Assembly (NCBI GenBank): GCA_051453625.1
Contig: JBOZIK010000001.1
Coordinates: forward strand, 33,074,030-33,123,732
DNA from: Welwitschia mirabilis
Taxonomy: Eukaryota
Direction: 5' to 3'
DNA: 49,703 nucleotides
Position numbers and translations under genes: made by a program. Position 1 is the first letter of the stretch, and each line of letters begins with the position of its first letter. The notes beneath the pieces are model-generated. The model saw only the letters and a list, made by a program, of their open reading frames with translations. It did no database searches and was not told where the DNA came from. Of the stretch, positions 1 to 49,703 are shown one piece after another.

Positions 1-1042
1 CTAATGAAAAGAGCATAACACGGACTGTAAAAATCTGAGACTAAAAAAGAAGAATTATTATACTCTCTTGATATTGTATCTGAATAATCTTCAAGTTTAT
101 ATTTTTGATTGACTTTATCATTGTATCTACTTTAGAAGAAGAGATTACTGTATCTTAGAGAAAATATCTATACATATGTGCATCATTCTTTCTTCCATTT
201 ATTCGTGATTGATGATAAGCCATAAAATCCTCTATGTTTGTGAAATATTATTTAGTGAGCCTAAAAACCATTATTGGAAACTAATATATGCTAGTCAAGA
301 ACAAGGAGTCTACGAAGCTGAAGGGTAGTTCTATCCACCATTAAATATCTTATTTTTATATTACTTTTCTACTTGTCTTATTTATAGGTTATGAAGAACA
401 TGGAAATTGTTATTAAAAGACCTACCCTCCCTCTCTCCCCCTGCTACTGCCACCACCACTGCCTCTAGGGTTGATCCTCTAGTTTTAAACTATAGAAATG
501 CTAAAAAAAGATTAAGTAAAATTTAATTCTAGATTCTATTATGTCTGTTAGGTAATAAATATTACAAAAGGAAGGAAGAGAAAAAGGGGGAAAATGGAGC
601 TTAATTAGGATAAGATAAAAGATGGTATCACACATGCAATATGTGAGGTGGATGTATGCTTATAGGTAACCTTTCTTTCTTAAAGTATCTCAAAATGGTA
701 CAACATAATCCTTTAGCACTAACAGCTATTTTAAGTTCAAATAAGTCCATACATGATAAGATAAGAAAGTNNNNNNNNNNNNNNNNNNNNNNNNNNNNNN
801 NNNNNNNNNNNNNNNNNNNNNNNNNNNNNNNNNNNNNNNNNNNNNNNNNNNNNNNNNNNNNNNNNNNNNNNNNNNNNNNNNNNNNNNNNNNNNNNNNNNN
901 NNNNNNNNNNNNNNNNNNNNNNNNNNNNNNNNNNNNNNNNNNNNNNNNNNNNNNNNNNNNNNNNNNNNNNNNNNNNNNNNNNNNNNNNNNNNNNNNNNNN
1001 NNNNNNNNNNNNNNNNNNNNNNNNNNNNNNNNNNNNNNNNNN

Positions 1043-2923
1043 AAGACAAAAACATGCATTTTATCAGATAATTCACAAGAATTTCATGTAGATATGGATA
1101 AATTGTATTTTCGAATAACTATTCCTGCAAATAACAAAAGATCACACTGACTAAAGATGAAGAAATGATTGTCATCCCCTCTATCGTCTAGACGATAGGC
1201 AGGACGACAACCCTAATTAAGTAATAAATAGACTTCTTTTTAAATAACTTCTAGACAAACTGAAGATCTCTGTACCAGACATCATCATTCATCTCATCGT
1301 CCAGATGATACTAAGTGGATGACATTTTGAAAACTAGTCGATAGCATTTCAAAGACAGATCAATCAATAGATAAACTAAAGCAAAACTAGAGTTCTAATT
1401 ATCTATCCTTGTCGTCTCCTCCTTTGTCTGGATGAAAATGAAGAGGACACTGTTTTCCTATAGTTTTACTGAATGTTTTCCCAAGTTGTCGTCTCTTTAT
1501 TACTACTTTACTTTGCATGTCAGCTAGAGTTTTTTCTATACTCTTTTGTTAGTTTCCTTTTCTTTTCTATCTATAAATAAAGGTCTTCCCCTTAATTCCT
1601 AATCATCTTCGATAGTATCTGACATTCTCGTGATAAGAGATCTTAGGACTGAAGAACCATCTTATAACCCGGAGAGACATTACCTTAGTATTGGGTGGCA
1701 TATCTTCCATTGAGGAATGACTAATTTATGATATATATGCCTTTTCTATTTTAATATGTATTATTCTAAACTTATCCTTCATAGTTTATGTTGCTTAAGA
1801 TTCGTGACAGGTTTCTTTGATTATATAGATTATGAAGGTAGTCTTTGTTAAGGTTAAGCTTAATTAGTTTAGGTGCATCGTTATTTACTTTCTTAGATTA
1901 NNNNNNNNNNNNNNNNNNNNNNNNNNNNNNNNNNNNNNNNNNNNNNNNNNNNNNNNNNNNNNNNNNNNNNNNNNNNNNNNNNNNNNNNNNNNNNNNNNNN
2001 NNNNNNNNNNNNNNNNNNNNNNNNNNNNNNNNNNNNNNNNNNNNNNNNNNNNNNNNNNNNNNNNNNNNNNNNNNNNNNNNNNNNNNNNNNNNNNNNNNNN
2101 NNNNNNNNNNNNNNNNNNNNNNNNNNNNNNNNNNNNNNNNNNNNNNNNNNNNNNNNNNNNNNNNNNNNNNNNNNNNNNNNNNNNNNNNNNNNNNNNNNNN
2201 NNNNNNNNNNNCCATAAGGACGATATTGTTATCCCATAGTTCTACAGAATGTATTCCCAAGTTGTCGCTTGTTATTTGTAACTTTCCCTTGCATGTTAGC
2301 TAGAGTTTCTACTTTACCTTTTTGTCAGTTTACTTTCCCTTTCTGTCTATAAATAAAGGTCTTCCCCTCGATCCCTAATCATCTTTGATAGTACCTAACA
2401 TTCTCATGACAGGAGATCGTTAGATTAGAGAACTATCTTATAATCTAGAGAGATGTTACCTTGGTGTTGGATAGTGTATCCTCCATTGAGGAATGACTAC
2501 TTTGTGATATAGATGTCTTTTCTATCTTAATATGAATTATCCTTTTTGTTAATAAGTGCAAGAACTTATCCCTTATAATTTATGTTGTTCTAGATTCGTG
2601 GCAGGTTTCTTTAATTATATAGATTATGAGGCTAGCCTTTGTTAAGATTGAGCTTAATTAGTTTAGGTGCATCATTGTTTACTTTCTTAGATTAGTTTTG
2701 CATTATTATTTCAATTTCCATGCATTGTAATTTAATTCAGTAGAATAGAGTTACATATTTCTCTTTGGAAATCAACTCTTTGTTGTCCATACTATTAGCC
2801 TTCGACAGAATTATGACATTCAGATCACTCTGTCTATACTAGTATGTTGTATTTTGCATCTTATTTATAATTAATAGGATTAAGATTGAAGCATGAAATA
2901 TTGCATAAATACGCACCACAACA
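1043..2923 (+). repeat. 5' LTR of element A (two overlapping, diverged partial copies either side of the 1901-2211 gap)
   Basis: ~1440-1900 aligns with ~2213-2693. TATA-like CTATAAATA at ~1571 and ~2347. Homologous to 7299-7689 and 9415-10628. Confidence 0.85.
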
Positions 2924-2925
2924 AA

Positions 2926-2944
2926 TTGACACTGTTTCAGGGGA
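2926..2944 (+). promoter_or_regulatory. Degenerate primer-binding site (tRNA-Asp type, Athila)
   Basis: TGACACTGTTTCAGGGGA directly after the LTR CA end, versus the canonical TGGCGCCGTTGCCGGGGA. Confidence 0.7.
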
Positions 2945-3499
2945 AGGCTACTTAGAAATTGAGTGTTGTTATTGCTCCAGTGGATATTCCGAATGTTCAC
3001 TGTAGTAGCAGTATACCAATACTCTATAAGTAGTTTATTTTAGTTTTAACTTTTTACTAACCACTAACATCCCTTTTTTCATCTAAACATCATAGTCAGA
3101 TGACTATTCCCTTTTATGCTTTCCCTTATTCTATGGTTATCTGTGTTTTCTATCTCTGTCATCCAGGTTATCATCCGAATAACATACAGGACAAAACCTC
3201 CTGAGAACCTAAAACTGAATGGTGATAATAGGGAAAGGCAAAAAATACCAGAGAGAGAGTAGTTCATCACAGAAAATACTAGAGAAGGTTTACTAAATTT
3301 TGAATTTGAAAATCAAAATAGCCCAGATACACAAACTTTAGAATTTCCTAAAATTTCTAATTTTAATTCTGTAGAAAAGTCTGATTTTAATTATGAAAAA
3401 TCTAATACCATGTTGATCTCTCACCAAAAACAACCTATCTCGCCAAATCCACCCCCTATCATTGGAACTATTACTCCTACTCCTCATGTAATTCTGAGA

Positions 3500-4090
3500 G
3501 ATCTCATAGCAAATAAAAGACTTGAAATTCAAAACCCTTTCAACTTACCTCTAGGCAACGCTGTGGAACTTAAATGCTTACCCTACCTTTCGAGGAGAAC
3601 CTGATGAAGACCCCTTACAACACATCACTAAAATTGAATAACTTATTCTTACTTCTGAAAACGATAAAAAGCGCATAACCGATAGAACCTATATGGTTAT
3701 TTTTCCCATTACATTACGAGATAAGGCTAAACTTTGACTTAGAACAATCCCTCATAAGACCTAAAATCTTAGAGCCAAGTTCAAGAAGCCTTCGTTAAAA
3801 GATTTATGAATGAAACCACCATCCGGAAACGTAAGAAAGAAGTCACAAACTTCCAACAACTGCCTAACAAAAACTNNNNNNNNNNNNNNNNNNNNNNNNN
3901 NNNNNNNNNNNNNNNNNNNNNNNNNNNNNNNNAGACACCTTTTCTGAAGTAGAATTAATTGACTATTTCTATAGTGGATTAAATAGTCATACTAAATAAC
4001 TTATAGATTTCTTTTATGGAGGCAACCTCTTGAATCGAACTCTAGAAGATGCTTGGAAAATTTTAGAAGATGTTGTCGAAGTAAGTTAAA
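3500..4090 (+). pseudogene. gag: Retrotransposon gag remnant (Athila-like)
   Basis: Interrupted translations: YPTFRGEPDEDPLQHITK, MVIFPITLRDKAKL*L, ELIDYFYSGLNSHTK*LIDFFYGGNLLNRTLEDAWKILE. Confidence 0.85.
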
Positions 4091-5117
4091 CTTGACCAAA
4101 ACCCTCATCTAGAGAAAACAAGACAGTAGGATAAATCATCAAAGACCTTAAAGAAGTCAAATACAAAAAAGTTGTAACTAAAATAGAACATGAACCAACT
4201 AGCGTCATTAAGTATTTTACATCTACTTTAGAGAAATACACTTAGATGATCCTTGATGCTAAAGTGGCGACTGAGAAAACTTAAATTACTGTTCCAACTT
4301 ATGATTTATGCAAGGATAGTTATCAAATCATTAAAGNNNNNNNNNNNNNNNNNNNNNNNNNNNNNNNNNNNNNNNNNNNNNNNNNNNNNNNNNNNNNNNN
4401 NNNNNNNNNNNNNNNNNNNNNNNNNNNNNNNNNNNNNNNNNNNNNNNNNNNNNNNNNNNNNNNNNNNNNNNNNNNNNNNNNNNNNNNNNNNNNNNNNNNN
4501 NNNNNNNNNNNNNNNNNNNNNNNNNNNNNNNNNNNNNNNNNNNNNNNNNNNNNNNNNNNNNNNNNNNNNNNNNNNNNNNNNNNNNNNNNNNNNNNNNNNN
4601 NNNNNNNNNNNNNNNNNNNNNNNNNNNNNNNNNNNNNNNNNNNNNNNNNNNNNNNNNNNNNNNNNNNNNNNNNNNNNNNNNNNNNNNNNNNNNNNNNNNN
4701 NNNNNNNNNNNNNNNNNNNNNNNNNNNNNNNNNNNNNNNNNNNNNNNNNNNNNNNNNNNNNNNNNNNNNNNNNNNNNNNNNNNNNNNNNNNNNNNNNNNN
4801 NNNNNNNNNNNNNNNNNNNNNNNNNNNNNNNNNNNNNNNNNNNNNNNNNNNNNNNNNNNNNNNNNNNNNNNNNNNNNNNNNNNNNNNNNNNNNNNNNNNN
4901 NNNNNNNNNNNNNNNNNNNNNNNNNNNNNNNNNNNNNNNNNNNNNNNNNNNNNNNNNNNNNNNNNNNNNNNNNNNNNNNNNNNNNNNNNNNNNNNNNNNN
5001 NNNNNNNNNNNNNNNNNNNNNNNNNNNNNNNNNNNNNNNNNNNNNNNNNNNNNNNNNNNNNNNNNNNNNNNNNNNNNNNNNNNNNNNNNNNNNNNNNNNN
5101 NNNNNNNNNNNNNNNNN

Positions 5118-5380
5118 TTGGTATCCCAATCCATTAGTAACTTAGTTTCCAAGAAGTGTCCAAAATTTAAAGATCTGAGGGCAGCAACTATTAGTGTTAC
5201 TTTAGAGGGAAACCAAAGAATTAAGAAAGCCTTGATAGATGTAGGAACTAGTGTTAACATCATGCCTTTTCATATTTATAAACATTTAGGATTGGAAGGA
5301 TGAATAGAACCCATGGAAATTATCTTGGAGTTAGCTGATTCATCTGTTAAGAAACCCTTAGGTGTGATAAAGGACTTGGT
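5118..5380 (+). pseudogene. Retropepsin aspartic protease remnant
   Basis: PKFKDLRAATISVTL...KKALIDVGTSVNIMP...IILELADSSVKKPLGVIKDL matches the Athila ALxDLGASVNLMP / LQLADRSxxxPxGxxEDV pattern. Confidence 0.9.
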
Positions 5381-7298
5381 NNNNNNNNNNNNNNNNNNNN
5401 NNNNNNNNNNNNNNNNNNNNNNNNNNNNNNNNNNNNNNNNNNNNNNNNNNNNNNNNNNNNNNNNNNNNNNNNNNNNNNNNNNNNNNNNNNNNNNNNNNNN
5501 NNNNNNNNNNNNNNNNNNNNNNNNNNNNNNNNNNNNNNNNNNNNNNNNNNNNNNNNNNNNNNNNNNNNNNNNNNNNNNNNNNNNNNNNNNNNNNNNNNNN
5601 NNNNNNNNNNNNNNNNNNNNNNNNNNNNNNNNNNNNNNNNNNNNNNNNNNNNNNNNNNNNNNNNNNNNNNNNNNNNNNNNNNNNNNNNNNNNNNNNNNNN
5701 NNNNNNNNNNNNNNNNNNNNNNNNNNNNNNNNNNNNNNNNNNNNNNNNNNNNNNNNNNNNNNNNNNNNNNNNNNNNNNNNNNNNNNNNNNNNNNNNNNNN
5801 NNNNNNNNNNNNNNNNNNNNNNNNNNNNNNNNNNNNNNNNNNNNNNNNNNNNNNNNNNNNNNNNNNNNNNNNNNNNNNNNNNNNNNNNNNNNNNNNNNNN
5901 NNNNNNNNNNNNNNNNNNNNNNNNNNNNNNNNNNNNNNNNNNNNNNNNNNNNNNNNNNNNNNNNNNNNNNNNNNNNNNNNNNNNNNNNNNNNNNNNNNNN
6001 NNNNNNNNNNNNNNNNNNNNNNNNNNNNNNNNNNTCTTTTATTTTACTTATTCATCTTATTATTTCTTAAGTGTGTGATCCTATGGAAATTATCTTGTAT
6101 TCAAAAAAAAAAAAGGAAAAAGAAAAAAAAGAAAGAAAGAAAAGTGAAAAGCATAATGTCCTAACGCAAGTACACCAGGGCAAATATTTCTAAGAGGAGC
6201 CTTTGGCAGTGTAATAAGGCAGCTATGGAAACTCCACTGGGGGGTCGGTTGGCCATGCTTCATAGGTCCTTACTCCTCTGATAGTGGTTGCACTTCCCTC
6301 ATNNNNNNNNNNNNNNNNNNNNNNNNNNNNNNNNNNNNNNNNNNNNNNNNNNNNNNNNNNNNNNNNNNNNNNNNNNNNNNNNNNNNNNNNNNNNNNNNNN
6401 NNCTTCATAGGTCCTTACTCCTCTGATAGTGGTTGCACTTCCCTCATCATGGCAAAAGAAATATAACTTTTAGTATTCCCACTTAATCACTTCACTTTTA
6501 GATATTTTGATGAGTTTGTAGGTAGAAATAGATGAGTCCATTCCTACATACCTTTTGATTTTGACCTTCATTGTTCTACACAATTGAAACCTTGGATATC
6601 GTCATATCCACTACCCTTTCAAATAAACTTTATCTAGATAATAAATTTTGTCATGCATCTTTACTTAGGTAATGTTATAATATTTTCCTTTGGAATTTGC
6701 TATGTTAGTACTTAGGATAGGTAAACACTCTTCTTCTTGTTTCTTATGTCTATTTCTCCTTTACTTTTCTTCTGTTTTCATTCTACTATTTCTAGTTAGT
6801 TTTGTATTTTTTTCTTTCTTAGAACTTTTCTCATTTAGTAGTTTTCATTCCAATTGTTTTTGCATTTTCTTTTCTGGTTTAGGCAATTCAAGACGCATTG
6901 CACATTTTAAGTGGGGCAGGATACACATATATTTTTAATATTGCATATTTTTAATATTATGAATACATGATTGCAAATCCTCATTGATTTTTACATGATT
7001 CTATTTAACTGTCTATTACAAATGCAAAATCTAATTTCTGTCATAGGTTCCAGACTCTTAAAAACTTTTATGGAGCCTGTCGTCCCCATTATCATCTGAA
7101 CGACCAGATAACACACACGTCTGATACTCTATAGGTATTTAAATTCAGTTTTTAAATTTTTAGAAATTCAGTTCATTATAGATACATTTTGTTAGATGTT
7201 TCCTTTAGATATCCTAGCTATTTTTTGAAAAATTGGCTTATAAATATGGTTTACCGCTTGGTTTTATCAGAGACTGATAAGGTTAAGTGGGGGGACTA

Positions 7299-7689
7299 TG
7301 TTGCGACACTAACTTATGTGTAATTGATAGGGTATTATGAGTTGTTTTGTATATAAACTAATAGATAAATGCTTAGTTCTTATGACAATTGAGAATCAAG
7401 GAGCACAAGACGAAAACATGAATTTCATGTAGATATAAATAAATTGTATTTTTGAATAACTATTCCTACAAACAACAAAAAAATCATACTAACTAAAGAT
7501 GCAGAAATGACTATTATCCCCTCCATCGTCCAGACGATAGGTAGGATGACAACCCCAATTGAGTGATAAACAGACTTCTTTCCAGATAACTTTCAGATAA
7601 ACTGAAGATCTCCGTACCAGACATCATCATCCACCTCATCATCCAGATGATACTGAGTGGATGACATTTCAAAAACTAGTCAACAACAC
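7299..7689 (+). repeat. 3' LTR of element A (runs into gap), preceded by polypurine tract
   Basis: TAAGTGGGGGGACTA followed by TGTTGCGACAC. Aligns with 1043-1340 and 9415-9820. Confidence 0.85.
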
Positions 7690-8045
7690 NNNNNNNNNNN
7701 NNNNNNNNNNNNNNNNNNNNNNNNNNNNNNNNNNNNNNNNNNNNNNNNNNNNNNNNNNNNNNNNNNNNNNNNNNNNNNNNNNNNNNNNNAATACCTATAT
7801 TATTAAGACTTCTTATTGGAAGAAATCCTTCTGGAGTATATCCCAAGTAAGTTGATAAATGGCTAATTATTTCTAAGAGAAACCCTAATCCCATTACACT
7901 TTGGACACTTTAAAGAGAGATTTCATTAGGCCATGGAAATCCTAAGTCATAATATTAATTTATCCTATAAATAGCCTAATTTAGTTTAATTGAAGAATTA
8001 TTAATTAACATTGTTACAAAGAGATTATTAAAGCTTTAATTATGA

Positions 8046-8640
8046 GTTCTCTCTAATCCTTCTGTTAGGGATGGACTAGCTTTTAAGCTAGTATGATATT
8101 TCTTAGATTAGCATTAAAATGATTATATAATTTCACTCATTTAACAATAAAGTGATGCATGCTATTTTCTTAATTCATTACTTTGATTTTAAGTTGTAAT
8201 TAATTCATGCTTGTTATTCTTAATTTAACTAAGACATGTTAAGTATTTTAAGATTTGATTTATGATTTTTTTATACTTTAGTTTTATAACTTGAATTTTT
8301 ATTTGATCAATCTTAGGGATACATTAGTTTAACTAAAGACTCTTAGTATCTTTGAATTTAAGATTGGAGTTTTAGTCATGAATTCTTTCTAACCCTCTCA
8401 TAGGGATGAGCTAGCGTGATTATTTTTGTTTTAGCATGGATACATTTTTAGATTGTATGCTTTTATTTTTTAGATAATAAAGTATTATATGTTTCTAATT
8501 AATTACTTTTATTTTAAGTTGTAATTTTTTATAATTGTTATGATTAGGATTGGCTAAGACATGCTTTTGCTTTAAGATTTATTTACTGACGTTTCCTTTT
8601 CATTCTAGCTTGCATAGCCTAAATGTTTATTTAATGGATC
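8046..8640. repeat. Old diverged tandem duplication (~330 bp period), probably inside another LTR
   Basis: Blocks TTCT(C/T)TCTAA...TAGGGATG...CTAGC and TTACTTT..TTTTAAGTTGTAATT...CTAAGACATG...TTAAGATTT each occur twice. A TATA-like CTATAAATAG lies at ~7965. Confidence 0.55.
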
Positions 8641-9414
8641 TTCTGAGACTCCTACTTTCCATGCTTACTTTATTCTTATTAGTAAGGTTAAGTGGCTTGA
8701 ATATATTACCTTGTGTCTATAATTAATATGTTTATGTCATTATTCTTGATCTTGAACTACATGAGCACTCATATTTATTATGGATTATATCATTATGCTT
8801 GAGTTGAAAATAAATGATATGTGATTTTACTTTAGTACTTATGCATTTATATGAAGTTATTATGTTATTTTGAATGTTATATTTCATTCCTAGATCTCTC
8901 ATATAATTTTCTTTTATATTACACATTATTTATATCTATAGAAGAACAACATTAAAACTATATTACAAGTAGAAGTTCTAGTATTATTATTAAAATTTGA
9001 ATTTGATCATGCAAGATTTGTATCCTTAGTATGATCTTACTATTTATCATAAATTAATGATAGCTAAATTTTATCATGAACAACTTTATATACATACACA
9101 TTAAAAAATGCTATAAAAAATAGTAAATAAACATACTTCTCACCTAGTAAAAGATTTAAAAGTGATATGAAATTAAAAATAGAAATAAAAAGAAAGTTTA
9201 ATAACATTTATATATAATCAAATCCATAAAGATGACTGGGTAGAATGAATATCTTTTATTTTCATAGTATGTATCCTTCTTATTCAAATATTTCTTAGTT
9301 TTCCTAGCCCCCTCATGATCCTTTATATCATTTTTCCTAATATAACATAAAGATATTTAACTATATCTTTAAAGTATATAATATTATACTTATATGTAAT
9401 AATTCTTAATACAT

Positions 9415-10628
9415 TATTACGACACCAACTTATGTGTATTTGATACAGTATTTTTAGTTGTTTTGTAGATAAACTAACAGATAAATGCTTAGTTTCTATG
9501 ATAATTAAGAATCAATAAGTACAAGTCAAAAATATGAAATTATCAGATAATTCATAAGCATTTTATATAGATATGAATAAATGTTATTTTTGGATAACTA
9601 TCCCTGCAAACAATGAGTGATCATACTAACTAAAGATCAAGAAAAGTATGTCGTCCCCTTAGTCGTCCACATGACAGTTAGGATGAAAACTCCAATTTAA
9701 TAATAAACAAAGTTCTTTTGAGATAACTTGTAGTTAAACTGAAGATCTTCTTATCAAACACCATCATCCACATCATCGTCCAGATGACACTGGTGGATAA
9801 CATCTCGAAAATTAGTCGACAGAACTTTACATGCAATTCGATAAGCAGATAAATTGAAGTAGAATTAGAGTTCCAATTATTGATCCTTGTCATCTCCTCC
9901 ATCTTTCGGATGACCAAATAGATGACATTGTTTTTATTTACTTTTACTGAATGTATTCTTGAGTTATCACCTATTCTTTGTGACTTTATTTTGCATATTA
10001 GCTAGGGTTTTCATTTTACTTCTATGTTAATTTTCCTTTCCTTTCTATCTATAAATAAAGGTCTTCCCCTCAATACCTAATCATCTTTGATAGTACCTGA
10101 TATTCTCATGATAAGAGATCTTAGGACCAGAGAACCATCTTGTAATCCAGAAAGACATTACCTTGGTGTTGGGTGGCGTATCCTATATTAAGGAATGACT
10201 ACTTTGTGATACAGATGTCTTTTATTCTTTTTATTATGAGTTATCCTTTTTTTAATAATTTCAAGAACTTATCCCTCATAGTTTATATTGTTTAAAATTC
10301 ATGACAAGTTTTTTGGATTATATAGGTTATGAGGGCAGCCTTTGTTAAGATTAAACTTAGTTAGTTTAGGTACATCATTGTTTACTTTATTAGATTAGTT
10401 TGCATCAATATCTTTTATTTTCATGCATTGTAATTTATTTCAGTACATTATAATTACATATTTTTTTTCTCGAAATCAACTCTTTATTGTCTATACTATT
10501 GGCCTTTGATGGAATTAAGACATTTGGTTCACTCTTAACTATACTAATGTGCTTTATTTTACATCTTATTTATAATTAACAGGATTAAGATTGAAGCATG
10601 AAACATTGCATAAATACATACCGCAATA
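9415..10628 (+). mobile_element. Solo LTR of family A (~1.2 kb)
   Basis: Starts TATTACGACAC (decayed TGTTGCGACAC) and ends CCGCAATA (decayed CCACAACA). No PBS or PPT in the flanks. The TSD is degenerate (TACAT/GATAT). Confidence 0.85.
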
Positions 10629-12999
10629 GATATGAATATTTAGTTGACTATTTACATAAGAAAATAAAATTACTATCATTGGATTTACTTTATTAAAATG
10701 GTCATACACAAAGATAACCAAAATACATATATTACTTCATTTAGCATACCAAAAGAAAATATTTTCATTTGGAAATATAATAATGGAGATCAATTAGAAG
10801 AAACAAATTATTCTCTTTTAGATTGATAATAATACTACTTTCCAAAATAAATCATAGTAGTACTTTAAAGTTTTATTTAAAGAAAGATATTATATGCATG
10901 AGACTATGTTAGCTTTTTCCCATGTTTAATAAGCAAATTTTAATACAATATTATGAGTAATGAGTAGAAGTGCTAGTTAATGTAGAGTTAAGTAAGCATA
11001 ATAAGACATAATGCTTACCTAAAACTCATATGACTACAAAGTAAATGAAAGGGATAAAAATTAAAGGAACTGATTAAATTAACTAGAATATTAAAATGAA
11101 AACCCTTATAAATTGCTTAAGTATGTTTATTAAAATGAAAGAAAATAAAGAAGAGGTATACTTTATATGTACAAAAAAAGCATCAATAATATTACGAAAG
11201 TATAATAAATTAAAATACACATTCCTTGCATAATTAAATGGTCAAACTTAGTTCATAGAAAAAAACGAATTTCACTTATCATGTAAGAACAACAGCCTTA
11301 ATATGAAAGACAAATTGTTGTTTTACTAAACAAGAAGGATATACTATTAAATTATTTTAATTATTATCTATATTATATATTGGCATAATTTATTAAATAA
11401 AGTTTTTATAATTAATGATGTTAATTAAAAAAACTTCTGGCTTTTCAAAGATATTATCATAGAAATTAATAATTAATTATTCATAAAGATAAAGGTAAAA
11501 TATGCTATTTTTAGTAAACTCAAGTTATAATTTAATATCTAAAAATTAACTTTATAAATTTTATATTTCTATATAGATATAGGTCATACTTTTACTGTAA
11601 AAATTGCTTAAATTCTTAAGGTTACTATAATACCATGGTATACTAAAAATATTATAACTTTTAAACTACTTTACATTTTGAATTATTGTTCAATTTTATT
11701 CAAATTTATACAATCCAAACTATTCGTTTATGATAAATATTCTGAGCATAATTTGTAAGCTATAACTAAAATTGTGTTATTTTGTATTTTTATTTTCTAA
11801 GTTATTTTAATAAAATAATTTTTTAGAATTTATCAAATATTATAAAATTTACTATTTTTAAATTTTCATGATCCCAATATAATTATAAACTTACAAAAAA
11901 TATATTACTAATATCTATCTAATATATAATAAGTTATGATATCTTCAAGTTATGTTTCTATGTTAAAAAAGTTGTACTTAATCTAGAATCAAAACATAAA
12001 AATTCATGAATAAAATTATGGCAACTATAGTTGATTAAATTAGTAGAAATACTTAATATTATTAGTCTATAAAATACACTAAGAAAATACTAAATAAGTA
12101 AGTCATTATCAATTAAGAATAAGTAATGTATAAGATTAATTTGAAGCAAACAAATTTAATGAGATTTATGATTCATATGAAAGCTTGAATATCATAAATT
12201 AAGTTTCAAGAAGTAGGTAATTCACTATAATAAGAGGATTATAATACGCATTTAATGTAAAATTAAAACTATAAAATACATTTAAGATTCCATAGTGCAA
12301 TATTAACATGGATATCCAAATATTATAGTGAATGTCTTCCATTCCTAACCTCATCAATTAAGCATATAAAGAGATCCCTCAAATCTCTTTCTTATCATGG
12401 TTTGAGCCTTATAAGAGGGATAAGTTAAACCCAAAAAACATTGTGATAAGCATACATAATGACAAAAGGTAGTACTTCATTATGCCACTAATTTTGTTAA
12501 GAGAAAACATAGGAGCAAAATAAGTAAAGGAAATTTCCTTGGAAGGATAAGTAATTAGTGATTATTAGTTGATAAATATTGATAAATATTCGATGAACTC
12601 ATATTATCCAAGATCCTTAGCTCCAACCGTCAAGCTTTAATAAGCTTTAAAATTCACACTTAAAATCAAGAGGATGAGAAGAGAAAAAGATGGAAAAATG
12701 AGGAGAAAATTTAATATCACATACTTGCATGAAAAATGAAGAACCAATTTACAAGAGATGAGAGGGCTTTATTTATAAGCACATAATAGACCAAACATTT
12801 TAAGTCCAATTTGTTCAACACCATATACATCATGTTACCCATATCGTAATGTGATCACATGAATTTGAATAAGATTAATTACATTAAATAAGATAAAATT
12901 GATCATTGACAAGTTGGATAAGCTTAAGTAATAAGTAATGTTAATGTGTAAAACATAAGAAGACATCATAACTATGACTTAAGCACTTACCTTAGGTAA

Positions 13000-13235
13000 G
13001 TAATTTTCTTGCTCTAATTATATACATCATTTTGTTATGATAGTTTCTTGTTAATCATTCATAGACTCATAACCATATTTATTCAATTCAAAACATTAAT
13101 TGAATCATGTGTAATCATGTGTAATTTTCTTGCTCTAATTATATACATCATTTTATTATGATAGTTTCTTGTTAATCATTCATAGACTCATAACCATATT
13201 TAATCAATTCAAAACATTAATTGAATCATGTGTAA
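13000..13235. repeat. Near-perfect tandem duplication, 121 bp period
   Basis: GTAATTTTCTTGCTCTAATT...GAATCATGTGTAAT at 13000 and 13121, with about two mismatches. Confidence 0.95.
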
Positions 13236-14229
13236 TATGCATTAGAAGAGCAAATATTTTTGTATGCACAAATTTTTAAACTACCATACATCATAATGAT
13301 AATAATTTTTTCAATTCTAATGAATAAGAAAATAAATATTTTATAAATCAAATACTCTTATAAATAATAAAAAGAATAAAAGCCAAGGAAGAGTTAAAAT
13401 TTACTCTCTCATCCTTCTTGGTTTATGGATAATAGTGCATGTATTTATTTATATGCTTATTAATTTCAAGATTTATTAGAACTATCAACATAAAAAACAA
13501 GGAAAAAATATCATAATTGAATGTAGTACATTTGATTTTTATCCACTTCTTTATTAACTACATTAAACATTTACTTTTAACAAGTAATTTTTCATTTTAG
13601 GCTTAGATGAAATAAATGAATAAATGAGTAAAAAATATATCACATATCATTTAGGTAAATATTTTTTATGATTTTATATCTTATTATAAATTTTCAATTT
13701 AGTAATTTTACCATCTAAAGTAGATGGCTTCACATAAATGAGTTATTTGAGTTTCACATTTGAATAACTTTTCTTTATTAATTTTTCTCTAATGAGAAAT
13801 AAAATTTTTCATAAAATATTATCATTATTGCTATATTTAATCATAGATAATTAAATTATGAAAAGATACCAAAATTAAGGTTAATTACTTAAAATATTAT
13901 ACATGTATCTATGATTGAAAATTAGCCATAAAATCATTTAGTTAATAAATTAACATATTTAATATTTGAGGGTTTTTTTTCCTTTTCTTTTTGGTTGGCC
14001 AAGGAGTGGGAGACATTTAAAGGCAATGGAGGCATTAAAGATCTAGAAAGGTTTAGGCTTTCTATGTAGAAGGCATCTACATGGCTATAGTGAAGTGTGG
14101 GATCATAGCACAATGATAGCATTTTAAAAGTTGAAGGTTCAAGAAAGGCTCTTTTTTGCATTAAGGCACTTTGTTCTGTAAGCGTAAGCATAATGCTAAA
14201 AGGCTAGAAGACTTATCATGAATGAAGCA

Positions 14230-17200
14230 ACTGCTAGTCTTTGTAAGAGGTATCCTAGTCTTATCTGTGCCAGATAGGTATGTACTAGAGTAGAGTTAAA
14301 TCTTTATTTTTATTCCTTGGGGTAGTTTGTATCAGTAGGTTCTCATCCATAACTAGATCTTATTAGAGCATGGATGAGCTTAAAATGTAATGGTATAATC
14401 ACAATTCAAGTAGTATTGTTATCTAAAGATGTTTTACTTTTTTATTTCAATTAGATCTAGATAGAGACAAGGTCTTAAAAAAGGCCTCTGGTTCTTTGAA
14501 ACATGAGGTTTAGTCGTAGCTCCACAATTAGGGCCAAATATGATTAAAGTTCTTTAATAATGTACTATTTTGGATCAAGATCTTCACATTTGTTAATAAG
14601 TTATGGAAAGAATCTCTTCTAATAAAAGTAGCTCATAACTTTGGTAGGTTAATAAGGATAGATCATATAGTGGTGAATGCTTTCCATTTTATCCTGGCAC
14701 AATTCTATTTATGGAGAACATCTAAAAATAAAAAGAGAATTAGATAAGTATATTTTTAATTAAAATATGGATATAAAATATTAACAAGGGAGTATGAAAA
14801 CATACTAATCCCATGAAAATCATGTGAAAATCAAGAGTAGTTAGAGATATTCTATAAGTATAAAAAGAGTAAATGTGCTCACTATAATAAGGAAGGACAT
14901 AATGAATAAATATTATGGGAGAAATCTTAGTTTTAAGTTTTATTAAAAGCTAATACACCTAGAAAGTAAATTCTAAATGAAACAAAGGAAAGAATAAATG
15001 AAGAAAACAAAAGTTTAAAACTACAGTCTTAAATAACCATAATAGTTTTGAATTCCTAGGAATCAAATAAACTTGGATAATGAATACTAAGATAATTCAA
15101 GAATAGAGGAGAAGAGCAATGATGTACTAAGTAGCCCTCATAGATGTAAGGACACCTCCCCCTAAGTATAGGCAAATAAAAACCTAATCAACAATGAATA
15201 AATGGAGGAAGTTTCTTCACTATTCAAGGGGTATGATTTACATACTACAAGAAGTAGGTCCACTAACTATGAAAAAAGAAATAAAGAAATAAAAACAAAC
15301 TTAAAAAATAAATTGAAAGCCATACTAAAAGACATGATTAAAAAGCATAACAGCCATAGGAGAAAACAACAATAACCATACCCTCATGAAACATAAGGAA
15401 GATGGGAAGCTNNNNNNNNNNNNNNNNNNNNNNNNNNNNNNNNNNNNNNNNNNNNNNNNNNNNNNNNNNNNNNNNNNNNNNNNNNNNNNNNNNNNNNNNN
15501 NNNNNNNNNNNACACCTAGAAAGTAAATTTTGAATGAAACAAAGTAAAGAACAAATGAAAAAGAAAAATTTAAACTATATTCTTAAATAACCATAATAGT
15601 TTTGGATCCCTAGGAATCAAATAAACTTGGATAATGGATACTAAAATAATTCAAGAATAGAGAAGAAGATCAATGATGTACTAAGTAGCCCTCATAGGTA
15701 TAAGGCAACCTCCCCTTAAGTGTAGGCAAATAAAAACCTAATCAACAATAAATAAATGGAGGAAGTTTCTCCACTAGTCAAGGGGTATGATTTACATAAT
15801 ACAAGAAGTAGGTCCACTAACTATGAAAAAATAAATAAAGAAATAGAAACAAACTTAAAAAATAAATTGCAAGCCATACTAAAAGACATGATTAAAAAGC
15901 ATAACATCCATAGGAGAAAACAACAATGATCATACCCTTATGGAACATAAGGAAGATGGGAACCTTCTATAAATAAAATCTATACTCCATCTTATATAGA
16001 AGTGGAATGTAAATCTATTATATATTTAAGAAACTAAATTATTAACTTTCAAAAATGTAGTTTTATCTAACATTGAAATATAGCTTGTGTAGAGAGTATA
16101 AAAATAGCAAAGGGGTTCTTAATAGCTAGTAAAATCTCTTTTGATATCATTGAATAAGATACATGCTATATTAATATTTCCCTTAAGGACATAATTATTA
16201 CTAATTGTTATGATTCATAGAAACATGATGATCACATAAAATTGATTACAAGCCTCATCAATAAATTTTTAAATAAGAAATGAATCATTATTAGGGACTT
16301 TAACTAGTGCTTGCATTAATAAAAGAAATGATAAAGTAAATACAACAACGNNNNNNNNNNNNNNNNNNNNNNNNNNNNNNNNNNNNNNNNNNNNNNNNNN
16401 NNNNNNNNNNNNNNNNNNNNNNNNNNNNNNNNNNNNNNNNNNNNNNNNNNACATCTTAAATCTTAAGCAGATTTCTGTAAAAACTTCTTTTCTTATCTTA
16501 AGAAAAATCTCTCTGATATGATAAATAATATACTTCATAAAGAAATAATGAAGGAGCTGAATTATAAAAATATCATAGTTATTCCTAAAAAGTATAATGC
16601 TGTCAACTCATGGAATTTTTGTTTCATCTATGTTTGTAATGTATCTATAAGATTTTAAATAGTTCCATAATTCATAAAATAAGATCATTGTTTTTAAAAG
16701 TTATTAGAACTAATTAGATAGCTTTGTTAAGTTAATCTATATTTAAGATGAGATTATTCTAAATTATGAACTTATACACATGTGTAAAAACCCTAAATTC
16801 CCTATAATGTTTATCAAGTTGGATATAGAAAAAACATATGACTTAGTTAAGTAAATAATTCTAGTATAAGTTCTTATTGAAAAAATGATTTCTATTACAA
16901 ATGATTAAATTGTATCTCCATTTATGAAAGATTATTAGGTTCTTAGTCCAAATGAATGGCATTTATTATGGAGTTTTATTATCCTCTGATGGACTTAGAC
17001 ATGAAGAAATATCATCATCATATTTATTCATTTTGGTTATGAACATAATGAATGCCTTCTTTAATATATACAAACTGAGGATTACAATAAGAGATCAAGT
17101 TTTGCTTAATAATCATTATGCTAATAATATAATAATAATCATTAAGTCTATAAGAGAAGATGTTAGAGATATTATTTATAGTCTAAAGAATTTTAGCAAG

Positions 17201-18800
17201 ATGATGGATCTCACTATAAACTAAGATAAATTACATATTATTTTTTAAACATAAGAAGTAGTTGTAAGTTCCTCATTATGAGTGACATGGGTATTAGTGA
17301 AGGAAATAAGAAGATGTATACTTGGAAATCCTAGTGAAAAGCTACCATATAATAGGAATTTGAAATGCATTTATTTTTAAAAAAATAAAAATCAATGCTT
17401 AAGATGAAATAACAAATTTTATCTAAAAAAGCCAAAGTGATTTTACTCAATACCTATATTAGTTCTATTATTTAATTCACTAGTGCTTTTATCACCTCAT
17501 CCAAAAAGGTTTACTAACTTCTTAATAGAAGCTTCAGAAGATCATTTTAGTTAAAAAATAAGGATAATAATCAAGTTAACTTAGTAAAATAAAAATTCAT
17601 TAGCAAATCTAAAGAGTCTACTGCTTGATCATCCATAATAATGATGATGTTATGTTAATAAAGTAATGTCATATCCATAAGAAATTAAATGAAGACAATG
17701 TGATATGAGCCTATTTAATGGCCATTAAGTATGCTAATTTAGATGCATCTAATACCTAGATTTCCCTTCTATGGAAATACTAATAAGATGAAAAAACAAC
17801 TTAATGATCTTAGAATTACTCCTAAGTGAAACAATAAAAATTACAATATGGGGAAGAACAAGGGGCTAAATTTTTATGGAATGAAATTCTACCAAGAAAA
17901 ATCAAGATTTCTATTTGGCTTCTAAATAAGTGGGTTATTATTAATCCTAATAGGTTGCAAAAATTAAGGTTTTAAGTTATCAAATCTATACCCTATGTAG
18001 TAAGGAGGGCAAATCAATCCCTCACTTGTTTATCATTTGTAAGTGGACAAGAAGACTTATGGAAGGTTTGCATTCCAATATAAGTTTGATAAGACAAGAC
18101 TTAATTAAATCATAATTATAGAAATTATTCTTGAGAAATTATGTCTTTTTTAAAAATTCTTATTTTACCTTACTAAAAACTACTGCTTTCATTCAATGCT
18201 AGTGGAGAGAGGTGTACATGAAAATGGATAGACATCTAACACACAAGCCTGAAGCTTTAATGAGGTATTAAAAAAACATAGAGATATGGGAAATGATTAT
18301 TAGATGTAGATAAAAAATCATGCTAAGGAGGCCAAGGGGCTCCTCAAATAACTTTTTAGAAGATAATAATTATGATTTCAGAGGGTTTAACAATAAAACT
18401 TTTAAGGATTCTAGTGGAAGAAGAATCCATCAACCTAGAAATCCAAGGATAACTCATAGTGAAATCCTTCTATGATGGCCATTTAGCGAAGTTAAAGAAT
18501 GGATATCTCAAAAAATTACAGATTCTCCTATTTGGTAGTTAGCAATCAAAATGATTAACTAATATCTTATGTAATTTAAAAATCCTGTCAAGTTAAAAGG
18601 ATTATATTTCATTTTCACAAGACATTTGTAGGATGGTTTAAGGATGAATTTTTCATTTTTCAAGTTATACTATTTAAAAAAAAATATTTTCCACCACTCT
18701 AGGCTTATTTTAACATTATTAGATAATGCTTAAGGGAGCTTCTAGCATCTACAATAAGGCTTAGTTCCAACATCATGTTTGAGCTCATTTCTATGTAATA
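14230..18800 (+). mobile_element. Heavily decayed L1-clade LINE (ORF1 + ORF2 remnants)
   Basis: ORF1 DUF4283-like: DRDKVLKKGLWFF, FGRLIRIDH, EYENILIP*KSC. ORF2 RT and zf-RVT motifs follow in the correct order (next feature). Boundaries approximate. Confidence 0.75.
16550..18065 (+). pseudogene. Non-LTR reverse transcriptase and zf-RVT remnant
   Basis: ELNYKNIIVIPKK..NFCFIYVCNV (IPKK..FRPISLCNV), IKLDIEKTYDLV (KLDMEKAYD), SSDGLRHEEISSSYLFILVM (GLRQGDPLSPYLF), HYANNIII (FADD), and SIPHLFIICKWTRRL (ExxxHLFxxC). Confidence 0.85.
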
Positions 18801-18987
18801 AAATAGTAGTATAAAAGCTTGAAGTTAGCTATGCATAGTTCTTATGTTAAACCCTTCAAACCTAATCTAATTATCTTATCCTATATTTTTTTAAAAAACT
18901 ATATATATTAAGCTAGAAAATGTATGTCAGGGGGTGAAAACACCTAAGAATAACAAGACAATTGAACTATTCAGAAAAGGAAGTATT

Positions 18988-19175
18988 TGTAACACCCTGA
19001 ATTTCTTATGTTAAAAATCTTCATAACTCACTTTAACACTCTGATACCAAAATGAAACGACCTGAAATTTCTAAGTTGCAAAACTTCAAAACTCTATGTA
19101 GATTTGATACCAAAAATGTAAGGGTCCTAAATTTCTAAAGTTGGAAAATTCGAACTCACTCTAGTGTCTAAATTA
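18988..19175 (-). repeat. Tandem ~64 bp units, each containing an LTR tip and a tRNA-iMet PBS (chromovirus/Tekay-like junction)
   Basis: Units start TGTAACACCC (18988), TGAAACGACC (19053) and TGTAAGGGTCC (19117). The second and third are preceded by CTCTGATACCA / TTTGATACCA, the reverse complement of TGGTATCAGAG. Confidence 0.7.
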
Positions 19176-20249
19176 NNNNNNNNNNNNNNNNNNNNNNNNN
19201 NNNNNNNNNNNNNNNNNNNNNNNNNNNNNNNNNNNNNNNNNNNNNNNNNNNNNNNNNNNNNNNNNNNNNNNNNNNTAATTATCTTATCCTATATTTTTAT
19301 TGAAAAAACTTATATATATTAAGCTAGAAAATGTACATCAGGTGGTGAAAACGCCTAAGAATAACAAGAGAATTAAACTATTCAGAAAAGGAAGTATTCT
19401 ACTAGCTGGTAAAGAGGAAATTAAGAAACAGATCAAAATGGGTGCAAAATCATCCCTCGATGGTATAGTCATGGAAATCTACCTATCTAGTAGAGTAAAA
19501 GCTTAGAAAAAGAAAAAACATAGTACTGCTAACATACTAGGGATAATAAAACAAACCTAAAAGGGGAGGACTATGATCCTCTATAGAATGGGAACATGTT
19601 ACCATGGTTATGGTTGAGAAGGAATCTACTCAAATCATTAGAGAGGACTTCAAACACTTGATTTATATTCTTAAATTATTTAGCACCTACTAGATTTTTA
19701 TTTGGATGGAGACAAAGGGCTTTCTTCCTACAACTCGATTTAATGGCCTGAGATAGGACTCTGTGAAAGAGCCCAAACATGATAAAGGGACATCTCTTTA
19801 GCTTCTAAATGATTGTTAGCAACGCCTCCCATCTAGCTACCTTCATATCAATGTGCTCCTATAGTTGAGATTAGATTTCCACTAAAGAAGAATTTGAAGT
19901 GGATTTTTGTGGAGAGATGGGGCCTAAGGCTAGAGTAAGAGAGAGTTAAGCATGCCTATCTCACTCCTGAGAGTTGGGTGACGGTTGATCCTGAGCCATT
20001 TCTTGGGCTATGCTAGATTAAGGCTTCTCAGCTTTTTTTTATTAGGCTGGGGATGAAGACATTTTCCCTAAATGATCTGAGAGTAAGGTCTCTCCTCTCT
20101 TGTTAAGGATGCCATGTGCAGTGGTTTTCTCTAGAATAAGGTTCCTTTTAGAAGAGATTCTTCTTGTAGAGTACTCCTAGGGGAGTCTAGCAAGGACAAA
20201 AACCAGGGAGGAGGGGATGGAATCCTTTTATTTTAATTTCTTATACTAC

Positions 20250-20798
20250 TCTTTAAAGGGTCAAAACTAATCCAAGGTGCCTTGAAGAATCTTTGTGTTT
20301 AAGAACTTAGATGAAAAAGAATGATATTTTTACCTAATGTCCCAAGTTAAGAGCTTTGAGGAAAGAAAAATAATTACCTAAAAGTTTGGAGCAATTTCCT
20401 AATTGGATGAAGTAACAATCCACGAGTTCTGCACCTAGTCCCTAGGGGGACAGTAGCATCTTCCTACTAATATGCCCATTGGACGATTTAGAAACCCCAC
20501 TAGGGAAGAAGTGGAGTGCTTTACATTGCCCTCTACTTCTAAATGTAATCTACTTGCCTTCTGTAGGGATCTCTAGCAATCTGGAGAGGGATTCTTTAGT
20601 GATTTCTATTAGAGTTATTCAGAATGTAGTATGTCCTCCTCTCCATTGTCTATATAAGGGGGCGATATTAGCCCCCTAGTCTTCTTTAAGATTATGTAGA
20701 AGGAGTTCCCACCACACTGCTTGTACTTTCTCCTATAGAGTAGGGCATTCTTCAAAGAGGTCTGGATCAGAAGGACCAATTGTGGGTGTGGCTTCCAT
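20250..20798 (-). pseudogene. Decayed accessory (non gag-pol) retrotransposon ORF
   Basis: One frame with scattered stops: MEATPTIGPSDPDLFEEC...VQAVWWELLL...IEITKESLSRLLEIPTEGK...HISRKMLLSP*...CYFIQLG...VKISFFF...HLGLVLTL. A minus-strand TATA lies ~45 nt upstream (~20843-20852). Confidence 0.45.
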
Positions 20799-23700
20799 CT
20801 CAACTTTTGATTTGAAAGTGAAGGTAAATGATCCTCCTTATTATATTTATAAGAAAGGGTAGGGGGGCATTATTAAAAATTAGATTGTTTCTCATCTGCC
20901 AAATCTGCCAAAACATCATGTAGATCCCATATAATAAATGCATGTCATGGGTGTTGTAGGTTTGATAGTACTTCATCATTATGAAGATTAATTCTTTGCT
21001 TCAAAATGATGAGAAATATGTTGTGATGTTTCTAGATTAAACTGATAGATGGAATAGTTAGTGTCTACTTGGAATCCCCTTTTGAGTAATTGGTATCTAG
21101 TTAAAATTCTCTGGTGATCTTTTAACTAGCAAAAAACCTTAATTTTTTTTAAAGTTTATACCTTCAAATACTTTTTGTATGCATTCTATTTTTCACACTT
21201 CTTTAGAAGGATTTGTTTGGTTGAATTAAACTAATAAATGCTTAAATCAATAAGTTATTATCAAGCCTTACTGAGATGTTTCCTTAGATAGGACTCCCCA
21301 TGATCAATTATCCTATCTTTCTATTTGTAATTAATCAAATCACACTAGGGTTGATCTGCTTCTTGTAGTCTCTTTAAACTTCTATGTGCTCTAGTAAGGA
21401 TGTAATCTTTGGATTTCTAAATCCCCTAATCTCCTGATTTCTTTAGGCAAACAAGTCTTCCATTTGCAGAGATGAATTCGGTGGTGATCCTTTCCTCCTG
21501 ACCAAATAAAGTTAATTATCTTATTCTACATTAAAACCATCTTACCTTTATTCTTTTCCTATGGAGTTACCCCTTTGGAACTCCAAATCTAGTTTGTTTT
21601 CTCATCCTTATTTTTCTTCTTTCTTATCTTTTTCCTTTCCTCACCCTCACTTCCTATTTTTCCATGCTTATTCCATATGATTCTAAACCCTTTCCTTCCT
21701 CATATCCTAGTCCCTTCTTAATTCTGCTCCTTAGCCATCTACATTAGATTCTTTATATTCTCCACCTTATTTATCTTTCTCATTTGAAGATGGCTAGGGG
21801 TTAGTTTCGAATCTTGAAGACTCCCTTAATGAATCTGACATGATAACTTTAAACTTCTTATATAAATGTCCAATTAATGTTATAGGATTTTTACATTGTA
21901 TAATTAAAAAGGATGTAACCTAAAGACATTGGATGTTATTTCTTTACATGCATCCTAATTGTGTTCAAGGAATAGAATCCCAATTCTAGAAAGGCCTTCC
22001 CTGAATGTAGGAACTAAATGTAGCAGTTAAAGTGCTCAAACATCCAAAGGTTAAAGAAAGTCTCCCTAGGATGCACATATGAAAATTCTCAAATTGCATA
22101 GCTTGGGATAATTTCACCAATATTAGGTGATAAAGTCCTATAGATATATCTAGGCCAGCTCTAGAAAATGACTCTGTTAGCATTTTTAGCCCTAGATTTA
22201 ATTTTCGTCTAGGCTCTTTTCTCTATCTAAGGGGATCCAATCGTCCTGTTATTATCTTACTTTAGGAGTTAGATGATGAAACCCCATAAAATTATGATAT
22301 ACAAGTGGCCTTTATTTAAAAAAAATATTTGACATTTAAGTAATTAACAATTTATAGAAAGCGGAATATAATAGTTTAGTTAACATGATCTATAAAAGCT
22401 TCTTATCAACTTATTAAGCATTTTGTTCGTCTTATTACTATTATATGTCTATTTTAATTTAGATTTAATTTTTTTAATTTATTTAAAAATAAAAATAAAT
22501 ATAATTTTTATTTTTAAGTTTTTTAAAAATAATTCTAAAAAATATAGTTCTACTTTATAAAATGACCTTTTTATAAGACATAGTTCATAGGCTTGAAGTA
22601 TAAGGGAAATATCATAAACTTTTTACCTTAGCAACTACTATCATTTGTGTCAAAATACTACTCATAACAAAAACAAAAATCCCTAATATTAAATAAAAAT
22701 ATTTTGACCTTTCAGTTATGCTGCTAAAACATCAACATATGTATGAATCTAATGTTTTCCATTGATGCAAGCTCCTCATGAAAGAGATGATTTTATGATA
22801 TTCTTACATTTTTAAGGCTATCAGTTTTTTGAACATGAAAATTTTTGCTCTAAAGCTTAAAACTTTAGTTGTAATAATCTTTATCACCTTTTAAAAATAA
22901 ACAAATTTATTAATTATTTTATGGCTTTTAGGATTTTTAAATTTAAACCCCTTTCTTTTCTTTCTTTTAAGACTGTTATGCATGCATGTAGTCTATGTAT
23001 TTTATGATGATATTCCTTCTTATCAATTATTTTAGTTTTATTCTAACATCGTGTTTGTCATATGCACATGTGTNNNNNNNNNNNNNNNNNNNNNNNNNNN
23101 NNNNNNNNNNNNNNNNNNNNNNNNNNNNNNNNNNNNNNNNNNNNNNNNNNNNNNNNNNNNNNNNNNNNNNNNNTCCCTCCTTCTTATACACAGGTCAATT
23201 AATTTAGTTTTATGCTAACATCGTGTTTGTCATATGCACATGTGTTTTATTTTAAGCTAAAATCTTATTTATGTGCACATGTAGAATTTTGTTCATATTT
23301 AAGCATTTTGGTAAATTTTATGTTTTGTAGGAATTTTTTACAACTAGTGGAAGCCTATAACTTTATTTATCAAGTCAAGTTGGAATGTGAATCAAGATCT
23401 TTTAACTTGATTTTTGTTCACTTAAAGACCATTTTATACTTGTAATTTAGATATATTGAATTAAATTTGTGATATAAAACAAGATACACAAAAATTAGTT
23501 ATATCAAACTCAAGATTCTTTTCACCTTACCTTGTTTTTACTCATATACTTAATCCACCTAAATTTTAAATTTCTATTTAAATTTTAAAATTGATAATTA
23601 TCCACTCCTTAAACACACTTCTCTTTCATTGGTATTATTTTTAAATCAGTGATAGGCATAGTAAGTATTATGAAGACGAAGATTCATATTAGGCTATGTT

Positions 23701-25169
23701 GTCCTTTAAAGTTGTTATACAATATTTAACTATTATAACTACGTATTCCATGTTGTTTGTGAGTCATAACTCTTTTAAGTAAAAACATGTTAGGCATTCT
23801 AAATTCTAAATTCCCCTACGTGTCTTCCTAATCAAGTATATGTTAGATGAAGACTAAGGGCAGAGTGATAGGATTTACTTATATTTCATCAACATGTTAA
23901 TAAGCAAACATTGCTATAAGTTATTAACATTACATCGTAATCTTCCTTAAAAGGGATAATGTATCAAGATAATTAAAATTAATCAACAACTTTGAAGCTC
24001 TACTAATATGAATTGCAATTTGATTTTTAACCTTTTTTAAGACAAAGGTAATCCCATTATAAGGTATGTAGTGACTACCCAATTTAGAAGTAAGATCTAA
24101 AATTAATAAATTTTTCACTTCATCACATTAAGGATATTAGGGTCTTACATTAAAATCTACCTCATACACATATGGATTTATAACAAAATTATCTTTGCTC
24201 TTCTTTCACCCATAAAAGTTTTACATTCTTTTAAGGATTACCTTGCTTGATTATTATTCAATGGTAATTTGGATAGATCACTTCAATTTTGGATATGGGT
24301 AAAAAATAAGTTCATTCTATTAATACTAAAAAATTAAGAAATCACAAAAATAACTAATTAATATATGTTATAATGAATTAGTTATCTATATATAATATAA
24401 AAATTGATATGTTAATGCATCATTTGGATGCATATGATAACTACCATATGAAAAGTGACTAGAAAAAGATCACTAACTTCATACTAGACATAAAACTATT
24501 TTGACTCAATCTAATGATGATATTTAAATATCTTACACATGTTGCTATCAAGAAAGTAGAATTGGTAGTATGAATGCATTATAAATTATTTTTCTTTAAA
24601 TTCTTTTTCTTTGTATTTTAATTTTTTTGTCTTATGATTATTTTCATTTGTTATATAGAGTTGTATATCTTATTAAAACATATTACTTTATCATTTAAGA
24701 CAATAGTAAGAAAAGGACTTAGAATCTATAACAGTTTAGCCTTAAGCTATTTATAAATATTATGAATTATTTTTTATTATATTTTAATTTTTATAGTTTT
24801 GACCCTTTATGATATAATAAATTAAATATTTTAATTATATAAATAAAATTCTTAGAATTGATTTTTTATTAGTCAAGCTTAGTCCTTATAATTACTAAAA
24901 TTTTATCATAAAGGATTAGTACTTAGTTTTTATTATGTAGAACATGCTAAGACACTTTACTTTTAAATAAATATATGCTTTATAATAATACCTATGTCGT
25001 CATTAATTCCATCCATCTATGTTTAGTCTAAAACATGACGTATTTTTAAAAAATTAAAGCATAAATCGATTATAAGATAATAATATCAAATTTATAGAAA
25101 GTGATACATATTAAATTAAGTATTAAAAAAACGGGAAAGTTATTAAAAGAATGAGGATTGATATGGTTT

Positions 25170-27321
25170 CAAAGTGTGATGTTTTAAATGATCTACAAGT
25201 TAGGCTTAAAAAATTTTAAAGCATAATTAAAGTAACATAACACTCTTAACATAGTAGTGAGATTTGACTTGGATTCATAAAATTTGAGGAAAATGAGTTG
25301 GAAGATCTTATTCCAATAAGAAAAGAAGAATTAGAGAGAGATATAAATAGAATAGAATTGATCATGTTTTTGAATCATTAAAATGAAATGAATTAATAAC
25401 ACAATGATGTAAATGATATGATGTAATGTAATGAAAAATTATTATTCTAAATGAATGGAATATAATGCAATTTGATTAATCAAAACACTAATTTATTATC
25501 ATCTAGATTGGTTCTTAAAATCCATAACATATCCTTATTAATATCACTTTAAGTGTGAAGAAATACGTCATGGAAAATAAAGAATATAAAGAGAAAGAAT
25601 TAAATAAAGTATGCTTCATTAATCACTTGAAGAACAAAGTATTCTTACATCCTTTCATGACTAGTGGCACCTCAATGGAGGAATCTTAGCCCAATACCAA
25701 GTGAAACCCTTCTCAAAATCAAGATGAATCTTTCATTAATTAATCTCTAATTGTCAAAAAATTCAAAGTGCATTATTAATTAAAAAATAAGGTGTTTTAA
25801 TGGTATTAATAATTCTTAATTAGTAGTTGAGGTTACTAAAGAGTGTGATGTAAAAGGTCTCTTTTGAAATAGAATTTTGACAAGGTTTAATTACATTTTT
25901 AACAAATAATTAAATGTTGTTTAGGATCTCATCTCAATAATAAGGTGGACCATGGTAGAAAATTCTCCTTAATGCTTAACACCTATAAATTTTANNNNNN
26001 NNNNNNNNNNNNNNNNNNNNNNNNNNNNNNNNNNNNNNNNNNNNNNNNNNNNNNNNNNNNNNNNNNNNNNNNNNNNNNNNNNNNNNNNNNNNNNNNNNNN
26101 NNNNNNNNNNNNNNNNNNNNNNNNNNNNNNNNNNNNNNNNNNNNNNNNNNNNNNNNNNNNNNNNNNNNNNNNNNNNNNNNNNNNNNNNNNNNNNNNNNNN
26201 NNNNNNNNNNNNNNNNNNNNNNNNNNNNNNNNNNNNNNNNNNNNNNNNNNNNNNNNNNNNNNNNNNNNNNNNNNNNNNNNNNNNNNNNNNNNNNNNNNNN
26301 NNNNNNNNNNNNNNNNNNNNNNNNNNNNNNNNNNNNNNNNNNNNNNNNNNNNNNNNNNNNNNNNNNNNNNNNNNNNNNNNNNNNNNNNNNNNNNNNNNNN
26401 NNNNNNNNNNNNNNNNNNNNNNNNNNNNNNNNNNNNNNNNNNNNNNNNNNNNNNNNNNNNNNNNNNNNNNNNNNNNNNNNNNNNNNNNNNNNNNNNNNNN
26501 NNNNNNNNNNNNNNNNNNNNNNNNNNNNNNNNNNNNNNNNNNNNNNNNNNNNNNNNNNNNNNNNNNNNNNNNNNNNNNNNNNNNNNNNNNNNNNNNNNNN
26601 NNNNNNNNNNNNNNNNNNNNNNNNNNNNNNNNNNNNNNNNNNNNNNNNNNNNNNNNNNNNNNNNNNNNNNNNNNNNNNNNNNNNNNNNNNNNNNNNNNNN
26701 NNNNNNNNNNNNNNNNNNNNNNNNNNNNNNNNNNNNNNNNNNNNNNNNNNNNNNNNNNNNNNNNNNNNNNNNNNNNNNNNNNNNNNNNNNNNNNNNNNNN
26801 NNNNNNNNNNNNNNNNNNNNNNNNNNNNNNNNNNNNNNNNNNNNNNNNNNNNNNNNNNNNNNNNNNNNNNNNNNNNNNNNNNNNNNNNNNNNNNNNNNNN
26901 NNNNNNNNNNNNNNNNNNNNNNNNNNNNNNNNNNNNNNNNNNNNNNNNNNNNNNNNNATCCAGATAACTAGGTGGGTGATGGTATAGTAACTTTCTATAG
27001 TAACTTTTTGGTATAGTAACTATTATAGTATCTCAGCTATAGTGTTTTCATCCTATGATATGATTAAGATGACATGTTGGATGATTTTGTAGTAACATAC
27101 TATAGTGTTATAGTAACTTTGACTACTATAGTAACTTTACTACAATGATTTTCTATATTAACTTTGTCTAGATGAACATCTGATTTATTTAAATTATGCC
27201 TAATTTTATGCCTTTCATCCTTGACATCTGAAAGTAGTTAAATTAATCATAAAACCTATGCAATGAGACCTAGAATATAGTCCAAATAACATGGAAATTT
27301 AGCCAATTTGGCCTTGCAACA
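25170..27321 (-). mobile_element. Athila-related LTR 'C' (probably solo, spans a gap)
   Basis: Minus-strand start TGTTGCAAGGCCAAATTGG at 27321 resembles the start of LTR B. Shares the CTTGGTATTGGG...CTCCATTGAGG block (25668-25735) with LTR A. Left boundary uncertain. Confidence 0.6.
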
Positions 27322-27355
27322 AGGATTTACTTAGTTAATCTTAATAATTAAGTAA

Positions 27356-28630
27356 TATTAGTGTGAGGCCAAATTAGCTAGATTTGATAGTGTTTTGGAG
27401 ATCTATTTTAAAATAATTTAACATGTTCTCAAGAATGGATGATGATTTTGGTATGACTTTATGATGATTATAAAACATGTTGATTTCTAGCAAAATTAAT
27501 TTCTTTTAAGTATATCTAAAAAATTAATCATTTATACATTTCTTTGTGGAGAAAAATGATACATGAAGTTTACTTTGATGAAAACTTTTTGAGGGGTCAT
27601 CTTATCTTACCTCTCATGACAATGACTTCTTGAAGAACTAATATGAATTCAAATGTTCTCCAAAGGGTGAATTTTAATATGGTTTAGGCATTAGAGATTA
27701 AGATCTAATTCAAAGCTTATAACAAAGTGATTGAATTACATAAGTAATATCATTCACTTACATTATTTGGATGACACTACTAGACAACTATTAGAGAAAG
27801 TTAAATAATGAAGCTACCTCATGGGTATTGTCATCCATCAATGTCATTTAGATGATAATAGTAAAAGACAAAAAATAACAAACTATGATAACTAATATGA
27901 GTAGAATGACATATGATAGTTAGAGGTATCATCTAGTTTATTATCTAGATGAAAAAGGTAGATGATAGGTAAAAATTAATTATAATTAATAAATTTTTAA
28001 TGAAATTATAAAGATAATTATAAACCTTAATAACTAATCTAAAATCATAAATACCACTTTAACATCTCATATTCAAAATATTTTGATGATTTTGAATTAT
28101 TTGAATCTTGNNNNNNNNNNNNNNNNNNNNNNNNNNNNNNNNNNNNNNNNNNNNNNNNNNNNNNNNNNNNNNNNNNNNNNNNNNNNNNNNNNNNNNNNNN
28201 NNNNNNNNNNNNNNNNNNNNNNNNNNNNTAATAAAGGTTAATTTAATTATTCTCTCAAACTATTCCTTCTTATATTCTTTATAGTTTATGTTGATTACAA
28301 TGTAATTCTGGTTTAATTGTGACTGATACAAATCATAAGATCTAATTTATGTGATAATAGATTGGTTAATGTATTAGAAATATATTTATAATTTCATTTA
28401 TCTCATCTTGCATTCATTCGTATTATGTTACACTACATTTCATAAATTCCATTCATTCATGCATTGTGTTTTATTTCTATTTAGCTTTTAAGGTGAATTT
28501 ATTAGTAAAACTATCAATCCTTCCTTCCATTTTATGAACTAATATTCTTAAGATTCTATTGATTTCCTCATCACTATACAACACTTAGATTAACATCTTA
28601 TCTTAGTATGTAAATGTGTGAATTAGACAT
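27356..28630 (+). mobile_element. Athila-related LTR 'D'
   Basis: Begins ...GTGAGGCCAAATTAGCTAGATTTG, like the LTR C/B start. 28260-28460 aligns with the reverse complement of 29010-29210 (GTTTAATTGTGA, ATCTCATCTTGCATT). Confidence 0.55.
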
Positions 28631-28779
28631 TAAATAATTTTAGGTTGTTAATCGAGAATAAAGAAATTAAGTCATACTACTTTTCACTACAACCTTTTGA
28701 TGCCATTTCTTGTGAAGATATCAAAGAAGACTTAGAAGAAATTAGTTTTAACTACTTAACTAAGTAATATTATTTTTCT

Positions 28780-28993
28780 AAGGTTGTTTAAGGCATTTCT
28801 ACTATAAAACCCTTAAAAGAGATTTTAAGGCATTTCTATTAAAATATCTTAGAAACTCCTTGAAATCTTGCAAGCTTTTAAAATGACGTTTTTAAGGCAT
28901 TTTTTGAAGAATGCCTTAAAAGCTTTTAAGGCATTTTTTAAGTCCTTATAAGGCATTTTTGAAATGCCTTAAAAACCTATATTTCTAGTAGTG
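28780..28993 (-). mobile_element. CACTA (En/Spm) transposon end with subterminal repeats
   Basis: TTTCTAGTAGTG at 28982-28993 is CACTACTAGAAA reversed. About seven TAAGGCATT motifs occur in both orientations immediately inside it. Confidence 0.8.
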
Positions 28994-29482
28994 GTTGTTT
29001 TATCCTAATTGTAAAATGATAAATGAAATGAATATACAATGATGAATGCAATATAGTGAATAAATGCAAAGATGAGATGCAACCTAAGTGTAATTACTAA
29101 CCAAATTTACTAACTTATTGTCACCCAAATTGACTCTTATACACTATATCAAAAATCACAATTAAACTTGACTTCAACATAATATATGAAGAACATAAGA
29201 GAGAGATTTAAAAGAACAAAAATGATCTTTATTAATCATAGTATTCCCATATCCATGTATAAAGCATAACTTCTTACTAAAGGAGACACAACCTAATACT
29301 AAGAAATGTCTTTTTCTATAACTAGGATGGATTCCTTATCCAAAATTCTCTAATTCTACAAGTGATTTTTATGTAACTAAGATAAGAAAATCGGGAACCT
29401 CATGGGGATATTTATAAGTTTGAATTTAACTATTTAGATTACTAAGGAGTAATGATGGATAAATAGTAATCATCTTACTGAT

Positions 29483-29915
29483 TTTGTAATGTCTTCTTAA
29501 TGTAATATCTTCTTCATGAAATGTCTTCTTGGTGTAATATCTACTTTTACATGTCTTCTTAATATAACATCTTCTTGATGTAATGTCTTCTTTATGTAAT
29601 ATCTTCTATCATATGTCTTCTTTATGTGAGGTTACCTTTGTATAATGTATTCTTGATGTAACTTCTTCTTGATGTAACATCTTTTTGATATAACGTATTT
29701 TTGGTTATGTGGAATTTTATCTTGATGTAGTTTATTCTTGGTATAACATCTTTTTGATGAAATGTCTTCTTGATGTAATGTCTTCTGGGTTTGATTTTTT
29801 CTTGATGTAACATCTTCTTGATTACGTGAAATGTCTTCTTGATATAATGTCTTCTTGGTGTAACACTTTCTTGATATAATGTTTTCTTAATTATGTGGAT
29901 GTCTTCATATGAGTT
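29483..29915. repeat. Tandem array of ~16-17 bp units (TGTAAyrTCTTCTTGA) in U3 of LTR B
   Basis: Roughly two dozen degenerate copies upstream of the minus-strand TATA (~29408-29417). A few copies also occur at 40302-40400. Confidence 0.9.
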
Positions 29916-32599
29916 CAATGATTTATTTCTGGATTATGATGTCTTTACCAACTGATGCCATTACCATTTGTTTTCAATGTAAATATGATATTACTATCAC
30001 ATGTCATTACCACATGTCACTACTACATGTCATTATCATATGTTACTACCATATGTCTTTCTCAAGTGATCCCTAATTACTTCATTTTGATCCAAATTAT
30101 TATTAANNNNNNNNNNNNNNNNNNNNNNNNNNNNNNNNNNNNTCAAAAGTGGTTAACTTGAGCATTAATCCTATAAAAAGGACCTAAAAATACACTCCAT
30201 ATGGTCAATTTGGCTTGTAATGTAGCCCCTCACTGAGTGTTTGTCAGTCCCTAATAAAGAATTTGGAAAAGAATAGAAGTGATCCAAATTAAAAAAGAGA
30301 TTAAAAATAACACTTAAGCATAAATAATATTATGTTATTAATCATAGAGTATAACTCATTTTGGCATACAAAAGTATATTCTAATTAAACATCATGAGAA
30401 AGATATGCATTAAATTCAGAACAATGGCTTTAGTTCTATAAAAAAATATATTTTTAATTAAAAAATTATTTTTAAAGATAATATTTTAATTATTTCAAAG
30501 ATTATATTTCCTCACTAAGAATTTGTCAGTTCTTAATAAAGAAAGCAAAAAAAACCAAAGTGANNNNNNNNNNNNNNNNNNNNNNNNNNNNNNNNNNNNN
30601 NNNNNNNNNNNNNNNNNNNNNNNNNNNNNNNNNNNNNNNNNNNNNNNNNNNNNNNNNNNNNNNTCCTCACTAAGAATTTGTCAGTTCTTAACAAAGAAAG
30701 CAAAAAAGAATCAAAGTGAATAAAATTGAAAGATAATAGAAAGCAAGCTTCCCAAAAATGAATGGTTGAAACATCTGTTGAAAAGCATAATAAAATGAGT
30801 AGGTAATGAGAATAATAAAATGCTTAAGGATCTAGTCATTTTACATTAAGACCCAAGAATTCTAAATTAGAAGACTAGAAAATGATAAGTTACTCACTAT
30901 TGTTTATGCAAAAGTAGTAAATAATTTTAAGAACATTAATTTTTAATAAAGAAAAAAATGAAAATAGATAACATGAAACAAGGAGAAGATTAACTAATTT
31001 TCCCTAAGTTTTAACTTAGTAAGATTCCTTAGAAAAATTCATAAGGCTACTTCGTATAAAAATGCATAATACAATGTAAGAGTAACATAGTTTACCACAT
31101 CATGAGGGAGTGAAGGAACCAATATAAAAAGATTATTTTGTAAATTATCAACTAATGTTTGGACTATAACTTAATACATCTTCAATTATAGTAATCATAG
31201 TACTTAGGTAAAAGCATAATCTAATGATTAATATACTTAAATACTCTCAAGTGTTTTTTTTCCCTTAAAGTAATGAGATGCAAGTAAAGTATTAAAAAAT
31301 ATTGTTCATTATAATGAGAGAAGTAGAACCATTGTTAAGAGAGTAAGGATCCACAAGCAAAGCATGGTCAACTAACCCTCTAGTGGAGTCCCTCAGCTAC
31401 CACATTACATTACTAAAGGCCCCTCTTAGGAAAATTTACCCTAGTGTGCTTATAGTAGGACATCATGACATATTTTTTTAAGAGGATTAATTTTTTATTT
31501 TANNNNNNNNNNNNNNNNNNNNNNNNNNNNNNNNNNNNNNNNNNNNNNNNNNNNNNNNNNNNNNNNNNNNNNNNNNNNNNNNNNNNNNNNNNNNNNNNNN
31601 NNAAAATGAAAATGGATAACATGAAACAAGGAGAAGATTAACTAATTTTCCCTAGGTTTTAACTTAGTAAGGTTCCTCAGAAAAATTCATATGACTACTT
31701 CATATAAAAATGCATAATACAATGTAAGAGTAACATAGTTTAGCACATAATGAGGGAGTGAAGGAACCAATATACAAAGATTATTTTGTAAATTATCAAC
31801 TGATGTTTGGACTATAAATCAATACATCTTCAATTATAGTAACCATAGTACTTAGGTAAAAGCATGATCTAAAGATAAATATACTTAAATACTCTCAAGT
31901 GTTTTTTCCCCCTTAAAGTAATGGGATATAAGTAAAGTATTGAAAAATATTATTCATCATGATGAGAGACGTATAAGCATTGTTAAGAGAGGAAGGTTCC
32001 ATAAGCAAAGCATGGTCAACTAACCCTCTAGTGGAGTCCCTCAGCTACCATATTATATTACTAAAGGCCCCTCTTAGGAAAATTTACCTTAGTATGCTTA
32101 TAATAGGACATCATGACATATTTTTTTAAGAGGGTTAAGTTTTTATTTTATCTATTTCCTCTTTGTTTTCTTTATTTCTTTCTTTCTTTTTTGCTTCCCT
32201 TCCACCCTCTTCCCCCTTTTTTTAACTTGTGATCCCATTTTTGAAGCATTGATTGTTCATTGGAGTAATGTAATAATAAATCACATGATTACCAATAAGC
32301 ATCTAATTAATATAATTGATTCTAAAACAAATTAATTAAGGAGATTATTAAATTAGATATTGAAATGTCTAAAGACTGGCTAAATCCAATCTTTTCATAA
32401 TAATACCCAAAGTAAGACATTACTTAATCATGATAAAATATATAGAATTCAAACATGAATCAAGTTAAAGATGATCTAGTAGTATCATAACTTAAAACAA
32501 GAAATGGAGCTAAGAGAAAATTTAGAAAATGGCAAATGGGGGATTCTCTTTCTCATCATGATAATCTTTCAAGTTAAGTGCTTCTACCATGTTATAGGC

Positions 32600-34430
32600 A
32601 TAGATATAGTCATTAGAATATGTATAAGTTTTAAGACTTTGTTCATTGAATTTTTATATATCTTTTGTTTTCAAATTAAAAATCTCAATAGAGCCATTAG
32701 GATGTACTTTTTCAAAAATGTAAGAACCTAACAATTTAGAGATCAAGTTATTATGCAACAGATGTACTTGAGTATTACATAGTAATACTAAGTTTAAAGG
32801 GTTTTTGAATGAGATCTTTATCATGCTTTTATTTTTCTTGGGCTTATAAATGAGTCAACAGTGAGTGGTATTAATGTATTTNNNNNNNNNNNNNNNNNNN
32901 NNNNNNNNNNNNNNNNNNNNNNNNNNNNNNNNNNNNNNNNNNNNNNNNNNNNNNNNNNNNNNNNNNNNNNNNNNNNNNNNNNNNNNNNNNNNNNNNNNNN
33001 NNNNNNNNNNNNNNNNNNNNNNNNNNNNNNNNNNNNNNNNNNNNNNNNNNNNNNNNNNNNNNNNNNNNNNNNNNNNNNNNNNNNNNNNNNNNNNNNNNNN
33101 NNNNNNNNNNNNNNNNNNNNNNNNNNNNNNNNNNNNNNNNNNNNNNNNNNNNNNNNNNNNNNNNNNNNNNNNNNNNNNNNNNNNNNNNNNNNNNNNNNNN
33201 NNNNNNNNNNNNNNNNNNNNNNNNNNNNNNNNNNNNNNNNNNNNNNNNNNNNNNNNNNNNNNNNNNNNNNNNNNNNNNNNNNNNNNNNNNNNNNNNNNNN
33301 NNNNNNNNNNNNNNNNNNNNNNNNNNNNNNNNNNNNNNNNNNNNNNNNNNNNNNNNNNNNNNNNNNNNNNNNNNNNNNNNNNNNNNNNNNNNNNNNNNNN
33401 NNNNNNNNNNNNNNNNNNNNNNNNNNNNNNNNNNNNNNNNNNNNNNNNNNNNNNNNNNNNNNNNNNNNNNNNNNNNNNNNNNNNNNNNNNNNNNNNNNNN
33501 NNNNNNNNNNNNNNNNNNNNNNNNNNNNNNNNNNNNNNNNNNNNNNNNNNNNNNNNNNNNNNNNNNNNNNNNNNNNNNNNNAGGTGAATAACTAGATGAA
33601 TTATATAAAGTAGTACGATAAGCCAAAAGTACATCAGGAAGTTTAAGTAACCTAGATTTCTTATTATGGGAGGTTGGTTTTTAAAGTAGTTTCTTTATTT
33701 CCTTATTAGCATTTTCAACTTGATCATTTATTTAAGGATGATAAGCATTAGCTATTTTTTACTCAATTCTAACAAAGAAAAGGCATTTCCTCAAAATATT
33801 ATTCATAAAATGAGTGATTTAGTAACTAATCAAGATTTTAAGAAATTCAAACCTTTGAAAAGTATTAGATCTAAGGAAAGAACACATGGTTTTGGCATCA
33901 TTTGTGATTATAGAAATGGCTTCTATCCATTTGTTCACGTAATCTACCTTCATTGAGATGTAATTTGTATTATAATAAGATGGTATAAGAGGGCATATAA
34001 AATATATACCCCAATAATCAAGAGGTTCATGTTTTAAGATAGGTCTGAGGGGCATGTCTTAAGATTTCAAAAGGCTACTAAAGCATTGACAAGTATCACA
34101 TCTTTTTGTAAAGTCAAATGAATCTTTAAAGATGGTAGGCTAATAGAAACTTGTATGAAGTATTTTTCATAAAGGTATTTTGACCATTAAAATGACCTCC
34201 ACACATACCACCATGATAAAAAGTAAGGATATCATGTTGCTCGCACTTTAGCACATATTTGCATATGATTTGATCTTTACATTTTTTATAGAGATGGGGT
34301 TCATGACACTCATTGTCCCCTATTCTATGAATAAAATATTTTCTCTAATTATGAGTTCAATTTTAGGGAGTTTTTAGTGTAACAAATTGATAATATTATC
34401 ATACCATGGAGTAGGGTGTTTAGAAGAGAT
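32600..34430 (-). pseudogene. Integrase remnant (Athila)
   Basis: PWYDNIINLL and MPLRPILKHEPLDYWGIYFICPLIPSY..YISMKVDYVNKWIEAI..TNDAKTMCSFLRSNTFQRF match MPLNPILxxExFDVWGIDFMGP...VDYVSKWVEA. Confidence 0.92.
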
Positions 34431-34654
34431 GGAAANNNNNNNNNNNNNNNNNNNNNNNNNNNNNNNNNNNNNNNNNNNNNNNNNNNNNNNNNNNNNNNNN
34501 NNNNNNNNNNNNNNNNNNNNNNNNNNNNNNNNNNNNNNNNNNNNNNNNNNNNNNNNNNNNNNNNNNNNNNNNNNNNNNNNNNNNNNNNNNNNNNNNNNNN
34601 NNNNNNNNNNNNNNNNNNNNNNNNNNNNNNNNNNNNNNNNNNNNNNNNNNNNNN

Positions 34655-35800
34655 TCAAATGTCAGCATGTTCAATAAAAACATTAGTATAGAAATCAAGA
34701 AGATAGTATCAAATATTATGAAGGTAAAAGATAATGGAAACATAAGTATCTTACTAATATAGAAAATACCATTATAACCCTTCTTATGTTTTTATCCTAA
34801 CACATCTCTACAATGATACTCCTCACATCAATTATAAGTTCAAAGTTTTCATTCCAATCAGGTTGTTTTATGATAGATACTGAAGTGATCTTCTCTTTAA
34901 GATATTTAAAGGAATATTGATAATACTCATTCCAATCAAATTTAGCATCTTTTTCTAAGAGATAATGAAGAGGTTTTCAAATTTTGGCATAGTCCTTAAT
35001 GAATTTTCTATTGAAACTAGTATAACCAAGAACAAATTTAACTTGTTTTATATTATTTAGAGGAGGAAGATTTCTAATGATGTCTATTTTAGTAAGGTTC
35101 ATTTAAATATTATTACTAAAAATGTGGTGACCTAGGACTATTTCATNNNNNNNNNNNNNNNNNNNNNNNNNNNNNNNNNNNNNNNNNNNNNNNNNNNNNN
35201 NNNNNNNNNNNNNNNNNNNNNNNNNNNNNNNNNNNNNNNNNNNNNNNNNNNNNNNNNNNNNNNNNNNNNNNNNNNNNNNNNNNNNNNNNNNNNNNNNNNN
35301 NNNNNNNNNNNNNNNNNNNNNNNNNNNNNNNNNNNNNNNNNNNNNNNNNNNNNNNNNNNNNNNNNNNNNNNNNNNNNNNNNGGTACCAAAAGATGAGATG
35401 AAAGTTATCTTGGCTTGATCTTCATTGGCTATCAATTACAATCATTATATTTGTCAAGAAAGAAATAATATGCATGGCATTGTATCCTATTAAGAATTGA
35501 ATCTAGAAATCATAAGGAATAATAATATTTCTATTATGTTATTAAACTTTCTAAATTCAATGCATCTTACCGCTTTCCATTCTTTTAGGTACTACAGTAA
35601 TAGGACTAATCCATTTACTATCATAAATAGCNNNNNNNNNNNNNNNNNNNNNNNNNNNNNNNNNNNNNNNNNNNNNNNNNNNNNNNNNNNNNNNNNNNNN
35701 NNNNNNNNNNNNNNNNNNNNNNNNNNNNNNNNTGTCTTCCAAATAAATTTTATGCTAAACAATGAAAGAAGAAATAACTAAAACATCATTATAAGTTTAA
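34655..35800 (-). pseudogene. Reverse transcriptase / RNase H remnant (Athila)
   Basis: AIYDSKWISPITVVPK, IANEDQAKITFISSFGT, EIVLGHHIFS. Confidence 0.9.
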
Positions 35801-36319
35801 GGAAAAGCATCAGTTTTAGAAGTAAGAATTTAAAGTAGTAATTCTTATTGAAAAGGATGAATATATACAATAATAATCAATGCTTTTTAAAGGTTATTAT
35901 TCAAAATGATGTCTTTTAACCTATTTGATAATTCTTCGGGTTTCAAATTAGAATTATCCCTCATTGTTGTTGAAATTCCATTTTTATGTAGAAGATTTTC
36001 TATAGTTGAACATCTTGATTAATGAGGAATTCAAAGTTTTCATTTATTTTTTCATTCAAGTAATTGCTAAAGAGATCATTATTGGGATTACATGATTTAA
36101 AGGAATTAAAACTTTCTATCATTTTTTCACATTCTTTAGGATTATCAAATAGAGTTTAGTTATGTAAATTAAGGAGCCTTTCTTCTAAAGGATGACGTTG
36201 GACAAGAATGGAGGGTTTAATTTATTGCCCAAGATTAGAATCTTCTTTCATATCTTTTTTAATCAATTAAAGACTCTAATAATGAATTTTTTATTTCCTA
36301 CATTACTTTCCATAATTCT

Positions 36320-36700
36320 AGTTCATGTGTTAATAATGCAATGGGCTATTGCACAAAAGGATCTTTCTAAGAATAAAGGGTATCCTCTATTGTGTTCTAC
36401 ATCAATAATAACACATCTATAAGGTAAAAAGCTTATTCAATTTGTATGACCAGATTCTTGATAATTCCAACTAGTTTTTTAAGAGTTGCCTTGGCTAGTT
36501 CTAGTATAATTTTTATTGATTCAATCTTATTTCTTAAACTTTTTGTAGATCTGAAATGGTATAATGTTGACACTAGCTCCTATATATATTAATGCTTTCT
36601 TGATTTTTTTGGCTTCCTTCCAAGATAATACTAACTATGGTAGCCCCTAGCTCTTTAAAGTTTGGACATTTTTATGCCATTAAGTTAGAAATAAATTAGG
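36320..36700 (-). pseudogene. Aspartic protease remnant
   Basis: CPNFKELGATIVSIILEGSQKIKKALIYIGASVNIIPF is homologous to 5118-5380. Confidence 0.85.
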
Positions 36701-37599
36701 CTATTAATACTCTACTTGGTATTTTTTTATATATATATATTATTTTCTCTTGACTATGTCCTTCCAGATTTTATTGTATTTAGGATTATCTTGCAATATT
36801 TCCTAGAAACGGAGGTTAATATTCACATCTTTCATAATTGCCTTAAGATAATTATCATAGGTAGGATTATTCCTGGGATTATTTCCTGTGTTTTCATGAA
36901 CTATATGAACTAGGTTGATTAAGAATCTCTATGTCACCATTAAGGATTTGATTTTCTTAGTTATAATAAGTGGATACTATCTCATTGGAAGTTCTATTGT
37001 TTCCACTTCTTGTTGCTATCTCAACCCTTTAGGAATCATTTATGTTGCAATGGATCATTAAGGTTTTTGTTTTTCTAAGATGGTTTATTAAAATATTCCT
37101 ATAACATTTTTCATATTCTTGTTGATGGCCTCTACATTTTTGTTGGTGGGCCTCTTACTTTTTTTTTTCTTTTCAAATAATTTCTTAATTGACACTCAAA
37201 GGAAATCATTCTTAATGTAGTTGGAAGAGTTGGTCTAAAAGTTATTAGATTGAAAGTTGTTACTCCTCTATCTATTTTCAAAAGAGGGTTTGAAGGTTAG
37301 TTGTAGTTCATTATTTTATGGCTAAAATTATTGGTTATTGGGTATTTAATTGAACATACAAGCTTCTTAATACATCATTTTCTCAACATTTTGGTATGGT
37401 AGGATAATTTTTGGTGTAACGAAAATTCTCTTTACATATTTCATAATGAGAGTATGGCATTGGAGGTTAATGTTATTAATTTAACATTTTTTTAAATAGC
37501 TAAGGCCTTGGTATAGTTTTTCAAAGTGTTGGTAAGATCTTGAATTAGGTTGCTAGGGCTAGTTTGCTCTTCATATTATACTTTCTTGATGTCTTTCAA

Positions 37600-38960
37600 C
37601 ATTTTTCCAATATTTCTACCTTCCTTAAGGGTTAGTTTAGGCCATGTTCAACTAATTTCTACTAATTTTTCCAAGAGTTTTCACACATCATTCAAAGTTA
37701 AGTCAAGTAAATCTTCACTACATGTAAAATCTGCTAGTTACTTGCTTTGGTTATTTAATTCATTATAGTAGTGGTTGGCAAGTTATTCTCTTGAAAATTC
37801 ATCTATAGGATTAGATGAGGTAGCAATTAAAAATCTTTTATAGGTTGTAGCANNNNNNNNNNNNNNNNNNNNNNNNNNNNNNNNNNNNNNNNNNNNNNNN
37901 NNNNNNNNNNNNNNNNNNNNNNNNNNNNNNNNNNNNNNNNNNNNNNNNNNNNAATGTAGTTGGAAGAGTTGATCTAAAAGTTATTAGATTGAAAGTTGTT
38001 ACTCCTATATCTATTTTCAAAAGAGGGTTTGAAGGTTAGTTGTAGTTCATTATTATATGGCTAAAACTATTGGTTATTGGGTATTTTATTGAATGTACAA
38101 GCTTCTTCATACATCATTTTCTCAACATTTTAGTATGATAGGACAATTTTTGGTGTAATGAAAATCGTCTTTACATATTTCATAATGAGAGTATGGCATT
38201 AGAGGTTAAGGTTGTTTATTTAACATTTNNNNNNNNNNCTAAGGCCTTGGTATAGTTTTTCAAAGTGTTAGTAAGATCTTGAATTAGGTTGCTAGGGCTA
38301 GTTTACCCTTCATATTATACTTTCTTGATGTCTTTCAACATTTTCCCAATAGTTCTACCTTTCTTAAGGTTAGTTTAGGCCATGTTCTACTAATTTCTAC
38401 TAATTATTCCAAGAGTTTTCACACATCATTTAAAGTTAAGTCGAGTAAATCTTCACTACATGTAAAATCTACTAGTTACTTGCTTTGGTTATTTAATACA
38501 TTATAGTAGTGGTTGCCAAGTTATTCTCTTGAAAATTCATCTATAGGATTAGATGAGGTAGCAATCAAAAATCTTTCATAGGTTGTAGCATGTTTCTTAT
38601 GAGGTTGTTCTCCAAAGTTGATAACTTCTCTTTTTCATTTCCTCATGATTTCTTCACTCATAAACCTTTTTATGAAGGCATCTTAAACTTAAATCCAATT
38701 CTTAAGCTTTTATGGGAAATAGTTTTCAACCAATTTTTAGCCTTACCTTTAAGGATAAAAGGGAGAATGATCATGTATATTCTATTAGTTACCTTATTTT
38801 TTCCATTTTCTAAGGTAAGAATAAGTTTTTTTAATTTCGTCTAAGTATTAAAAAGGGTCTTCTTCATCCTCTCCTAAGAAGGTAGGATAGGCTTGTAGTT
38901 TTTAAGTTCTACATCATTTTCAATGGGTAAGTCAAAAGGATTTTAGAGCTCTCTTTCTAT
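37600..38960 (-). pseudogene. gag: gag remnant (partly duplicated across gap)
   Basis: NPFDLPIENDVELK...YPTFLGEDEEDPF...IYMIILPFILKGKAKNWLKTI is homologous to the gag of element A. Confidence 0.85.
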
Positions 38961-41900
38961 TTGAGCTATTATGTTCTTAAGAGTTAATGTAGTAGAAATA
39001 GAAGTAAAAGTAAATGCTAACATGTTTAGGGAATTTAGAAGGGAAAAAGATTTGAGAGGTAGGTTCTTTAGAAGGATTTGAAGTTTATAAAATAAATTAA
39101 TTTCAAAAATAGGCAAATTATTTTTAAAAATATAAAAATTAGAATAATCATATTCTTCTATTCTAGACTAAAATAAAACTTTCTTACCTTAATTTTTAGA
39201 TTTAAAATTCACTAACCCTTCTTTAATTTCTTCATTAACAAATTGCTTCTCCCATTGGTGCTTCTTTTGTGTTATTATTCCCTTGCATTTTTATAAAATA
39301 TTAAAATAAACTTCTTTATACGTAAGTGAAAAAAAAAAAAGAAACCTTTCAGATCATTCAAAGTGCAATAAAGAGGATATAACAATTGTGAATGTAGTAA
39401 TCACTTAGGTTACATAACTCACAAAGTGTAAACCAAGTTTGTTGAGAATGCTAGCAATATCCAACTTCAAATAAAAGGTAAAGATAATATAAGTTTGAAA
39501 AGAAAGATAAAATAAAAAAAAAAGTGCAAACTAATATAAGAAATAAAAAAATTGTATGTATACACTACATAAGTAAATAACTTAAAATCAAATTGCTTAT
39601 GTATACAATGGAAATCAACCTTCTAAACTTTCTTGAACTTCTCCCTAGAAGTAGTACTAATTTGTTAGGATGTAAATAATTTGCTTTTCTTCTTCAATCA
39701 CTAATCTTCAATAATAACCTATGATATTAGTATATAACACACACAAAACATACTAATATAGGGAGTCATCTTGAATGTCATACTCTAGAGAGAAATTCAA
39801 AAGTACATTTGAAAGATTCAATTAAAAAAAATTGAAATGTTATTATATTCTAATTGAAAAATGATAAATGAAATGAAAATACAATTATGAATTCAATGCA
39901 ATGAATAAATGCAAATATAAGATGTAATCTAAATGTAATTGCTAGATAATTTTATCAACTTATTATCAATCAAGTTGACCCTCATATATAATATTAGAAA
40001 TTACAATTAAACTTGATTTGGAGATTGGAAAGAAATAAAATAATATTTATTAATCATAGTGTTTCCACATCCATTTGTAAAATAAAAGCTTCTTAATGAA
40101 GAAGACATGTCCTAATACCAATGAATGCTTTTCCAATAATTAGGATGGATCCTTTGCCCAGAATACTCCAATATCACAAGTGATTTTAATATAACCAAGA
40201 TAAGAAAATGAAGAATTTAAGAGGGGTATTTATAGTTTTAAATTAACTACTCAAATCATCAAGGATTAGTAATGAATCAAGAGTAATTATATCACTGATT
40301 TTGTAATGTATTCTTAGTGTAATATCTTCTTTTACATGTCTTCTAAATATGATGTCCTCTTAGTGTAATGTCTTCTTCTACATGTCTTCTTGATGTAATT
40401 TCTGTTAGACTATATTTGCCAATTGATGTCAAACTAATATCTCTTCTGTAGTGAAAAATGTTATATCTTGTATGCAAATGAGATTGAGTTTTATAGGTAA
40501 AAGAATTAGACTAAAAATGCATCATAAACCTACTAATTTATNNNNNNNNNNNNNNNNNNNNNNNNNNNNNNNNNNNNNNNNNNNNNNNNNNNNNNNNNNN
40601 NNNNNNNNNNNNNNNNNNNNNNNNNNNNNNNNNNNNNNNNNTTAACCTCCAGTGGTGGTTGACAGGATCCTAAAGGAGTCGACTGCACCTAAAGTGTCGC
40701 AAGAAAAATGGACTGAAACCAAAGCGGTCGATGGGATTCTGATGGGGTCGATCAAACTTATAACTCTGAAGCCAGTATCCCTGAACTAAATGGAAAGGGA
40801 TTGATCGGATCTTCATGAGATCAACCAGACTTGAGGAACTGATAGGCACTAGTCCCAGACCGAGAGGACAGGTGTTGACTAGATTTGACGGGGATNNNNN
40901 NNNNNNNNNNNNNNNNNNNNNNNNNNNNNNNNNNNNNNNNNNNNNNNNNNNNNNNNNNNNNNNNNNNNNNNNNNNNNNNNNNNNNNNNNNNNNNNNNNNN
41001 NNNNNNNNNNNNNNNNNNNCTAAATGTTATGTATCCATTTTTTAGCCATTACCTAGCCATTTTCTAGCTATTTATAGCCGTTGGAGGCACAATTCATTTG
41101 TAATAAATCCTATTAGCCCTTCATTATAAATATTTATGCTATTGTTGACCTAGATATCTTTTGGTACTATTCTTATTCAGCATAATCATTATGAATTTGA
41201 AAGATTAGGCTGTACTTTTATTGATGTATCATTGTATTACTTTACATCTAATTTATGAGATCAATCTTTGACATNNNNNNNNNNNNNNNNNNNNNNNNNN
41301 NNNNNNNNNNNNNNNNNNNNNNNNNNNNNNNNNNNNNNNNNNNNNNNNNNNNNNNNNNNNNNNNNNNNNNNNNNNNNNNNNNNNNNNNNNNNNNNNNNNN
41401 NNNNNNNNNNNNNNNNNNNNNNNNNNNNNNNNNNNNNNNNNNNNNNNNNNNNNNNNNNNNNNNNNNNNNNNNNNNNNNNNNNNNNNNNNNNNNNNNNNNN
41501 NNNNNNNNNNNNNNNNNNNNNNNNNNNNNNNNNNNNNNNNNNNNNNNNNNNNNNNNNNNNNNNNNNNNNNNNNNNNNNNNNNNNNNNNNNNNNNNNNNNN
41601 NNNNNNNNNNNNNNNNNNNNNNNNNNNNNNNNNNNNNNNNNNNNNNNNNNNNNNNNNNNNNNNNNNNNNNNNNNNNNNNNNNNNNNNNNNNNNNNNNNNN
41701 NNNNNNNNNNNNNNNNNNNNNNNNNNNNNNNNNNNNNNNNNNNNNNNNNNNNNNNNNNNNNNNNNNNNNNNNNNNNNNNNNNNNNNNNNNNNNNNNNNNN
41801 NNNNNNNNNNNNNNNNNNNNNNNNNNNNNNNNNNNNNNNNNNNNNNNNNNNNNNNNNNNNNNNNNNNNNNNNNNNNNNNNNNNNNNNNNNNNNNNNNNNN

Positions 41901-42518
41901 NNNNNNNNNNNNNNNNNNNNNNNNNNNNNNNNNNNNNNNNNNNNNNNNNNNNNNNNNNNNNNNNNNNNNNNNNNNNNNNNNNNNNNNNNNNNNNNNNNNN
42001 NNNNNNNNNNNNNNNNNNNNNNNNNNNNNNNNNNNNNNNNNNNNNNNNNNNNNNNNNNNNNNNNNNNNNNNNNNNNNNNNNNNNNNNNNNNNNNNNNNNN
42101 NNNNNNNNNNNNNNNNNAGTAAATTTTCTAAATGTTATGTATCTATTTTCTAGCCATTACCTAGCCATTTTATAACTATTTATAGCCGTTAGAGGCAAAA
42201 TTCATTTGTAATGAACCCTATTAGCCCTCCATTATAAATAGTTATGCTATTATTGAACTAGATATCTTTTGGCACTATTCTTATTCAGCATAATCATTAT
42301 GGATCTGAAAGATTAGGATGTACTTTTATTGGTGTATCATTGTATTACTTCATATCTGATTTAGGAGATCAATCTTTAACATAATAGTTTCATTTAAAAT
42401 CACATCTAAGAAATTCAACATTATGATTTATTGGAGTAGAAATCCATTTATTATACTGCTATAGAATGTGTAATATCTAAGAGATCAAGGCATCATTACA
42501 TCACATCCATTAATGTCA

Positions 42519-42630
42519 AAGGTTAAGACTTAGCCTGTAAAAGTCCATTATAAAGGTTAAAACTTAGCTTGTAAAAGTTTGTTATTAAGGTTAAGACTTA
42601 GCCTGTAAAAGTCTACTTGTAAGGGTTAAG
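42519..42630 (+). repeat. Tandem ~34 bp repeats in R/U5 of the copia LTR
   Basis: AAGGTTAAGACTTAGCCTGTAAAAGT x3 plus a partial fourth copy. Confidence 0.9.
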
Positions 42631-42932
42631 GTGAACTTGGAAAAACCTGTAGAGTAATACAGATCCGAGATCAATCTTGGGAGAAGCTAATCATTGAAAG
42701 TAAAATAGGAAAGTTCTTGAAACACTATAAATCTGACGTGCCTCAAATTTAGTAGCTTGTGGATTTTATTCTTTGATTCTTTACTTTTAGTTTTTCATTA
42801 ACATATGCAGATTCTTGATTTAGTTATTTTTATATGCAAGCTATGATTTAGATGGAATTATTTTAGATTTATGTATAAGTTTTTAAAAGAACCTATTCAC
42901 CCCTTTCCCCTCTAGGGTTCTCGATCCTATCA

Positions 42933-42946
42933 TTTGTTATCAGAGC
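42933..42946 (+). promoter_or_regulatory. tRNA-iMet primer-binding site (duplicate copy at 43431-43444)
   Basis: TTTGTTATCAGAGC / TTTGATATCAGAGC versus TGGTATCAGAGC, directly after the LTR CA. Confidence 0.85.
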
Positions 42947-42998
42947 TCAAGTTAGTCTTTGAGATATTTTTATAGATCTAGACTTAAGAAACCTAAAA

Positions 42999-45255
42999 AT
43001 GAGTAACTCAACTGATGGATTTTTAACTGGTCATCCATCCATGTTCAATGGTTTAAACTATGCCTGTTAGAAAGATAGGATGAAAATATTTCTCAGATCG
43101 CTAGATGTCGATATAGAGGAATTCATATACAAAGGTCATACCATGCTTATGATAACACAAACTGATGCAAATGATCACACTGTATTAGTTCCCAAATATC
43201 AAGACTAATGGACTCCTACAGATAAAGAAAAAGCTACTATTAATGCACATGCTCTTAATGCTATCTTTTGTGCAGTANNNNNNNNNNNNNNNNNNNNNNN
43301 NNNNNNNNNNNNNNNNNNNNNNNNNNNNNNNNNNNNNNNNNNNNNNNNNNNNNNNNNNNNNNNNNNNNNNNNNNNNNTTTTTAAAAGAACCTATTCACCC
43401 CTTCCCCCTCTAGGGTTCTTGATCTTATCATTTGATATCAGAGCTCTGGTTAGTCTTTGAGAGATTTTTATAGATTTAGACTTAGGAAACCTAAAAATGA
43501 GTAACCCAACTGATGGATTTTCAATTGGCCATCCATTCATGTTCAATGATTCAAACTATGCCTTGTAGAAAGCTAGGATGAGAATCTTTCTCAGATCCCT
43601 AGATGTTGATATAGAGGAAGCCATATACAAAGGTCATACCATGCTTATGATAACATAAACTGATGCAAATGGTCACACTATCTTAGTTCCCAAATCTCGA
43701 GACCAATGGAATCCTATAGATTAAAAAAAAGCCACTATTGATGTACATACTCTTAATGTTATTTTTTATGTAGTATGTACAGATGAATTTAAAAGAATTG
43801 TAAACTATAACCATGTAAAGGAAGCTTAGGATATCTTATAAGTGGCACATAAATGAACATCCATTGTTAATCAAGAAAAACTATAAATGGTTATTTTTAA
43901 ATTTGAAGATATTCATATGGATAATGAAGAAATCTTATAGAAATTCTTTGCTAGACTTACAGATATTATGAACTCAATGGCAATCCTCGAAGAACACATA
44001 GAGGAAAGGAAAGTGGTAAGAAAAGTTTTAAGATCCCTGCCCAAGAGATTTGAATAAAAGATAATAGCCATAGAAGAGAGTAAAAACATCAATGTCATGG
44101 AATTGGAAGAACTTTAAGGTAATCTTTAAACCTATGANNNNNNNNNNNNNNNNNNNNNNNNNNNNNNNNNNNNNNNNNNNNNNNNNNNNNNNNNNNNNNN
44201 NNNNNNNNNNNNNNNNNNNNNNNNNNNNNNNNNNNNNGATAAGCCTCGGAGAATGCATAGAGGAAAGGAAAGTGGTAAGGAAAGTTCTGAGATCCCTACC
44301 TAAGAGATTCAAACTAAAGGTGACAGCCATAGAAAAGAGAAAAAACATCAACATCATAGCATTGGAAGAAATTCAAGGTAGTCTTCAAACCTATGAACTT
44401 AAGACTACTAAAGATAGAAGAAAAGGTATTTCTTTGAAATGTGTGTAGGAGAATCATAGATTTGATAAGTTAGATAAAGACTTAATGATGATGAGGTGGC
44501 TCTTCTAGCCAGGCACCTTAAAAAGTTTTTTTACAAGAAAAAGGAAGAAGAATTAAGTAGGAATCTAAGGAAAAGCAACCCAAACAAAGAAAATAGCAAG
44601 AAAAACGAGAGAAAATCCCGTGCTATTCATGCAAAGAATTTGGACATATGGCTAACGAGTGTTCCAACATTAGAAGAGAAAATAGAAAGTCTAGAAACAC
44701 CTCATGCATGACAACTTGGGATAATGAGAATTATAAAGATAAAGATAACTACTCGGATCATGAATCGACTAGAGATAGGAGATTATCTTTCATGTCTCTA
44801 GTTCCATCACTTAAAAATGTGCCTAGTACTTCAATTTCAGATGACTTGGATATGATTGATGAAGAGGAAGATGAGTTAGAAGATACATGCAAAGAGTTAT
44901 ATGAAGAATATGAGAAGCTCGCTAAGAGAATTAATAAGTTGAATAAAATGGTAAAGACCATTATAAAAGAAAAGGACGAAGTGGAAGAGAAGTGCAAGGC
45001 TCTCAAACCTGACAACATCATGTTAACTACTTAGGTAAATGATCTTTTATTTTTTGTAAATAAGTTTTCTGGTAGTTTAACTAAATTGGAACAGATGCTT
45101 GAAATACAAAATCCAAATAAATATAAATTAGGTATTAGTTTTAGATCATAAATATCATAAAAACAAGAAGACCAAACAAGTAAGTTTATGCCTAATCTAT
45201 TATGTAATTTTTATGGTAGATTTGATCATTCTAAACCTTTTTGCAAAGTTAGATG
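42999..45255 (+). pseudogene. gag: Copia gag (UBN2-type, two CCHC knuckles), partly duplicated across gaps
   Basis: MSNSTDGFLTGHPSMFNGLNYAC*KDRMKIFL; RKVLRSLPKRFKLKVTAIE...LEEIQGSLQTYE; CYSCKEFGHMANEC (44621); CNFYGRFDHSKPFC (45203). Confidence 0.9.
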
Positions 45256-45301
45256 TTTGATGTTTTTTTTCTAAAATGTGAACTCATTATCTTTAAGTTT
45301 A

Positions 45302-45676
45302 TTTACTTGTATTCATTGTCTTCACAAAGTAATAACCAAGGAATTGGTGGAATTTGAAGATGGTACAGTAGGTATTGCTCTAAATCTAAAAGCCCAGAAT
45401 GTGGGAGTTGTTTTAATGGGGTATGGCTTGATGATTAAAGAAGGGACTTCTGTGAAAACAAGAGGAAAAATGGCTCAAATACTAGTAAGTGATGCTTTTT
45501 TAGGCCATATTGTAAATGCTTTAGCTCAACCTATTGACAACAGGGGTCTAATTTCTGCTTTGGAATTCCGCCTGATTGAATCTCCTATTCCTAGTATAGT
45601 TTCAAGACATTCCATCTATGAACCTCTTCAAACAAGACTTATTGGTATTGATTCTATGATTCCTATAGGACGAGGC
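45302..45676 (+). pseudogene. atpA: Nuclear copy of plastid ATP synthase CF1 alpha fragment (NUPT), codons ~39-163
   Basis: [53 protein letters not shown]...EFRLIESP...[18 protein letters not shown], colinear with plastid AtpA with no indel. Confidence 0.97.
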
Positions 45677-45894
45677 ACACATTGTACCTCAAAGAAAAAA
45701 GATTTTCATACTCTTTTTGNNNNNNNNNNNNNNNNNNNNNNNNNNNNNNNNNNNNNNNNNNNNNNNNNNNNNNNNNNNNNNNNNNNNNNNNNNNNNNNNN
45801 NNNNNNNNNNNNNNNNNNNNNNNNNNNNNNNNNNNNNNNNNNNNNNNNNNNNNNNNNNNNNNNNNNNNNNNNNNNNNNNNNNNNNNNNNNNNNN

Positions 45895-45967
45895 AGAAGC
45901 TGTATGAGGTGAAAATCTCATGTACAGTTTTGTAGAGTAACAGTAAATAGAACTTGTTAACTTTTCC
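45895..45967 (+). other. rps12: Plastid group II intron domain V-VI, matching the 3' end of the rps12 trans-spliced intron (NUPT)
   Basis: AAGCTGTATGAGGTGAAAATCTCATGTACAGTTT folds as a canonical domain V with a GAAA loop. It continues TGTAGAGTAACAGTAA...TGTTAACTTTTCC, as recalled upstream of rps12 exon 2. Confidence 0.8.
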
Positions 45968-45979
45968 AATATTAATACA

Positions 45980-46051
45980 TCAGCTTCGGAGTTTGTTAAA
46001 GAAAGTGAAGAAGTTAACCAATTACAGAGAAAAATGGTACAAAGCTATGCT
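45980..46051 (+). pseudogene. Possible fragment of a divergent plastid clpP (NUPT)
   Basis: SASEFVKESEEVNQLQRKMVQSYA has the spacing of ClpP1 [21 protein letters not shown]. Short and divergent. Confidence 0.4.
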
Positions 46052-46189
46052 ATAAATATAATCTATCTTTTTCTCATAAAAAGTATTAATTTTGCTAAAA
46101 TCTTAAACTTTTTATATGCTTTTAAAAGAAGTTGATCAGTTATTTTTAATAAAGAAAATTGTACCACTTAAGTTAAATAAGACTAAGTA

Positions 46190-47437
46190 TATTAAAGCTA
46201 ATAATCTTCAAAGCTTTTTGACACAGATAGATTTTAGAGAATTACATTTAAATAGTTGGTATCTGGATAGCAGTTTCTTAATGCATATGACAAGAGATAA
46301 ATCAAGGTTTTAGAACATGAAGAGTATAAACAGAGTAGACGTCATTTTTGAAAACAAATAAATAGCAAAATATAAGGTACATGAAGCATCAAAGGAGGTA
46401 TGTCATTTAACCTTGATAATGTACTTTATATTAATGTTTNNNNNNNNNNNNNNNNNNNNNNNNNNNNNNNNNNNNNNNNNNNNNNNNNNNNNNNNNNNNN
46501 NNNNNNNNNNNNNNNNNNNNNNNNNNNNNNNNNNNNNNNNNNNNNNNNNNNNNNNNNNNNNNNNNNNNNNNNNNNNNNNNNNNNNNNNNNNNNNNNNNNN
46601 NNNNNNNNNNNNNNNNNNNNNNNNNNNNNNNNNNNNNNNNNNNNNNNNNNNNNNNNNNNNNNNNNNNNNNNNNNNNNNNNNNNNNNNNNNNNNNNNNNNN
46701 NNNNNNNNNNNNNNNNNNNNNNNNNNNNNNNNNNNNNNNNNNNNNNNNNNNNNNNNNNNNNNNNNNNNNNNNNNNNNNNNNNNNNNNNNNNNNNNNNNNN
46801 NNNNNNNNNNNNNNNNNNNNNNNNNNNNNNNNNNNNNNNNNNNNNNNNNNNNNNNNNNNNNNNNNNNNNNNNNNNNNNNNNNNNNNNNNNNNNNNNNNNN
46901 NNNNNNNNNNNNNNNNNNNNNNNNNNNNNNNNNNNNNNNNNNNNNNNNNNNNNNNNNNNNNNNNNNNNNNNNNNNNNNNNNNNNNNNNNNNNNNNNNNNN
47001 NNNNNNNNNNNNNNNNNNNNNNCTGTTAAAGCTAATAATCTTCAAAGCTTTTTGACACAGATAAATTTTAGAGGATTACATTTGAATAGTTAGTATCTAA
47101 ATAGCAGTTGCTTAATGCATATGACAGGAGATAAATCAAGGTTTTAGAATAGGAAGAGTATAAACAAAGGAGAAATTATTTTTAGAAATAACTAAACAAC
47201 AAAATAGAAGGTACATAAAGCACCAAATAAGGTATGTCATCTAACCTTAATAATGTACTTTATATTATTGTTTTGCAACATAATTTATTAAGTGTTAGTC
47301 AACTTTGTGATAAAGGGCATAGAATAATCTTTGATAAATCGAAATGTATTGTTGTAAATGAGAAAACAAATGCTTCTATTTCTTGTTCAAAATGTGTTAA
47401 TAATGCTTATATAGTAGATGTTAAATCATTCGATTAA
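46190..47437 (+). pseudogene. Copia protease / N-terminal pol remnant (duplicated across gap)
   Basis: WYLDSSFLMHMTRDKSRF (WYLDSGCSRHMTGDKSxF) and NVLYIIVLQHNLLSVSQLCDKGHRIIFDKSKC. Confidence 0.92.
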
Positions 47438-48099
47438 ATGTTTCATGAAAACCAACACTTTAGGAAAGATTTTGATAAAACTTAATGTTATTCTGTCAAT
47501 TCTGATGAAATTCTCAGTCCTCATAATTAATTTAACTATTATGGGAGNNNNNNNNNNNNNNNNNNNNNNNNNNNNNNNNNNNNNNNNNNNNNNNNNNNNN
47601 NNNNNNNNNNNNNNNNNNNNNNNNNNNNNNNNNNNNNNNNNNNNNNNNNNNNNNNNNNNNNNNNNNNNNNNNNNNNNNNNNNNNNNNNNNNNNNNNNNNN
47701 NNNNNNNNNNNNNNNNNNNNNNNNNNNNNNNNNNNNNNNNNNNNNNNNNNNNNNNNNNNNNNNNNNNNNNNNNNNNNNNNNNNNNNNNNNNNNNNNNNNN
47801 NNNNNNNNNNNNNNNNNNNNNNNNNNNNNNNNNNNNNNNNNNNNNNNNNNNNNNNNNNNNNNNNNNNNNNNNNNNNNNNNNNNNNNNNNNNNNNNNNNNN
47901 NNNNNNNNNNNNNNNNNNNNNNNNNNNNNNNNNNNNNNNNNNNNNNNNNNNNNNNNNNNNNNNNNNNNNNNNNNNNNNNNNNNNNNNNNNNNNNNNNNNN
48001 NNNNNNNNNNNNNNNNNNNNNNNNNNNNNNNNTAACAAGTTCTCTGATAAGCTTGAAAAGAAAGCTATGTGCCAGGAGTGGTAAGTGATCACATCTGAG

Positions 48100-48970
48100 C
48101 TCAAAAACTTAGGGATATCATCTAACTCTTGAGAGATCAAGATCTAGATTATTCCTTGAATGCTTTAGGTTCTAGATTACTAGAATGTTTTATTACAATT
48201 CATCTTTTAACCATGATAACAAGACTCTAGAAATCCTCATGTTGGGTAGAAGGATAAGAGTAATAGCAGACCTCATCTTTAAGATGACTGATCTTCCATG
48301 GGAAGACTATGAGGAATTTTGGCCTCTCAAAGACTCCATGGAAGATAAGCCGATAGTTACCAGGGAGCTTTGTGGTAAAGTGCATACTTGGAAACACACC
48401 TTATCTACTTCTTTGTTCACTCCCAAATATTATTTCATTCATTTGATTTTCAGTTATATTTTTCTTCACTTAACTGACCATCATGATGAGGCCTCTACTT
48501 ACAGGGCATATTTGATGTATTTGGTAAAGATTGACCATTTTATTAATGCTTCTACCATAATACTGAAAAATACGACTTCAAAATTAGAGTACTACAAAGC
48601 TAGGGCTCTACCCTACTTTGTGCTTATCACTAAAATATGTTACCATTTTTGTATTAATTTGCATCCTTATTTGGAGGCTCTTTAGCCTTTATCACCCATT
48701 GGGTGTGTGACTTTATCTTGTATACATATCTTTACCCTTTCAAAGAAATTCCCTTCTAAAACTCCAAAAGCAACATCTTCAGATGAGATTCTTTCATATC
48801 TGAAATAGATTGACTCCCGCATCAAACACATGAAAGAAGCACTCATTGTAGCTAGATATCACATTGTAGATACCTCATCTAAAAGTACTAGCTCTACTTA
48901 TACTTGTGGAAATGATGAAGATTCAGAGGAAGAATCTGAAGAGGAAGAAGAAGAGGAAGAATTAAATTAA
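48100..48970 (+). pseudogene. Sirevirus env-like / extra ORF with acidic tail
   Basis: RMFYYN...FIHLIFSYIFLHLTDHHDEASTYRAYLMYLVK...INASTIIL...ALPYFVLITKICYHF. The frame continues through two stops to NDEDSEEESEEEEEEEELN*. Located between pol and the PPTs. Confidence 0.7.
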
Positions 48971-49020
48971 ATTTCTTATGTTTTAGATTATATTTTGATA
49001 TTCTATCTTTTGCTTTTGTT

Positions 49021-49675
49021 ATCAATAAGGAGAGACATATTAGTATTTTTTTTATTAGTTAATTTTTAGATGTATGCTCTTGATGAGAACTTTTCTTTCT
49101 TAGTTGTAATTGTTAGTTGATTAAACTTGTAATGTATTTGACTATTACTGAAGATCAGTTATCTACTTTAGCATAATTTTTTTTGCATCATTTAGTATAG
49201 CTATAAAATTATATGTTCTTATGTTTGAAAATCTTATATTTATCATCTCAATTAAAAATGAACCAAAATATGTATGTCTTTCAAATTAATGAGTGTGTCT
49301 AGTCACTTTTATATTATTATTTGGTATTATTATATTTTCTCAAATTATCATAATCAAATTTATCGCATTTAAAAGCAAAAAATATTGTCTATTCAATATG
49401 CCTAAATGTATATCAAATTTTTGGCTTATCATTTTTATCATTTGGTATCAAGATAGGTGGAAAAAAATTCTTGATACTTCTAGCCATATATCTAAGTTTT
49501 ATATTTATTTATCATTGATGTCAAAGGAGGAGAGAAGATGTAGTGATTTTAAAGTTTTTAAAGTACTGTTTTGAAGTATTTAATCAAAGGAGGAGAGAAT
49601 AAGAGGAAAAAATGATTGTTTCAGAAATGTTTAACCTTTTGATTAAATTTTTATATGGCTTGATGAAAGGGGAAG
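49021..49675 (+). promoter_or_regulatory. Multiple polypurine tracts upstream of the missing 3' LTR
   Basis: TCAATAAGGAGAGA (~49022), TCAAAGGAGGAGAGAA (~49521 and ~49584), TGATGAAAGGGGAAG (~49661). Confidence 0.7.
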
Positions 49676-49703
49676 TTTTACCCTTTTAATGTATGCTTAA
49701 AAT

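Follow-up and report, generated by a model that had tools for sequence, protein, structure and literature searches.

How did fragments of several plastid genes come to lie inside a retrotransposon of Welwitschia mirabilis? The locus sits in a window of 49,703 nt (the whole stretch of DNA that was analysed), for which an earlier note had proposed a plastid mosaic at 45255-46110. The mosaic is present, with its borders corrected to 45308-46151, where four plastid pieces lie between the gag and protease regions of the element. We conclude that the insert is a complex (mosaic) NUPT rather than a gene, plastid contamination or a new element type, and that it is without function. As to its origin, it is probable that the four fragments were joined and inserted as one block in one copy or lineage of a Ty1/copia family, likely by end joining.

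Four plastid pieces joined head to tail

Sequencing data came as raw reads from run X14 and as contigs from runs X1, X2 and X8. Plastid-depth reads labelled with the same species map onto all four pieces, which are joined head to tail with an overlap of 0-2 nt. The atpA, group II intron domain V/VI and clpP pieces recognised earlier are all found on the + strand, as are the fourth piece and the gag, knuckle and protease-region features of the element described below. Their sense orientation is thereby borne out for the three identified pieces, and a fourth plastid piece comes in addition to the three already counted.

The first piece (45308-45676) is a fragment of plastid atpA, codons 42-163, which lies in the gag frame and contains no stop codon. 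It was assigned from its protein match and from plastid reads. More specifically, the frame at 45275-45718 corresponds to residues 41-164 of spinach chloroplast AtpA (E 2.5e-48) with a Pfam ATP-synt_ab_N match, and the best protein match is to residues 42-163 of Welwitschia mirabilis AtpA (98/122 identities). The atpA identity therefore stands, with the length corrected from 375 bp to about 369 bp. Within this piece, 21 listed places distinguish plastid reads from the window, and one contig runs on into atpA upstream sequence before 45309. No sister copy of the 148-aa frame was present among proteins of similar length, of which the best match is 72% identical and none is closer than plastid AtpA. 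Although the frame is free of stops, selection was rejected as the reason: among the 122 aligned codons, those open to conversion into a stop by a transition number just four for Gln, with none for Trp, the adjoining decayed gag also keeps an open run of 145 aa, and stops occur in every frame of the intron piece.

The second piece (45675-45972, including an N gap) derives from plastid rps12 intron 1, the 3' half of a trans-spliced intron, of which clipped reads and alignments give the last ~293-295 nt together with 5 nt belonging to exon 2. Domains V and VI of the group II intron (D5/D6) lie at 45894-45967 and reach 59.2 bits with RF04357 and 51.4 bits with RF00029 (at 45895-45967), exceeding the Rfam gathering scores of 53 and 40 bits, respectively. 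The top Rfam name for D5, ndhA-ndhB-2, was set aside for direct alignment to rps12 loci. The comparison set comprised 53 plastid loci picked by the rps12 exon-2 motif; the D5/D6 stretch aligns in 47 of these, and in 45 the alignment ends 0-20 nt before the motif. Since it ends just before exon 2, the stretch is the 3' end of rps12 intron 1. Reads clipped behind 45972 continue into rps12 exon 2. A scan of viral contigs for the same motif gave 0 matches.

A scaffold gap of 175 N (45720-45894) lies inside this piece, and its size agrees with the plastid spacing of 163-176 nt. Short-word BLAST of 45675-45719 against the 53 loci returned chance-level words only; local alignment at the expected offset then placed the stretch: in 15 plastid loci, 45699-45719 aligns 163-176 nt ahead of D5 (a score reached by 0 of 500 shuffles). 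The continuation of reads into the gap matches plastid locus L016 immediately after this alignment. Accordingly, 45675-45719 and D5/D6 are parts of one rps12 intron piece, and the gap falls within this fragment. Clipped reads in X14 number 1036 ahead of 45675, 1120 after 45719 and 1018 after 45972.

The third piece (45973-46053) is a plastid clpP fragment, codons 122-148, identified by protein match and clipped reads. Residues 122-148 of Welwitschia mirabilis ClpP are the best protein match, to the stretch 45974-46054 (26/27 identities); taken by itself, the 62-aa clpP frame gave no match in Pfam or PDB, and the assignment comes from the protein search. Clips number 502 reads before 45973 and 500 behind 46053 in X14, and the loose letters of these reads encode the ClpP residues that flank 122-148 in P0001. 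The fourth piece (46054-46151) is unplaced in the plastome and was recognised by contig depth and reads: its contig depth of 1993/6035/1800 in X1/X2/X8 is at the level of the single-copy plastid pieces. The window's letter at 46067 differs in 99% of X14 reads, and at 46128 an insertion of 9 nt is present in 397 of 538 X14 reads. Short-word BLAST of 46054-46151 against the 53 plastid loci yielded chance-level words only.

Clipping of X14 plastid reads at 45675, 45719, 45972, 45973 and 46053 shows an agreement of 0.98-0.99. Together with loose letters that enter the flanking genes, these clips indicate that each piece continues differently in the plastome than in the window. That the insert was stitched from non-adjacent plastid loci, as first supposed, is thus confirmed at every internal junction. 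The insert is homologous to the plastome of its own species, lies within nuclear sequence, differs from the plastid copy, and combines at least two fragments that are non-adjacent in the plastome, as expected of a complex NUPT.

About 97-99% of reads disagree with the window's letter at 26 listed places, so the insert is not plastid contamination. Going from plastid to window, 19 of these 26 differences are C>T or G>A, a bias that fits the deamination-driven GC loss reported for Welwitschia (PMC8275611). RNA editing and C>T decay are not separable here. Residue changes are unevenly spread, with 24/122 in atpA against 1/27 in clpP (Fisher p = 0.048), which hints that the pieces are of different age, a difference that would count against a single event with fresh plastid DNA as its source.

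A decayed Ty1/copia element and its insert-free copies

The host is a decayed Ty1/copia retrotransposon. Upstream of the insert, a copia-type gag (43941-44445) is represented by two overlapping fragments that flank an N gap at 44138-44237 (Pfam Retrotran_gag_2, E 7.3e-5 and 5.1e-8); in a self-comparison, 43982-44137 and 44241-44396 are 83% alike. A gag CCHC zinc knuckle follows at 44618-44665 (Pfam zf-CCHC, E 9.6e-6, above the cut-off), and after it an acidic, coiled-coil-like stretch extends up to 45031, with many weak coiled-coil-type Pfam matches in residues 80-140 of the zf-CCHC frame. The second zinc knuckle claimed at 45203 survives as a decayed remnant only, a knuckle-like motif C-X2-Y-X4-H-X4-C read off the sequence at 45203-45244 with no Pfam match at E<=1. 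Downstream, the element resumes at 46152-46439, up to the next gap, with the linker and a decayed protease active-site region (frame 46107-46310), as placed by joints such as 45288 to 46152. A second copy of this region, 88% alike, lies at 47026-47273 and continues into a Pol_BBD match.

PF14223 and PF00098 score above the Pfam cut-off, and PF22936 (23.9 bits) falls below its cut-off of 27 bits. A copia-type gag with a CCHC knuckle, followed by a protease, places the element in Ty1/copia, and both flanks occur in the same contigs as the insert, which upholds its position in the gag-protease linker. Integrase, reverse transcriptase and LTRs were not found within the window; the element is cut off after 47547, and a different, Transposase_32-like frame starts at 48176. 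The earlier note had called the element Sirevirus-like. According to PMC2829016, Sirevirus gag is large and carries a central CCHC knuckle and then a coiled coil; the gag described here has a knuckle too, followed by an acidic stretch that may correspond to the coiled coil but gives only the weak Pfam matches above. The env-like gene, multiple clustered polypurine tracts and repeated LTR motifs of Sireviruses would fall beyond this window, so Ty1/copia alone is established, not Sirevirus.

The element family is old and very abundant, with roughly 250-1000 reads per site, and copies without the insert dominate it. These copies join 45307 directly to 46152 in all four runs: their joints run from ~45288-45294 to 46150-46155, and the ~19 nt in between correspond to 45289-45307, the final element-derived bases ahead of the insert, which have an equal-length (19 nt) stretch in the insert-free copies. 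At least 34 X14 reads show the joint, as do contigs of X1, X2 and X8, and 28 contigs of X1 and 32 of X2 that start at 46152 have element sequence upstream. Both element-insert junctions of the window lie inside contigs, and the left one shows up to ~7 nt of imperfect microhomology, of a kind used by end joining and template switching alike. These joints point to insertion of the block at a single place, with target sequence neither lost nor duplicated. Given the dominance of insert-free copies in all four runs, the family as a whole is without the insert, and the proposal that the family carries it fails in its family-wide form.

Could the arrangement exist in no single molecule, the scaffold having been stitched from different element copies or from plastid reads? 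Three duplicate pairs of 83-89% identity lie across N gaps, which makes the scaffold near the insert unreliable, one gap lies within the insert itself, and mate pairs from the plastid might connect two contig ends of plastid-like sequence. We nevertheless regard an artefact as very improbable: all junctions except the gap lie inside contigs, the bases at the two element junctions are direct neighbours in copies without the insert, the gap size fits the plastid spacing, and the pieces have diverged from the plastid.

Origin of the block and its probable later copying

The earlier note had weighed end joining against capture of plastid RNA or cDNA, and our results favour the former and speak against family-wide transduction. 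In the course of events that we prefer, a double-strand break would have occurred in the gag-protease linker of one element copy or lineage, and end-joining repair would have captured plastid DNA fragments from at least three plastome places (atpA, rps12 intron 1, clpP and one unplaced). The block would then have decayed like the surrounding methylated repeat, mainly through C>T and G>A changes. We infer a single event and a DNA, not an RNA, intermediate.

A counterpoint is the shared sense orientation of the three identified pieces (chance 1 in 8), along with the position of atpA in the gag frame (1 in 3). Sense orientation is predicted if plastid RNA, or RNA derived from NUPTs, was captured by template switching of reverse transcriptase within a virus-like particle. 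The microhomology at the left junction is compatible with this, and the unequal decay of atpA and clpP would agree with templates that differ in nuclear age. Such a capture is nonetheless improbable. The rps12 piece is unspliced and almost pure intron, with 5 nt of exon only, and thus bears no signature of spliced RNA; most of the family is without the insert, and three pieces are too few for an argument from orientation. To our knowledge, plastid RNA is normally absent from the cytosol, which also counts against it. A literature search over titles and the starts of abstracts, together with parts of PMC11869160 and PMC12129026, brought up no described case of chloroplast capture by LTR-retrotransposon template switching.

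An end-joining origin in one copy or lineage leaves room for later copying, which is likely for the plastid part. The window's own letter is carried by 3-24 of ~450-1080 reads in X14, and contigs with window letters have median depths of 55/71/22 in X1/X2/X8, summed contig depth not being a copy number. Window-letter counts are correlated between runs (rho 0.49-0.81). Window-specific letters are common to the four runs at low depth, including three transversions away from conserved residues (45422, 45447 and 45645), and only ~5 of the 26 listed places look private to the window's copy. Additionally, one contig each of X1 and X8, at a depth of ~4, contains a second joint, at which the end of the rps12 intron (45970) leads back into the middle of atpA (~45474). 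Two sources of the shared letters were rejected: parallel CpG/CHG mutation as sole cause, as CHH sites and transversions are shared as often, and mitochondrial atp1, as an atp1-like contig (depth 132.9 in X2, 69.2 in X8) explains the counts inconsistently. From the recurring letters and the second joint, the plastid part is probably present in tens of nuclear copies. The earlier note had tied an ordinary mosaic NUPT to an insert confined to this copy; window letters recurring in four runs and the rps12-to-atpA joint in two do not bear out that confinement.

One candidate for the vehicle of this copying is the element itself. The mosaic may have arisen once, by whatever route, in a master copy and been spread in trans to tens or hundreds of places by a non-autonomous copia sublineage. 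Stops interrupt every frame of the native D5/D6 sequence, so an insert-bearing lineage would need mobilising in trans, and non-autonomous LTR elements are numerous in Welwitschia according to PMC8275611. The correlated window-specific letters with their derived transversions point the same way, as do the diverged element copies mixed in the scaffold and the second joint, whose depth of ~4 at <1x coverage of a 6.8-Gb genome implies several copies. Against this, no listed read or contig bridges the element-insert junction of another copy, insert-free joints dominate, and the protein collection holds no closer protein copy. The element-side depth also drops, by our estimate, from ~670 to ~80 reads just before the junction. 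Decayed clpP copies run beyond the 45973 border in 13 contigs of X1 and 9 of X8, which indicates a large background of other NUPTs that could hold the shared letters. We therefore hold spread by the element to be a doubtful, though possible, addition. The more specific version, in which a non-autonomous Sirevirus-like sublineage acquired the sense, gag-in-frame mosaic and carried it to tens or hundreds of places in the 6.8-Gb genome, seems to us unlikely.

Relation to known insertions

Host-sequence capture (transduction) is familiar from LTR retrotransposons such as maize Bs1. The locus shares with Bs1-type transduction a foreign, sense-oriented sequence inside the internal region of an LTR element and hints of more than one copy. 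It differs in that what was captured comes from an organelle and contains an intron that is unspliced, that most copies of the family are without it, and that no other copy with these element-insert junctions is seen in the listed reads and contigs. Should copies with the window's derived letters turn out to be elements that bear the insert, LTR retrotransposons would be multiplying organelle DNA in the nucleus, and NUPT counts in large repeat-rich genomes would partly reflect amplification, not fresh transfer.

With end joining in one copy or lineage as the preferred origin, the insert belongs to a kind of organelle-to-nucleus insertion that is already well known. It offers a base-resolved multi-fragment plastid insertion in a gymnosperm-type genome, where read clipping gives the exact breakpoints, the insert-free target allele and the predicted content of the gap; its value is mainly for annotation. 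The closest parallel is with the complex organelle insertions (NORGs) of Oryza, which the passages available from PMC12129026 describe as formed in single repair events. There, as here, several non-adjacent organelle fragments lie in one block, junctions are blunt or show short microhomology, end joining or replication-based template switching is named as the process of formation, and the block afterwards decays and becomes interwoven with transposable elements. In contrast to Oryza, all fragments identified here are plastid, with no mitochondrial piece seen, and the host has a very AT-rich genome of gymnosperm type. Finally, the passages of PMC12129026 have elements inserting into NORGs, whereas here the block lies inside the coding linker of a copia element.

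Composition of the plastid-derived block

The block of plastid-derived pieces between the gag and protease regions is a real, ordinary complex NUPT (i.e., nuclear plastid DNA) in a decayed copia element, with the possibility that it multiplied after insertion. It starts with an atpA piece (45308-45676, + strand), which is in frame with gag and free of stop codons and whose best protein match is the Welwitschia mirabilis chloroplast AtpA (98/122 identities), with Gnetum second. The next piece derives from rps12 intron 1 (45675-45972, +), encloses an N gap and carries domains V and VI (D5/D6) of a group II intron (45894-45967, +; Rfam, above gathering scores). It is followed by a clpP piece (45973-46053, +), best matched by the Welwitschia mirabilis chloroplast ClpP (26/27 identities). 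Both protein matches indicate a nuclear genome of Welwitschia type. The last piece (46054-46151, +) has a putative plastid source, with plastid single-copy depth in the three contig runs under the Welwitschia species label (X1, X2 and X8) and a homogeneous read population in the raw-read run X14.

For the intron, a 25-nt motif of rps12 exon 2 was taken from reads and used to obtain 53 plastid loci from metagenomes. Positions 45895-45972 aligned in 47 of these at 76-87% identity, ending 0-20 nt upstream of the motif in 45 loci and as a collinear partial match in 2; at least four of the 6 loci without a match have less than 50 nt of upstream sequence. The left gap edge (45699-45719) aligns 20/22 within rps12 intron 1, a score reached by none of 500 shuffles. 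Across 15 loci, this match places it 163-176 nt from D5, compared with 175 N in the scaffold, and reads continuing into the gap match L016, one of the 53 loci, directly after that place; thus, 45675-45972 is a single fragment enclosing the gap. The top plastid-specific D5 family in Rfam at 45894-45934 is 'Plastid-ndhA-ndhB-2' (59.2 bits). We preferred the alignment to rps12 loci over this name, which by itself would have misassigned the intron in decayed copies. Protein matches, Rfam and the 47/53 alignments therefore bear out all three sources named in the earlier note (atpA, an rps12 intron and a possible clpP). Elsewhere in the window, no further atpA, clpP or rps12-region pieces were found.

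Borders, junctions and origin

At 80% likeness, contigs of X1, X2 and X8 and reads of X14 (1.94 Gb read) were placed on 44238-46439. At least 34 listed X14 reads, together with contigs of all three runs, join ~45288-45294 to 46150-46155 with ~19 nt between, and 28 (X1) and 32 (X2) contigs start at 46152 with element sequence upstream. The 19 nt equal 45289-45307 in length and likeness, so insert-free copies join 45307 directly to 46152 in one reading frame. Accordingly, the insert is exactly 45308-46151, replacing the proposed borders 45255-46110, and the target was neither lost nor duplicated. The same joints, found in all four runs, contradict the idea that the whole element family carries the insert: the family at large does not. 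Element depth in X14 is ~250-1000 reads per site, and the copy number would be about a thousand or more at 0.29x, given a 6.8 Gb genome, an assumed size that serves only coverage estimates.

Reads of plastid origin are clipped at 45675 (1036 reads, loose letters before), 45719 (1120, behind), 45972 (1018, behind), 45973 (502, before) and 46053 (500, behind), with an agreement of 0.98-0.99. Behind 45972, the loose letters run on into rps12 exon 2; on either side of the clpP piece, they give precisely the residues flanking 122-148 in P0001, the ClpP reference protein. The twofold read numbers for the rps12 piece would fit an inverted-repeat position in the plastome. At 26 listed places ~97-99% of reads differ in letter from the window, the change from plastid to window being C>T or G>A at 19 and a transversion at 6. 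A 9-nt insertion at 46128, present in 397/538 X14 reads and absent from all X1, X2 and X8 contigs, is probably a plastid length variant that differs among accessions. An atpA-like contig at 45435-45640 (depth 132.9 in X2 and 69.2 in X8, 16 reads in X14) has several small indels and is probably mitochondrial atp1 cross-mapping on the conserved part.

The left junction lies within imperfect microhomology of up to ~7 nt, the atpA homology (end 45676) and rps12 homology (start 45675) overlap by 2 nt, and the remaining internal junctions look blunt. Most likely, plastid DNA fragments were captured by end joining in a single event. This reading fits internal junctions that are blunt or overlap by 2 nt, a target site left clean and an intron that was retained; PMC12129026 describes such one-event capture as an established route for complex blocks. 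We keep in play an origin by template switching on RNA, or one in several steps, for which speak the sense orientation of 3/3 pieces (chance probability 1 in 8), the frame shared by atpA and gag (1 in 3) and uneven decay (24/122 residues in atpA versus 1/27 in clpP, p = 0.048). The open atpA frame is not a sign of selection.

Related copies of the block

The insert is not clearly private to the window's copy. Per listed place, 3-24 X14 reads are without the plastid letter, and the corresponding median contig depths are 55 (X1), 71 (X2) and 22 (X8). The four series correlate (Spearman 0.49-0.81), so the non-plastid letters come from real nuclear copies and not from errors. Parallel CpG decay was rejected as the sole cause of shared letters, since high counts extend to CHH sites and to three transversions (45422, 45447 and 45645) away from conserved residues. 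About five listed places appear private to the window's copy.

In X1 and in X8, a single contig (depth ~4) links the end of the rps12 intron (45970) back to mid-atpA. The 23 intervening letters are similar to 45474-45496, down to a Leu codon where Pro is universally conserved. The joint would come either from a tandem repeat concealed in the gap region or from a sister copy that was rearranged. Together with the correlated window-type letters, it raises the possibility that the mosaic arose once and was multiplied afterwards by a copia sublineage. However, contig depth is not a copy number, none of the reads listed from the four runs bridges an element-insert junction of a further copy, and the search of the protein collection gave no closer copy. 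Moreover, 13 (X1) and 9 (X8) decayed clpP contigs extend beyond the 45973 border, so other old NUPTs are abundant in the background. Left of 45973, these decayed nuclear clpP copies encode Ile where the present-day plastid ClpP has Leu, in the M-L-H-Q-P stretch of P0001; other ClpP proteins generally have Ile at that position, and the copies may predate a substitution in the plastid lineage.

Scaffold and host element

The window is AT-rich (GC ~0.21-0.31 in N-free sub-windows) and contains 30 N runs. Self-comparison revealed three duplicate pairs of 83-89% identity directly across N gaps (42880-43277 and 43378-43775; 43982-44137 and 44241-44396; 46192-46439 and 47026-47273), which are probably contigs of diverged copies of one repeat family put in tandem by the scaffolder and less likely true local duplications.

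Upstream of the insert, the element retains copia-type gag in two fragments (43941-44445, +; PF14223) and a CCHC knuckle (44618-44665, +; PF00098); for the 'second knuckle' reported at 45203, which is a decayed remnant, Pfam gave no match. A protease-region frame (46107-46310, +) lies 3' of the insert, and the second copy of this stretch (47026-47273) continues into a Pol_BBD match below cut-off. Integrase, reverse transcriptase and LTRs were not found within the window. Pfam relates a 169-aa open frame (48176-48682) to Transposase_32, a putative plant transposon protein, with a match below cut-off (E 2.7e-7); this frame belongs to a different element, abutting or interrupting the copia element 3' of the gap 47548-48032.

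As to class, only Ty1/copia is established, and to this extent the earlier Sirevirus-like assignment holds. The Sirevirus-defining features other than the gag layout lie outside the window. PMC2829016 describes a coiled coil downstream of the knuckle in Sirevirus gag; the knuckle here, with an acidic, helical stretch behind it, may fit that layout.
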